Source: an uncultured Desulfosarcina sp. (GTDB lineage Bacteria > Desulfobacterota > Desulfobacteria > Desulfobacterales > Desulfosarcinaceae). From it: a DNA stretch of 64,000 nucleotides. The DNA lies in the NCBI GenBank assembly GCA_963674945.2, contig CAXXWQ010000003.1, positions 2,432,001-2,496,000 of the forward strand, in the 5' to 3' direction. Both the position numbers and the translations under genes were made by a program. Positions 1-64,000 of the stretch are shown in pieces (position 1 is the stretch's first letter; each line of letters opens with the position of its first letter). A model generated the notes under the pieces. It was not told the DNA's origin, ran no database searches, and saw nothing but the letters and a program-made list of their open reading frames with translations.

Positions 1-1011
1 TATCAAAACGCCGTACTCATCAAAGAAATAAAGCAGGCTGTCGTTACGCTTCCACACATATTCGTTATTTTCCAACACGACTGAACTCTTTTCATTGTAA
101 AGACCAATGAAGTTGATATTGTCTGTTGTTGAAAAAAACACGCCTCGTCCGGACTCATCTTTGATTTTAATCATACTGGAATCGGAGTAGTTAGTGGTCA
201 GTACGGCACTGAAACTATGAGACCATCCGTATCCGAGGGCTCCGCTCTGAGTGGACTGGCTGTTATAGAATCGTTTGAAAACCAAACCATTATGAAATGG
301 TGATGGGAGTGAGATATCTCTCTCTCTTTCCACCAAGTTGCCGCTTAAAATGTTTATCGGGTCACCTTTTTTTTCACATATCCGATATGGGGGGAGATTG
401 ATTTCGTTTCCCAAGTAAAGTTCGGTCTCCCAGTCGCAGGCATCGCCCACACCGTCACCATCATGATCCAGCTGACCTGGGTTAAACTCCTCTATACAGT
501 TGTCTGTGCAGTCGCCTACCCCATCTCCGTCAAAATCGTTTCCCTCGCAGCAATCAAAGTCTCCATCGCCGTCAGAATCCGGTAGCCAAAAATAAGCGTA
601 CAGGACGTCGTCAAACATTTGTGTTTCCGAATTATATGTACTATCCTTGTGGCAGATAGCAGATGGATTAGCAGTCCCTGAGTACATATGGGGCATGTAT
701 ACAGATTCGAGAACATAACTAATAGGGTTTGTCGGGTGGTTTGACTGAATTGCAGCAAAAGCTTCGTTGTAGCTATCGTAAACTCCCATTGCATGACCAA
801 TAAAATTAATACTTCCGTCTGTCCATACAGCATCGTGAAAAGAACCACAATCAGGGCTTAGCTCAGCCCCAAAGACATCGTGGCTGAATAGCAGAGGAAA
901 GTGAAATCCAAAGAGGGTAACGATTATGGTTATGGTAATTGATTTAACCGACATCAATTTCGACTTAAAGTGATAAGCCTTGATAAAAAAAGCAGAAATT
1001 CGCCTCATCAT
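1..1011 (-). CDS. Rhs/YD-repeat-type protein, N-terminal 337 aa (signal peptide, TSP3 Ca-binding repeats, DUF6531); continues beyond the window start
   Basis: Hand-translated, absent from the ORF track because no stop occurs in the window. ATG at 1011 follows an AGGGAGAG RBS and the frame is open to base 1. Motifs: DFDGDGVGDCTDNCIEEFNPGQLDHDGDGVGDACD (TSP3) and GDPINILSGNLVERERDISLP...FKRFYNSQ...GALGYGWSHSF (DUF6531), then YFFDEYG. Confidence 0.88.
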   Translation of the reverse strand, partial: MMRRISAFFIKAYHFKSKLMSVKSITITIIVTLFGFHFPLLFSHDVFGAELSPDCGSFHDAVWTDGSINFIGHAMGVYDSYNEAFAAIQSNHPTNPISYVLESVYMPHMYSGTANPSAICHKDSTYNSETQMFDDVLYAYFWLPDSDGDGDFDCCEGNDFDGDGVGDCTDNCIEEFNPGQLDHDGDGVGDACDWETELYLGNEINLPPYRICEKKGDPINILSGNLVERERDISLPSPFHNGLVFKRFYNSQSTQSGALGYGWSHSFSAVLTTNYSDSSMIKIKDESGRGVFFSTTDNINFIGLYNEKSSVVLENNEYVWKRNDSLLYFFDEYGVLI

Positions 1012-1141
1012 TCTCTCCCTTATCGCTCTGCTTATGCTTGAATGGAAAATGTAAGTTCAGCATTAATGGGGTTGAATCCGTATGTAAATTCACAGTTGAA
1101 AGACCAGACAAATGATGAATCAAATGAGGAAGAGGTATCGA

Positions 1142-1687
1142 TCATCTTGGTTGTACCTTGATAAAATGGGTCATCCTTCCTCTTGCATCGTAAATATAAT
1201 AATCGCCTGGATTCAAAGTATCATTTTCGTGCGACAGGTCACCGCCTAAGTTATTGACTTCCCACCAGTCGGGAATGCTATCGCCATCGGAGTCCATGAC
1301 GCCGTCGGAGGGGTCCAGTCCAAGATTATATTCATCCATGTTGTTTAACCCGTCACCGTCATAATCATCGGTCGGTCCTTGCGATAGGTCAGGAAAATAC
1401 TGAAGCTCCCAGTTGTTGGGAAGACCGTCGTCGAAAGAGACGATAGTGAGCGTGCCTCCGGATTTGATCACAGTGGTGGGTCTCAGTTTGACGGTCGCCT
1501 CCGTCGCCAATGTCACATCCACGCCATCGTCCACCGTGCAGCTGTTTTGGGTGATGATATTACCCGTGGAAGTATATGTGTCGCTGGTGAGACCCCCTTC
1601 CAGGTAGAGGTCGGCGGCAGCGGCAACGGATACCGCCAAAGGAATTGCCGTCAATATCCAAATCAAACAGGTAATGAATCTGTTCAT
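1142..1687 (-). CDS. Secreted protein with a beta-rich domain, bacterial TSP3-like Ca-binding repeats and one C-terminal YD repeat
   Basis: Signal peptide ending VAAA; DDGLPNNWE, DYDGDGLNNMDEY and DSDGDSIPDWWE repeats; terminal YIYDARGRMT. Confidence 0.8.
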   Translation of the reverse strand: MNRFITCLIWILTAIPLAVSVAAAADLYLEGGLTSDTYTSTGNIITQNSCTVDDGVDVTLATEATVKLRPTTVIKSGGTLTIVSFDDGLPNNWELQYFPDLSQGPTDDYDGDGLNNMDEYNLGLDPSDGVMDSDGDSIPDWWEVNNLGGDLSHENDTLNPGDYYIYDARGRMTHFIKVQPR

Positions 1688-1767
1688 CTTTTTTTCCTCG
1701 TGAGGTATTGTGGTGGAGGCAGGTCATGAGCGGTTACCAAAGAGCACTCTTCGATAATCGACTGGCA

Positions 1768-2889
1768 TCAAGATTTTTCCTCCAGTTTCGCCAGCCGGTC
1801 CAATACCTCATCCAAGGTCTTCTGGATGGCTTCGTTTTCCACTTTTAATTCATCGCTTACTGCCTTAAGCGCTTCGTTATCGGATTTTAGTTCTTCAACG
1901 GCAATCTGAAGCTCTTCGACAATATCCATGCTTGACGTCTGTTCCTTCAGTGTATCGATTTCAGTGCTCAGTTCCTTGACGGCTTCTACGATCGGCGGAA
2001 GTAATCGTGTGTATGCGATTGACTTGTAACCATCAGCGCCAGTCAGTACTAATTCCGGATATATCTCTTCTACTTCCTGGGCTATAAAGCCGAATTGATA
2101 TTTTTGATCCTTATCCGGCTTTTTCATTTTTGTGTGATATTTTACGCTGCGTAATTTCTTGATTTGGTCCAGTGAATCCCCAAGCTCCTCAATATCTTCC
2201 TTGATTCTTTCGTCCGAGGACTCACTAAAAATTCCATCTTCCCTAAAGAGGAAATACCCATTATCGTTCACCATAAGTTCTAAATAGGACACGCCATAAT
2301 AACCTCCAAAGAAGTTAGCCTTCATTGGTGTGCTCCAGTCGGTCATTAAATTCTGGACGATCAACCCGCCGGCCTTCGAACCTGCGACGGTCGTAGCGTC
2401 GCCTTTAACATGCAACATCGCACTCGGCGATGTCGTATTGATACCGACATTCCCAAATCTATTCTGAAACAATCCCAGATTCCATGGGATTGTCGAGCCG
2501 TTTGTACCGGAACCTGCGGATTCTAACCGGAAATTTCCGTTCTCATCCATCCGAAGCTTAATTGCGCCATTGCATGCACCGCAGTATTTATCATTGTTGT
2601 CCGCACCCGTCTTGATCTGCCAATTCCCGTATCCATCGTGTGTAGTTATACGAATTTGGCCACTGTCAAACCATATGTTGTCCTCACCTGTAAGATAAAT
2701 GGCAGGAGTTTCGTTCGCTCCCGGGACATGAAGCTTTCCCAGAGGATTCGTTACACCAACCCCGACTCTACCCTGCTCCGTTACAATCAAGCTCTCGGTA
2801 TCTTGGGAAAAAACAAAGGTAGGAGAAAAAAAGGTGAGAATAAACGCAATAATGATGGGCAATACGCATTGAACCGCTTTCATGGTCAT
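1768..2889 (-). CDS. Secreted tail-fibre-like protein with a Peptidase_S74 intramolecular chaperone and a C-terminal coiled coil
   Basis: Signal peptide; VGVGVTNP and GNVGINTTSP repeats; SDERIK autocleavage motif; GFIAQEVEEIYPELV; YTRLLPPIVEAVKEL. GGAGG RBS, so the true start may be the ATG at 2883. Confidence 0.88.
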   Translation of the reverse strand: MTMKAVQCVLPIIIAFILTFFSPTFVFSQDTESLIVTEQGRVGVGVTNPLGKLHVPGANETPAIYLTGEDNIWFDSGQIRITTHDGYGNWQIKTGADNNDKYCGACNGAIKLRMDENGNFRLESAGSGTNGSTIPWNLGLFQNRFGNVGINTTSPSAMLHVKGDATTVAGSKAGGLIVQNLMTDWSTPMKANFFGGYYGVSYLELMVNDNGYFLFREDGIFSESSDERIKEDIEELGDSLDQIKKLRSVKYHTKMKKPDKDQKYQFGFIAQEVEEIYPELVLTGADGYKSIAYTRLLPPIVEAVKELSTEIDTLKEQTSSMDIVEELQIAVEELKSDNEALKAVSDELKVENEAIQKTLDEVLDRLAKLEEKS

Positions 2890-3122
2890 CCCTCCGCATG
2901 GTCGTTAATGGCTATCGTTTCTTTTACAAGATCCAGGCTATTTATCAGAATCGCGTAGTTCGAAATCGCGCTTTAGCTACAACATTCACTCACATCTCAG
3001 CATATATCACTCACAACGTCGCATGGCAGAGGATCAACGTTCGGCCAAACGAATGGATGACCGTATTGTCGAATTTCTCAACAAACGGCAGCGTATTTTA
3101 GAAGATTGTATTGATAGAGAAT

Positions 3123-3151
3123 TTTATAAATCAGAAGAGTCGAAGTGTCAA
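3123..3151 (-). promoter_or_regulatory. Sigma70-type promoter upstream of the fibre/Rhs cluster
   Basis: Minus strand TTGACA-N17-TATAAA. Confidence 0.65.
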
Positions 3152-3743
3152 CACTATATATAAATGTACTCATTTCGCGTAAATTATAAGTAGTGAAAAA
3201 AATCTCATATACTGAAATTGAAATAATGAGGATTGGGGGCAGGTAAGTGAGGAAATAAGTATAGTGAGCATCAATTAACGAGACGAGTGAAAAAGTACCA
3301 ATCTTGATTGTTGCTTATCTTCCTTATTAATTTGCGAAATCATAATCCGAGTATAATGGCGATGAGGTCATGCCGAGATGGTAGAAGGAAGAAATCGTGC
3401 TTATCCCAAATTGCTTATCAGTTTTGTCGGACAACAAAAAGGATTCGGGAATCGTATTCTTGTTCCCCAAAATGGCCAAGGCCCCACCATTGAGGGCCTT
3501 AAAAATAGGTTGCAGTTAACTATTTTATCGGCTGGTTTGGGAAAAACGTGAGCCGACTATTTCCGGCACGGACCGTCAATTTCACTCGTAACGGCCGGTT
3601 TGGTGACGCAGCTAATGACCTGGTGCCCTCGATAAAGACAGCGATGAGGTTCTGATACGGCTCTCGGGGAACCTGATACCGTTTCCATTAACGAGGAGAG
3701 CATGGCATGTATGATGAACTTGACACATACGGAGTAAGAAACG

Positions 3744-4001
3744 ATGAAAAAGACTCCCATCGACAAAGACGAAGCCCTCAGGATCGCCCAAAAGCAATGC
3801 CCCCCATCGATAGAGTCGTTTGAGATTTATGAACAAAGGCCGGAAAATTGGAATATCTATGTTGCGCCGGCGGTTAGCGGGGAATGTTGGTATATCCAGG
3901 CGCCAGGCACAGGCGCCGGCCCGTAAATCTCTCGTGCCATAATCATTTCCAAGGAAAACGGCGAGGTAATCTATGATGGATCCGCAAACGATGAAGGATA
4001 A
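3744..4001 (+). pseudogene. Small hypothetical protein interrupted by an in-frame TAA at 3924-3926
   Basis: GGAG RBS. After the stop the same frame continues ISRAIIISKENGEVIYDGSANDEG to TAA at 4001. Confidence 0.5.
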
Positions 4002-4365
4002 AACGGTCCTCCGGCGTTCCCTATGTTATTGAAGCCCCAAAATATGCAGGGGGATCACAAGTTTCCCGCATCGCATTTTGTATAAGACTGCCTTTCCGAG
4101 ATTTTCCGGTGCAAGTTTTGTTTGACATTTCTTCCTTCAGAGGAGAATATCAATTTATAGCAACAGTACGACCTTAGCTCCTAATTTCTACACCGTTCCT
4201 ACCCGCCAGTTCATTCATGTTTGTTGCTTGATAATCCGGGTAACAATTTAAATTCATTAAATTAGTGCCCATTTTTCTGCGGACACATCTTGGGCAATCG
4301 CGCGGATCTTCCTGGATAGTGCTTGGGAGAAACCGTCTCGGTTAGTTATACAAAGTAGGTTTCAG

Positions 4366-4695
4366 ATGGCAAGCTTTCTTGAAAAACGAAAATCCACTCG
4401 TCACGATGCCAAGGGATCAATTACACTGTATTCATCCATCGTGCCTACCATGAATATACATGCAAGTATACTTGATGTCAGCCATGAAGGAATCAGTTTT
4501 TCGGCAAACAAACGATTGGCTCCTGGAACAACAATTCTGTATAAAGCCTCAATGGACAGCTGCTTGTGCCCGAACAAGGAAGGGGCCTGCCAATTGCATT
4601 CAATCAGCTTTGTGACGGTTAAATGGTGCAATGGGGGTATTACACATGAGGATCGCACCATTTATACGATGGGTGCGACTTATTTGATCCCTTAG
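4366..4695 (+). CDS. Stand-alone PilZ domain protein
   Basis: RxxxR (RKSTR) and DxSxxG (DVSHEG) motifs. Confidence 0.8.
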   Translation: MASFLEKRKSTRHDAKGSITLYSSIVPTMNIHASILDVSHEGISFSANKRLAPGTTILYKASMDSCLCPNKEGACQLHSISFVTVKWCNGGITHEDRTIYTMGATYLIP

Positions 4696-4950
4696 TGATG
4701 AGGGAATGCAATCAATTGAATATAGGCGTATCACCAAAAAACCGGATTCCCCGGCAGCGGTCTAATATAACCATAACAAACTGGCCATAGAATATTTCGC
4801 AAGCTTCCCGTGCTTCATCTTCACACGGCTGGATCATCCCCTCCCCCGATGGTCCGGCTTCCTTTTGTGCAATCATAACCAAAACCGGTCCGGCCCATTC
4901 GAATTGATCAAATTTGCTTACATAGTGCTTACACGGGCCTAAAAACACGA

Positions 4951-4983
4951 AAGGAGCTACAAATTTTAAATTTGTAACCCCTT
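4951..4983 (-). terminator. Hairpin downstream of tRNA-Arg
   Basis: Minus strand AAGGGGTTACAAATTT...AAATTTGTAGCTCCTT followed by T-rich sequence. Confidence 0.6.
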
Positions 4984-4991
4984 GAAATTTC

Positions 4992-5068
<77 letters not shown>

Positions 5069-5165
5069 TAAAGATGGACTGCTTTTTAAGCCAAACCGCA
5101 GTCCATGTCAATGGGTTCTTGAAATAATTATTGATCAAAGCCGACAAAGACTATAATTGCCGAGC

Positions 5166-5639
5166 ATGTGCCTCAGTCACGAACATTTTATGGAAATGGC
5201 GGTCGAACAGGCGATCCGCGCAGGCCGAATGGACGAAGTTCCCATCGGTGCGGTCATGGTGGATGCGCATCAAAATGTTATCGCCCGGGATCACAATCGA
5301 ACCATCAGCCGATGTGATCCCTCGGCCCATGCCGAGATGAATGTGATACGTGCGGCAGCCGCCAGGATACATAATTATCGTTTGTTAAACACGACGCTAT
5401 ATGTTACCGTCGAACCTTGTGCCATGTGCATGGGGACGATTTTGCATGCCAGGATCAAGACCCTTGTTTACGGAGCGCCGGATCCCAAATGGGGGGCCGC
5501 AGAAAGCCTTTACCAGTTGGGCAATGATACGCGACTCAATCACCAGGTGGAGATCGTTCATGGAATCTGTTCACACCGATGCAGTTCCGTGATTCAGGAA
5601 TTTTTCCGCCACCTGCGGGAAACGAAGAGTAAAGCCTGA
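5166..5639 (+). CDS. tadA: tRNA adenosine(34) deaminase
   Basis: EVPIGAV, DPSAHAE and TLYVTVEPCAMC motifs. Confidence 0.95.
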   Translation: MCLSHEHFMEMAVEQAIRAGRMDEVPIGAVMVDAHQNVIARDHNRTISRCDPSAHAEMNVIRAAAARIHNYRLLNTTLYVTVEPCAMCMGTILHARIKTLVYGAPDPKWGAAESLYQLGNDTRLNHQVEIVHGICSHRCSSVIQEFFRHLRETKSKA

Positions 5640-5652
5640 TACGTTTTTATGA

Positions 5653-6957
<1,305 letters not shown>

Positions 6958-6986
6958 AAAATGAGGTGGAAACACGGTTGCGACTA

Positions 6987-7015
6987 TTGACATTTCCCAT
7001 GCCTTGAAATACAAG
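6987..7015 (+). promoter_or_regulatory. Probable sigma70 promoter of tRNA-Pro
   Basis: TTGACA-N17-TACAAG, ending 10 nt before the tRNA. Confidence 0.55.
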
Positions 7016-7025
7016 GACCTTCCAT

Positions 7026-7102
7026 CGGGACATGGCTCAGTCTGGTAGAGCACAGCGTTCGGGACGCTGGGGTCGCAGGTTCAAATCCTGCTGTCCCGAC
7101 CA
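7026..7102 (+). tRNA. tRNA-Pro(CGG)
   Basis: 77 nt, CAGCG-TTCGGGA-CGCTG anticodon arm, TTCAAAT T-loop, encoded CCA. Confidence 0.97.
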
Positions 7103-7114
7103 ATAATAAAATCA

Positions 7115-7151
7115 AAGGGGTTGCGAACGATTCGCGACCCCTTATTTTTTT
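7115..7151 (+). terminator. Intrinsic terminator after tRNA-Pro
   Basis: AAGGGGTTGCGAA-CGA-TTCGCGACCCCTT followed by AT7. Confidence 0.75.
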
Positions 7152-7361
7152 CAAATGGAAGTTTCTTGGCAAATCGTTTCGTGTCTATTCGTGACCGCGC
7201 AGACAACACTCTTCCACAACCCCCGAGTCCCTCACAGACATTGCCAGCGAATAACATAAAGGAAATGCCGGCGGATTATATGAGAGGTGGTGGAACGTTT
7301 TGAAAAGATCACCTCTTTTGCCTTGACCACTCCCGTATTTTCCGAACTTCATTTTTTCTGA

Positions 7362-7553
7362 TTACCGGCACGCAGTACGGATTTTGTTGATTTCATCGGA
7401 TGGAATCCCAAGCCAGGTCAAAAAGTCCTTATGACCTTCAGGATTGCGTGTTTCAAACAGGCGGTGCCACTTCATCATCGTCTCATCTGACATTCCCATA
7501 TCCCGGAACATGGCAACCCAATCTTCTTTGTTAACTGTCTTTGACATTGTCAT
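7362..7553 (-). CDS. 63-aa protein resembling the C-terminal domain of a MerR subfamily, without an HTH
   Basis: WVAMFRDMGM...WHRLFE...PEGHKDFLTWLGIPSDEINKIR pattern (recalled similarity); AGGGAG RBS. Confidence 0.65.
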   Translation of the reverse strand: MTMSKTVNKEDWVAMFRDMGMSDETMMKWHRLFETRNPEGHKDFLTWLGIPSDEINKIRTACR

Positions 7554-7671
7554 TCTCCCTCTATTGTTGGTTTTTGTTACTGCCACGGCCATGACAATGT
7601 ATCGTATAAACTGTGAACCAATAGACAGGTCAACCGCTAAAAACCATTTTTTTCAAGCGCCAATACTCCCT

Positions 7672-8433
7672 CTATAGCCACACTGCCCAGTCGCCGTAGT
7701 CAAATATTCCGCTGCCGTGATTCAATTTGCCCTGTTCCTGCAACTGCCGAAAAGCGTCACGCATTCTGCATAAAATCTCAGGCTGAATATTCAATGTGTG
7801 ATGCGCAGGGAACACGTGCTTTGCCGGCAGGGCCGAAACCCGCTCCAGAGAGTTGAGGTACGCCTTCGGGTCGGTTGACGGGAAATAGGCAAACAGTGTG
7901 TCTTTATAAACCAGATCACCGGTAAAAAGATAACCGCGTTCCTTTTCCCAAAAACACATATGCCCTGGCGAATGGCCGGGTGTATGCAGAATTTGAACAA
8001 AACGGTCTCCGATGGGAATCACTTCATTACCCTTCAACACCCTTGTCGGATCGCCCTGGAAGAATTCATATGTATTTACGTCATACCCTTCCGGCAAGTC
8101 ACAGCGGTCCACAACCATGCCTTTCATCTGCTCCATTGTCAGGGGGAATTCTCCGTTTAGCCAGTTTATTTCAGCCTCATGGGCGTAAAAGTCCGGGAAG
8201 AATTTATGACCGCCGATGTGATCCCAATGAATGTGCGTGGCGATGGCAGTAACCGGCTTGTTCGTCAGCCGGATGACTTCCTCATAGATATTACAGATGC
8301 CAAGCCCGGTATCAATCAGCAGACTGTGGTCAGAGCCATTCAAGAGATAACAATGCGTTTCTTCCCAGTGGCGATATTCGCTTATGATATAAGTTTCCCT
8401 GTCGATTTGATCTATTGTAAACCAATTGTTCAT
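7672..8433 (-). CDS. MBL-fold metallo-hydrolase
   Basis: LIDTG, THIHWDHIGG (HxHxDH), HTPGHSPGH, LFTGD, PAH. Confidence 0.92.
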   Translation of the reverse strand: MNNWFTIDQIDRETYIISEYRHWEETHCYLLNGSDHSLLIDTGLGICNIYEEVIRLTNKPVTAIATHIHWDHIGGHKFFPDFYAHEAEINWLNGEFPLTMEQMKGMVVDRCDLPEGYDVNTYEFFQGDPTRVLKGNEVIPIGDRFVQILHTPGHSPGHMCFWEKERGYLFTGDLVYKDTLFAYFPSTDPKAYLNSLERVSALPAKHVFPAHHTLNIQPEILCRMRDAFRQLQEQGKLNHGSGIFDYGDWAVWL

Positions 8434-8482
8434 TTGATAAATCCTTAATCCATTTAATATTTCCTGTTTCCGTGGCACAAAA

Positions 8483-10118
8483 CCTGATTAAAACACTATA
8501 ACCAATTGATAAAACATATATATTATGGTAATATTAGGGCACTAAACGCTCACTTCGGAGGTGAAATCAATGCGGCGTCCGATCACCATAAAACACGAGA
8601 TGGAAAAACTTGCCAGTCATAGCGGATTGATCAATATCGGCGCATTACTTGATGCGATAAATTTCAGGTTCCGTTTCGAAAAGATCAACGGCGTCCATTG
8701 TGTAGACCCGAAAATTTCTCATGGTGACATTTTAGCTTCGATGATTGCTCTCATGAGTATTGGTAAACCTGATTACGATGCGATCGAGATTTTTCGTGAG
8801 AAGCAAGAATTTTTCAACAAGGCCATTGGCAATCGTGCATGCCCGTCAAGCCCGACATTGCGTCAGCGAATCGATTTGATCGGCAACCAAGCCGATAAGC
8901 TGATTAAGGATGCAGGCGTTGATTTGGTTCGATCCTGCGCTCCGGCGATTTCACCCATCCAAACCAGTGCGGGTGATTTCCTTCCTTTGGATATGGATGT
9001 GAGTCCGTTTGACAACTCAAAGACTCAAAAGGAAGGCGTTTCCAGAACCTACAAAGGCACGGATGGCTTCGCTCCGATCTTTGCCTACCTGGGCACCGAG
9101 GGGTATCTGGTGAATCTTGAGTTCAGAGAAGGAAAACAACACTGCCAGAAAAACACCCCCGAATTTATCAACGCCACCTTGGATTATGCCAGGCAAATTA
9201 CCGATCAGCCTATTTTGATGAGGTTGGATTCAGGAAACGACAGTCAAGACAACTTTCCTGACGATTCACGAAAGAATGTCCACTTTATCATCAAACGCAA
9301 TTTGCGTAGAGAATCTGTTCAAAAGTGGGTTGATCTGGCAAAAAAATCCGGCAAGCAACAGCATTGCCGCTCAGGAAAATGTGTATGGATCGGAAAGACG
9401 ATTGAAGACATCAACGGCAATCCATTGCGCTACCCAATCATCTTTGAGGTTACCGAAAGGCATACCAAAAAGGGCCAAGTACTGCTGTTCCCCGAGTATC
9501 AGATCGATACCTATTGGTGCAGCCTCGCACAGTTGCCACCGGATGAGGTGATTCGACTTTATCACGATCACGGTACCAGCGAGCAGTTTCACTCCGAACT
9601 CAAATCCGACATGGGCCTGGAGCGCTTGCCGAGCGGTCATTTTTCCACCAATAGCTTGATTCTTCATTTGGCGATGCTGACGTACAACATGCTACGGATT
9701 ATCGGACAAATCAGCATCGAAGAGAGTGATCCGACTGAATTGCCCGGTATACGCCGGAAGAAAGTTACCCGGCGTCGAATCCGGACAGTCATGCAGGACT
9801 TGATGTATATGGCCGGTCGATTAGTAACCAGAAGTAGAAAATGGTACATATCCTTTGGCCAACTCAATCCATTTTCCAAACTGATGGATCGGATTTATCT
9901 TCGTCTGAATTTGCTTTCCGCTATGAAGTAGCTATAATTTTTAAAAGAACAATTTTACAGGCATTTGCTTGGTGATTTGCTATGGCTAAAGAATGAGAAA
10001 CAGGAGCAAAATTCCTTCGAAATTTGAAAATAGTGAGAAAAATTATCAACAAATGATGGTGTGTGAGGCAATCGCCCCGCGCCAATCCTAACAGCAAAAA
10101 TTAGGCCACTGATTCAGG
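8483..10118 (+). mobile_element. IS1380-family insertion sequence (~1636 bp)
   Basis: Single transposase. Ends CCTGATTAAA and (reverse complement) CCTGAATCAG match at 7/10. Size is typical of the family. Confidence 0.7.
8561..9931 (+). CDS. IS1380-family DDE transposase
   Basis: PSSPTLRQR, LDMDVS, RLDSG, YHDHGTSEQFHSELK, LAMLTYN. Confidence 0.92.
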   Translation: MKSMRRPITIKHEMEKLASHSGLINIGALLDAINFRFRFEKINGVHCVDPKISHGDILASMIALMSIGKPDYDAIEIFREKQEFFNKAIGNRACPSSPTLRQRIDLIGNQADKLIKDAGVDLVRSCAPAISPIQTSAGDFLPLDMDVSPFDNSKTQKEGVSRTYKGTDGFAPIFAYLGTEGYLVNLEFREGKQHCQKNTPEFINATLDYARQITDQPILMRLDSGNDSQDNFPDDSRKNVHFIIKRNLRRESVQKWVDLAKKSGKQQHCRSGKCVWIGKTIEDINGNPLRYPIIFEVTERHTKKGQVLLFPEYQIDTYWCSLAQLPPDEVIRLYHDHGTSEQFHSELKSDMGLERLPSGHFSTNSLILHLAMLTYNMLRIIGQISIEESDPTELPGIRRKKVTRRRIRTVMQDLMYMAGRLVTRSRKWYISFGQLNPFSKLMDRIYLRLNLLSAMK

Positions 10119-10286
10119 TATTTTCCTTTATGGAATATCTGACATAACCGATAATGCAAGAAAAGATTCAAATCTCGTCATCCGTTCCATGGTTTTCCAA
10201 ATGTAAGTAATAATGAATATCGATAGTAAGAAAACTGCGAACAGTTTTTAAAAAAGTTTTTCATCTGAGGGAAATGTTGGCCGTGC

Positions 10287-10453
10287 AGTGTTGCGGATCT
10301 CTTTAAAGCTCAAGTTGTTGGTTGAAACGGTGGCGCCGGGTTGATGAATCTGATAATTTCATCGATGCCTGTAAAATGCTGATCTTCCAGTTGTAGCTGA
10401 TACCTCTAATGCGAATTGCGTTCAACTTGGGCTTTGAAGAGATCCGCAATATT
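10287..10453 (+). repeat. 31-bp inverted repeat enclosing 105 nt (candidate structured RNA, inverton or MITE)
   Basis: Arms 10287-10317 and 10423-10453 pair at all 31 positions: 27 Watson-Crick and 4 G-U on the + strand. Confidence 0.85.
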
Positions 10454-10604
10454 TTGCTGCTATTTTCATTTTCGAGACGATCGTCCGAACGTTCCGATTT
10501 AACTTGAAGGCTTGATTTACCGATGCAAACTATGCATCATAGCAGAATATCGCTGATTTTGAGTCTCCAACTGAAACGCCATCTGAATTCAAGCTGCCGA
10601 GATT

Positions 10605-12842
10605 ATGGATTTGACCGTTGAAAAAATCATCCTTCAGTCCGCCGGTTCATTGTCCGTTGCCATCATAGCTTTTTTATTGATGGTCCTCCAACTTGTCTTT
10701 TTTTTTCGGAAACCAAGATTTCCTCTTTATTCCTGGAGTGTCGGTATCTCCTTTTCGGCCATGCTCTATGCTGTTGGAGTATTTTTTGAATATAATTTCC
10801 CACCAGGAGGGATAAACCAATTTGCCGGAAGGCTTGAATGGACAGCCATTGTTCTTTTGATTCATATTTTATACGGATTTACGTTTTCTTACTTTACCAT
10901 TGACGGAAAACGCTATCACTTGTTTGCGGGTATTTTTCACCTCATTGTTATTATATTCATCTGGTCCACTGATTTCATTGTATCGGATCAATTTGTATCA
11001 CGCCATTTCATAGGCCTGGCAAATCCTTTTATCGAACCGGATTTGGGCCCGTTGGGACCCGGTTTTGTCTTGTACGGTTTCCTGGCATGCCTGATTGCGA
11101 TTGCCATCTGGTTTCGACGGAAAGACTCCGGCGATCGATTTAAAAATCTCTTCCTTTTGGGTATTGTTTTTTGGACACTTCTTGGTATCCATGACGGCTT
11201 GGCAGCCCTTGGAATGAGAACCTGTCAGTACCTCATGGAGTATGGATTTCTTGTTCTCTCATTTTTGGTTATTTGGATCGTTTTCAGCAGATTTTATGAA
11301 ATGTTGTCCGAAGATAAATATCGCATGATTACCGAATTTATTAATGATGGTATTCTTGTCGTTCAGGACGGGGTCGTCGTTTTTGAAAATCCGGCCTGCC
11401 GTGCACTTAACGGCCAATCCGTTGTAGGTTGGACGGCCGATAACCTCTCATTAATTTTTTCAGAAGCAGATAAAGAGCAGATTTGCAAATATTACGACGC
11501 TTTGCTTCATTCCGAAGATCAAATTGACGCCATCGTGGTGAATATCAGAAAGGGCGGCAATGAAGAATCAATTGTTGAAATCAAAGCAAACGTAATTCAG
11601 TATAACTCTTCGATCGCCGTTCTGGCTGTCTTGAGAGATATAACAGAACGTATTCGCAAGGAGGAGGAACTCAAAAACAAAGAGGAAAAATTAATACGCC
11701 TGAAAAAAATGGAAGCCCTTGGATTGCTCGCGGGAGGCGTCGCACACGATCTGAACAATGTGCTTTCGGGAATTGTCAGCTATCCGGAATTAATTTTAAT
11801 GGACCTTCCTGAAGACAGCGAAATAAGGCAGATGATTTTTACGATTCAAGACTCCGGTAAGCGCGCCGCGGCCATTGTCAACGAGTTGCTGATGATCGCC
11901 AGAGGCGCATCCATTAAGAAAAAGGTGATGAATCTCAATGCTGTTATAAGCGCGTATATAAGATCTCCAGAGCATAGCAAACTACTGATGTTTCATCCAC
12001 GGGTGAAAGTAGAGACGAACCTTGAGAGACAACTGCTGAATATCGAAGGCTCCTTGATGCATTTCGACAAAATCGTCATGAATCTGGTATCCAACGCTGC
12101 GGAGGCCATCGAAGGCGATGGCAAGGTCATCATCTCAACTGCCAATCGGTACTTGGATCAAGCGTTGCACGGGTACAGCGAAATTCCCAAAGGGGAATAT
12201 GCGGTCCTGACTGTCGAAGACGATGGCCCGGGAATCGATCAGGAGGATCTATATCGGATTTTCGAACCGTTTTACACAAAAAAGGTAATGGGTAGAAGCG
12301 GTACAGGATTGGGGCTCACGTTGGTATGGAATGTTGTTCAGGACCATGGATTTCATATTGACATGATCAGTAACAAAAACGGCACCCGCTTTGATATTTA
12401 TTGCAACACTACGCGCGACAGGCCTGTGGACGAAACAAGCCCGCTTCAATTGACACACATCAGTGGCCACGGAGAACGCATACTGGTGGTTGATGATGTT
12501 AAGAGCCAGCGGGAAATCACCTGCGCCGTATTGGACAGACTCGGCTATACTTCCGAGTCAGTCTCCTGTGGTGAGGAGGCGGTTTCCTATATCGAAAAGA
12601 ATGGCGGCGTCGATCTGTTACTTATCGATATGATCATGGATCCTGGAATGAACGGACGGGAAACTTATGAGCAGATAATAAAAATCCAACCAGCCCAAAA
12701 AGCGATTATTGCGAGCGGTTTTGCCGAAACCGATGATGTCAGGCAGGTACTTGCGGCAGGAGCCGCCAAATTTATCAGGAAGCCCATCATTATCCAAGAA
12801 CTGGGAAAGGCTGTGAAGGAGACGTTATATAGCAACGAATGA
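10605..12842 (+). CDS. Hybrid sensor kinase (7TM-PAS-HisKA-HATPase-REC)
   Basis: About 7 hydrophobic segments, AHDLNN H-box, NLVSNA, GTGLGL, receiver LLIDMIM. Confidence 0.93.
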   Translation: MDLTVEKIILQSAGSLSVAIIAFLLMVLQLVFFFRKPRFPLYSWSVGISFSAMLYAVGVFFEYNFPPGGINQFAGRLEWTAIVLLIHILYGFTFSYFTIDGKRYHLFAGIFHLIVIIFIWSTDFIVSDQFVSRHFIGLANPFIEPDLGPLGPGFVLYGFLACLIAIAIWFRRKDSGDRFKNLFLLGIVFWTLLGIHDGLAALGMRTCQYLMEYGFLVLSFLVIWIVFSRFYEMLSEDKYRMITEFINDGILVVQDGVVVFENPACRALNGQSVVGWTADNLSLIFSEADKEQICKYYDALLHSEDQIDAIVVNIRKGGNEESIVEIKANVIQYNSSIAVLAVLRDITERIRKEEELKNKEEKLIRLKKMEALGLLAGGVAHDLNNVLSGIVSYPELILMDLPEDSEIRQMIFTIQDSGKRAAAIVNELLMIARGASIKKKVMNLNAVISAYIRSPEHSKLLMFHPRVKVETNLERQLLNIEGSLMHFDKIVMNLVSNAAEAIEGDGKVIISTANRYLDQALHGYSEIPKGEYAVLTVEDDGPGIDQEDLYRIFEPFYTKKVMGRSGTGLGLTLVWNVVQDHGFHIDMISNKNGTRFDIYCNTTRDRPVDETSPLQLTHISGHGERILVVDDVKSQREITCAVLDRLGYTSESVSCGEEAVSYIEKNGGVDLLLIDMIMDPGMNGRETYEQIIKIQPAQKAIIASGFAETDDVRQVLAAGAAKFIRKPIIIQELGKAVKETLYSNE

Positions 12843-12858
12843 AATCGTTGTACTGCAA

Positions 12859-13542
12859 GTGACAGACTCCCTTCCAAAATCAAACTTGAGGCTACGTATG
12901 AACAGTTGTTTCAGTAATTCCATCAGAGGACGATTCAACGCTTGGATTTTGCATGTCTCAGAGGATATGGACCATAAGACGTTCGGAAAATGGAAGCAGA
13001 AAATATTCGAAGACATTCCGGATTCGATCGTGGAGTTGGGACCTGGTACCGGTTCGAATTTTCGGTATTATCCAGGCGGATCCGTTCTGACGGCCATAGA
13101 GCCGAATCAAATGATGCTCGACCGTCTGCAAAAAAGTGCAAAACAACATGAAATTACCCTTGATCTCCGACAATCCAGGGCAGAAAAACTTGACATCGCC
13201 GATGGAAGCGCCCGAGCTGTGGTCAGTACGCAGGTATTGTGTACGGTCGATGATCTGCATCAGGCACTAAAAGAGGTTTATCGGATTCTTAAACCCGGCG
13301 GTCGTTTCTTGTTCATCGAGCATATCGCTGCACCAAAGGGGACCGTTTTGCGACGCGTGCAGGAACAAAAGCTGATTCGTCAAACCTGGCAATGGTGCAT
13401 GGAAGGATGCAGGATAAACTGTGAGACAAATTCTGCATTGGCGTCAGTTGGTTTTTCGAAGATGCAAATACAAAATTTTGAAATAAAATCAATACTTCCT
13501 ATTCCGATCCGGCACTATATCGCGGGAATTGCAACCAAGTGA
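12859..13542 (+). CDS. Class I SAM-dependent methyltransferase
   Basis: VELGPGTG, LCTVDD, RILKPGGRFLFIEH. Confidence 0.9.
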   Translation: MTDSLPKSNLRLRMNSCFSNSIRGRFNAWILHVSEDMDHKTFGKWKQKIFEDIPDSIVELGPGTGSNFRYYPGGSVLTAIEPNQMMLDRLQKSAKQHEITLDLRQSRAEKLDIADGSARAVVSTQVLCTVDDLHQALKEVYRILKPGGRFLFIEHIAAPKGTVLRRVQEQKLIRQTWQWCMEGCRINCETNSALASVGFSKMQIQNFEIKSILPIPIRHYIAGIATK

Positions 13543-13663
13543 TTCATCCGTTTGCGAGGGGACACCGAAAAGGTGTTGTTCCCGAAAACCACAAAAGGGT
13601 ATTCGTGAGCAAAAAGCCCTTTCCTGCCAACTGTCAAACCCTATGGCAAAAAAGGTGAGGTTC

Positions 13664-14254
13664 GTGAAATATCTCTGGCTTTCCGTATTTTTTGTCGTTT
13701 TCATATGGTCGGCGGTCCATCCTGCTGATTATTTCACATGGTTCCTTGAAGTCGTTCCGGCATTGGCGGGGCTTTTGGCCCTGGCGCTGACATATCGAAA
13801 ATTTCAGTTCACAACCCTTGCTTACACATTGATCCTCATCCACTGCATCATTCTGATGATCGGCGGGCATTATACCTACGCGGAGGTGCCATTTTTTAAC
13901 TGGCTGAAAGACTCTTTTGATCTTGCCCGTAACAATTACGATAAAGTGGGACATTTCGCGCAAGGGTTTATCCCTGCAATCATATCCCGGGAAATCTTTG
14001 TCCGAAGAGATGTGATCAATGGTCGCGGGTGGCTTGCTTTTTTCGTCATCTGTTTTTGTTTGGCGTTTAGTGCATTTTACGAACTCATCGAGTGGTGGGT
14101 TGCGGTTTTTACGGGAGAATCGGCTGAGGCATTTTTAGGCACCCAGGGGTATATTTGGGATACGCAATCTGATATGGCATTGGCATTCGTCGGCGCAATA
14201 TGTGCGTTGATCTTTCTTGGCAACCTGCATGACAAACAAATGCAAAGATTGTAA
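13664..14254 (+). CDS. DUF2238 (YjdF-like) membrane protein
   Basis: GGHYTYAEVP, RNNYDKVGHFAQG, YELIEW, FLGTQGYIWDTQSDM. GTG start inferred from the RBS. Confidence 0.88.
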   Translation: MKYLWLSVFFVVFIWSAVHPADYFTWFLEVVPALAGLLALALTYRKFQFTTLAYTLILIHCIILMIGGHYTYAEVPFFNWLKDSFDLARNNYDKVGHFAQGFIPAIISREIFVRRDVINGRGWLAFFVICFCLAFSAFYELIEWWVAVFTGESAEAFLGTQGYIWDTQSDMALAFVGAICALIFLGNLHDKQMQRL

Positions 14255-14274
14255 ATCTCATTTGTTCGGAGACG

Positions 14275-15267
14275 ATGGCAACGAAAAAGAACAATTTAAA
14301 AACAGGCCTGCATGTTCCCGCCCATCGCGTCTTTGCCCCCACGACAGTGAGTCCGGAGGCCCGGTCAATTCTATCGAAGCGACATGCGCCGGACGGGCCA
14401 AAACAACCTTCAGGAATAGAAGACAAGGATGCCTGGCGCGCCTACATCAAAAAAAGAAATCGTTTCCTTCGACCTCAGATGGCCATGGCCGCGCGGTTTT
14501 TCCCAGCAGAAATCATTACCCACCAACTCTCACGGACACCCCTTTACGAAATTATCCCCCGGAATCTTTCGCCGGCATATGAAGACTGTGTGATCATCTA
14601 TATTCATGGCGGCGCATTCATTCTCGGGGCGGGGTTGGCCGGTGCCTATATGGGATTTCCCCTTGCCGGTGCCGCCCAAATGCGATCCTATGCCGTCGAC
14701 TATCGCATGCCGCCGGACCATCCGTTTCCCGCAGGACTCGATGACACCATTGATGCCTACCGTATCGTACTTGAGAAATTCAATCCTGAAAAAATTGTGG
14801 TTGTCGGCAATTCGGCGGGAGGCGGCCTGGCGGCATCTTTCGTTTTGAAAGCGCGCGATATCGGTTTGCCGCTTCCCGGTCTTTGCGTGCTGGACAGTCC
14901 CGAGGCCGATCTCACGGAGTCGGGGGACACGTTCGAGACGAATATCTTCGTCGACGTCGCATTGACAGAGCGACTTACGGACAGCATCATGCTTTACGCA
15001 AATGGACATGACCTTCGGGATCCCTACCTGTCACCCTTATTCGGCGATTTTTCCAAAGGCTTTTCGCCCACCATGTTGATCTCCGGCACTCGCGATCTTT
15101 TCCTTTCGAACACGGTGATGATGCATCGCGCGCTGCTTCGTGCAGGAATCGAGGCCGAACTGCATGTTTGGGAAGCCATGCCCCATGGAGGCTTTTGGGG
15201 GGCGCCGGAGGATCGGGAGGTTCTTTGTGAGCAGGTTCGCTTCATTCAAAGACGACTGAAAAAGTAA
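14275..15267 (+). CDS. HSL-family (family IV) esterase, alpha/beta hydrolase
   Basis: HGGAF, DYRMPPDHPFPA, GNSAGG, MPHGGF. Confidence 0.9.
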   Translation: MATKKNNLKTGLHVPAHRVFAPTTVSPEARSILSKRHAPDGPKQPSGIEDKDAWRAYIKKRNRFLRPQMAMAARFFPAEIITHQLSRTPLYEIIPRNLSPAYEDCVIIYIHGGAFILGAGLAGAYMGFPLAGAAQMRSYAVDYRMPPDHPFPAGLDDTIDAYRIVLEKFNPEKIVVVGNSAGGGLAASFVLKARDIGLPLPGLCVLDSPEADLTESGDTFETNIFVDVALTERLTDSIMLYANGHDLRDPYLSPLFGDFSKGFSPTMLISGTRDLFLSNTVMMHRALLRAGIEAELHVWEAMPHGGFWGAPEDREVLCEQVRFIQRRLKK

Positions 15268-15399
15268 TCGGCAACGGTAGGACTGCCCCTGGGTGAGCGC
15301 CACCCGCCCCTTACGCTATTCTTATGAACACAGTACAACGCCATCAAAACATTGAGAATGTGATACACATCAAACATTCTGGGCGGTAAGGAGGAAAAA

Positions 15400-16287
15400 A
15401 TGATCAGACAACGTATCGGTTGGATCGGAACCGGTGTCATGGGCCAATCCATGTGTGGACATCTTTTGGATGCCGGACACCGATTGACTGTATTCAACAG
15501 GACCCGGAAAAAAGCCGGCGTTCTTTTGGACAAGGGCGCGATCTGGGCCGACTCCCCGGACAAAGTCGCCAAGGCGTCCGACATCGTCTTTACAATGGTT
15601 GGTTTTCCCGAAGACGTACAGGACGTGATTTTAGGGGAAAATGGTGTTCTTTCCGGAATGAAAACGGGTGGAGCGGTGGTGGATATGACCACCTCCTGCC
15701 CGGATCTGGCAAAAATCGTCCACGAACGATGCGCCGAAAAGGGTGTTGGTGCATTGGATGCGCCTGTATCCGGCGGTGACGTGGGAGCGCGGGAGGCGAC
15801 GCTGGCCATCATGGTGGGCGGCGAAGTTGCGGTTTTCGAGGCCATCGAACCGCTATTCACCCTTTTCGGCAAAACCATCTCGCTGATGGGAGGTCCGGGT
15901 GCCGGCCAGCATACAAAGATGACCAACCAGATCCTGATTGCCGGCACCATGATCGGCGTTGTGGAATCCCTTTTGTATGCCGAGCGTGCCGGCATGGATC
16001 CTCACCGGATCATCGATATCATTGGAAAAGGGGCGGCAAGCTCGTGGTCCATCAACACGCTGGGGCGACGCATCGCAGATGACGATTTCTCTCCGGGATT
16101 CTATATCAAGCATTTTGTCAAGGACATGAAGATCGCCTTGGAGGCCGCCCAACGCATGCGTCTATCGCTGCCCGGGCTGGCATTGGTGAACCAGCTCTAT
16201 ATATCCGCCATGGCCCTGGGGTGGGAGAATCTGGGCACACAGGGGTTGTACCGGGTCCTCAAAAAGATGAATCAATCCCATTCATAG
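15400..16287 (+). CDS. NAD(P)-dependent beta-hydroxyacid dehydrogenase (MmsB/GarR family)
   Basis: IGTGVMG, LDAPVSGGDVGA, KMTNQ, HFVKD. Confidence 0.92.
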   Translation: MIRQRIGWIGTGVMGQSMCGHLLDAGHRLTVFNRTRKKAGVLLDKGAIWADSPDKVAKASDIVFTMVGFPEDVQDVILGENGVLSGMKTGGAVVDMTTSCPDLAKIVHERCAEKGVGALDAPVSGGDVGAREATLAIMVGGEVAVFEAIEPLFTLFGKTISLMGGPGAGQHTKMTNQILIAGTMIGVVESLLYAERAGMDPHRIIDIIGKGAASSWSINTLGRRIADDDFSPGFYIKHFVKDMKIALEAAQRMRLSLPGLALVNQLYISAMALGWENLGTQGLYRVLKKMNQSHS

Positions 16288-16293
16288 TTGGAC

Positions 16294-16809
16294 TTACGGA
16301 TTCGATGCGGAAAGAACCCGATAGCGAACGCACACGGTGTCGTCATCCAGCTGCCATGTTTTTTTAAGGGAAAGATTCAGGTCTACGGCATCGCTGAAGA
16401 TCGACAACCCCGTACCGAAGGCGTACGGAGCAATGGTAAGGATCAGTTCGTCGATCAATCCTTCCCGGGCAAACAGATAGTTGATCGTTGCCCCGCCTAC
16501 CACCACCGCCTCTTTGTACCCTTGGGCTGCCAATTCTTCGATAATCCGTTCAGGAGGCGCCTTTGTAAAAACCAAATCGTCCCGGTCGGAGCGGCGGTCG
16601 GGGTTACGGGTCATCACGACGGTTTTTCGTCCGGGCAACACTCTTCCGATGGTATCGAAGGTCCTCGATCCCATAATCATTACGCCGGCTTTGCGTGTCA
16701 CTTCCACGTAAAGCTTCTTGTCGGCTTTTCCGGTCCAGTCGGGATAGTGATCTGAATCTTTGGCAATTTTTCCATCGGCGGTAATGGCAACCATCAAACT
16801 CACATGCAT
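16294..16809 (-). CDS. Dihydrofolate reductase-family protein
   Basis: TADGKIA, IMGSRTFD, LPGR, VVGGA, LIDEL. Confidence 0.85.
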   Translation of the reverse strand: MHVSLMVAITADGKIAKDSDHYPDWTGKADKKLYVEVTRKAGVMIMGSRTFDTIGRVLPGRKTVVMTRNPDRRSDRDDLVFTKAPPERIIEELAAQGYKEAVVVGGATINYLFAREGLIDELILTIAPYAFGTGLSIFSDAVDLNLSLKKTWQLDDDTVCVRYRVLSASNP

Positions 16810-17039
16810 GGCAATGTTTCCCGTATTGGTTTGAATAACAGTGTCTGCATGAACCCCATATCATACCCCCCGTGGCGGGAAATCAAAGGAAGGTTATGAC
16901 GATAATTTCCATTTATGGATGCAGGTTCATCTACCGATACATTAAATTTGATTCTGGTCAAATGGTATCGAAACGGATATAATAAAAATTTGTTTTGTAA
17001 CACGTAAGTAACCATAGGTTTATTTGAGAAAGGTTTTTC

Positions 17040-18107
17040 ATGAAAGTTGAGTGTGAAAATTGTAGCAAATCTTTTCAACTCCCGGATGACCGCCTTCCCA
17101 CCGGGAAGAAGGTCTCATTTCCATGCCCTGCGTGCAAGTCAAAAATCACATTGGATTTGCGAGAAAAACCCGCCCCGGCCGAAACGGCATTGGAAGAAAA
17201 ACCCGATTCTGCCGAAGGAAAGGTTGTCTATACCCCAATCACCGAGAAAGCATCCAAAGAACTGGAAGGAACCGATCTAAAACGGAAGATATTGAACACC
17301 ATCAAGGATCTTCCCCCGATGCCGAAGATTATTCAGAAGGCACGGGAGGTCATGGCAAACCCCAAGTCCGGCTTCAAGGAAATCGCCGAAGTGATCGAAA
17401 CGGACCAGGCCATCGCCGCCAAGGTCCTACAGGTTTCCAACTCCGCTTATTATGGACTGTCCGGCATGGTCTCTTCCATCCACCAAGCAGCCGTTGTCCT
17501 CGGCCATAAAACGCTTGAACAACTCATCACCATGGTGTCGGCAACCAGCCTTTTGGGAAGCCGCCTCAAAGGATACCGAATGGGGTCCGGCGCCCTATGG
17601 CAACATTCCTTGGCCGTCGCCCTATGTTCGCGGCAAATCGCCAGTGATCGCGCACCGGCCATGGAAAACGACGCATTTTCCGTGGGGTTGATCCACGATG
17701 CAGGGAAATTGGCATTGGACCGCTATATCCTTGAACGTGAAGCGATGGTGGATCAGGTACTGAAGGAGAATGTCACCTTTCTCGAAGTGGAAAGACAGGT
17801 GCTTGGATTCGACCACACGGAGCTGGCCTCGGACTTGTGCACAAAATGGAAATTGCCGGAAAATCATGTCAATGCAATGAGATACCATCATGAACCAAGC
17901 CTTTCGGACGGCAATCAGCTGGCTTTTATCGTTCACACGGCCAACTATATCGCCCAGCAATGCAATATCGGCACAATAAAAGCCGCCCTTCCCTATGAAC
18001 TCGATCCAAAGGCCCTGGATTTTCTGGCTTTGGATGAAGAGGATCTGGAAAATTATATCCAGTCGACGACCGAAGCCGTAGACCAGATCAGCCAGAGTAT
18101 GGCCTAA
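17040..18107 (+). CDS. Zinc-ribbon plus HDOD domain protein
   Basis: CENC...CPAC; LPPMP, VSNSAYYG, LWQHS, GLIHDAGK, GFDH, W-LP, YHH. Confidence 0.92.
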   Translation: MKVECENCSKSFQLPDDRLPTGKKVSFPCPACKSKITLDLREKPAPAETALEEKPDSAEGKVVYTPITEKASKELEGTDLKRKILNTIKDLPPMPKIIQKAREVMANPKSGFKEIAEVIETDQAIAAKVLQVSNSAYYGLSGMVSSIHQAAVVLGHKTLEQLITMVSATSLLGSRLKGYRMGSGALWQHSLAVALCSRQIASDRAPAMENDAFSVGLIHDAGKLALDRYILEREAMVDQVLKENVTFLEVERQVLGFDHTELASDLCTKWKLPENHVNAMRYHHEPSLSDGNQLAFIVHTANYIAQQCNIGTIKAALPYELDPKALDFLALDEEDLENYIQSTTEAVDQISQSMA

Positions 18108-18152
18108 ACCATCGAATACAAGGATTTTTCGTAAATCAAAGGATATGTTTGC

Positions 18153-18557
18153 ATGACCGATATGGAAAAAACGCTGACAACAGGAGAATTTTCTGAGAAA
18201 ACAGGCATTTCTACATCGACCATCACACAGATGCTCCGCGACGGTCGGATACGGGGAGAAAAACGAAGTGGGAAGTGGGCCATCCATGCCGGTGCGCTCG
18301 AAATCGTTTTGACATCATCCAAAGAAAAGACCGCGACGGCGCCAGAAAAACCGGAAGCGGTTCCCTTCCCTTCACACATTTCAAAGGGGCACTACGATGT
18401 AAAGACCTTTGCCGAAATTACCTATTTGACCGAGAAAGGTGTACGCCAATGGCTTGCATGCGGTCGTCTTTCCGGCTCAATCGACGCCGATGGCAACCAG
18501 ACGGTGGACGCCGAAAATCTGGAACGTCCTGAGTTGAGACACCTGATCCGGGATTGA
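18153..18557 (+). CDS. Protein with two excisionase-like (HTH_17) domains
   Basis: LTTGEFSEKTGISTSTITQMLRDGRIRG...KWAI and YDVKTFAEITYLTEKGVRQWLACGRLSG. Confidence 0.75.
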   Translation: MTDMEKTLTTGEFSEKTGISTSTITQMLRDGRIRGEKRSGKWAIHAGALEIVLTSSKEKTATAPEKPEAVPFPSHISKGHYDVKTFAEITYLTEKGVRQWLACGRLSGSIDADGNQTVDAENLERPELRHLIRD

Positions 18558-18582
18558 TACGTCACTGACGCCAAAAACAGAA

Positions 18583-18616
18583 AAGCCCCCATGTCGTACA
18601 GTAACCATGGGGGCTT
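18583..18616 (-). terminator. Intrinsic terminator between convergent genes
   Basis: 11-bp stem AAGCCCCCATG/CATGGGGGCTT with a U-rich tail on the minus strand. Confidence 0.75.
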
Positions 18617-18632
18617 GAAATAAAGTATCGGA

Positions 18633-18968
18633 CTACAGAAGCGGACTCTCACCCACGGGTTGCGGCGAAATCTTTTCCTTTGTGTGAGATTGCAGCTTTT
18701 CCTTGTTTTTGATCAGTTGTTTCTTGGCCTTATCCACCACCAGGTCGATGGCCTCGTTCCACGCGCTGCTCTCTTCTTTGGCATGGACTTCATATCCCTT
18801 TCCTTTTAGATTCACATCCACGATCTTTCTGAGCTTTTCCTCCTGGAACACAACATCGGCGGTTCCGGGATGAGGCATGATTTTTTCCAGGCGTACGAGT
18901 TTTTCTTCAAGGTAGGATTTGAGGTAGTCTGAGGAGTCAACATTCTTAAAGGTAACCAGGATTTGCAT
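18633..18968 (-). CDS. hpf: Ribosome hibernation promoting factor (short HPF/RaiA)
   Basis: MQILVTFKNVDSSDYLKSYLEEKL...AIDLVVDKAKKQLIKNKEK; AGGAGG RBS. Confidence 0.85.
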   Translation of the reverse strand: MQILVTFKNVDSSDYLKSYLEEKLVRLEKIMPHPGTADVVFQEEKLRKIVDVNLKGKGYEVHAKEESSAWNEAIDLVVDKAKKQLIKNKEKLQSHTKEKISPQPVGESPLL

Positions 18969-19015
18969 AGTATTTGCCTCCTTTCGCGGTCGTCCGGTCG
19001 TATGACCGCAAATGA

Positions 19016-19031
19016 TGCATACCCCTTGCCA
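19016..19031 (-). promoter_or_regulatory. Sigma54 -24/-12 promoter upstream of hpf
   Basis: TGGCAAGGGGTATGCA (GG-N10-GC). Confidence 0.6.
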
Positions 19032-19076
19032 CAATAGACCGAAGGGGAGTTGTATGTTTGGTTACTGTCAATTGTA

Positions 19077-19973
19077 TCACCCGCCGATGGCTGAAACAAT
19101 TAATTCCTTCGCTTTTTTCAGTAGATTTTTTTTAAATTGTATTTTCAGGTACAGGTCTCCGGAAGGACCGCCATTTTTCCCTTCCATACCCATTTTGGAA
19201 AGACGAATTTGTTGTCCTTCCCGTGTCCCGGAAGGAATGGTTACCACAAGTTTTTTAGACCGTTTTCGATGGCGGTACGCATACGGCCCGCCGGCAGCGG
19301 CAAACTCGGGTGTAAGATGGATGGTGTCGTGAATATCCTCTCCTCTATGGGGAAGGCTGTGGCCGATCACTTTGTTAAACAGGTATTTTGCGAAATTTCC
19401 CATCCCGGCTTGCGGACCTTGTGAAATGGACTTCTCCCCAAAATTTTCAAAGATGCCGCCTCCCATTTTACGACGACCTTTCCCGCCACGGCCCAATTTA
19501 CTTCGCCCGGGTCCGCCATGCCCAAGTCCACCGCGCCCAAATCCACCACGATAGACAAACCCCTTCCCGTGGAGGCCATTGGACTTGAAGGCAAAATGTT
19601 TGTATCCTTTTCCATAAAAATCTCCGAAGATGGCGTCTACTCCCCTGAGTCCGAATGAGCGTGCCATCTCTTCGAAAATCTGATGCACATCCGATCCTTT
19701 GAAAATATCCTGCTCCGTATACGTGTCCCGGAACTGACCATATGCGTTTTCTCCGAATCGACTTCGCATTTCGTCGTAGTCTCTTCTTTTGTTTTCATCG
19801 GAAAGCACGGCATAGGCCTCGTTGACCTGTTTCATCATCTCGGCAGAGGATGGGTCCTTCTCGTTGCGGTCCGGATGATAACGGAAGGCCAATGCGCGAT
19901 ATGCCTCTTTGATCGTCTTTGCATCCGCCGTTCGATCCACACCCAGTACATGATAGTAATCCTGTTGTGTCAT
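19077..19973 (-). CDS. DnaJ/CbpA-like protein without a zinc finger
   Basis: [11 protein letters not shown] motif, C-terminal [17 protein letters not shown]...GDLYL. Confidence 0.9.
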
Positions 19974-20226
19974 CTGGTTCCAATTTCCTTTGCATTCTTG
20001 ATTTTGCCACCCCAAAATGATTTGCTTTGTATAGCGAATATAGTCATTGTGCAGGGGTTTGGCGATCAAAAAAATCAGAAAGGTATCAACCCATCGCCCG
20101 GAATTTTCATTCGAAACGGGGCCTATCTTTCCCATCTCTTTCGTCAAGCCACCGTTTCAACTGCCGATAATAAACAACGGATCGCATTGATTTTGCAGGT
20201 GCTAACCTCATGGCAAGGATTGAAAA

Positions 20227-20880
20227 TTGAATGCAAACAGAATAACGCTAATTTGCAGCATCTTTCTCTTTTCGTTCACCCTGTGGGCAAAGTTGATTCT
20301 GCCCGGTACGCTTTCCGCCCATGATCGCTATTATCTGACGGCCATATTGACCATCTCGGGCCTTTTGATCGTTATCACATTGTTTCGAATGATTCGACCA
20401 ACCGGAATATCGGTCGGCAGAAAAGAAAGAAAAACATCCAGCGGACATGAGCAAAAACGTTCATTTTATCGCATTCGTTTCGAACCGGATGAACAACCCC
20501 TGTTTGTTCAACGGCACGATCCCGCCCATACGGCATCGGATGTCACCGTTCCCGTCAGTGACATCTCGGAAACAGGTATCGGACTCGTCTGCTCCGACGG
20601 TTACCGTTTAGGGGAAACGGTGATGGGTGAGGTAATGTTTCAAGATGGCGCTACGGCAGCCGTCAATGGAATCGTTATCCGCCAATCGGAGGGCCTGACC
20701 GTACTTCAACTTCACTGCACTATCGATCCCGCCCTCATAATGAAAGTCCAGCGCCATCAGATTGAGAAGAGAAAGAAAATCGGGCCGCGCCCCCCAGTGG
20801 ACCAAACCCTGCTGGATCAGAATGGCAACTCGCTTCCAAGCCATCGGCCCAAGGGTGTCTGCCGAATGAAACGGTCCTGA
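20227..20880 (+). CDS. Membrane-anchored PilZ domain protein
   Basis: Two TM segments, RSFYR and DISETG. Confidence 0.75.
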   Translation: MNANRITLICSIFLFSFTLWAKLILPGTLSAHDRYYLTAILTISGLLIVITLFRMIRPTGISVGRKERKTSSGHEQKRSFYRIRFEPDEQPLFVQRHDPAHTASDVTVPVSDISETGIGLVCSDGYRLGETVMGEVMFQDGATAAVNGIVIRQSEGLTVLQLHCTIDPALIMKVQRHQIEKRKKIGPRPPVDQTLLDQNGNSLPSHRPKGVCRMKRS

Positions 20881-20985
20881 TACGAGTCAAGGATTTTGGT
20901 CTTTTTTGGTCATCCGCCTTGTATTGTCCGGCCGGATGGCTATTTTTGCATCTGTCTGGATGTTACCCCTATGAAGTGAGCACGT

Positions 20986-22824
20986 ATGCCTGAAACACAA
21001 GCAGTCGAAAAGATACGGAATATCGCCATCATCGCCCACGTCGATCACGGAAAGACCACCCTGGTGGATGCCATGTTTCGGCAAAGCGGTCTTTTTCGCC
21101 AAGGCCAACAGGTGGATGACAGGGTCATGGATCGCATGGACTTGGAACGCGAACGGGGAATCACCATCGCCGCGAAGAACTGTTCCGTTCAGCACCGCGG
21201 GATTAAGATCAATATCGTGGATACGCCGGGGCATGCCGACTTCGGTGGTGAAGTGGAGCGGGCGCTCTCCATGGTTGACGGTGCCATCTTGCTGGTAGAC
21301 GCCTCCGAAGGTCCCCTGCCCCAAACCCGTTTCGTTCTGCAAAAGGCCCTTCTGGCAAAATTGAAAATCATCGTGGTAATCAACAAGGTGGATCGCAAGG
21401 ATGCCCGTCCCGATGCCGTACTGGACCAGATATACGATCTGCTCATCGACCTCGATGCCGACGAGGACCAGTTGGAATTTCCCCTCTTGTATGCCATCGG
21501 CAGGGACGGGACGGCCGGTCTCGCTCCGAATCGATTGTCCGACGATCTTACGCTGCTCATGGACACCATCGTCGACGAAATCCCTGCCCCCCGATTCGCA
21601 AAGGATGCGCCGTTTCAAATGCTGGTTTCCGATCTGGGATACTCGGACTACCTGGGCCGCCTGGCGGTGGGAAGGGTGGTTGGCGGAAAGGTGGAATCCA
21701 GGAACCGACTCATTCGAATCGATGCCGACGGCGAACAACACCCCTTGAAGGTTACGCGTCTACAGATCTACGAAGGGATGGATATCCAACCTGTTTCTTC
21801 CGTGGAAGCCGGAGAGATTGTGGTTTTATCCGGTATCGACGAGGTAACCATCGGCGATACCATTTGTACCGATGCCGAACCAACGGCCCTGCCCCGCATA
21901 TCCGTGGACCCGCCGACGGTTGCCATGCGTTTTTCGATCAACGACGGCCCCATGGCCGGGAAAGAGGGCAAATATGTGCAATCGGCCCGGATTCGCGAGC
22001 GTCTTTACAAGGAGACACTACTCAACGTGGCCATTCAGGTGGAACCGGCCGGCGAGGCGGATGCCTCTATCGTGAAGGGTCGAGGCGAGTTCCAATTGGC
22101 CATTCTCATCGAGACCATGCGAAGGGAGGGGTATGAGTTTTGCGTGGGGCGGCCGGAGGTGATCCTCAAACAGGTGGACGGCATGCCCCACGAACCCATG
22201 GAGCGACTTTTTGTGGATTGCGACGAGACCTTCATGGGCGTTGTGACGGAAAAACTGTCGGTGCGAAAAGGGAAAATGATGAATATGGTCAACTCCGGCA
22301 GCGGACGGGTTCGGATCGAGTTTTCAATCCCCTCCCGCGCCCTGATCGGATATCGGGATGAATTTCTCACCGATACCCGGGGAACCGGCATCATGAATTC
22401 CTACTTTCAAGGTTATGAGCCGTATCGTGGCGATTTTCCCACCCGTTTCACCGGTTCCATCGTTTCGGACAGAAAAGGCCGCGCCGTCCCCTACGCCCTC
22501 TATAACCTTGAGCCGAGGGGCCGGTTGTTTATCCTGCCCGGCGATCCGGTATATGAGGGAATGATCATCGGTGAACACAATCGAGACAAAGACATCAACG
22601 TCAACCCCGCCAAGGAGAAAAAACTGACCAATATCCGAGCCGCGGGAAAAGACGACAGCGTCGTTCTGGCACCCATCCGGCCCATGACCCTGGAGCAGGC
22701 CATCAACTTCATCGGTGAGGACGAACAGGTGGAAGTGACGCCAAAATCAATCCGGCTGCGCAAGGAAACCTTGGGCGTAAAAGCACGCTATGTGCAGCGA
22801 GGCAAAAAGAAAATTTCCGGCTGA
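20986..22824 (+). CDS. typA: Translational GTPase TypA/BipA
   Basis: [44 protein letters not shown]. Confidence 0.98.
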
Positions 22825-22927
22825 CGGTAATTTTCGAAAAATTTTGCGTCAACACAATCGAATCGTTTTTTTGACTTTTCACATCCTCATTATTATGGTA
22901 GCGCAAGAGAAATCAAGGAGAAGCACC

Positions 22928-23137
22928 ATGCCCATATTCGAGTATCAATGTAAGGCTTGTTGTCATCAGTTCGAGCGACTCGTTTTTGCCTCTGATGACG
23001 AGCCGACGACCTGTCCGTCCTGCAATTGTGCCGATATTCAAAAATTGATGTCTGCCGGTGCGGTCCGGCCCAATGGTATCCCAACCGGATCCGGAGGCTT
23101 CCAGCCACCTGCCTGCAGTCCGACGGGCGGGGGCTGA
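22928..23137 (+). CDS. FmdB-family zinc-ribbon protein
   Basis: MPIFEYQCKAC...FE...CPSC; AGGAG RBS. Confidence 0.88.
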   Translation: MPIFEYQCKACCHQFERLVFASDDEPTTCPSCNCADIQKLMSAGAVRPNGIPTGSGGFQPPACSPTGGG

Positions 23138-23216
23138 TCGATCTGATTTCTCGTTTCTAGGTTGGAAACGGATACAAGATCGAAGCCTTGTCGGGACCTT
23201 GGAATCCGATCAGGCG

Positions 23217-23987
23217 TCAAGTCGTACCATCGCCGTTGATATCCGGGATGGCGATTCCCATGGTGAAAAGCTCCGATTCGATCCGTGCCTGCCAACCTCG
23301 GTTGGCCGCCGGGTTGGCGGGAGAGGGGTGGGTGATCCTGCCTGTCTTGATTCCCATCTTTCCTGCTGCTGCGCCGACACGTTGTTCGGCGAATCCTCCG
23401 ATCCCCACCACCCATGAAGGCCGTAATAACTCCAGGGTCTGCATAAGCGCCCGGTCGCAAACGGCAAACAGTTTTTTCCGCTCATAGGCCGAAAGTTTGT
23501 TCGGTGTTCGATTCCGACCACTTTTCTCCATGAAGACCAGCGGACAATAGTTCAGCACGAAGAACCGCCGGAAGAAGGCATCGGGTGCCCCGAAACGGGA
23601 CTCTGCCCATCCCCACAATCGGCTGCCGCTAACCTCTTTGCGCAGACAGGAAAATCCCGTGACGGGGCGCTTTGGATGAGGATTTGCCGGCTGTCCCACG
23701 GTTTCGCAGATGCCCAGCCATTCTTTTACTTTGGCAACGTCCCCGAACGGTACGCCGGTCTGGGCCATGCCATAGGGACCGGGGTTCATGCCCACCAGCA
23801 ATACCGGCTTTGTCGTATTGCCATAGAGATGAACGTACCGGTCATATCCCTTTCTGGCATAGATCAACGGATTATAGACATGTGTAACGGGATTGGAGAA
23901 GGTAAGCCGTTCCACCGTTGTTACGAGTTCATCGGTCAGTTTCCGTATAGCGGAACCAAGATCATTTGTTGGACGCAAAACATTCAT
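23217..23987 (-). CDS. SMUG1-type (family 3) uracil-DNA glycosylase
   Basis: YNPLIYA, GMNPGPYGMAQTGVPFG, EVSGSRLW, NYCPL, HPSP. Confidence 0.93.
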   Translation of the reverse strand: MNVLRPTNDLGSAIRKLTDELVTTVERLTFSNPVTHVYNPLIYARKGYDRYVHLYGNTTKPVLLVGMNPGPYGMAQTGVPFGDVAKVKEWLGICETVGQPANPHPKRPVTGFSCLRKEVSGSRLWGWAESRFGAPDAFFRRFFVLNYCPLVFMEKSGRNRTPNKLSAYERKKLFAVCDRALMQTLELLRPSWVVGIGGFAEQRVGAAAGKMGIKTGRITHPSPANPAANRGWQARIESELFTMGIAIPDINGDGTT

Positions 23988-24330
23988 AAAAAGTACGCGT
24001 GACCGAAAATCGTTTGGGACATGGCGACGATTTTCTCGACTCGGTTGCTGATGATTTATCGCTGCGGTTATGGGCACTGTCGGCAATGCCGATCGGAGCC
24101 TACCGCAAATCGTATCGAAAAACAACACGTTGGGATTCGAAACAGGGACTACACCATCACACTGAAAACACCTAAGAACAAATAGGTATTTTCAATACAT
24201 ATCGGATCAGGTCACTCGTGGAAAAATTATGTAACATGCACAATATTATTGACTTTTCTATCAGATGATGATCATCTATAAATATACTTACAAACAATTA
24301 AAAAATCTATAGAATAGACAGGACCTTTTT

Positions 24331-25449
24331 ATGGCAAGACCCAAAAAAAGAGCGCCCCAGTCCCCTATCGCTGCGACCAAAACCCTAAACGCGAAAAGAC
24401 TCGAATCCGAAAACAGAAAACTTCGGAAAAACAACGAATCGTTAACCGATAAAAATGCCGAACTGGAGATCATCAGCCAATCCTTTATCGCCATCAATTC
24501 CAGTCTGGATCTGGACAATGTGCTGTCCAAAATACTGGAGTCCATACGAAAACTGTTTGGCGTCGTCGGAAGTTCCATATGGCTCAAGGATCCGGAATCG
24601 GGAGAGGTCGTATGTCGACAAGCCGCCGGACTGCAAAAAAATATCGTCAAAGGCTGGCACCTGGCCCCGAAAGAGGGGATCGCCGGGTGGGTAAGCTCAT
24701 ATGGCGAGAGTGTCGTTATACCGGACACCCGGGAAGACTTGCGCCATTTTCGCAAAGTGGCTGACAAGATGAATGTGGAACTCAGATCCATCATTAGCGT
24801 TCCCATGCGGGTGAAGGGCGTGATTATTGGTGCCCTGCAACTGGTGGATAAGAAGGTCGGCCGTTTTGACGAATCCCACGGGGCATTGTTAGAGACACTT
24901 GCCGAAGCTTCGGCCATCGCCATCGAAAATGCCCAACTCTATGAGCAGGCCAACCGTGAGATCGCCGAACGAAAGAAGGCCCAAAAAAAACTCAAGAAAC
25001 ATCAAATGGAGTTGAAGGAGAAAAGCGTCGCCCTCGAAGAAGTCAATACCGCGTTGAATGTGCTCTTGGAGAACCGGAAGGAAGATCAAAACAAAATGGA
25101 AGAGGTCATCGTGTCAAATGTCAAGGACATGGTTTTGCCTTTCGTGAATAAACTCCTTGAAAGTCCTTTGGATGAGAAGCAGGCTACATACGTGGAAATT
25201 ATTCACGCAAACCTCTCCAATATCGTGGCTCCCTTCCTTCGTCAGATCCCAACCCAATATTTCGATCTGACTCCGACCGAAATTCAGATCGCCGACCTGG
25301 TCCGTAAAAACAAATCCACGAAAGAAATTGCCCAGATCCTGAACGCTTCATCGAAGACCATCGAGGCCCACCGGAATCGTCTCCGGAAAAAATTGGGGCT
25401 GACCAACCGGCGAGTTCAGCTTCGTGACTACCTGATGACCTTGGTTTGA
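24331..25449 (+). CDS. GAF plus LuxR-HTH transcriptional regulator
   Basis: GAF domain (GIAGWV, SIISVPM, AIAIENAQLY); LTPTEIQIA...EIAQIL...HRNRLRKKLG. Confidence 0.9.
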   Translation: MARPKKRAPQSPIAATKTLNAKRLESENRKLRKNNESLTDKNAELEIISQSFIAINSSLDLDNVLSKILESIRKLFGVVGSSIWLKDPESGEVVCRQAAGLQKNIVKGWHLAPKEGIAGWVSSYGESVVIPDTREDLRHFRKVADKMNVELRSIISVPMRVKGVIIGALQLVDKKVGRFDESHGALLETLAEASAIAIENAQLYEQANREIAERKKAQKKLKKHQMELKEKSVALEEVNTALNVLLENRKEDQNKMEEVIVSNVKDMVLPFVNKLLESPLDEKQATYVEIIHANLSNIVAPFLRQIPTQYFDLTPTEIQIADLVRKNKSTKEIAQILNASSKTIEAHRNRLRKKLGLTNRRVQLRDYLMTLV

Positions 25450-25453
25450 TCTG

Positions 25454-25834
25454 TCATGGGGCTTTTGGTCCGATCAGCGCACGGATTTTATCAATCAATT
25501 GGACGTTGGAGAAAGGTTTCGTGATATAGGCATCTGCTCCCATGGCGAGGCCTTTTGCCATATCCGTTTCCTGGTTTTTTGCAGTGAGAAATACGATTCG
25601 AATGGATCGCCAATGCTCTTTTTGTCGAATCATGTGATAAATCTCGTAACCGTCCAGATCGGGTAGCATAATGTCCAGCAGCACCAAATTCGGTTGAAAT
25701 TCCTCGATTTTCTCGATTGCCTCCTTGCCGCTTTGGGCCAATTTCGTATCGTATCCCTCCTTTTCCAACAGGTACTGAAGCGGAACCAGGATACTCAACT
25801 CGTCATCCACGATCAAAATTCTTTTCCGATGCAT
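25454..25834 (-). CDS. Single-domain response regulator
   Basis: ILIVDDE, LLDIMLP, FLTA, YITKPF. Confidence 0.93.
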   Translation of the reverse strand: MHRKRILIVDDELSILVPLQYLLEKEGYDTKLAQSGKEAIEKIEEFQPNLVLLDIMLPDLDGYEIYHMIRQKEHWRSIRIVFLTAKNQETDMAKGLAMGADAYITKPFSNVQLIDKIRALIGPKAP

Positions 25835-26027
25835 TCCTTTGCCCCCGACCTTGCCAGCGACGTCGCAATACAAAATGCGTATTGGCGTTGCTTCTTGGGT
25901 TCCGAACAGCGACTTCTAAGGAACTCGTTTATTATTCCAATGAAAAAGGATTTTTTGCGAGATCATCAACGCTTACTTCATTCCATATACCGGTAGTATA
26001 GTGGAATTATCAAAACACCACAATCCG

Positions 26028-27068
26028 TTATGATTCGAAAAACACGGAAGGCCAATGTTTCGGCCGTTCCATCGCATACGAAACGGCATCGTTGTAGATC
26101 GCCAGGGTATTCGCTTTGCGGATTTTCTTTAATATGCGCCGTCGATCCGTCATCTGCAGGGCAAAATAGCCCCAAAACCCCTTCATCCGATCCAGCACGT
26201 GGGTGGGACCCGAAAACCGCCGCAGATAGCCATCCACCAGGTCCCGGTGAAATCGATAAAAGCGATTCCTGCCATCATGGGATTTTGGACGACCATCTTT
26301 GATCCACTCGGGTAAAAATACGTTTGCCAGAACTCCTCTTCCGATCATCCAACCCGAGGTATCGGGAAATCTTTTGGAAAGGGTGTCATAAATATCGATG
26401 CCGTTGATATCCCCGTTGTATACAACCGGATGACGAATCTCTTTAAGGCACAATTCGAAGGAGGAAAGATCGACTTGCCCCGTATACATCTGCACGCCGG
26501 TCCGGGGATGAACGATCACCCGTTGGAGGGGGTAACGATTGAAAATGGGAATGAGTTGTTTTATCTCGTCGGCAGAAAACCGACCCAGCCGCGTTTTTAT
26601 AGACAGACGACCACTTATTTTTTTTTGAATGTTCTCGAGCATTTGATCGATGATGTCGGGGTACGGCAGCAGACCAGCGCCTCTCATTTTATTGGCTACC
26701 ATTGGAAACGGACATCCCAGGTTCCAATTGATTTCACAAAATCCCATTTGGAATAATGTATCGGCAAGACGGATGAAATCATCCGGGTTGTTGCTCAAGA
26801 TCTGTGGAACCACCGGCACTCCTGAATCGTTGTTGCATGGCTCCAGATCAAAAAGATGTGATGGGTTCATCCGCCGGCCTCTGCCTGTCGGGACAAAAGG
26901 GGCGACGGCCTCATCAATGCCGCCGAAATGGCGATGGTACACGTTCCGGAAGGTTACATCGGTAAAGCCGTGCAAGGGGGCGAGAATGAGGCGTTCTTTT
27001 ACAATTTCGGTTCGAGGTGTGACGGCTTCAAACTCCGAGAACCCCTTGTCATCGCGCTTGTCATGCAT
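26028..27068 (-). CDS. tRNA-dihydrouridine synthase family protein
   Basis: LAPLHG, NLGCP, KTRLG, HPRT, NGDI, MIGRG. Start uncertain. Confidence 0.9.
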   Translation of the reverse strand: MHDKRDDKGFSEFEAVTPRTEIVKERLILAPLHGFTDVTFRNVYHRHFGGIDEAVAPFVPTGRGRRMNPSHLFDLEPCNNDSGVPVVPQILSNNPDDFIRLADTLFQMGFCEINWNLGCPFPMVANKMRGAGLLPYPDIIDQMLENIQKKISGRLSIKTRLGRFSADEIKQLIPIFNRYPLQRVIVHPRTGVQMYTGQVDLSSFELCLKEIRHPVVYNGDINGIDIYDTLSKRFPDTSGWMIGRGVLANVFLPEWIKDGRPKSHDGRNRFYRFHRDLVDGYLRRFSGPTHVLDRMKGFWGYFALQMTDRRRILKKIRKANTLAIYNDAVSYAMERPKHWPSVFFES

Positions 27069-27238
27069 TTTGATTTTTTTTAGATTTCATGAATTGTTGA
27101 CGATCCCTTTCTTTTTCCTTGAAACCGGAAGCGCACTTACCATAAAACTGCTGTGATAACGAGTCATATTGTTTTTTTGTGAATGATGCGAACGAATATT
27201 GCAACCTTACTGCGGCTTCAAAACGGATCAGAAGAAAA

Positions 27239-30200
27239 ATGAAAATGAAGATCTCCATTCGCTGGGCACTCATCGCAGGATTTTTAGGATTGATCTGGGG
27301 AACACACATTGTCACGACCACCTCTTCCTACCTCACCTCCCAGGAAGTGCTGCGTCGACACGCGACGGATATCATGAAGAACATCGCCGAACTGGCGATG
27401 GAACAATCCCAGCGGCATTTGCTTCATGCCCATGGTGCAGCGGCATTGACCAGACGCTTGTTGGCATCCAAGGTCGTCAGCAGCAAATCCGACCAGACCA
27501 ATGCCCTGGAGCGCTATTTACACGAGCAACTCTTAATCAACCCGCATTTTGCCGGAATCTATTTGGGGATGCCCAATGGCGACTTTTACGATGTACGCCG
27601 TTTCGATGCCAAAATAAAAGACGGCTTTCGCACCAAGGTAATTTTGCATTCCGAATCAGGCAGGAATGTAAACTTGATTTATCGTGATTCGAATTTCACC
27701 TTCTTGTCCGGAGAGAGCGATGACCAAGATACCTATGATCCCCGCGTCCGGCCCTGGTATCGAAAGGCCATCGACAAAAAACAAATCGTTTGGACCGAGC
27801 CCTACATCTTTTTCACCTCTCAAAAACCGGGGATCACCATTGCGGGCCCATTCTTCGATTCCAATGGAAAACTTCAGGGCGTCGTCGGGGTCGACATCGA
27901 AATCGATCAACTGTCGGTATTTATCGGGAATCTGAAAATTGGCAAGAACGGGAAGGCATTTATGCTGAACCACAATGCCGATGTCGTCGCATTCGGCGAG
28001 ATGGAAAAGCTGAAGATCAGCGATGCAAAACAAAATAACGCCTTGCGTCTGGTAAAGATACAGGAACTGGATGACGCTTATAGCCGAAAGGCGTTTGAAG
28101 CGGCTGCCATCGAAACGGATGAGGAAGGGATGCTGCTTTTGGCAAAGCCCCGTTTCTCTCGTTTTACGCACCAGGGCCATGTATATCATGCCATGTTTAC
28201 CCCCTTTTCCACACACCAATGGCCCTGGATTATCGGTGTCTATCTTCCGGAAGATGACTACCTCGGTGCCATCAAGGCCAATCGATTTCACAACATCATC
28301 GTGACCTTCGCCATCTCCTTGTTCGCTGCCGTCATGGGATTTTTCCTGGCCCGAGGCATGGTTCGTCCCATCGAGATAATGGGAAAGACCGCAAAATCCA
28401 TGAAAAAGGGCAAAGCCCCACCACTACCCCTCGTTCATTCCCGTTACAAGGAAATTCAGGAGACGGCGAATGCATTTTCTGAAATGAAAATCGCCGTCGA
28501 AAAAAGCAATCGTAAGTATCAAGGAATCTTTCACAATATCCAGGACGTTTATTTCGAGACCTCCCCCAAAGGGATACTGATCGAAATCAGCCCTTCCGTG
28601 GAACGATACTCCCGGTATCGGCGAGAGGAACTGATCGGCAAAGAGGTAGGAGGATTCTATGTGGATCCAGAAGAAAGAGACCGTTTTTTCAGGGAATTAT
28701 TGGAAAAAGGACGCATCCATGACACCGAATTGTCGGTAAAGGAAAAAGACGGCACACCCATCTATTGCTCCCTGACCGCATCGGTTCTTCGCACACCCTC
28801 CGGCAAACCCTATCGCATCATCGGTTCCTTGCGAAACATCCACGACCGAAAGATCGCCGAACAAAAACTCTTAGAATACAAAAACCATCTGGAATCCCTC
28901 GTCGATGAACGAACCCGGGAACTGAAGAGCGCCAATGTGGACCTAATCAAACAGATGGAGCGCCGCCGCGTAACGGAAAAACGTCTTCGCATCAGTGAAG
29001 AAAAATACAGGACAATTTTGGACACCATCGAAGAGGCGTACTTCGAGATGAACCTTTCGGGAATGATTACATTCGTTAACGATGCGGCTTGTCGAATCAT
29101 GGGATACACTGCCGATGAATTGTCCGGCATGCACTTCAGGCATTTTTCCGCTCACCAGCCCACGCGGACCATCATCAAAACCTTTCGCAAGGTGGTAAAG
29201 ACCGGCAAGCCTTCCGGTGTCATCACCTACCCCGTCCTCACCAAGGACAAAAACACCAAAATGATGGAACTGCGTGTCGCACTGACAACGGACACCCAGG
29301 GAACGACAACCGGCTTTAGAGGATTGGCCCGGGATGTAACGGTTAAGATCATGGCGCGAAAGGAAAAGGAAAAACTCCAGGCCCAGCTTCACCATTCCCA
29401 GCGAATGGAGGCGGTGGGTACACTTGCAGGTGGGATTGCACACGATTTCAATAACTTGTTAATGGGAATTGCGGGGAATGTGTCGCTGATTGAATCGGGT
29501 ATCGAACCCAATCACCAATTGTCCGAAAGTATCCAAGCCATCGAGCAGTGTGTGGAAAGCGGCGCCTCCCTCACCCGCCAACTGCTGGGATACGCCCGGG
29601 GGGGGAAATATCAGGTAACGGCCATCGATCTCAACGAAACGGTCCGCCGGACCGCCGAAATGTTCGGTCGAACCCAACGACAGATTCGTATCGAGACCCG
29701 ATTTGAAAGCAAAATCTGGACGGTAAGGGCCGATCAGGGACAGATCGACCAGGTGTTGATGAATCTGTATGTAAACGCCTGGCAAGCCATGACCGACGAT
29801 AAAACGCTCTCTTTGACGACAGAGAATGTGGTTTTGGACAAGGACTACGTTACACCATTCGGTGTGAAGCCCGGGAAATATGTATGTATCAGGATTCAGG
29901 ACCGAGGCTGCGGAATTGAGCCAAGTAACATCAAGCGGATCTTCGAGCCATTTTTTACGACGAAAAAAATCGGAAGGGGAACCGGTCTGGGATTGGCATC
30001 CGCTTTCGGAATCGTGAAAAACCACGGGGGAATTATCGATGTAGAAAGCCTGGTTGGGAAAGGAACCACCTTTACCATCAATCTTCCCGCCGTCGAAGAC
30101 GTTTTGGAAAACCTGCAGCATCCACAGTTTGTCAAAACGGGTAAGACAACCGGCAGGTTATTGATCGTGGATGACGAGCCGTATATCTTGAAGGCCCTGT

Positions 30201-30529
30201 CAAATGGCCTCAAACGATTCGGATACGAGGTCGTCGCCGCCGACAATGGAAAAGATGCCATTTCGCTGTTCGAAAAACAAAAAGATCTGTTTGATGCCGT
30301 GATCCTGGATATCATCATGCCCGATATGGGGGGCGACCAGGTGCTGACCGCATTGAAGCGAATCAGTCCCACGATCAAGATCATCCTTTCCAGCGGTTAT
30401 AGTTTGGACGGATTGAATAAAAATAAAAAAGAATCGCGTGGTGACGGTTTTATTCAGAAACCGTATCAAATTGATCGACTGGCAACTCTTCTCAGCAAGC
30501 TGATCAATACGGGTGAAAAAGATGAATGA
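27239..30529 (+). CDS. Hybrid sensor kinase (dCache-HAMP-PAS-PAS-HisKA-HATPase-REC)
   Basis: YDPRVRPWY, AHDFNN, GTGLGL, receiver domain. Confidence 0.93.
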   Translation: MKMKISIRWALIAGFLGLIWGTHIVTTTSSYLTSQEVLRRHATDIMKNIAELAMEQSQRHLLHAHGAAALTRRLLASKVVSSKSDQTNALERYLHEQLLINPHFAGIYLGMPNGDFYDVRRFDAKIKDGFRTKVILHSESGRNVNLIYRDSNFTFLSGESDDQDTYDPRVRPWYRKAIDKKQIVWTEPYIFFTSQKPGITIAGPFFDSNGKLQGVVGVDIEIDQLSVFIGNLKIGKNGKAFMLNHNADVVAFGEMEKLKISDAKQNNALRLVKIQELDDAYSRKAFEAAAIETDEEGMLLLAKPRFSRFTHQGHVYHAMFTPFSTHQWPWIIGVYLPEDDYLGAIKANRFHNIIVTFAISLFAAVMGFFLARGMVRPIEIMGKTAKSMKKGKAPPLPLVHSRYKEIQETANAFSEMKIAVEKSNRKYQGIFHNIQDVYFETSPKGILIEISPSVERYSRYRREELIGKEVGGFYVDPEERDRFFRELLEKGRIHDTELSVKEKDGTPIYCSLTASVLRTPSGKPYRIIGSLRNIHDRKIAEQKLLEYKNHLESLVDERTRELKSANVDLIKQMERRRVTEKRLRISEEKYRTILDTIEEAYFEMNLSGMITFVNDAACRIMGYTADELSGMHFRHFSAHQPTRTIIKTFRKVVKTGKPSGVITYPVLTKDKNTKMMELRVALTTDTQGTTTGFRGLARDVTVKIMARKEKEKLQAQLHHSQRMEAVGTLAGGIAHDFNNLLMGIAGNVSLIESGIEPNHQLSESIQAIEQCVESGASLTRQLLGYARGGKYQVTAIDLNETVRRTAEMFGRTQRQIRIETRFESKIWTVRADQGQIDQVLMNLYVNAWQAMTDDKTLSLTTENVVLDKDYVTPFGVKPGKYVCIRIQDRGCGIEPSNIKRIFEPFFTTKKIGRGTGLGLASAFGIVKNHGGIIDVESLVGKGTTFTINLPAVEDVLENLQHPQFVKTGKTTGRLLIVDDEPYILKALSNGLKRFGYEVVAADNGKDAISLFEKQKDLFDAVILDIIMPDMGGDQVLTALKRISPTIKIILSSGYSLDGLNKNKKESRGDGFIQKPYQIDRLATLLSKLINTGEKDE

Positions 30530-30551
30530 ATCGTCTCTTTGCCTTGGGTGT

Positions 30552-30950
30552 TTACCGGGGAACCATCTCCACCGTGAGGGGAACCACATGCATGGATCGA
30601 TTAATTTCCCGCGTTCTGCCAAGGGTCCATGCACCGCATTGTTTACCGTTTGACAATCGGGAATCGATCTTTCGTATGATGCTGGTGATATCGATGATCG
30701 GGTGACGCTTGAAAACCTCTGGCAGACCATGTGTCAGATTGCAGGCCAAACACTTTCCGGGACGTTGTTTCAGCCGGAATTCGAAATGAAGGCGGTCATC
30801 TGCCCCTCCGCCGTAGGCGAGAGCGATGTCATAGGCACCTTCCGATGCATCGCCAAACAAGGCTTCGAAGAACTGATCTGCGCGATCCGGGGGGAATATT
30901 TCATCGAGTACCTGCTGTGGGAAACATTTGTCTATTTCGGGTGCGCTCAT
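30552..30950 (-). CDS. Hypothetical protein with a CxxC motif
   Basis: Protein-like ORF in a minus-strand run; PGKCLACNLT. Confidence 0.7.
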   Translation of the reverse strand: MSAPEIDKCFPQQVLDEIFPPDRADQFFEALFGDASEGAYDIALAYGGGADDRLHFEFRLKQRPGKCLACNLTHGLPEVFKRHPIIDITSIIRKIDSRLSNGKQCGAWTLGRTREINRSMHVVPLTVEMVPR

Positions 30951-31094
30951 TACTGGATTTCCTCAATAGATAAAATTTTGTCTGTTCGACCGAAACATCG
31001 ATTGTACAATGCCGTTTCTTCATATAAAGCTTATCTTCTCTACATCACTGGTCCAACAAAATCAACCACCCATGCCATTGCCTTCCCTTCGTCT

Positions 31095-31952
31095 TTATTG
31101 ATTTTTGGATAACGGTTCGCCTTCCAGATAGTGTCGATCGATCCGGCGATGAATGACCGGAAGGGATTTGGGATCGGGCGGGACGAAATCGAAAATGGCT
31201 CGCAAGAAACTCACGGTGATCCGGTAGGTGGCGCCCCATAGCAGTTCGTTCTGGTCATGGTCGCGATGGATGAAACATGGAAACTCCCTTTGGGACATTT
31301 TCAACGGCTCGCGGTTCATTACTCGTCCGGACATGACAATTCGTCCGTAATGCTGGGCGCACAGGAGATCCGCCAAGGGGATTCGAATGATTTTGTCCAC
31401 CTCCCAATTCGGGAAGAAACGCTGCTGGCGGTCGATCCATACAGCCAATGGATAGATGAACCGCTCGAATAAAACCAGTTGCTGAACCGGCATCGGTCCT
31501 AAAAAGGTAACGCCGAAGGGGTTGAGCCGCATCTCTTCCAGCCCCTCCCGAAGCGCCGTTGTCAAGAGAATGGACAATTTGGCATAGTCATCGCTTCGAT
31601 ACCGACGCCACCATTTTCGATGGGGCCATCGGAAAAGAGGTGTCGCCGGCAAATCGAGCCATTTGGCGAGAAAAAGATCCAGTTTCGGTGAAATGCCGCC
31701 ACCGGGACAACACAGATCCCCGGCCTGGCGAACGTGGGGGGATCGCCTGTTCAATATCAATTCAGGGGTGCCGTCGGGGGCAGTGCCAAGAAGAAACAGG
31801 ACCGCGGAAATGGTGTGCAAATCACCGTTGGCTGTAAACCCGAAGGAAGCCGGCCAGTGGTATTGGAGACGTTTTTGAACAAGCCGAAGGAAAGCGGACC
31901 GAGATGAAGCAGAATCCACTCCGATGGTACCTGGAGATTGCATCGGGATCAT
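31095..31952 (-). CDS. Nudix hydrolase (CoA-pyrophosphatase-like)
   Basis: RSPHVRQAGDLCCPGG, TALREGLEEM, LWGATY. Confidence 0.8.
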   Translation of the reverse strand: MIPMQSPGTIGVDSASSRSAFLRLVQKRLQYHWPASFGFTANGDLHTISAVLFLLGTAPDGTPELILNRRSPHVRQAGDLCCPGGGISPKLDLFLAKWLDLPATPLFRWPHRKWWRRYRSDDYAKLSILLTTALREGLEEMRLNPFGVTFLGPMPVQQLVLFERFIYPLAVWIDRQQRFFPNWEVDKIIRIPLADLLCAQHYGRIVMSGRVMNREPLKMSQREFPCFIHRDHDQNELLWGATYRITVSFLRAIFDFVPPDPKSLPVIHRRIDRHYLEGEPLSKNQ

Positions 31953-33151
31953 TTGTCTGCCTCTCCCCTTTTCCTTTCCGGTACCTGCTCCTTTTGTGGC
32001 GTTCCTGGGTAGATCACCAATGGTTGACCGGGATGAATCACGCTGTCCACACCCAAACGGTTCCAGATTAACAAGGCGGCCAAAGGAACGTCAAATTTGG
32101 CGGCAATCACGGATAGGCTGTCACCCGGATTGACCGTGTAGATGCTCTGTTTCCGTATCTTGGCATCGGCTTCGATACCCTCCTGTAGCCTGTATGAGAA
32201 TCCCTTTTCTCCTTCAGCAGGGATATTGACCTTTCGGATGCCCGTTGCAAGGTAATATCCTCGTATCTCCGGGTTTAAATACTTGATGACCGTAAAATCG
32301 GTTCTCGCAGCACCCGCAATGAGACGCAATGGGATCTGTTCGAATGCATTGATGGAAACAGTTGAAAATTGCACCGGCGCATAAAAATCGTCCTGAGAAA
32401 GTGAAAAGCCATATTTTTCAGGAGCTTGAAATATCTTTTGAACGGAGAGGATACGAAGAACGAATCGTTGGGTCTCCAATGGGAGATAGAGACGGTAGTA
32501 GTCGTCAGTCCCCTGTTCCAGAATCTGTGCGTGTAGCCCCTCCTCTCCCATGTTGTAGGCTGCCAAGGCCAGACTCCAAGATTCGAATTGACGTTTCAGA
32601 TCCGTTAAATAGCGCAGCGCCGCAGTGGTACTCAGATACGGGTTGCGCCGTTCATCGAAATCATCGTTGACCAACAATCCATATTTTTTCGCCGTTTGGG
32701 GCATCAGTTGCCACATGCCCATGGCGCCCTTGGGAGAACCGACATGGACCCGCAGTGCACTTTCCGCGACGGCCAGATACTTGATATCCTCGGGCAGCTT
32801 GTTTTTCGAAAGCGCCTCTTCGATGAATGGAAAGTATCGCGTGCTGCGTTTCAGCCATAGAATCACCTGGGCGCGATTGTCCAGACAGATCAACATCTCC
32901 TTTTCGAAGCGCTCCTTCACCTGATGGTCATGCATGGGAACAGGTTCACCACAAAAGCTGACCGGATCTTCCAATGCCAGGGCCGACAGCATTGGATCGG
33001 TTGTGATTTCGATCGCTGTGGCAGAAATAAAGTGACACGAAATGAAAAATAAAAGTGTCGTGTAGCAACAAATGACGATCTGATTTGATATCTTCGAAAA
33101 CATATTTGTCCAAGTCGCCTTTTTATCAGACCAATTGAATGGAACCGACAC
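31949..33151 (-). CDS. Lytic transglycosylase (MltD-like) with LysM
   Basis: AESAL, GAMGMWQLM, AAYNMG, C-terminal YTVNPGDSL. Start uncertain. Confidence 0.9.
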   Translation of the reverse strand: MSVPFNWSDKKATWTNMFSKISNQIVICCYTTLLFFISCHFISATAIEITTDPMLSALALEDPVSFCGEPVPMHDHQVKERFEKEMLICLDNRAQVILWLKRSTRYFPFIEEALSKNKLPEDIKYLAVAESALRVHVGSPKGAMGMWQLMPQTAKKYGLLVNDDFDERRNPYLSTTAALRYLTDLKRQFESWSLALAAYNMGEEGLHAQILEQGTDDYYRLYLPLETQRFVLRILSVQKIFQAPEKYGFSLSQDDFYAPVQFSTVSINAFEQIPLRLIAGAARTDFTVIKYLNPEIRGYYLATGIRKVNIPAEGEKGFSYRLQEGIEADAKIRKQSIYTVNPGDSLSVIAAKFDVPLAALLIWNRLGVDSVIHPGQPLVIYPGTPQKEQVPERKRGEADK

Positions 33152-33374
33152 CGACTATAAGGAGTTATTCAATGAAAACAATAAAGACTTTTTATAAAAA
33201 GCCGTTTCCATTTGGATCATTCGGTACAAACTATCTGCCAACAGCACGATTGTTCGGCCATACTTGTACCGGAAAAGCTTTCGCGAGTTTTTCAAGGAAG
33301 ATACAGATGTATTTTCCCATCATCGACAAGACGTATTGCCGTTGAGAGGAGAGGCAAGGGTTGTGGGCCAACCA

Positions 33375-33800
33375 CTATTTGATGTTCAACCAACTGCACA
33401 TCATTTGTTTGACGTCGGCATTTTGGAGTTTTTCGTCGGTGATGGAAATCAACCCAAGACGAATGGAAATACGCTCATCGTCTCCCCAGGGCCACCAGGC
33501 CGCAAATAGAACCACGCCCTGGACCGGATCATGGGTAAACAGCTTCTGTCCGGGGACGACACCGAATCCGGTCTGGAAATAATCCCTTACGGCCACATCC
33601 GCGTCCTCAATGGTGGAAAAGTCCCATCTGTGTGAAAATTCGAGACCCAGCGGAAGTTCAACCATAATTTCATCTTTACGGCTGATCACCGTATGCGCAA
33701 GATTGAATTCTTTATCCCATCGCCATGGACAATTTTCGGGGATGTTCAGGCTGATTCGTTGGCAGATACCTTCCAGGGGGTGCAACTGGTCGAATGGCAT
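33375..33800 (-). CDS. Hypothetical protein
   Basis: AAGGA RBS; starts 8 nt after the upstream gene; no recognised motif. Confidence 0.7.
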   Translation of the reverse strand: MPFDQLHPLEGICQRISLNIPENCPWRWDKEFNLAHTVISRKDEIMVELPLGLEFSHRWDFSTIEDADVAVRDYFQTGFGVVPGQKLFTHDPVQGVVLFAAWWPWGDDERISIRLGLISITDEKLQNADVKQMMCSWLNIK

Positions 33801-33808
33801 TGGTTTCC

Positions 33809-34765
33809 TTATTGAAAAGATTTACTGATGCGTCCAGCTTCCCGATTCTGGAAGATCAACTCCTTGGGAATGATCGAATCATCGTAAGTGATCTTTCCAT
33901 GGGAAAGGCTTCCGGGTTCCAGGACACTATCCAGACTGTCGCTGATCTCACAGGACATTGGTTCGTCGTCACCATCCAGCAGGGTGAAATAGTCAGGATG
34001 AGTAGTGATAATCTGGTTGCTGACATTTTTCACCCATACATATAACGATCCGTCACCCATATCGTGAACGGCCATTTTCGCGATACCGTTCCCCGTATAT
34101 TGGCGTAGCCGTTCATTGCGATCCGGCCTGCTTTCTTCCCAGGCTTTCCGTAATTTTTCCTTTTCCGCTTTGGCGGCCCGGGCCTCCCGTCGTTCATTCT
34201 GTTCAACGAGACGCGCCTCGTAATACGAAACCTTCTTCTGGTATTTTGGATTTTCTGGATCCAGTTGTAATAATTGGCGATACAGTTTCAGGTTGGAAGC
34301 GACATTATACGCCGGGATCGGGGCAACCGCTTTCTCCAACTCTTCGATTTTATTCCGGCGCTCGGCGGCTTGTCGTTCGCGGGCCAACGTCGCCTCTTTT
34401 TCCGCCTGCCGGCGCGCCTCTTCAATTTTCATCCGCCGAAGGCGTTCCTCTTCCTCCCTGACCCACCGGTCTCTGATATCACCACCGACGGCAGCCACCA
34501 GGCCGTTTTCGAACGCGACGGGGGTGCACAGCGCCTTGACCACGGGTGTCTCGGGGGATGGCTTTTTTTTCGTCTGGTAATATGCGACAAACCGTTGCTT
34601 TGATATTTCCTCCATAATGTCCGGAGAACCCATCTGGTCATCGACCATCTTTTTTGTGTCTCCGATCTGAACCAATTTGAGCGCTTTAACGTTTTTCTGC
34701 GCCTCTGTGTGGGAGCAACCGCAAAGTAACACGGCCGTGACGAATAGAATCGCCCATGATCGCAT
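33809..34765 (-). CDS. Hypothetical lipoprotein with a coiled-coil middle region
   Basis: Lipobox LCGC, AAGGAG RBS, E/R-rich helices. Confidence 0.75.
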   Translation of the reverse strand: MRSWAILFVTAVLLCGCSHTEAQKNVKALKLVQIGDTKKMVDDQMGSPDIMEEISKQRFVAYYQTKKKPSPETPVVKALCTPVAFENGLVAAVGGDIRDRWVREEEERLRRMKIEEARRQAEKEATLARERQAAERRNKIEELEKAVAPIPAYNVASNLKLYRQLLQLDPENPKYQKKVSYYEARLVEQNERREARAAKAEKEKLRKAWEESRPDRNERLRQYTGNGIAKMAVHDMGDGSLYVWVKNVSNQIITTHPDYFTLLDGDDEPMSCEISDSLDSVLEPGSLSHGKITYDDSIIPKELIFQNREAGRISKSFQ

Positions 34766-34803
34766 AGTGCCAATCTCCTTGTTCCATGGTGGGCCAGACA
34801 TGG

Positions 34804-35301
34804 TTACCGTTCATCTCTTTTTCGCCCGGCAATGGGCTCTGCGAATCGAATTTCCGAATCCCAGGGAAACAAAATCCATGTGTCTTGACTGACTTCGGTC
34901 ATAAACGTGTCGACCAGTGGACGGCCGGCGGGTTTTGCATAGATGGTGGCAAAATGGGCTTTGGGGACCAGTTCCCGCACCGATTTCGCAGTCTTGCCGG
35001 TATCGACCAGGTCATCCACAAGCAGCCAACCCTCTCCGTTTTCCAGTGTGGACTTGAGTATCTGGACAGCTCCCCGATGTTTTCCGTCGTAGCTGGCGAT
35101 GCAGATGGTATCGATCAACCGTATCGCCAATTCCCGGGCGATGATGGCCGTCGGAACGAGTCCGCCACGGGTGATGGCGATGATACCGGACCACGGGCCC
35201 TTTTCCATCAGTCTCCAAGAAAGGGCGCGTGCATCGCGATGCAGTTGTTCCCACGAAACCGGATAGGTGCGCTGATAGGGGGTTGCGTCACCGAAAGTCA
35301 T
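34804..35301 (-). CDS. gpt: Xanthine-guanine phosphoribosyltransferase
   Basis: [27 protein letters not shown]. Confidence 0.93.
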
Positions 35302-35450
35302 GATATACCAAGTCGCCTTCCATGCCAAATATGCGTAAATACCAATAAAGAGTATCGGCACTTTTACAGCCAAGGTTTAGCATTGTACCAAAACGAGTTG
35401 ACAGGAAAATGCCCACGGAAGGTTCAAACCTGCCGGATCTGCGGCCATGT

Positions 35451-36107
35451 TCATATCATTGAAAGCACCTTACTCACCAGCTTTTCGATGCCGACCGCCA
35501 CATCCTTGATGCCCGGACCCAGCATGTACGCCGGGGTCGTGACGATTCGATTGTTATCGTCCACACAGATGTCGGAAACCTTGCAATCCTTATGCGTTCC
35601 GCCCATTGTGCCGATGGCCGCAGCGGTGCCGACGTCGTTTCCGATGGTCACCCGAGGCTTTCGATCGGACAGGGCGCAAACGAGGGTTGCAGGAGCGATG
35701 CATATTGCGCCGACGGGCTTTTCTAACTGGACCATCTCTCCCAGCAGCCGTTTCACCTGCGGATGAACCGTAGCGGACGGGCCATTGACAGCAAAATCAC
35801 TGAGATTTTTGGCGGCTCCGAATCCTCCGGGAATGATCAATGCATCGATATCGCCCCCCTTTACCGACGCCACATCCTCGATTTCGCCCCTGGCGATCCT
35901 TGCCGATTCCACCAGCACGTTTCTTTTCTCCGCGACGGTCTGCTGGCTGAGGTGGTCGATCACGTGCAGTTGCTCCATATCCGGCGCCATACATCGTATC
36001 GTCGCGCCTGCCTGGTCCAAAAATAATAATGTCAAGACGGCTTCGTGAATTTCACTGCCGTCGAAAACACCGCAACCTGAAAGTAATACACCAATTTTTT
36101 TGCTCAT
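35451..36107 (-). CDS. elbB: ElbB glyoxalase (DJ-1/PfpI family)
   Basis: GCGVFDGSEIHE, ESARIARG, PGGFGAAKNL, TTPAYM. Confidence 0.95.
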   Translation of the reverse strand: MSKKIGVLLSGCGVFDGSEIHEAVLTLLFLDQAGATIRCMAPDMEQLHVIDHLSQQTVAEKRNVLVESARIARGEIEDVASVKGGDIDALIIPGGFGAAKNLSDFAVNGPSATVHPQVKRLLGEMVQLEKPVGAICIAPATLVCALSDRKPRVTIGNDVGTAAAIGTMGGTHKDCKVSDICVDDNNRIVTTPAYMLGPGIKDVAVGIEKLVSKVLSMI

Positions 36108-36129
36108 TTGATTACCTTTTCGTCTAAAT

Positions 36130-36513
36130 TTACATCAACACATGTTTGTCCAATACGAAACAGGTGAACATTCCTTGGAAGACCTCATCACCATTTTTCG
36201 TCACACTCACGGATACCCAATATTTCTTTCCCTTGATTTCCTGGACCTTGGCTGTCGCCAGGACTTTCTCTCCCACGCGCACCGGTTTGAGGAACTTCAC
36301 ATCCGAGGCGCCAAGAACGACATGGGGGTGGTTTACCGCGATCATGGCCGCATAGTCCGCAGCACCAAAGATAAAGCCGCCATGCACCAGGCCCATGCGG
36401 TCGGCCGCCATTCGCTTCGTCGTGGTGAGTTCCACCTTGCTATGCCCGCGTTCCAATAAGATCGGCGTACCACACAAATCCTGATCGATTTTACCGTGGG
36501 TTTCAATCTTCAT
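36130..36513 (-). CDS. PaaI/hotdog-fold thioesterase
   Basis: GLVHGGFIFGAADYA, FLKPV. Confidence 0.88.
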   Translation of the reverse strand: MKIETHGKIDQDLCGTPILLERGHSKVELTTTKRMAADRMGLVHGGFIFGAADYAAMIAVNHPHVVLGASDVKFLKPVRVGEKVLATAKVQEIKGKKYWVSVSVTKNGDEVFQGMFTCFVLDKHVLM

Positions 36514-36677
36514 CTTTCTCTCCACAGATTTCATTGGATGGGGTTTTTTCTTATCTCGTATAATTTTCTATTTGGTCAAAATCTTGTAGCGGTGGCTTGA
36601 AAAGAGTTTTCAATCATAATAAAAAGTGCATGATACTGTCAATCCATCGTAAAGCATCATAAAAAAGAGAGGGAAAC

Positions 36678-37796
36678 GTGAACGATATCCACCAGGAACG
36701 AATCGCACGCGTCAGACAGAAATTGGCAGACGAGGGCCTGGATGCAATGATGGTCTCTGTACAGGAAAATCGCTACTATCTCAGCGGGTTTTCCGGAGAA
36801 GACACCCAATTCGATGAATCGGCCGGTTCACTTATTATCTCCTGTGATAAATTGGTACTGGCCACGGATGGCCGCTACGAAGAGCAGGCGCGAAACGAAG
36901 CCATTGGATTCGACATCGTCTGCTACAAAAAAGGCGTCGAGCAGGTTCTGCCGGAGATTGCAGGCTCGTTGGGTGTGAAGCGAATCGGTTTTGAAAGCGT
37001 TCGCATTTCCCACAAGAACCACGCCGCCATGAACTCGGCCATTGCCACCATGGATCCCCTTACAGCCTTGATTCCCACTGAAAATATCGTGGAATCGCTG
37101 CGTCAAATCAAAAGCGAGGAGGAAATTCAGCACACGATCGATGCCCTGCGCCTGGCCGAAGGGGCGTTCTCGCGCGTGCTTGCCATGGTTGAACCGGAGA
37201 TGACCGAAAAGGCGGTGGCCTGGGAAATGGAAAAGGCGATGCGGGAAGCCGGCGCGCAATCGCTCTCGTTTCCCGTCATCGTGGCTTCCGGGCCCAATAG
37301 CGCCCTGCCCCATGCCGTGCCCACCGACCGCAAACTAAAAAGAGGAGAGCCCATTCTCATCGACTGGGGCGCAAGACTGAACGCATATTGTTCGGATACC
37401 ACCCGGACCTTTGTTTTGGGAACACCCGACGATCGATTCAAGAAAGTCTACGACACTGTGGTAACGGCCAGAGAACTGGCCATCGGGGCGATAAAGGAGG
37501 GAGAAACCGGAAATCGGATCGACAGAATCGCCAGGGAACACATCAGGAAAAATGGCTTTGCCGGTAAATTCGGTCATGGTCTCGGGCACGGCACGGGACT
37601 GGCCGTCCATGAAAGCCCCCGATTGAGCCCCATGAGAGAGGATCGGCTGGAAGCGGGGATGATCGTCACGGTGGAACCGGGGGTTTACCTTCCGGGTTGG
37701 GGCGGAATTCGCATGGAAAACCAAGTTGTAGTGAAAACATCAGGCGCCCGGGTACTCAATGATCCAGCCCCCTTCGATCCTGTCGTAGGCGCATAG
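36678..37796 (+). CDS. Xaa-Pro peptidase (M24B)
   Basis: YCSDTTRT, HGLGHG, VHE, TVEPG, GIRME. Confidence 0.93.
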   Translation: MNDIHQERIARVRQKLADEGLDAMMVSVQENRYYLSGFSGEDTQFDESAGSLIISCDKLVLATDGRYEEQARNEAIGFDIVCYKKGVEQVLPEIAGSLGVKRIGFESVRISHKNHAAMNSAIATMDPLTALIPTENIVESLRQIKSEEEIQHTIDALRLAEGAFSRVLAMVEPEMTEKAVAWEMEKAMREAGAQSLSFPVIVASGPNSALPHAVPTDRKLKRGEPILIDWGARLNAYCSDTTRTFVLGTPDDRFKKVYDTVVTARELAIGAIKEGETGNRIDRIAREHIRKNGFAGKFGHGLGHGTGLAVHESPRLSPMREDRLEAGMIVTVEPGVYLPGWGGIRMENQVVVKTSGARVLNDPAPFDPVVGA

Positions 37797-37799
37797 CTC

Positions 37800-38705
37800 A
37801 TGGAACCGGTAACGAAATTCGATGGTGATCTTGATCAATACCGCACGTTCCTGTTGATGGAAAAGGGCCTGAGTGAAAAGACCATCGAAGCATACGCCTC
37901 GGACCTGATACGATTCGGTAAATTTATATCATCTCACGGCATAACAAAGCCGGGTGATATCGACTCGGGATCGATCCTTTCCTATCTGATTCATCTTCGC
38001 GAGAAGGGATTGAATGCGAGGTCCAGGGCCCGTCATCTGGTAAGTTTGCGCGGATTTTTCAATTTCCTGTCCCACGAAAAGCGCATCGAAACGAATCCCG
38101 CCAAAGCCATCGATCTACCCAAAATCGGCATGCATCTTCCCGATGTGTTGAGTGTTGCGGACGTGGAGGCACTGATTGCGGCTCCCGATCGTAAAAAACC
38201 GGAGGGGATTCGGGATGCCGCCATGCTCGAATTGTTGTACGGTGCCGGCCTGCGGGTCTCGGAATTAATTCACCTGAGACAAAACGGCATCAACCTGGAG
38301 GCCGGATTCGTTCGGGTATTGGGAAAAGGCGACAAGGAACGTGTCATTCCCATCGGTAAAATGGCCTCGGACGCCGTCGGCGATTATCTTGCAAGATCCC
38401 GCGCTGCACTTTTAAAGAATCGGACCAGCAGCTTTCTGTTCGTCACGCGCAGGGGAAGTGCCATGACAAGGCAAAGTTTTTGGCATCTGATTCGTCGTTA
38501 CGGCAATCAGGCCCGGCTTGCCAAGAAAATCACCCCCCACAGCCTGCGCCACTCTTTCGCGACCCATTTGTTAGAGGGAGGTGCGGACCTTCGCGCCGTT
38601 CAGATCATGCTGGGGCATGCGGATATCTCCACCACCCAGATTTACACCCATGTGGCCCAAAATCAGTTGATTGTGGCCCACAGGAAATATCATCCACGTG
38701 GATAA
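37800..38705 (+). CDS. xerD: Tyrosine recombinase XerD
   Basis: GLRVSE, GKGDKER, HSLRHSFATHLL, LGH, TQIY. Confidence 0.93.
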   Translation: MEPVTKFDGDLDQYRTFLLMEKGLSEKTIEAYASDLIRFGKFISSHGITKPGDIDSGSILSYLIHLREKGLNARSRARHLVSLRGFFNFLSHEKRIETNPAKAIDLPKIGMHLPDVLSVADVEALIAAPDRKKPEGIRDAAMLELLYGAGLRVSELIHLRQNGINLEAGFVRVLGKGDKERVIPIGKMASDAVGDYLARSRAALLKNRTSSFLFVTRRGSAMTRQSFWHLIRRYGNQARLAKKITPHSLRHSFATHLLEGGADLRAVQIMLGHADISTTQIYTHVAQNQLIVAHRKYHPRG

Positions 38706-38776
38706 TGAATCGATCTTGAAAAACCGTACATCATTTCTCGTATCACCGTTTATCCGTCAAAAAAGGAGGCGCAGTA

Positions 38777-40417
38777 GTGAAAAGGGATATGCCGATTACG
38801 CCCATTGGTTTCTGGCGGCCGGAACAAAATCAACCCAAAAGCGGTGCGGATGCCGTTTGGAATGCCGTTGGCAACTTGTCCCGGCCCATTTACCTGCTGA
38901 ATATGGACGGCCACATCGGTGCGGTACAAGATGGCCGAATCACCATCGGCGCCAGGAAGACAAATGGCACACAAGGCCAAGATCTTTTGGCATGGGCGCC
39001 GGCGTTGCCACTTACTTCCCTTGGAGACCCTGAATTTCTTGCAGCCCACGGATTGCGGTATGCTTACGTATGTGGCGCCATGGCCAATGGCATCACCTCC
39101 ACCGCCATGGTGGAGGCGGCGGGAAAAGCCGGTATGATCGGTTTTTTCGGTGCTGGTGGGCTATCGATCCGGCAGATTGAGGCAGCCATCGATCGCCTGC
39201 AACAAAACCTTGGTAACGTTCCTTACGGTTTCAACCTGATTCACAGTCCCAATGACATGGCATTGGAGCAAAATACCGTCGATCTATACATCCAAAAAGG
39301 AATTACGCTGGTTTCGGCATCGGCCTATCTGGATTTGACGACCCCGTTGGTGCAGTATCGGATTCATGGTATTCATCGTGACGATGGGGGAGAAATCGTT
39401 TGTCCCAACCGCATCATCGCAAAGGTTTCCAGGGAAGAGGTGGCCCGTAAGTTTTTCTCTCCACCGGAAGAAAAGCATCTTCGTAAGCTGGTAAATCAGG
39501 GGAAAATCACCGATGTCCAAGCCGAAATGGCCAGTCGCATTCCCATGGCCCAGGACCTGACGGCAGAAGCCGACTCCGGCGGACACACGGACAACCGCCC
39601 GGCGCTATGCCTTTTTCCAACCATGGTCGCCCTGCGGAACGAGATGACCGCCCTGCATAACTATGATGTCCCTTTGCGGGTGGGACTGGCCGGGGGAATC
39701 GCGACACCCGAATCTGCCGCCGCCGCCTTTTCCATGGGCGCCGCCTACATTCTCACCGGTTCCATCAACCAGTCCTGCGTCGAAGCCGACACGTCGGACC
39801 TTGTCAAGAAGATGCTTTCCGAGGCGCGCCAGGCGGATATCATCATGGCACCTGCTGCGGACATGTTCGAGATGGGGGTGAAGGTTCAGGTGCTCAAGCG
39901 GGGAACAATGTTCTCCATGCGTGGTACCAAGTTGTACGATATCTACCGTACCTACGAGCGTTTCGAAGATGTGCCGGAAAGCATTCGCAGACAGGTGGAG
40001 GGAAGTTTTCTGAAATGTAGTTTTCATCAGGAATGGGAAAACACCCGAACCTTTTTCCTGAACCGGGACATAGCTCAGGTCGAACGAGCGGAAAGGGATC
40101 CCAAACATAAAATGGCCCTTGTATTTCGTTCCTATCTGGGACGGGCGTCGCTCTGGGCAAAAAAGGGGATCCCAGAGCGTGCCATCGATTATCAGATTTG
40201 GTGCGGTCCGGCCATGGGTGCCTTCAACGAATGGGTGAAAGGATCCTTTCTCGAACGTCCGGACAACCGGGATATCGTTACCATCGCCATGAACCTGTTG
40301 TATGGTGCCGCTGTTATTGCGCGTCGAAACAGCTTGCTGGCACAATGCGGCCAACTCCCCTTTTCCCGGCAGCCCATATCACCGGTCAGACTGGATTTGA
40401 TTCGATCACAAATTTGA
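38777..40417 (+). CDS. pfaD: PfaD-family enoyl reductase
   Basis: GAMANGI, EADSGGHTDNRP, MAPAADMFEMGV, DYQIWCGP. Confidence 0.95.
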   Translation: MKRDMPITPIGFWRPEQNQPKSGADAVWNAVGNLSRPIYLLNMDGHIGAVQDGRITIGARKTNGTQGQDLLAWAPALPLTSLGDPEFLAAHGLRYAYVCGAMANGITSTAMVEAAGKAGMIGFFGAGGLSIRQIEAAIDRLQQNLGNVPYGFNLIHSPNDMALEQNTVDLYIQKGITLVSASAYLDLTTPLVQYRIHGIHRDDGGEIVCPNRIIAKVSREEVARKFFSPPEEKHLRKLVNQGKITDVQAEMASRIPMAQDLTAEADSGGHTDNRPALCLFPTMVALRNEMTALHNYDVPLRVGLAGGIATPESAAAAFSMGAAYILTGSINQSCVEADTSDLVKKMLSEARQADIIMAPAADMFEMGVKVQVLKRGTMFSMRGTKLYDIYRTYERFEDVPESIRRQVEGSFLKCSFHQEWENTRTFFLNRDIAQVERAERDPKHKMALVFRSYLGRASLWAKKGIPERAIDYQIWCGPAMGAFNEWVKGSFLERPDNRDIVTIAMNLLYGAAVIARRNSLLAQCGQLPFSRQPISPVRLDLIRSQI

Positions 40418-40711
40418 GACGATCCATTCAAACGAGACTATTATATTGTGCATTTATTTTGAATACGGCTGTATAAGTTATGTTGCTGTTATATCTGCAT
40501 AACAACCAATGGGACATCTCTTCTTCCTTGTATTTTGTAGAATGATGAATTATAGTAATGCCTTGAGTTTTCCAAAAAGAAGACGATCTAAATGAATCGG
40601 ATATTGTCGTTACACTACCCAGTGAAGTAAAAAATGGATTCGTGAACGAAAATAGATATCTGAAATAATCGTTTATTCAAATACTACATAACGCAAGACA
40701 CCGATAACCAA

Positions 40712-43700
40712 ATGACCACACAATCACGCAGCAGCCAGCCACCGGTGGCGATCATCGGAATGGGTGCCCTGTTCGCCAACTCGAAAAATCTGAAATCATA
40801 CTGGCGGATTTTGCGCAACGGGATAGACTGCATTACCGATCCTCCTGAATCCCACAGCCAGTTGCAGGATATCCACGACGTCGATCCGAAAAAACCGGAT
40901 CACATTTATTGTAACAGAGGTGGCTTTTTGCCTCCCCTGCCCTTCGATCCCACCGAATTTGGGATTCCGCCGACAGCGCTGGAAGCCACGGACACGTCTC
41001 AACTGCTGGGTCTCGTGGCCGCAAAGATGGCGCTGTCCGATGCCGGATACGGAGATGGGCGGGAATTTGATCGGGATCGAACTTCCGTGATCCTCGGCGT
41101 CACCGGCACCCAGGAACTCGTCATCTCGTTGGGTTCCCGGTTGGGGCATCCTTTCTGGCGCAAGGCACTTGACGGCAAAGGACTCGACGATCGACAGATA
41201 AAGTCTATCATCGATGATATTTCAGACAGTTATGTCTCGTGGCAGGAAAACTCCTTCCCTGGCCTTTTGGGCAACGTCGTCGCCGGTCGGATTTGCAACC
41301 GCCTCAATTTGGGCGGAACCAACTGCGTGGTGGATGCCGCCTGTGCCAGCAGCCTCAGTGCAATCCACCTGGCGATTCTGGAGCTTACATCTGGAAAGAG
41401 CAACATGGTCGTCACCGGCGGGGTGGATACCATCAACGATCCCTTCATGCACATGTGCTTCGCCAAGACAGGTGTTCTTTCCCACACGGGGAATGCCCGT
41501 CCCTTTTCCGCCGATGCCGATGGTACCGTGCTCGGGGAAGGAATCGGCATCGTCGTGTTGCGGCGACTGGAAGATGCCGAAAGGGATAGAGATCGGATAT
41601 ATGCCGTGATCCGCGGCATCGGATCATCCAGCGACGGCAAATCACAGAGCATTTACGCGCCACGGGCAGATGGTCAGGCACGGGCCCTGCGAGAAGCGTA
41701 CCGAAATGCTGGTATTCCGATAGAAACGGTGAACGCCATCGAGGCCCACGGCACCGGAACCCGTGTGGGGGATGAGGTGGAATTTTCCGCCCTGAAAAGC
41801 GTTTTCGGCGAAGTGCGTCCCAACGGCAACCGTTGCGCCTTAGGTTCCGTCAAATCCATGATCGGCCATACGAAAGCGGCCGCTGGAGCGGCGGGTCTGA
41901 TAAAGTCGGCGTTGTCATTGTACAACAAGGTGCTGCTTCCCACCCTCAAGGCAACGGTGCCCGACCCGAAACTGGAAATTGAATCCAGCCCATTTTACCT
42001 GAATAACCGATCCCGCCCCTGGTTCAAACCGAAGGATCATCCCCGCAGAAGTGGTGTGAGCGCATTCGGCTTCGGTGGCAGCAATTTTCATGTGGTTCTC
42101 GAAGAGTATCGACAGGAAAATCATGAGATTGGCTGGGACGGCTCCGTGGAGATCCTCGCCTTTTCGGCAGAGGACCCACAATCCATTATCGACGAAATTG
42201 ACCGTCTCCGCGATGCCTTGCGGGAAGACACAAGACCGTTTTCCCTAGAACACGCTGCAAGCCGTCTTCGCGGTGTATTTTCGACGGATCATCCGTTTCG
42301 ACTGGTTCTTGTCGTGGAAACCGATCTTTTCCAGCGCAAGATCGAAGATCACCTTTTCACCGCACGCGAAATCGTCACGAACGGCAAGGATACGTTTTCG
42401 GCTACGCAGGGCATCTATTTCGGTTCACCGGATCGAAGCCCGGGTGAGATTGCATTCCTGTTCCCAGGCCAGGGAAGCCAATATATCGACATGGGCAGGG
42501 ACCTGGCCTGTTGTTTCCCAGAAGCCATGGCAGCCATCGAATCCTTTGACAGCCGATTCGAGCATGAAACGGCGCTGGGTGAACTGATTTTTCCCCGTCC
42601 GGCCCTCTCTGACGAACAGAAGCAACAGTACATCGCCGCCATTGGTAAAACCAACGTGGCCCAACCGGCCATCGGTGCCATCAGCCTGGCCATGTTTTCG
42701 GTGCTATCGTATTTCGGCATACGGCCTCATTGCACCTGCGGCCACAGCTACGGTGAAATTCCCGCCCTATATGCCGCAGGCTGGATTGACAAGGATACTT
42801 TGGTGAATCTGAGCGCCATACGCGGCCGTCTCATGGCAGCGGCGGGAAAAGACCGGGATGCGGGCACCATGATGGCGGTCATGGCACCCATACAAGAGAT
42901 CGGATCCATCGCAGCGGAACACAAAGGCTTGGTACTGGCCAACATCAATAGTCCGCAGCAAGGCGTACTGTCCGGTACAACCCAGAGCATTGAGGCCGCC
43001 AGGGACGCCTGTGCAGAGAAAGGATATTCCGCCGTCATGCTTCCCGTGGCGGCCGCCTTTCACAGCCCCTTGGTCCAGGAGGCGCAAATTCCCTTCTCAG
43101 AAGCGCTGGCAAAGGTCCGTATCACCCCTTCGGCCGTCCCGGTATATGCAAATGTCACCGCATCCTGCTACCCCGAAGATGCCGAAGCGGCAGTCGACCT
43201 TCTTGGTCGGCAGCTCACCGCACCGGTACGTTTTATGGAGATGGTGGAAAATTTATACAAACATGGCGTGCGTACCTTCGTCGAAGTGGGCCCGAAGCGG
43301 GTGCTATCCGGGCTGGTTCGATCGACCTTGCACAGAGACGACGTCACTGCCATCGCCGTGGACCGATCTGCCGGGAAAAACGCCGGTATTTTGGATTTGG
43401 CCCATGTCATCGGCCATTTGGCCGCGTTGGGCGTCCCAGTGGAACTCAACCGCTGGGAGGAGCAACCCACAAAGGGACGATTGCCCAAGATGGTCGTGCC
43501 ACTGTCGGGCGCCAACTACCGTGTTCCCCGTAAAAAGCGGGCGAACCCTCCGCCGCAAAAAGCGGCGGATGTTCACCAACCCCATCCGCAACGCACCGGG
43601 GTCGTTATAACGACGGGCGAGAACGCACCGAAACCAAAACTACAGCATAACGATGAAATGAAACCCAACGAATCCAAACACCAATCGCCAAATGGTATGA

Positions 43701-46700
43701 CGCGACAAAATTCAGACGAAAAGCCCTCGCGCACGGAGATGAATCAAGCGTTGGCCTTGATTCAAAAGGGCCTGGAATCGATTCAGGCGATCCAGCAGCA
43801 GACGGCCAAGGCCCACCAATTGTTTCTGGAAAGCCAATCCCAGGCAAGCCGAACCCTCCAGGCGATGATGGCAAGTTCCCGCGCATTGATGGGAAACGCC
43901 TTGGACATTGCCCAACCGGAGGTTTTTAACAGTCAGCTGTCACACGTTTCGAATCCATCGTTGGCGCCGTCCCAGGCTGCGGCCTTTTCCGATGAACGAC
44001 CCTCTTCTCCGCAGAAAACACCTGCGGGCCATCTCGCGACGGTTGCTGTGGCAAAGCCGTCCATTCCAATCAATACGAATAGGGTCTCTTTGCCATTACA
44101 GCCTCCTACCGACCAGCCACCCTCTGCGGTGTCACGCCCAACCGACGATGAAGACGTACGGGCCGCGTTGCTATCCGTGGTCTCCGAGCTGACCGGCTAT
44201 CCGGAGGAGATGCTGGGAATGGAGATGGACATCGAGGCGGATCTGGGCATCGACTCCATCAAGCGGGTGGAGATTCTTTCGGCCGTGGAGGCACAAATGC
44301 CCCATCTGCCCCAAGTGACCCCGGAAATGGTGGGCACCTTGAAAACCCTGGGACAGATCTGTGCGTTCCTATCGTCCGAGAACTTCGGAACGAAATCAGA
44401 CGGCGCTGTATCTTCCGGCGAACCTTCGGTCACAACCCAAGGACAAGACGTGCAATCCACCTTGCTATCCGTGGTCTCCGAGCTGACCGGCTATCCGGAG
44501 GAGATGCTGGGAATGGAGATGGACATCGAGGCGGATCTGGGCATCGACTCCATCAAGCGGGTGGAGATTCTTTCGGCCGTGGAGGCACAAATGCCCCATC
44601 TGCCCCAAGTGACCCCGGAAATGGTGGGCACCTTGAAAACCCTGGGACAGATCTGTGCGTTCCTATCGTCCGAGAACTTCGGAACGAAATCAGACGGCGC
44701 TGTATCTTCCGGCGAACCTTCGGTCACAACCCAAGGACAAGACGTGCAATCCACCTTGCTATCCGTGGTCTCCGAGCTGACCGGCTATCCGGAGGAGATG
44801 CTGGGAATGGAGATGGACATCGAGGCGGATCTGGGCATCGACTCCATCAAGCGGGTGGAGATTCTTTCGGCCGTGGAGGCACAAATGCCCCATCTGCCCC
44901 AGGTGACCCCGGAAATGGTGGGCACCTTGAAAACCCTGGGACAGATCTGTGCGTTCCTCTCATCGGGAAATGCACCCGATTCTGTTAATCCGAAGACCGA
45001 TATCGAGGAGGCCGACAAAGAGCTGGTCTCCCGCCGTATCGTCAATATGATCGAATCGGTGAAACCATCGGGCCGTCCCTTTGCGATGAATTCAGGCCGG
45101 TGGCTGGGTGTAATGGGAGAAGCGGAACCATTTGCCCGATCCCTGGTCGTCGAACTTCAAAAAAGAGGGCTTGAAACGAGGCTCATCCCTTTGGATCGCG
45201 TCGAAAATCCGGATTCTTTTATCGGTGCGGCAGGCCTTGTGATTCCTGGCACGGTTTCACCGGAGACTGCGTTTCTCGCAGCCAAACATTGTGGTCCGGA
45301 ACTGATTGTGGCGACCCAAAAAGGCGACGCCCTCTTCGCCACGCTAACGATGATGGATGGGGCCTTCGGTTTCGCGGGAAATCGTTTCGACAATCCAGAG
45401 CAGGGTGCATTGGCTGGCCTGGCCAAAACGGCTTCTCTGGAGTGGGAATCGGTAACCTGCCGTGCCGTTGACCTGTCGCCGGAAATTTCCGATCCCGAAA
45501 CCATGGCCAAGCAGGTGGCTGATGAATTGTTGGCTGTCACAGACCAAGGTCCCATTGAAGTCGGCTTGTTTCCGGATCGTCGCGTTACCCTGACATCGGT
45601 GCCCGCCCAAACCGTAGAAGGCCGCCTTGGCCTTGGGCCGGATGACGTCGTGGTCATTACCGGTGGTGCACGAGGGGTGACGGCGCATTGTGCTCTCGCA
45701 TTGGCTCGTGCCACGGGTTCACAAATCGCCTTGATCGGACGATCACCAGCGCCCTTTGACACGCCCGGCTGGCTCGTGGGCATGGAAACGGAAGCGGCCA
45801 TGAAAAAGGCGATTCTCGCCAATCATTTCACCGGCACCGCACCCTCGCCCAAACAGCTGGAGTTTGAATTTCATAAGCAAATGAGCAACATCGCCATTTG
45901 CAGAACCATCGATCGCATCCGGGAAACGGGTGTGAACGCTCGTTATTTCAGTGCCGACGTGACAAAGAAAGATGAATTGGACAAGGTTATCCATTGCATA
46001 CGCGAAGAGATGGGCGTCATTACCACCCTGATCCACGGCGCCGGAATACTCCGTGACAAACGAATCATGGACAAGACGCTCGACCAGTTCCGCCTGGTGT
46101 ATCGTACCAAGGTGCAGGGATTCGCGAACCTCATGTCGGCAACCCAAGCCGATCCGCTTCGTTACCTGGTCCTCTTCTCTTCGGTCAGCGCACGAACGGG
46201 AAACACCGGACAATGCGACTATGCAATGGCCAATGAAGCTCTCAACAAATTGGCCAGAATGGAATCGTTTACACGGAAGGGATGTCAAGTCTCGGCCATC
46301 AACTGGGGCCCCTGGGATGGTGGGATGGTTTCCCCTGCGCTGAAAAAGGTTTTTGTCGATAATCATGTCGCCCTGATTCCTCTGGAGGCCGGTGCCAGGA
46401 TGATGGTGGCGGAGATGCAAAATGCCGACACCAATCCCGTCGAGGTGATCATCGGCAGTATGCTGGACACCGAAGACCAAGAGAACGCACAATTGGCCGA
46501 ACAGATGAAAATATTGGAGCGACGCGAATTGGATCTGGAGCGTTATCCGGTTTTGCGTTCCCACGTCATCGGAGGAAAACCTGTAGTTCCGTTTGCCCTC
46601 ATGGGCGAATGGATGGGACATGGGGCACTCAAGGGAAACCCTGGATTTTCTCTGCACGGCATCGACGATTTCCGACTGCTCAGCGGTATTCGAATCGGAA

Positions 46701-47380
46701 AAGAGGGAAAACTGGTACGGCTCATGGCCGGCCAACCCAGAAAGAACGGTGATGATTGGCATGTGAATGTGGAGCTGAGAAATGGCGTCAAGAATGGAAA
46801 AGACGTGATTCATTCCCGTGCCCGTGCCCTCCTCGTGAATCGATTCCCCGCGGCCCCTCCCTATACGGGCAATGGAAAAAACGGTGGTCGGGCCTTTCCC
46901 TGGGGCCTGGACGACGTTTACGGCGAAATTCTGTTCCATGGTCAGCAACTTCGGGCAATTCAATCCATCGAAGAATACTCGGACCACGGCATGACGGCGA
47001 AACTGACCGCAGCACCCAAGCCGGAACTGTGGATGGATGATCCCATTCGCGAACGATGGACTGCCGATCCCATGGTGCTGGACGGCGCCTTTCAAATGGC
47101 CACGGTGTGGTGCTTCGAGGCGAAAAAAGCGGTCTGCTTGCCCAGTTACACCCGTTCCTATCGGCAGTACCGGAGAAATTTCCCGGAAATCGGCGTTACC
47201 GCAGTGATGTCGGTGGTCGATGCCAACCATCGGAAGATGGTTGCCGACTTTGTCTTTCTGGATGATGAGAAGCAGGTGGTGGCAACCTTGCATGGCTACG
47301 AAGCCATTGTGGACGAATCCCTAATCCATCACTTTAAGAACAATCGATTACAATCAGCTATTATTGAAAATATTCAATGA
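40712..47380 (+). CDS. pfaA: PfaA-like iterative PKS/FAS (KS-AT-ACPx3-KR-DH)
   Basis: KS DAACASS and HGTGT; AT GHSYG and AFHS; three LGIDSIKRVEIL ACPs; KR GGARG and YAMAN; DH HVIGGKPVVP and DGAFQ. Confidence 0.93.
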   Translation: MTTQSRSSQPPVAIIGMGALFANSKNLKSYWRILRNGIDCITDPPESHSQLQDIHDVDPKKPDHIYCNRGGFLPPLPFDPTEFGIPPTALEATDTSQLLGLVAAKMALSDAGYGDGREFDRDRTSVILGVTGTQELVISLGSRLGHPFWRKALDGKGLDDRQIKSIIDDISDSYVSWQENSFPGLLGNVVAGRICNRLNLGGTNCVVDAACASSLSAIHLAILELTSGKSNMVVTGGVDTINDPFMHMCFAKTGVLSHTGNARPFSADADGTVLGEGIGIVVLRRLEDAERDRDRIYAVIRGIGSSSDGKSQSIYAPRADGQARALREAYRNAGIPIETVNAIEAHGTGTRVGDEVEFSALKSVFGEVRPNGNRCALGSVKSMIGHTKAAAGAAGLIKSALSLYNKVLLPTLKATVPDPKLEIESSPFYLNNRSRPWFKPKDHPRRSGVSAFGFGGSNFHVVLEEYRQENHEIGWDGSVEILAFSAEDPQSIIDEIDRLRDALREDTRPFSLEHAASRLRGVFSTDHPFRLVLVVETDLFQRKIEDHLFTAREIVTNGKDTFSATQGIYFGSPDRSPGEIAFLFPGQGSQYIDMGRDLACCFPEAMAAIESFDSRFEHETALGELIFPRPALSDEQKQQYIAAIGKTNVAQPAIGAISLAMFSVLSYFGIRPHCTCGHSYGEIPALYAAGWIDKDTLVNLSAIRGRLMAAAGKDRDAGTMMAVMAPIQEIGSIAAEHKGLVLANINSPQQGVLSGTTQSIEAARDACAEKGYSAVMLPVAAAFHSPLVQEAQIPFSEALAKVRITPSAVPVYANVTASCYPEDAEAAVDLLGRQLTAPVRFMEMVENLYKHGVRTFVEVGPKRVLSGLVRSTLHRDDVTAIAVDRSAGKNAGILDLAHVIGHLAALGVPVELNRWEEQPTKGRLPKMVVPLSGANYRVPRKKRANPPPQKAADVHQPHPQRTGVVITTGENAPKPKLQHNDEMKPNESKHQSPNGMTRQNSDEKPSRTEMNQALALIQKGLESIQAIQQQTAKAHQLFLESQSQASRTLQAMMASSRALMGNALDIAQPEVFNSQLSHVSNPSLAPSQAAAFSDERPSSPQKTPAGHLATVAVAKPSIPINTNRVSLPLQPPTDQPPSAVSRPTDDEDVRAALLSVVSELTGYPEEMLGMEMDIEADLGIDSIKRVEILSAVEAQMPHLPQVTPEMVGTLKTLGQICAFLSSENFGTKSDGAVSSGEPSVTTQGQDVQSTLLSVVSELTGYPEEMLGMEMDIEADLGIDSIKRVEILSAVEAQMPHLPQVTPEMVGTLKTLGQICAFLSSENFGTKSDGAVSSGEPSVTTQGQDVQSTLLSVVSELTGYPEEMLGMEMDIEADLGIDSIKRVEILSAVEAQMPHLPQVTPEMVGTLKTLGQICAFLSSGNAPDSVNPKTDIEEADKELVSRRIVNMIESVKPSGRPFAMNSGRWLGVMGEAEPFARSLVVELQKRGLETRLIPLDRVENPDSFIGAAGLVIPGTVSPETAFLAAKHCGPELIVATQKGDALFATLTMMDGAFGFAGNRFDNPEQGALAGLAKTASLEWESVTCRAVDLSPEISDPETMAKQVADELLAVTDQGPIEVGLFPDRRVTLTSVPAQTVEGRLGLGPDDVVVITGGARGVTAHCALALARATGSQIALIGRSPAPFDTPGWLVGMETEAAMKKAILANHFTGTAPSPKQLEFEFHKQMSNIAICRTIDRIRETGVNARYFSADVTKKDELDKVIHCIREEMGVITTLIHGAGILRDKRIMDKTLDQFRLVYRTKVQGFANLMSATQADPLRYLVLFSSVSARTGNTGQCDYAMANEALNKLARMESFTRKGCQVSAINWGPWDGGMVSPALKKVFVDNHVALIPLEAGARMMVAEMQNADTNPVEVIIGSMLDTEDQENAQLAEQMKILERRELDLERYPVLRSHVIGGKPVVPFALMGEWMGHGALKGNPGFSLHGIDDFRLLSGIRIGKEGKLVRLMAGQPRKNGDDWHVNVELRNGVKNGKDVIHSRARALLVNRFPAAPPYTGNGKNGGRAFPWGLDDVYGEILFHGQQLRAIQSIEEYSDHGMTAKLTAAPKPELWMDDPIRERWTADPMVLDGAFQMATVWCFEAKKAVCLPSYTRSYRQYRRNFPEIGVTAVMSVVDANHRKMVADFVFLDDEKQVVATLHGYEAIVDESLIHHFKNNRLQSAIIENIQ
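44168..44958 (+). repeat. 294-bp tandem repeat (~2.7 copies) encoding ACP plus linker
   Basis: Units start at 44168, 44462 and 44756. Only one difference was seen (CAA to CAG in copy 3). Confidence 0.95.
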
Positions 47381-48093
47381 TTGAACTTCCAATAAAAGGG
47401 CATCCAGAGACCGTAACTATCGCCCCCACAAAACTCATCGCACTGGGTCTGAACTACAGGGAACACATTGCGGAGAGTACATCGGTCAAGGTCAAGGGAT
47501 TCACCGACGAGATACCCGACGAACCCATCCTTTTTCCCAAGACACCCAATGTCCTGATCGGGCCGAATCAACCCATCGTCATCCCCAAATTCATCGGCCA
47601 ATACGGATTCGAAGAATTGCGCACAGACTATGAGGCCGAGTTGGCATTGATCATCGCAGACCGTTGCAAGGACGTTCCCATTGAAGACGCCATGGATCAT
47701 ATTTTCGGCTACACATGCATGAATGACATCAGTCAGCGGAACATTCAAAACAATGACCGATCCGGATGGTTCCGCGGCAAATCCCTGGATACCTTCGGGC
47801 CCATCGGTCCCCGGGTGGTCCTGGCCAACGACCTGCCCGATCCCCAGAATCTTTCCATTTGCTGCAGGCGAAACGGTCAAACGGTCCAGGACGGCAACAC
47901 ATCCCAGATGATCTTTACTATTGCTGAGATCGTCTCGTTTATTTCTAAAAATTTTACTTTGATGCCCGGAGACATCATCCTCACCGGAACCCCATCGGGT
48001 GTCGGTCCCCTTTGCCATGGCGACATCGTCGAGGTGGAGATCGAACAGATTGGCATCTTGGAAAACCCGGTGATCGACCAGACAATGGAATAG
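47377..48093 (+). CDS. Fumarylacetoacetate hydrolase family protein
   Basis: GLNYREH, DYEAEL, NDISQR, GKSLDTFGP, PGDIILTGTP. Confidence 0.93.
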   Translation: MIELPIKGHPETVTIAPTKLIALGLNYREHIAESTSVKVKGFTDEIPDEPILFPKTPNVLIGPNQPIVIPKFIGQYGFEELRTDYEAELALIIADRCKDVPIEDAMDHIFGYTCMNDISQRNIQNNDRSGWFRGKSLDTFGPIGPRVVLANDLPDPQNLSICCRRNGQTVQDGNTSQMIFTIAEIVSFISKNFTLMPGDIILTGTPSGVGPLCHGDIVEVEIEQIGILENPVIDQTME

Positions 48094-48129
48094 GCGTTCG
48101 AAAAAAACACTTCGGATACCACAAACAAA

Positions 48130-48158
48130 AAAAGGATGGGATCATTTCCCATCCTTTT
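48130..48158. terminator. Bidirectional intrinsic terminator
   Basis: AAAAGGATGGGA/TCCCATCCTTTT stem between the convergent FAH gene and serA. Confidence 0.8.
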
Positions 48159-48180
48159 CCTATTTCTGGAAGGGCACTAT

Positions 48181-49764
48181 TTACAATTCCAGCGGTGTTA
48201 CCGTGTCGACCATTTCCGATGCGAGCAGCTTTTCGATGACATCGGGTGGCACCTGTGTGTCGGTTTGCAGAAAAATAACGTTGCGATCACCATCTTTTTC
48301 CTGCCCTACGTGCATCCGACCGATATTGATGTCGTGTTTGCCCAAGGTTGTGCCGATCCCACCGATGGCGCCCGGGCGGTCCTTGTTGAATATCAACAGG
48401 ATGTGGCCTTCGGGGACCAGCTCCAGGCGAAAGTTGTTGATCTTGACCACCTTGATGGCACTTCGGCCAAAGCGTGTTCCGGCGACCACATTTTCTCCCG
48501 CAGCCGTTTTGACGCGAAGGGTGATCAGCTGGGTGTAATCTTCGGCAACCGATGTGGTGGACTCGGTCACCTGAATCCCCATCTCCTTTGCCACCGATGG
48601 CGCGTTGACGGAATTGACTGCATCTTTGACCATGGGAGTGAGCAGTCCCTTTAAGATTGCGGTGGAAACCGGAGCCAGATCCATTCCTTGAAAATCTCCG
48701 GCGTATTCGATGGTAACCGATTTTACCGGGCCGTCAGCCAGCTGTGCCTGGAGACACCCCATACGATCACCGATGGCCATGTACGGTCCGATCTTTTTAA
48801 TCTGTTCCCCTTCCACTGAGGGAACGTTGACGGCGTTAACGATGGTGCCGTTCAGCAGATAATCGATGATCTGTTGCGCCACGGCGACGGCTACGTTGGT
48901 TTGTGCCTCCTGTGTGGAGGCTCCGAGGTGGGGGGTGCAGACGAATCGATCGGATTCAAACAAACGGCACTCGCCCGGTGGTTCGGTGGTAAACACATCC
49001 AGTGCCGCGCCGGCGACTTTGTCTGACGCCATGGCATCCCGGAGGTCGTCTTCATCGACGATCCCTCCCCTTGCACAGTTGATAATCATCACGCCGTCCT
49101 TCATTTTGTCGAACGCCGATTTGTTCAGTAAACCAACGGTCTCTTCGATTTTCGGAACATGAACCGAAATATAGTCGGAACATGCATATAGCTCGTCCAG
49201 GGATACGCTGGTAAAACCGGATTTTTCGATCTGTTCCGGTGCGACAAACGGATCATAGATCACAACCTTCATCCGAAGCCCCTTGGCACGATCCGCCACA
49301 ATGGAACCGATCTTACCGAAGCCGATAACGCCAAGCGTCTTGTTGAACACCTCCCGTCCCTGTAACTTTTTCTTGTCCCATCGGCCGGACTTGAGAGAGA
49401 GGGTGCCCTGGGGGATATTTCGTGTTAACGCCATCATCATGGCAATGGCGTGTTCTGCCGTCGTTACCACGTTTCCCGTTGGGGTGTTCATGACCACCAC
49501 GCCACGACGGGTGGCGGCAGGAATGTCAACATTGTCCAGCCCGATACCCGCCCGCCCGACCACTTTCAACCGGGATCCTGCCGTAAGGATCTTTTCCGTT
49601 ACCTTTGTTGCACTCCGGATAACGAGACCGTCGTAATCTTTGATGATCCCCTCGAGTTCCTGGGGGGAGAGAGCGGTCTTTACATCGACTTCGATGCCTT
49701 CGGTTTCACGAAACAACTGAATGCCAGCTTCGCCGAGGACGTCACTGACCAGCACCTTGAACAT
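48181..49764 (-). CDS. serA: D-3-phosphoglycerate dehydrogenase (long form with ACT domain)
   Basis: GRAGIGLDN, GFGKIG, NCARGG, TPHLGAST, DRPGAIG. Confidence 0.96.
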   Translation of the reverse strand: MFKVLVSDVLGEAGIQLFRETEGIEVDVKTALSPQELEGIIKDYDGLVIRSATKVTEKILTAGSRLKVVGRAGIGLDNVDIPAATRRGVVVMNTPTGNVVTTAEHAIAMMMALTRNIPQGTLSLKSGRWDKKKLQGREVFNKTLGVIGFGKIGSIVADRAKGLRMKVVIYDPFVAPEQIEKSGFTSVSLDELYACSDYISVHVPKIEETVGLLNKSAFDKMKDGVMIINCARGGIVDEDDLRDAMASDKVAGAALDVFTTEPPGECRLFESDRFVCTPHLGASTQEAQTNVAVAVAQQIIDYLLNGTIVNAVNVPSVEGEQIKKIGPYMAIGDRMGCLQAQLADGPVKSVTIEYAGDFQGMDLAPVSTAILKGLLTPMVKDAVNSVNAPSVAKEMGIQVTESTTSVAEDYTQLITLRVKTAAGENVVAGTRFGRSAIKVVKINNFRLELVPEGHILLIFNKDRPGAIGGIGTTLGKHDINIGRMHVGQEKDGDRNVIFLQTDTQVPPDVIEKLLASEMVDTVTPLEL

Positions 49765-50264
49765 TTTGCGCCTCCTTCTTCTTCATTATTCTGCACGATT
49801 TCTTTTCGCGAACCATCAAGGCCCTCTCTTTCCCCCCTTTAGGCGCCTGTTTGCCCCATTGTGGTAAAGGTGTTGGGCGTTGGAGTCCGGACACAACCCA
49901 ATATTCATATAAGGATTTGTAAATATATTACTTTTTATTTTTCTATGGGTTGTCTCGACCTCTCTGGCACACCCCAATCGAGGTCGAAAGCGGAGCATAT
50001 ACTGCATCAAGATTTATTGGAAAGTCAAGGTGCAAGACGGGATCTGCGCTTTTCATAAGAATATTTTTTCTATTGTTTACAGTATTTTAACTATAATTCA
50101 GACGTTAAAAAAATAAAAATTTGAACTTTTCATCATATCTTTCCAACCTCGGATCGAAAACACGACGAATCGTACCATCCTTCCTTCCTTTTGGTTCTTA
50201 TTGACAGGCGCAGCCGTAGTTGTTTATTTTCCGTATTCTTCCAAAAGAAAAGGAGTCTTTTCAC

Positions 50265-51389
50265 TTGCAAACCGAACACTGCATTCATTTTGGCGATGCG
50301 AAGAAGATGAACGCCCTGTCTTCGGAAAGCGTTCATCTGGTAGTAACCTCCCCCCCCTACCCCATGATCGAAATGTGGGACACACTGTTTCGTAGGCATC
50401 GGGAAATCGACGACGCGTGTAAACGCCAACATGGACGAGAAGCCTTTGAAGCCATGCATCGCCGATTGGATCCGGTTTGGGACGAACTCTTCCGGATTCT
50501 GGTTCCAGGCGGCATCGTTTGTATCAATATCGGAGACGCCACAAGGACCGTGAACGGCGAGTTTGCCCTTTACTCCAACCACAGTCGCATCCTGTCCTAC
50601 ATGCTCGGTCTCGGATTTCACAACATGCCGAATATCTTGTGGCGCAAACAGACAAATGCCCCAAACAAATTCATGGGGTCCGGTATGATGCCCCCCGGTG
50701 CGTATGTGACCCTGGAACATGAATATATCCTCATCTTTCGAAAGGGGGACAAGCGGCTATTCAAGTCAGCGGAGGAAAAATCCCTTCGTCGGCAAAGCGC
50801 CTTTTTTTGGGAGGAGCGCAATCAATGGTTTTCAGACGTGTGGATGGACCTTAAAGGAACACGCCAGAAGACCGGTGACAGGAAATTGAGATTGCGCAGC
50901 GGTGCCTTTCCCTTCGAACTGGCCTATCGTTTGATTTGTATGTTTTCCGTGATGGGGGATATGGTGGTCGATCCCTTCCTGGGCACCGGCACGACCCTGG
51001 CCGCTGCGGTGGCAACCGGTCGAAATTCTGCGGGTTACGAGTTGGACAATGCCTTCGGTCCGCTTATTCAGGAGCGATGCCAGGAAGCCGTTCAGGAAGG
51101 GCGCCTTCGCATCGCCGACCGTCTGGACGAACACCTTGCCTTCGTCCGGGAGCGGGAAGCGACTGGGAAAATCATCAAGCATAAAAGCCGCGTGTATGGA
51201 TTTCCGGTGGTCACCCGTCAGGAGACGGAATTGACCCTCTGCCCTCCCCGAACCATCGAAACGGTTGCCGAAACCAGGTTCCGCGTCTCCTACGAACACC
51301 CCGGCAGCCCATCCTCCATCGGGGAGGCAAAACGTGAGTCGAAGAAAAGGTCTTCAGAAAAAAAAGGGCAGCTTCAATTGTTCAATTGA
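50265..51389 (+). CDS. Orphan beta-class DNA methyltransferase, probably N4-cytosine
   Basis: Catalytic TSPPY precedes SAM-binding DPFLGTGTT. TTG start inferred from the AAGGAG RBS. Confidence 0.9.
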   Translation: MQTEHCIHFGDAKKMNALSSESVHLVVTSPPYPMIEMWDTLFRRHREIDDACKRQHGREAFEAMHRRLDPVWDELFRILVPGGIVCINIGDATRTVNGEFALYSNHSRILSYMLGLGFHNMPNILWRKQTNAPNKFMGSGMMPPGAYVTLEHEYILIFRKGDKRLFKSAEEKSLRRQSAFFWEERNQWFSDVWMDLKGTRQKTGDRKLRLRSGAFPFELAYRLICMFSVMGDMVVDPFLGTGTTLAAAVATGRNSAGYELDNAFGPLIQERCQEAVQEGRLRIADRLDEHLAFVREREATGKIIKHKSRVYGFPVVTRQETELTLCPPRTIETVAETRFRVSYEHPGSPSSIGEAKRESKKRSSEKKGQLQLFN

Positions 51390-51463
51390 CCAATCGGCCG
51401 ACTTACGTTTCGGCTGGCATCCATCGTTGTTGGAGAAAAAGACCGCACGGCGTTTGCATTCCC

Positions 51464-52276
51464 TCATATTTCGGCATAAATTTTCTGGGCTCTTTCCAGG
51501 GCAACGGCGTCATCGACCCCCATGGTTTCGGATTCGTCTTCGACGACATGATATCCTACCCGTTTTCCGTCCCGAACCATGTATTCGATCAGGTCCGTAA
51601 AAAAATACTCCTCGATGTCCATCAACGTTCCATCGACCTCTTTTTGTACAATCTGCGGATTGGAAGCCAAAATGGGCAGGTAATGTTCCAATGCCGATCG
51701 GTGAACCGCATATAGCCCGGAGTTGCAGACCGTCAATTGCGCCTGTCGCGCAATCGGATAGGACTTCCAGTATTTCCATTCGGTTATCTTTTGTACGCGG
51801 CCATCTTCGATCTCGAGGACCCCATATTGTTTTTTGTCGGCCGGAGAAAAGCCCAAGATCATCAGGTCGTGGTTGTCCAAGCCGGCCACCAGGTTTTCAT
51901 ACGTCGATCTTTTCACGAAGGGCACGTCCCCCATGGTGATGATCACGCGTTGGGCGTCCTGGGCGAAGATAAACGCTTTGGCGGCAAGAATGGCACCGCC
52001 GGTGCCGTTTAGCATGGGTTGTTCGCAATACACAGCACCGGTTTCCTGGGTGACGGCCTTGACCTTCTCTTTGCAATGGTTGACGACCAATGCTTTCGGC
52101 CCAGGGGGAAGGTTGCCCATGAGGTGTAAGACAATGGGTTTGTGTCCCGTGAAAATGTTTTTTTCGGGCGCAAGTGGCAACAGGGTTTTGTTTCCATCAT
52201 ACCCCTTCATCCGGCTTCCCCTGCCTGCCGCCATGATAATCGAAGCAATCGTCGAAGTAACTTCCGAGGTATTCAT
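51464..52276 (-). CDS. Nucleotidyltransferase (GlmU N-terminal-like, no acetyltransferase domain)
   Basis: MAAGRGSRMK, GTGGA, GDVP, YG, CNSGLY, EYFFTD. Confidence 0.85.
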   Translation of the reverse strand: MNTSEVTSTIASIIMAAGRGSRMKGYDGNKTLLPLAPEKNIFTGHKPIVLHLMGNLPPGPKALVVNHCKEKVKAVTQETGAVYCEQPMLNGTGGAILAAKAFIFAQDAQRVIITMGDVPFVKRSTYENLVAGLDNHDLMILGFSPADKKQYGVLEIEDGRVQKITEWKYWKSYPIARQAQLTVCNSGLYAVHRSALEHYLPILASNPQIVQKEVDGTLMDIEEYFFTDLIEYMVRDGKRVGYHVVEDESETMGVDDAVALERAQKIYAEI

Positions 52277-52323
52277 AATTTCTCGTTTCCTTTATTACCC
52301 GTAAACAGGTTGACATCCGTTCT

Positions 52324-55300
52324 TCATGAAAGCATTTCTTTTATTATCTGCCCCAACTGCTGGATTGTATAGGGTTTTTTCAGGTATTTTCCCGCGCCCA
52401 GTCCCTGGGCTTCACTGACGGCCGCCGTTTCGGAAAAACCGCTGACGATGATTGCCTTCTGGTCCGGATGAATCTTGCTGACCTGTCTGTAGGTTTCCAA
52501 TCCGTTCATGTTTGGGTCCATGATCATGTCCAGCAGTAACAAATCCACACGATGATCCGTCAGGTAGGCCACTGCCTCTTCTCCGCTTGCTGCCGAGTGG
52601 GGCGTATATCCCAATCGTCGCAGCATATCGGCGGCAATTTCCCGCTGTATCGCCACGTCGTCGACAACGAGAACCGTCTCCCCGTTTCCCTGGATGTCCG
52701 AGATATCTGATTGGGGTGGATTTTCGATGATATCATGACGTGTCGCCGGCAGATAGATTTCGATGGTCGTGCCCTTATCCACGGCGCTCTGAATTTCGAT
52801 GTAACCGTTATGATCTTTCACCGTTCCCCAAACGACTGCCATTCCCAATCCGGTTCCACTTCTTCCCATTTTTTTCTTTGTATAAAAGGGCTCGAAAATC
52901 CGTTCCAGGTCTTCCTCTTCGATCCCGGAACCGGTATCGGTAATTCGAAGAACCGTGTAATCTCCCTCTTGCACCTCTTCATATCCTTTTATGGGGAGAT
53001 CCACGTATCGGTTCGTAGTGGCCAGACGGACCTCTCCGCCACCGGGCATTGCCTCAACCGCATTGGCCAGCAGATTCATGATCATCTTGGAGAGGTGGAC
53101 GGGAGAACCGTTGCAATTCAGCAGCGTTTTGCAAAGGGAAATTTCGATCCGAACATCCGGGTGGGTTTGCATCATCTGTTGGTATTCGGGAGACCGGAGG
53201 AACTGATCGATCGCATCATTCAAGTTGACCGGTTCCATCACCGCCACGCCGCGCCGGGCCAGCGTCAGCAGGTCCTGAACGATGGCGGTTGCCCGCAGCC
53301 CGGAGTCTCGAATGGTTTCCACCGGTCTTCGAAGAGGATGATCGGCCGGCATGTCCAGCAGCAAGAGGTCGGGATATCCGACTATGCCACCGAGTACATT
53401 GTTGAGGTCGTGTGCCACACCACCGGCCAGGGTGCCCAGGGCTTCCATCTTTTCGGCACGTCTGATGCGGGCCATTAAGCGCTGTTTTTCTTGTGCGGCC
53501 TCCTTTTGCTCGGTTATGTCGATGGCCATCTCGTAGCGAACCATTTGTCCATCGGGCCATTGAATGGCCTTGTCGATGCAGCGTGCCCACATGCCGTTTA
53601 TCGGATTGTGGTACTCCCAGATATGTGCCCGGCCCATCTTTTCGCCAAAAATAATGGAATTCGTGCAAAAAGAACAGGGTTCTTCCAGATTTTGAATTAC
53701 CTCGTAGCATTTTTTCCCCAAAGCGTCGGGCCAATATTTTTTAAAGGCCTCGTTGACATACAGTAGTTCGTAATTGTCCGGGGAACTGATATAGATGATT
53801 TCATCGATACTGTCGAAGACGGAGAGAAGTTGCTGCCGCTCGAAATCAAGCGCCTGTTCCGCACGCTTTCTCCTGGCAATGTCTTCTTGCAGTCGCCGGT
53901 TGGCCCGGGCCAACGCCTGTGTTCTCTCTTCGACGGTTTTTTCCAGTAAATTTCTATGCTCGGCGAGTTGTTCCTTGGCCTTTCTTGTAGATGCTTCTGC
54001 GGCATTGGCATGCCGGACCTGTGCCTCGAGGTCGTCATGGAGCGTCTTCAGGTCTTGCGACATGGATTGAAAACCGTTTGAGAGTTCATCCAGTTCAATT
54101 ACGGTGCTGCCTTCCATCCGGGTTTGATATGTACCAGTGGCAAGGCCTTGGATGGCACGGGCCAACCCGCCGATAGGCCTGGCGATTTTTTCGGACATCT
54201 TTCGGGTATTGTTCGCCAGGTACAGGAAAAAAAGGATATAAAAAAGAAACATGAACCCGACTGCGGCGTATCCCGCCTGACGGACACGGTGCTCCAATCG
54301 GGAAATGGGCCGCAAAATGTTTGTCCGGTCCGCAATGACCATCAGCTTCCAACCGGTTTTCAGCACCGTATTCTGGCAAAGGACGTATCGGTGCCCATCG
54401 AGAGAAAACGTGATGGAACCGCTATTTTGCCCCATCAATTCGGACAGGGAGATATGGACGGATGATAGAACCGATGCCAGCAGGTTGAATGACGTTGGTT
54501 TATGGGTATCCTGCTGAACCTTGTCCAGGTATTTGAATTCGTCGAGTTCATCGATACCAAAAATATGCTCCACACTGGGCGGCATGGCCATGATCGTTCC
54601 CTCTTCATCCACCAGAAACGCATGGGATTGCCATGGAAGATCAAGGGATAGAAGGTTGCCGATAAAATTCTTAACGGTGATGTCGATTCCGGCGACACCT
54701 TCGAGAAAATCGTTCCTGTATATGGGGACCAGGCATGACATCATCCATCCCATGCCCATGGGGTCGAGATACGCCGCCGTCCAGACCGGGCCCGCCTCCG
54801 GGTTATGTTCCTTGTCTGCCATGTAGTAAAAATTATATTCGGGGATATTCATGTCCGGTGGAAGCTGTTCATGAACATCTTCGAAAAAGGGATAATAGCG
54901 TGACATGGAATCGAAGGTGTTGAGATAGACGGCAACGATATTCCTATTCGTCTCGTATAGCCCCTTATAGAATGGATCCAGCGCCTCGCTCCGTTGCGCC
55001 TTCTCCTTTTCCTTCGGACCGATGCTGTTTCGATTGGAATAAAAGAGGCTGCACCCCCCGTCGTTGTCACGTTTGTAATAGACACCCTCGGGTGAAAATT
55101 CGAATCGGGGAATGGTATGGACGGTGGGGAACGTATCCGGTTGCTGAAAAAAACGAGTCGTCGTCGACTGCAGGACCTTGGAAAGGTCAGCCACAGAACG
55201 AAGCTGTTCATCGATGATTCTCGCCTGACTTTCGGTGATGCCCATCAGGTGGGACAGCCGGTCATGGCCAAGGGTTTCGATGGACCGATCCAATAGATAG

Positions 55301-55422
55301 GCATTCATCAGGAAATAAAGGGCCAGTAGGGTGACCTCGATAATCAGTAAGGGGAGAAGCGCGGCCTTGAAAAATTCCCGGGAAATGAATTTTCGTAACG
55401 GAATTTTCCTTTTCGAACTCAT
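52324..55422 (-). CDS. Hybrid sensor kinase (Cache-HAMP-PAS-HisKA-HATPase-REC)
   Basis: WTAAYLDP, AHDLNN, GTGLG, receiver LLDMIM. Confidence 0.93.
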   Translation of the reverse strand: MSSKRKIPLRKFISREFFKAALLPLLIIEVTLLALYFLMNAYLLDRSIETLGHDRLSHLMGITESQARIIDEQLRSVADLSKVLQSTTTRFFQQPDTFPTVHTIPRFEFSPEGVYYKRDNDGGCSLFYSNRNSIGPKEKEKAQRSEALDPFYKGLYETNRNIVAVYLNTFDSMSRYYPFFEDVHEQLPPDMNIPEYNFYYMADKEHNPEAGPVWTAAYLDPMGMGWMMSCLVPIYRNDFLEGVAGIDITVKNFIGNLLSLDLPWQSHAFLVDEEGTIMAMPPSVEHIFGIDELDEFKYLDKVQQDTHKPTSFNLLASVLSSVHISLSELMGQNSGSITFSLDGHRYVLCQNTVLKTGWKLMVIADRTNILRPISRLEHRVRQAGYAAVGFMFLFYILFFLYLANNTRKMSEKIARPIGGLARAIQGLATGTYQTRMEGSTVIELDELSNGFQSMSQDLKTLHDDLEAQVRHANAAEASTRKAKEQLAEHRNLLEKTVEERTQALARANRRLQEDIARRKRAEQALDFERQQLLSVFDSIDEIIYISSPDNYELLYVNEAFKKYWPDALGKKCYEVIQNLEEPCSFCTNSIIFGEKMGRAHIWEYHNPINGMWARCIDKAIQWPDGQMVRYEMAIDITEQKEAAQEKQRLMARIRRAEKMEALGTLAGGVAHDLNNVLGGIVGYPDLLLLDMPADHPLRRPVETIRDSGLRATAIVQDLLTLARRGVAVMEPVNLNDAIDQFLRSPEYQQMMQTHPDVRIEISLCKTLLNCNGSPVHLSKMIMNLLANAVEAMPGGGEVRLATTNRYVDLPIKGYEEVQEGDYTVLRITDTGSGIEEEDLERIFEPFYTKKKMGRSGTGLGMAVVWGTVKDHNGYIEIQSAVDKGTTIEIYLPATRHDIIENPPQSDISDIQGNGETVLVVDDVAIQREIAADMLRRLGYTPHSAASGEEAVAYLTDHRVDLLLLDMIMDPNMNGLETYRQVSKIHPDQKAIIVSGFSETAAVSEAQGLGAGKYLKKPYTIQQLGQIIKEMLS

Positions 55423-55741
55423 ACCATTCGTATGGACAGTGGCAACCTTCCCATTGGAAGCGGAGATTTCACGGCGATTTGGCATAAATTCGATTCGAGT
55501 CGTTTACAGGTGGTGATGGTGCGAGTTCACATAGGATATGATGTACCGTTCGACTTTATTTATCAAGTCTAACGTCTTTTGTAAACGAAGTTATATCCCT
55601 CGCAAAATTCAGGTGGTAATGAATCCTTGTTTACCCTTTCCGCTTCCTGTTGTAAATGTGTACATGTATCCATTACAAAGATGCACCAGTTCCAGCACGC
55701 AACGGCGTTCGATCCCCTTTCCCATCTGACAGGAGGTTGCC

Positions 55742-56551
55742 ATGGCACCGAAACACCCGGCTAACTACGACGCGCTTGACCGTCCGGAGGTCTTGCGGGT
55801 TCTGTTTCATCCACGAAAAGTATTCGGTATCCCGGTTCAACAAGATGGATGCGAAGACATTCGGATTCCCGTCGAGGACGATATTCATGTTGGGGCACGC
55901 TTTCATGTACCCCATACGGATGCGCCATTGATTCTCTTTTTTCATGGAAATGGTGAAATCGCGCACGACTATGATGATATTGGCCCCTTGTTCAATAAAA
56001 TGAATATCAATTTCATCGTAGCCGATTATCGCGGATACGGCATCTCCGATGGAAGCCCCTCTGTTTCGGCCATGATGACCGATTGCCACCGCATCCTGTC
56101 GTTTGTTGAAAAATGGAGGAAAGAGAGAGGTGGGACCGGCGCGCTCATCGTCATGGGACGATCCTTGGGAAGCGCACCGGCATTGACGTTGGCCGCCACC
56201 CATGAAGATCGGATTGACGGCCTGATCATTGAGAGTGGCTTTGCCTGGGCAAAACCCCTGCTGAAATTGTTGGGAGTGCCCACGAGAAGCATCGATTTTG
56301 AAGAGGAGAAAGGATTCTCAAACCTCGAAAAGATACGCAACGTTTCCAAACCGACACTCATCATACATGCGGAATATGACCATATCATTCCCTTTGACGA
56401 CGGCAAGGCGCTATTCGATGCCAGCAATGCCGAGAAAAAACGTATGCTGCCGATTTTCGGTGCCAACCACAACGATATCTTTGTTCGTGGTCTTGAAAGC
56501 TATATGGAAGCGATTGGGAACTTGGCCGATCTGTGCAGCGGTCTCACATAG
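55742..56551 (+). CDS. Alpha/beta hydrolase
   Basis: FHGNGE, DYRGYG, GRSLG, HND. Confidence 0.92.
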   Translation: MAPKHPANYDALDRPEVLRVLFHPRKVFGIPVQQDGCEDIRIPVEDDIHVGARFHVPHTDAPLILFFHGNGEIAHDYDDIGPLFNKMNINFIVADYRGYGISDGSPSVSAMMTDCHRILSFVEKWRKERGGTGALIVMGRSLGSAPALTLAATHEDRIDGLIIESGFAWAKPLLKLLGVPTRSIDFEEEKGFSNLEKIRNVSKPTLIIHAEYDHIIPFDDGKALFDASNAEKKRMLPIFGANHNDIFVRGLESYMEAIGNLADLCSGLT

Positions 56552-56620
56552 TTGGATCCGGTGTTTCGTTTCTGATTTGCTCAGGGCACCCACTCCCGTC
56601 TGACCTGGCATGAATGATCA

Positions 56621-56812
56621 TTACTCTGCGATTGTCTCTTTTACCTGAAGGCCTTCCAAACGAAGTTTTGCCGCTTCGCAAACGGTTGGTTCTTCATCTT
56701 TGTCGGCGATCTGTTGCAGCAATTTGATATCTTTAATTCTCTCCACCGCCCGCATGCGGACATTCGGATTGGAATTTTGCCAACGGGGAACGAAAATATC
56801 GGAAAATTTCAT
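56621..56812 (-). CDS. 63-aa HEAT-like helical protein
   Basis: AGGAGG RBS; PRWQNSNPNVRMRAV...D..PTVCEAA pattern. Confidence 0.7.
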   Translation of the reverse strand: MKFSDIFVPRWQNSNPNVRMRAVERIKDIKLLQQIADKDEEPTVCEAAKLRLEGLQVKETIAE

Positions 56813-57323
56813 TTTACCCCTCCTTTGTAAAAAACATGAAGTCGCATCATGGAAAAACTTGACGAATGTATGGATAGGGGACATCTTTCGGTCGCTCCCG
56901 GAACGCCTTGCGGTCTCCGGGAGCCGGACGGGCACATTTTCATGGTATTCTTCATGATCGAAAACCTATTTTGCCTGAAAGAAAAGCATGATCGTTACGG
57001 CATCAGGCGAAATTCAATGAAGAAATGCGTATTGGCAGAAAAGGAACCAACAAAAGTCTGGTGAGCACAGTTTGTGTTATTAATACATTACCTTAAAAAT
57101 ATTTTCAACCTCTGTCAAGGCATGTTTTCATTCGTCGTTTTCAATCTTTGACCAACAAGGAAGGGAGGAGGAAATTTTCCTCCTGTCGGCTCTCCCGGTA
57201 CAGTATTCGAGTGTGTGTTTGAAGATCATGTGGGTTTTTTCGTAGATTAAAGTTCTTGCGCCCAAACCCGAAAAGTGGTTAATAGTCGAATAATACCAAG
57301 GATTCTTATAGTATAGCCAAGCG

Positions 57324-58973
57324 ATGACGCCTCCCAACTCATCCTCGTCCATGGTCACTGAAGACCGCCTTCCTGCCCTGGCAAGAGCAAGCTGTATCAT
57401 CTTGCTCTTGGACAAAGAGGGGCGTGTGGTGTTCGTGAATCCCTTTGCAATCAAATACTTCGGATACAACGCGGTGGAGTTGGTCGGCCGACATGCCGTT
57501 GAAACGATTTTCGAAGCAACCCAGGGAGGTGAAACCGATCCGGCATCGATGATCGACGAATTGTTGCAACAGTCCGATGACGTTTCCCATCGCATCGTCG
57601 AAAATCGATTGAAAAATGGAAAGCGTGTGTGCGTACTGTGGTTCAGCCAGGTCTTTCGCAACAATTCCGATCTGATCGATCATATCTTTTGTATCGGCAA
57701 TGATATCACCTTTTTCAAATCCACCGAAAAACTCCGGTTTGTGGCAAAGGAACAATTGGCGGAAAAGATACAGGAACAGAACACCTCGTTGAAAAAGGCC
57801 AGGCATTTACTTCAAAAAGAAGTCGAGAAGAGGCAAAAAGCACAGCAGGCGTTAGAAGAGACCGATGATCGATACCGACTTTACAGACAGGCATGCACAG
57901 AAGGAATCCTGTTCCACCATAACGGAACCATTATCGAAGCCAACAACGCTTTTGCCCAACTGGTGGAATGTCCCCTTCATGAGCTTATGGGGACGAACAT
58001 CTTCGACCGGTTTTTCGTGGAAGACGACTTCGGACAAGCCCGAAAAAACTTGCTTTCCGAAACCAAGACAATGGGTGAAATCACCATGCGCACAACTTCC
58101 GGTCGAACCTTTCTCGCGGAATTTCAAACCCACCCGGGACGAATGGGCAAGCGTTCCTACGTCATGGTAACCATACAGGACATCACGCATCGAAAAAAAT
58201 CGGAACAAAAGTTGATTCAATCGCAAAAGATGGAGGCGATTGGCACATTGGCCGGAGGCATCACCCATGATTTCAATAATATGCTTGCCGGGATTTTGGG
58301 AAACGTAGATATTCTTCGCCATCAGCTTTCTCCCGACAGCCAGCATAACAAATACCTGACCATCATCGAAGGGATCATTGAACGCGGTTCGAAGCTTTGC
58401 AACCAGATTTTGGGGTATGCACGGGGAGGAAAATCGGAGAGTACGGAAATCTACCTCGATGCGCTGATAAAAGAGTCTCTCGAGATGCTCTCCCATGCAC
58501 ACCGCAAGATTCACATCGAGACCTGTTTCCAACCCGACACCCCTTCGGTAAAGGGAGATCGAACCCAGATCGAACAAGTCTTGCTGAACCTGATCATCAA
58601 CGCCGTGCATGCCATGCCTTCCGGTGGTCGACTTCATATCGAAACCCGGGCCACAGAACTAACCGACAAAGTGATACGGCCGTATGAAATCATCCCCGGT
58701 CATTACGCCGCGCTGTCGATACAAGACACCGGACACGGAATGGACAAAGAGACCCAAAAAATGATCTTCGAGCCCTTTTTCACCACAAAGCCCCAGGGCC
58801 AAGGCACCGGCCTCGGCCTTGCGTCCACCTATGGCATCATAAAAAATCATAAGGGGTATATCGAAGTCGAAAGCAGACCCGGTAAGGGAACTCGGTTCGA
58901 CGTGCTATTGCCGGCATGGGCTGACGAGATGCATGACACGGATGCCGGCGTATCTTCTGTGATGGGGCGTTAA
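57324..58973 (+). CDS. Cytoplasmic PAS-PAS histidine kinase
   Basis: THDFNN, NLIINA, GTGLGL; no receiver domain. Confidence 0.92.
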   Translation: MTPPNSSSSMVTEDRLPALARASCIILLLDKEGRVVFVNPFAIKYFGYNAVELVGRHAVETIFEATQGGETDPASMIDELLQQSDDVSHRIVENRLKNGKRVCVLWFSQVFRNNSDLIDHIFCIGNDITFFKSTEKLRFVAKEQLAEKIQEQNTSLKKARHLLQKEVEKRQKAQQALEETDDRYRLYRQACTEGILFHHNGTIIEANNAFAQLVECPLHELMGTNIFDRFFVEDDFGQARKNLLSETKTMGEITMRTTSGRTFLAEFQTHPGRMGKRSYVMVTIQDITHRKKSEQKLIQSQKMEAIGTLAGGITHDFNNMLAGILGNVDILRHQLSPDSQHNKYLTIIEGIIERGSKLCNQILGYARGGKSESTEIYLDALIKESLEMLSHAHRKIHIETCFQPDTPSVKGDRTQIEQVLLNLIINAVHAMPSGGRLHIETRATELTDKVIRPYEIIPGHYAALSIQDTGHGMDKETQKMIFEPFFTTKPQGQGTGLGLASTYGIIKNHKGYIEVESRPGKGTRFDVLLPAWADEMHDTDAGVSSVMGR

Positions 58974-59032
58974 TGTGGGTTGCGATGTGCTACGAACCAT
59001 GAAGATTCGGATCCTTTTATGGATGATGCGCC

Positions 59033-60010
59033 ATGAAGATCCATGATATTGGTGGTGAGTTTGCGCTGATCCGCCATCTGTCGGAAAAGGCTCCCACTTC
59101 CCATTCGGATTTGACGATGGGAATCGGAGACGATGCCGCCGTCATCGCCGGCTGTTTTCCCAATGGTGATTCTCTTCTGGTTACGACGGACATGTTGATG
59201 GAAGGCAGCCATTTTCGCTGCGACTGGTCCTCTGCTTTTCAGATCGGCATCAAGTCTGCAATCTGTAACCTCAGCGACATCGCCGCCATGGGGGGGTGGC
59301 CCACATTCATCTTCGTATCCATTTCCTTGCCCCCCGATACCGAAGTCTCCTGGGTTCAGGACCTTTACGATGGAATATTTGATGCCTCTCGTCGCTACGA
59401 CGTTGTTCTCGCGGGAGGAGATACGACACATGGAGATCGGATCACTATCAGTATCACGCTCTTGGGAAGGGTATCACCGGGCCAATTGTGTCTGCGGAGC
59501 CAAGCAAGACCGGGCGACCTATTATGCGTCACCGGTCATCTGGGTGGTGCGGCGGCGGGATTGGCCATGTTGATGAAAGGGATGGATGTCCCGGCATACC
59601 TTTTAAAAAAGCATCGAACACCCCAGTGTCGCTTGGATGTCTCTCCCACGATTGCCACGGTGGCCCATGCCATGATCGACATCAGCGACGGACTGGCCGC
59701 CGAGGTGCTGCATATCTGCGAGCAAAGCCGGACCGGCGCAGAAGTCATTGCCGCCGACATCCCCATCCATCCCCACGTCGAAGAGGCGGCAAGACATACC
59801 GGAAGAGACCCCATGGATTTTGCATTGACAGGAGGAGAGGATTTCGAGCTCCTTTTTTCCCTCCCGCCCGAAAAACTGCCATTCCTGAAAGAAAAAGGGA
59901 TTCAGGTCGTTGTCGTCGGGTGCATCACCGAAGCCGATGCAGGACGAGACCTCGTTCTTTCCGATGGAAACCGCAGGGCCCTTTCCGGTGGGTACAACCA
60001 TTTTCAATAA
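59033..60010 (+). CDS. thiL: Thiamine-monophosphate kinase
   Basis: GIGDDAA, NLSDIAAMGG, GGDT, DISDGL, GGEDFEL. Confidence 0.96.
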   Translation: MKIHDIGGEFALIRHLSEKAPTSHSDLTMGIGDDAAVIAGCFPNGDSLLVTTDMLMEGSHFRCDWSSAFQIGIKSAICNLSDIAAMGGWPTFIFVSISLPPDTEVSWVQDLYDGIFDASRRYDVVLAGGDTTHGDRITISITLLGRVSPGQLCLRSQARPGDLLCVTGHLGGAAAGLAMLMKGMDVPAYLLKKHRTPQCRLDVSPTIATVAHAMIDISDGLAAEVLHICEQSRTGAEVIAADIPIHPHVEEAARHTGRDPMDFALTGGEDFELLFSLPPEKLPFLKEKGIQVVVVGCITEADAGRDLVLSDGNRRALSGGYNHFQ

Positions 60011-60115
60011 AAAGCTTTCCCCACTTCAGACCAGCGACAAAATAATGGAAGAACGAGCTTCTTTCGTAATACTGGCTTGGCCATTTTTGGCCTGGAAAAC
60101 CTTTTTGCGAAGCCG

Positions 60116-62014
60116 TCAGGACTGGGCCCGGGCGTCCAGCTCCTCCCATCGGTCAAACGCATCTTCAAGCTCCCGTTCCACCTGTGCCAGTTCGTCCTTC
60201 ACCGTTGCGATGCGATCCTTGTCCTGCTTATAGAAATCCGGATCTGACATGAATGCAAAAAGTTCGTTTTGCCGGGTTTCCAGGCATTCGATTTTTTCGG
60301 GAAGCCCGGCAAGTTCCCGTTTTTCCATATACCCGAGCCGTTTTGGCCTGTCGTTTGCGGGTGCTTTTTTGGATCGTTTCGTGGTGCTTCGCTTGGTGAT
60401 CGCCTGCGGAGCGACTGTGCGCTGGGCAATCCAGTCATCGTATCCGCCGGCATATCCTTCAACCTGTCCCGGACCTTCGAAAACCAGTGTGCTGGTCACC
60501 ACATTGTTGATAAACGAACGATCGTGGCTGACCAGGATCACCGTGCCATGAAAGTCCAGCAGTCGTTCCTCGAGAAGTTCCAATGTTTCCACGTCCAAAT
60601 CGTTGGTGGGTTCGTCAAGGACCAGAACATTGGCCGGTCGGGTGAAAAGCCTGGCAAGAAGCAATCGATTCTTCTCTCCGCCGGAAAGGACCCAGGCAGG
60701 GTTCCTCGAGCGTTGGGGGGAAAAGAGAAAATCCTTGAGATATCCGATCACGTGACGTTGCCTTCCTCCGACATCGATCATATCACCGTTTACCGCAATG
60801 TTTTCCTGAACGGTCTTGGCTTCATCCAATTGGTCGCGCATTTGATCGAAATAGACGATCTTGAGGTTTGTTCCCCGCTTGATCTCTCCGTCCTGGGGCG
60901 ATAATTCCCCCAGCAAGAGTCGGATCAGTGTCGATTTGCCCGCTCCGTTGGGGCCGATGATACCGACTCTGTCTCCCCGCAGAATCGTGCAGGAAAAATC
61001 CTTTACGATGATTCGATCGTCGTATCCAAAGGTCAGTTTTTCTGCCTCAACAACCTTTTTACCGCTTCGATCGGCTTCATCCAATGCCATTTTGACCCGA
61101 CCGGTGCGATCCCTGCGATTTTTCCGTATCTCGCGCATCTTCTGCAACGCTCGCACCCGCCCTTCATTCCGGGTGCGACGGGCTTTGATTCCCTTCCGGA
61201 TCCACTCTTCCTCGGCCGATAGCTTTTTGTCGAAGCGCCGATGGTCCTTCTCTTCGGCATCCAGACGATTCTGGCTTCGAATCAGATAGGTGTCGTAATC
61301 ACATTGCCAGGAATGCAACTGACCCCGATCAATCTCGACGATCCGGGTGGCCAGACGGCGAATCATCGTTCGGTCGTGGGTAATCAGAATCAGGGTTTTG
61401 TTCCAGGAAAGCAAAAATGCTTCCAACCATTCGATGGCAGACAGATCGAGGTGGTTGGTGGGTTCATCCAACAGCAAGAGATCCGGTTCTCTTGCCAGGG
61501 CCATGGCCAGTAAAACGCGGCGCTTCATTCCGGCGGAAAATGTATCGACACAGGCATCTTTCGGCAAGTGCATCCGGGACAGAATACGTTCCACGCGTTG
61601 TTGATTCTGCCATCCATCCTCACTATCGATGGTCTGCTGAAGGGTCGTCAATGCTTTCGTCGTTTCGAAGCTTGATTTTCCATCGGAGGCGCTTTCTTCT
61701 GACCATCGACGGAACTCGGCAAGCCGCTGTCCTCCCGGTCCCAACGATCGGCAGACGGCATCGAATACCGTTCCGGAAAGATCGTCGGGAACTTCCTGGG
61801 GCAGGCCGCCGACCACGAGACCCTGGGGTCGAATGACCTCGCCTTCGTCGGGAAGCTTGGTGCCGCCAATGATGTTCATCAGCGTTGTCTTCCCTGCGCC
61901 GTTTCTTCCCAGCAGGCAAACCCGTTCTCCGGAAGCAACCGTCAGGCTGACTCGATCCAAAAGCGGTTGGCCACCAAAATGCAATCCGACGTCGCGAAGG
62001 GTGATCAAGGCCAT
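60116..62014 (-). CDS. uup: ABC-F ATPase Uup
   Basis: Two ABC domains, WIRKGIKARRTRNEGRVR linker, C-terminal coiled coil ending RWEEL. Confidence 0.92.
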   Translation of the reverse strand: MALITLRDVGLHFGGQPLLDRVSLTVASGERVCLLGRNGAGKTTLMNIIGGTKLPDEGEVIRPQGLVVGGLPQEVPDDLSGTVFDAVCRSLGPGGQRLAEFRRWSEESASDGKSSFETTKALTTLQQTIDSEDGWQNQQRVERILSRMHLPKDACVDTFSAGMKRRVLLAMALAREPDLLLLDEPTNHLDLSAIEWLEAFLLSWNKTLILITHDRTMIRRLATRIVEIDRGQLHSWQCDYDTYLIRSQNRLDAEEKDHRRFDKKLSAEEEWIRKGIKARRTRNEGRVRALQKMREIRKNRRDRTGRVKMALDEADRSGKKVVEAEKLTFGYDDRIIVKDFSCTILRGDRVGIIGPNGAGKSTLIRLLLGELSPQDGEIKRGTNLKIVYFDQMRDQLDEAKTVQENIAVNGDMIDVGGRQRHVIGYLKDFLFSPQRSRNPAWVLSGGEKNRLLLARLFTRPANVLVLDEPTNDLDVETLELLEERLLDFHGTVILVSHDRSFINNVVTSTLVFEGPGQVEGYAGGYDDWIAQRTVAPQAITKRSTTKRSKKAPANDRPKRLGYMEKRELAGLPEKIECLETRQNELFAFMSDPDFYKQDKDRIATVKDELAQVERELEDAFDRWEELDARAQS

Positions 62015-62026
62015 GGAATCATCGTT

Positions 62027-63166
62027 TCAATAGAGTTCATATTTCACCAGCCGGCCGTCCAGTCCACCGTTTCGCAGCGGCTTTTTCCAGGATGGTTTCA
62101 GTCCGATGTGCTTGATCATCTCGCGATTGCCGAAATAGACATATGCCTGCGATCCTTTGCATCGCCTTTTAAAAAAATCGCCCAGTTGCCGATACATATC
62201 CGTTATGTCCCCTTTGGCTTTCATGCGCACGCCATATGGCGGGTTACATAGAATGACCCGGTTTTCCAGATGATCGATATCCCTGAAATCCAACCTCAAA
62301 ATGTTGGTCCGTTTACCATCGGGGATCATCTTGCAGTTGTTCCTGGCGGCCGAAACAGCATCCGGATCGATGTCACTTCCGTATATGCAGCCGTCAGGTA
62401 ACTTTCGAATCCGGCTGTCCGCCTGCTCCTTGACGATTTTCCATGTCTTTTCCGAATAGTCGGGAAGACGCTGAAAACCGAAACGAGGTCGAAGATACCC
62501 TGCAGGGATCCGGCAATGGAACATGGCCGCTTCGATGATGAGGGTACCGGCACCACACATGGGATCGACCAGCGGCACGCTGCCGTTCCACTCGGAAAAG
62601 CGCACCATTGCGGCGGCCAGGGTTTCTTGCATTGGCGCCTTTACGCCGGAGACCCGATACCCCCGGCGATGCAGACTCCCGCCGGACGTATCGACGGCAA
62701 TGGTCCCCTTGCCTTTTCCAATGTGCAGATTCAACCACAGATCGGGCTCACGTGTGTCGACGTCCGGTCGCCTGCCGTATCGATCACGAAACTGGTCTGC
62801 CACGGCATCCTTTAGTTTCAATGCGGCATACTTCGAATGGGACACGGTACTCGAAGCAGTATTTGCAAAGACGGCGAAGGTTTGATCCGTGCGGATGAAG
62901 CGGTCCCAGGGTACCGTGCGTGCGAACCGGTAGATATCCTCCGCATCCATGCAGGCAAATGATGTTACAGGGGCAAGAATCCGGCTGCACAGCCGACTGC
63001 AATAGTTGATTCGGTAGAGCGTTGCCGGATCGGACTGGAAATAGATACCACGTCTACTGATCTTTATGTTGACAGCACCCAATTCGCCGAGTTCCTCTGC
63101 ACCGAGCGATTCCAGGCCCTCCAGAATCTGTGCGAAATAGGTTCCGTCTTTCTGATATGCGAACAA
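62027..63166 (-). CDS. rlmL: THUMP-domain rRNA methyltransferase (RlmL-like, stand-alone)
   Basis: SLHRRGYR, APMQETLAA, DPMCGAGT, NPPYG. Confidence 0.8.
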   Translation of the reverse strand: MFAYQKDGTYFAQILEGLESLGAEELGELGAVNIKISRRGIYFQSDPATLYRINYCSRLCSRILAPVTSFACMDAEDIYRFARTVPWDRFIRTDQTFAVFANTASSTVSHSKYAALKLKDAVADQFRDRYGRRPDVDTREPDLWLNLHIGKGKGTIAVDTSGGSLHRRGYRVSGVKAPMQETLAAAMVRFSEWNGSVPLVDPMCGAGTLIIEAAMFHCRIPAGYLRPRFGFQRLPDYSEKTWKIVKEQADSRIRKLPDGCIYGSDIDPDAVSAARNNCKMIPDGKRTNILRLDFRDIDHLENRVILCNPPYGVRMKAKGDITDMYRQLGDFFKRRCKGSQAYVYFGNREMIKHIGLKPSWKKPLRNGGLDGRLVKYELY

Positions 63167-63226
63167 ACTATCTGGTTTCCGGACCGATGGGGTCGGTCAT
63201 CTGAGTTGAAACGGTGTTAATAGAAG

Positions 63227-64000
63227 TCATGGTGCAGGGTTTCGCCTGGGTTTTCCACTTTCCTGACGCTGGGGACGTTTGCCCTTTTGTCGATATCTGC
63301 GATGCTGATGGCCCGATGGCCGGTCGCCCCGTCGATTTTTTCTGCCTCTGGAAGCACCTTTGGATTGGGAGGGAGACGAAGGCGTCTTGGGTTTTCGTTT
63401 CGGGGGCGGTGGTGGCAGAATCAGGTAATCCTCTTCCGGCGGTATGCACCGCAATGGCCGGCCGATGAACTCCTCTATGGCCGGTAGATAGAAGGAGTCC
63501 TCCTCACAGGCAAAACTGATGGAAGTCCCTGCCGAACCGGCGCGACCCGTCCGCCCGATGCGATGGACATAGTCTTCGGGATCACGGGGCAAGGTGAAAT
63601 TGATGACATAATCCATGTCGTCGATATGAATGCCACGTCCCGCCACATCCGTTGCGACCAGAACGCGAATCTTTCCTTCCTTGAATTGTTCCAGGGTGCG
63701 AATCCGTTTTTTCTGGGGGATTTCACCGGAAAGAACGGAACAATCGATTCGATACCGGTCCAGCATGCCGGCCAGTCGCCGCGTCTCATCCCTTCGGTTG
63801 CAAAAGACCAATACTCTTTTCAGGTCCTTACGCGTAATGATGTTATAGGTCAGGGTGAACTTTTCATCCGTGGTGACGATGTACACCAGTTGCTCCACCG
63901 TATCTACGGCAACCTGCTCCGGTTCGATTTCGACGGAAACCGGGTTCCGTGTCCAGCTGGCACTCAAACGGTTTACGTCCGGTGTCAGTGTGGCGCTGAA
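63227..64000 (-). CDS. DEAD-box RNA helicase, C-terminal part (5' end outside the window)
   Basis: FSAT at the edge, [21 protein letters not shown], basic tail. Confidence 0.93.

Follow-up and report, generated by a model that had tools for sequence, protein, structure and literature searches.

A minus-strand cassette of three genes at the left end of the window (the whole 64,000-nucleotide stretch analysed here, from contig CAXXWQ010000003.1 of an uncultured Desulfosarcina sp.) probably encodes a three-part secreted toxin particle, in which an S74 fibre is joined through a coathanger/YD adaptor to an Rhs cage enclosing a C-terminal tip. We put the probability of this reading at roughly 0.6. 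The initial annotation had proposed a T6SS-independent toxin-delivery or adhesion module from three co-oriented genes, and that broader proposal is supported by the analysis. The genes are indeed co-oriented ORFs, in the order fibre (P0001), adaptor (P0002) and Rhs cage (P0003), the last running off the left end of the window (Table 1).

In the proposed mechanism, all three chains would cross the inner membrane by the Sec pathway, as their signal-like N-termini suggest. The S74 domain would trimerize the fibre and cut itself off at Ser225; the motif is observed, and trimerization and self-cleavage are known from the S74 family. One adaptor would bind the base of the fibre trimer (1:3), a step suggested by modelling with controls and by genomic covariation, and its YD hairpin would add to the beta-shell of the Rhs protein. 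The folded particle might then leave by type II secretion, for which a secretin is present. Finally, the variable fibre body would recognize a receptor on the surface of a competitor, in whose envelope the tip would act.

Table 1. Features of the cassette and its surroundings (positions in the window unless marked L003)
Feature	Position	Strand	Basis or remark
Fibre gene P0001, 373 aa: predicted signal 1-28, start loop, GxVGIxxxxP repeats, variable middle, S74 chaperone-protease, C-terminal coiled coil	1768..2889	-	ORF, S74 profile, family alignment
Fibre start loop, residues 30-40, predicted adaptor docking site	2770..2802	-	Conservation, complex model
Peptidase_S74 domain, residues 225-282, SDxRxK intact	2044..2217	-	Profile match, alignment
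Adaptor gene P0002, 181 aa: predicted signal 1-24, coathanger domain, DxDxDG repeats, C-terminal YD hairpin	1142..1687	-	
3-coathanger-stack-like beta-helix, residues 25-84	1436..1615	-	Homologue profile matches, alignment, model
Single C-terminal YD beta-hairpin, likely joins Rhs shell	1154..1207	-	Model strands 162-166 and 172-177; family conservation
Rhs gene P0003, first 337 codons	1..1011	-	Continues left of window; whole gene (1549 aa) at L003:4362-9011
P0003 parts: predicted signal, TSP3, DUF6531 (136-366), YD shell, core ending DPWG (1404-1407), 141-aa tip			
Candidate immunity gene P0004, 170 aa, N-terminal hydrophobic helix	L003:3836-4348		Starts 13 bp after P0003 stop
Sigma70-like promoter candidate TTGACA-17-TATAAA	3123..3151	-	11/12 consensus matches; predicted
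tRNA-Arg(ACG)	4992-5068	-	Right border of 29-kb island bearing the cassette
att repeat, 68 bp	4973-5040	-	Other copy ~24.1 kb left of window start

The identification of P0001 as an S74 fibre is borne out by a profile match of 60.4 bits against a cut-off of 22 (E 2e-16). In an alignment of 21 fibre sequences, S225, R228 and K230 are invariant, and L34 and V36 of the start loop almost so. Among solved structures, the family profile best matches Bdellovibrio Bd2133 (8ond, E 6e-22), and the 6f45 fibre was also matched. These fibres have conserved ends but strongly differing bodies, and one adaptor or cage may be preceded by two or three of them. The S74 group of Bdellovibrio MAT fibres, as described by Caulton et al. 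(2024, PMC10769870), is alike in its signal peptide and trimeric beta fibre (both predicted for P0001), V-G-G/N-x-x-x-P-x-x-x-L loop motif and self-cleaving chaperone, whose SDxxxK motif agrees with that of P0001. However, MATs are ~1000 aa long and carry a 130-aa beta-rich domain after the signal; that domain is absent from the P0001-type fibres, which are 290-390 aa long, open directly after the signal with a short 11-residue loop and a GxVGIG repeat, and stand beside an adaptor and a cage.

The second gene had been described as a small Ca-binding linker with a single YD repeat. The small gene and its YD hairpin, which is conserved in the family, stand; the sole pointer to calcium binding, which stays putative, is the set of DxDxDG motifs (TSP3_bac is matched in four of five homologous adaptors scanned). 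What had been missed is the N-terminal domain, which is, as judged from homologue profiles and a predicted model, probably a 3-coathanger-stack-like beta-helix, an assignment new here. P0002 itself matches neither a Pfam family nor NF045639 (cut-off 26 bits); two of seven adaptor-like homologues pass that cut-off, L039 with 26.5 bits and L047 with 33.8 bits, and both align with P0002. By its model name NF045639 is a C-terminal domain, whereas in the adaptors it is N-terminal. The model of P0002 has a pLDDT above 90 over residues 25-84. A fold search with this model gave a best Z of 4.6 and nothing at 5 or above, with no PAAR or gp38 rows among the matches listed; its low-rmsd rows were small beta-helices (MinC, bactofilin, SRRP), which show only a shared arrangement.

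The link between fibre and adaptor proposed in the initial annotation is supported by complex modelling, as far as this half of the chain is concerned. One adaptor domain on three fibre start loops scored 0.62, against 0.00 for the best of three controls, with at least 80% of contacts agreeing between runs and partner pLDDT of at least 83. Of solved pairs, 116 of 157 attained the mark for this score, whereas only 2 of 215 mismatched ones did so; these figures apply only roughly to the present model. Three fibre copies folded together are predicted with pLDDT 77-78. In the modelled complex, all three copies of the conserved start loop touch the adaptor, whose predicted interface is residues 64-84. 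The prediction is thus of a single adaptor capping the fibre base 1:3. Monomeric caps are known at the distal C-terminal end of trimers, namely PAAR on VgrG and T-even gp38 on gp37; the adaptor resembles them as one chain on a three-fold end, but is predicted on the N-terminal base instead.

The third gene was called a TSP3/DUF6531 Rhs protein, and its profile matches agree: DUF6531 is found at residues 216-292 (E 1.8e-17), followed by RHS repeats and the Rhs core (TIGR03696, 95.5 bits against a cut-off of 32.5), while the TSP_3 match at residues 145-180 (E 8.8e-5) does not reach its cut-off. The left flank, which the initial annotation had suggested retrieving, contains the YD core, the DPWG motif, a variable tip and a candidate immunity gene. 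DUF6531 is the plug of Rhs cages. In the teneurin superfold, an FN-plug and NHL propeller precede the YD shell; P0003 has no FN or propeller matches, and TSP3 and DUF6531 stand directly before the shell.

The tip carries His1446 and an NNCQDF motif with Cys1526; the cysteine is invariant in 9 of 9 sequences and the histidine in the five rows that cover it. In PPPDE (permuted papain-like) peptidases, a His ahead of a Cys in an NC motif is expected on a permuted papain fold. A PPPDE match (PF05903) lies below the cut-off at E 0.032, and that of a homologue reaches E 1.7e-5. The tip model is of low confidence, with a pLDDT of 51; no match at E 0.001 was obtained for the tip, and a search of solved structures matched core residues only. 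TseH appears on 14% of one Atlas cluster (score 0.85), which is a lead only for a papain-like tip. The tip is likely a papain-like toxin that would be self-cleaved and neutralized by P0004, for which no family match was found.

The near-consensus promoter claimed for the cassette is present as a sequence. It is the sole site with at least 10 consensus matches within 2890-3700, and sites with at least 11 matches number 144 genome-wide, or ~0.003 expected per 300 nt. A promoter scan whose rule requires the final T of the -10 box, absent here, did not list it; a script search found it. The island that bears the cassette includes integrase, primase and helicase genes. A second adaptor/cage copy in the same genome has 92% DNA identity over adaptor and shell; its tip is unrelated and its downstream gene is different, so that the downstream gene differs where the tip differs. 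This second copy has lost the fibre gene and is also interrupted by a transposase.

With regard to export, the hydrophobic N-terminal stretches reported for each protein are there: the best 12-residue hydropathy values are 2.91, 2.53 and 2.43 for fibre, adaptor and Rhs protein, and signals are predicted for all three. The Rhs signal is the least typical, with a long basic n-region and a predicted h-region starting at residue 25. T6SS Rhs effectors rely on VgrG/PAAR for delivery. The cage resembles those of the T6SS effectors (8h8a/8h8b, 7q97, 8qja and Tse15 8uy4) in its YD shell and DPxG core, with E values down to 2e-52, but differs in its signal-like N-terminus and in its genome. The absence of Hcp, VgrG and PAAR noted for the window extends to the whole genome, 98.7% complete, in which PF05638, TIGR01646 and PF05488 have no match. 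The type II secretin GspD is matched with 526 bits (cut-off 351), and the GspK profile has no match in the genome.

The fibre-adaptor-Rhs order recurs at seven loci, in five genomes and one metagenome contig, with cages of DUF6531 or SpvB type and at about 25-40% identity. The initial annotation had named a missing YD core, missing signals and lack of co-occurrence elsewhere as grounds for rejecting its proposal; the core is present, signal-like N-termini are seen, and the triad does occur in other genomes, so none of the three refutes it. The triad is rare, being found in 1 of 400 other genomes of the phylum. Where the upstream DNA is intact, a fibre gene precedes every one of ten genes whose product begins with a coathanger, against none of three YD-tailed genes without a coathanger (Fisher p 0.0035; kin are not independent). 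The coathanger N-domain is the adaptor part that tracks fibre genes, and it also has the predicted fibre binding.

An exclusive partnership of coathanger and fibre was rejected: most coathanger domains sit in other proteins among the clusters listed, and only 1 of 22 Bacteroidota NF045639 places, compared by eye, lies within 5 kb of a PF13884 match. Neither a fibre nor an Rhs gene accompanies, in 20 kb, a P0002 match in another genome (G016; 37%, residues 8-137), and 29 other S74 loci of the phylum sample have no coathanger within 1.5 kb. Of 149 clusters listed at 50% identity, 23 combine signal, coathanger, TSP3 and YD tail, and 5 have a coathanger inside an Rhs protein. Among 33 Bacteroidota DUF6443 loci with the core in view, 4 have both a fibre and a shell-inserted coathanger, 2 a fibre only, 1 a coathanger only and 26 neither (p 0.0017). 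Fibre genes thus lie beside four of the five coathanger-like inserts, which are found 300-600 residues before the core; three of four inserts are weak profile matches (single-sequence E 2e-5 to 3e-4) of one subtype. An N-terminal position of the coathanger in these DUF6443 proteins found no support, the instances seen all lying within the shell. When the adaptor alignment was run against the genome collection, TSP3 repeats dominated the matches (79 loci, of which the 3 with a coathanger or fibre match were already known). A metagenome scan with the fibre start gave 17 loci, of which 15 were repeats inside viral or other fibres, one stood at a contig end and one was a full triad.

These patterns allow a wider generalization, which we hold tentatively and at slightly less than even odds. 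The coathanger would be a general socket for the N-terminal base of secreted phage-like trimeric fibres, and a terminal YD hairpin a general clip onto Rhs shells. Toxin particles built in this way, independent of a T6SS, would form a class not yet described and spanning phyla, whose cage, toxin tip and receptor-binding fibre are distinct parts exchanged in nature, with a split adaptor in Desulfobacterota and a fused insert in Bacteroidota.

The three proteins might instead assemble into a surface-displayed contact toxin or adhesin, as proposed for teneurin-like proteins, in which the fibre does not aim at rivals but holds the cage on the producing cell (its surface or matrix) or on some inert support. 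No membrane anchor was seen in the fibre, adaptor or Rhs chain, and a retained particle would therefore need some tether. Surface display has been proposed for teneurin-like proteins (discussion of PMC13018210). In addition, P0006 of the same genome is a signal-bearing Rhs protein without adaptor or fibre, and it and others of its kind have Ig-like or carboxypeptidase-regulatory repeats in place of the fibre, so the fibre is not obligatory. However, variable bodies and two or three different fibres per adaptor or cage are the pattern of the prey-binding MAT fibres as described in PMC10769870, and we consider such a tether unlikely, though worth keeping in mind.

Fibre and adaptor could also be a separate adhesin pair, co-transcribed and co-mobilized with an Rhs toxin-immunity pair that they do not bind, the YD tail being a relic. 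The contact of adaptor and Rhs protein is indeed only inferred, the L047 coathanger gene follows a fibre but has no YD tail, and coathangers occur mostly outside Rhs systems. Nor was a matching gap seen in the shell: no indel set cages with a YD-tailed neighbour apart from those without one in ~330-400 residues of 11 proteins, five rows being badly anchored. Yet of the 30 listed clusters that combine signal, N-terminal coathanger and TSP3 repeats, 23 retain the YD tail. YD tails mark genes immediately upstream of signal-bearing Rhs genes: YD-tailed secreted proteins of unrelated kind precede 4 of 10 Rhs loci for which DUF6531 was the sole criterion of choice, whereas in the genome such tails occur in 5 of 4740 ORFs, 2 of these being the adaptor copies. 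Together with the coathangers fused inside Rhs shells elsewhere, this makes two unconnected pairs quite improbable. A third view takes the S74 gene for a stray leftover of a phage tail fibre that island assembly put next to an ordinary Rhs locus; the integrase and primase of the island and the rarity of the cassette in the phylum point that way. This view is largely refuted by the recurrence of the same order at seven divergent loci, and the signal-like N-terminus, intact catalytic motif and predicted interface on a conserved loop also speak against it, as does the lack of recognized tail or capsid genes among the three island ORFs annotated; it retains very little probability.

The proposed particle has partial counterparts among known systems. 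The Sec/T2SS-exported and TcdB/TcaC-type Rhs toxins of Zhang et al. (2012, PMC3482391) share the signal peptide (predicted here), RHS repeats, variable C-terminal toxin and adjacent immunity gene (both candidates here), and that paper also lists papain-like tips and SpvB-headed forms, delta-proteobacteria included. In the table of that paper "tail-fiber" occurs only as a repeat type within toxin proteins, and its passages on these toxins name no separate S74 fibre gene or adaptor. The teneurin-like proteins of PMC13018210, which include Thermodesulfobacteriota, are alike in YD cage, polymorphic toxin, immunity gene, adhesion domains and the absence of an obvious delivery machine; their adhesion domains, as described there, belong to the same chain as the teneurin superfold and surround it, whereas here targeting would come from a separate fibre via the adaptor. 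No description of the triad and no function for the coathanger domain were met in the openly available main texts searched, and the supplements of PMC3482391 may hold gene neighbourhoods that matter for novelty; the main text of the TANFOR paper (PMC7073777) does not mention S74 or fibres.

How Rhs/YD cages without a T6SS reach their targets is raised as an open question in the discussion of PMC13018210 (2026). The cassette offers a residue-level hypothesis, its parts being a fibre loop of 11 residues, a socket of 60 and a clip of 20, and it provides a first candidate function for the coathanger domain. It may also explain the retention of "phage tail fibre" genes that encode signal peptides in the genomes of cells. 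The wider class of particles, if real, would show how Rhs cages with signal peptides reach their targets in Gram-negative bacteria.

The window carries, as the initial annotation held, three minus-strand genes, encoding an S74 protein (the fibre), a small protein (the adaptor) and a third protein whose gene runs off the left edge. The Rhs core sought beyond that edge was located: the full gene in the genome encodes 1549 aa, ordered as TSP3, DUF6531, YD repeats, an Rhs core ending DPWG and a 141-aa tip, and 13 bp past it begins a candidate immunity gene, whose 170-aa product has a single hydrophobic helix near its N-terminus. The near-consensus promoter candidate matches the consensus at 11 of 12 positions, a level that 300 nt of this genome reach on average about 0.003 times. 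Hydropathy predicts the claimed N-terminal signals on fibre, adaptor and Rhs protein; in the first two, conservation starts directly past an AxA-like site, consistent with predicted signal peptides.

Features discussed in the text (window positions unless a contig or locus is named; G, genomes, G000 being the host with contigs C2 and C3; L, fetched loci with flanks)
Feature	Location	Strand	Length
S74 fibre protein	1768-2889	-	373 aa
Adaptor	1142-1687	-	181 aa
Triad loci, own family	G000:C3, G064:C456, G050:C174, G050:C127, G004:C161
Triad loci beyond family	G345:C120 (another family); one metagenome contig
Second cassette copy	G000:C2:38533-47288 (L004:8533-17288)
Third Rhs gene	L005:5434-13368 (G000:C2)		2644 aa
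Lipoprotein-like gene after the cassette copies	L003:2649-3458; L004:16500-17201
Lipoprotein-like gene, third copy	L006:9797-10498
Repeated stretch	3699-4037; C2:38533-38872; C3:901336-901661
tRNA-Pro	7026-7102
ORF	8561-9931		456 aa
Large YD-ended secreted proteins	L055; L056; L057:10716-13103; L058:9026-11830		795-943 aa where whole or nearly whole
PDYVF-type fibres	L039:6882-8021; L174:7111-8202; L243

The cassette lies inside a 29-kb island that is bordered by tRNA-Arg and a 68-bp repeat and includes integrase, primase and helicase genes. Independence of type VI secretion had been proposed, and Hcp, VgrG and PAAR are all without a match in the genome (98.7% complete), where the GspD secretin scores above cut-off and GspK has no match. 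A degenerate second copy, located next to tRNA-Gln, shares 92% identity across adaptor and shell but has an unlike tip and downstream gene; a conserved shell with exchanged tip and downstream gene is the polymorphic-toxin pattern. This copy has no counterpart of window 1640-3698, where fibre gene, promoter and adaptor signal lie, and a DDE transposase splits its Rhs gene. Because the adaptor signal is missing too, the deletion suggests that the fibre was lost from a broken copy.

Several other features of the host genome were recorded. The third Rhs gene bears a signal and N-terminal Ig-like domains, with an insertion of carboxypeptidase-regulatory repeats, about 900 aa long, immediately ahead of the core; neither adaptor nor fibre lies upstream of it, and two small membrane-protein genes follow. 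The lipoprotein-like genes belong to no known family and are 56-76% identical. The repeated stretch (84-86% identity) adjoins the cassette in both island copies, and the ORF after tRNA-Pro resembles a transposase.

An NC(Q) cysteine is conserved across all 9 rows of the tip family, and each of the 5 rows that cover the position 80 residues before it has a histidine there. PPPDE matches are below threshold, an Atlas look-up gives TseH as a lead, and the tip fold model is poor. The tip may be an envelope-acting enzyme of the permuted papain-like kind, a reading that would fit the membrane-anchored neighbour gene.

The expectation that the three genes co-occur elsewhere was borne out: the order fibre, adaptor, Rhs is found at 7 loci including the host cassette, with the fibre gene truncated by a contig end at both G050 loci. 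The cages are DUF6531-type at three and SpvB/FG-GAP-type at four, so the fibre-adaptor pair does not depend on the type of cage. The triad is rare. S74 matches occur in 7 of 65 genomes of the family. Among 400 other genomes of the phylum, 27 have S74 and only 1 matched the adaptor-domain profile, and no coathanger domain lay within 1.5 kb of the S74 gene at any of the 29 other S74 loci fetched. One further adaptor match (G016; 37% across residues 8-137) has neither partner gene nor a coathanger-profile match. The large YD-ended secreted proteins, with a YD-hairpin C-terminus and no coathanger, are encoded immediately ahead of DUF6531 Rhs genes that bear a signal, and are a putative clip-on accessory of a second type.

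Adaptor residues 25-84 form a small beta domain, confident in the fold model, whose weak fold matches are beta-helices; the cut-off of NF045639 (3-coathanger stack) is passed by 2 of 7 adaptor-like homologues. The coathanger profile search returned 340 clusters at 50% identity. Among the 149 new clusters listed, 23 combine a signal, an N-terminal coathanger, TSP3 repeats and a YD tail, a further 4 share the TSP3 repeats and YD tail behind a start that bears no signal, and 5 hold the coathanger inside an Rhs protein; most of the remaining clusters are unrelated proteins in which the domain is C-terminal or central. Upstream DNA is intact for 10 genes with an N-terminal coathanger, and each of these follows a fibre gene or part of one. 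The count omits the deleted second copy and a gene located where its contig begins, and it includes two genes from fibre-based searching, which are therefore not independent tests. YD-tailed genes lacking the coathanger had a fibre upstream in 0 of 3 cases with upstream DNA in view.

DUF6443 matches occur in 24 of 151 Bacteroidota genomes. Of 75 places listed, 41 were fetched with wide flanks and 8 dropped, the core not being in view; the remaining 33 have an upstream fibre with a coathanger-like shell insert (4), fibre only (2), insert only (1) or neither (26). Three of the four inserts with fibre are weak matches of one subtype, nonetheless within the top five among all ORFs scanned. S74 is present in 10 of 16 genomes with NF045639 versus 41 of 135 without, but the two adjoin at only 1 of 22 places; PF13884 is blind to fibres with a PDYVF-type end instead of S74. 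Both fibre types can precede one adaptor. At three Bacteroidota loci (L262, L265, L268) a gene OmpH/Skp-like by the look of its sequence, possibly a dedicated periplasmic chaperone, lies between fibre and split Rhs genes, alongside a lipoprotein-like gene in two.

The proposed link between small protein and fibre gains support from a complex model of three fibre copies (29-310) and the adaptor domain (25-90), which scored 0.62, against 0.00 for the highest-scoring of three controls. The score mark is attained by 116 of 157 solved versus 2 of 215 mismatched pairs, counts only roughly valid for the present complex. Runs agree in at least 80% of contacts, with a partner pLDDT of 83 or more; solved relatives of the fibre exist, so likeness may help its fold in the model. 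The predicted interface sets residues 30-40 of all three fibre copies against adaptor residues 64-84 and includes conserved positions (fibre L34, V36; adaptor G71, G77). As a prediction, the model supports binding of one adaptor domain to three fibre start loops.

These data favour, at a probability of roughly 0.6, a secreted particle in which the fibre trimer would dock by its base on the adaptor, the adaptor's YD hairpin would clip it onto the cage, the cage would hold a toxin and the fibre body would select the target. Genes, motifs, recurrence, tip exchange and the lack of T6SS matches are observations and the fibre-adaptor contact is a model, whereas export route, adaptor-cage contact, toxicity and target are inferred. 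The same assembly would serve if the fibre tethered the particle to the producer itself, which seems unlikely. Less likely still, the fibre-adaptor pair may have no physical link to the cage.

A catalogue of Rhs toxins includes Sec-exported and SpvB-headed forms (PMC3482391), S74 fibres are described as prey adhesins (PMC10769870) and YD cages occur without an obvious delivery machine (PMC13018210). The main text of PMC7073777 does not mention such fibres, and literature searches across openly accessible articles, judged by their listings, met no description of the triad or the coathanger domain. The cassette is real and recurring and belongs to the Rhs polymorphic toxin class, to which it adds a previously undescribed adaptor with a predicted fibre-docking role.
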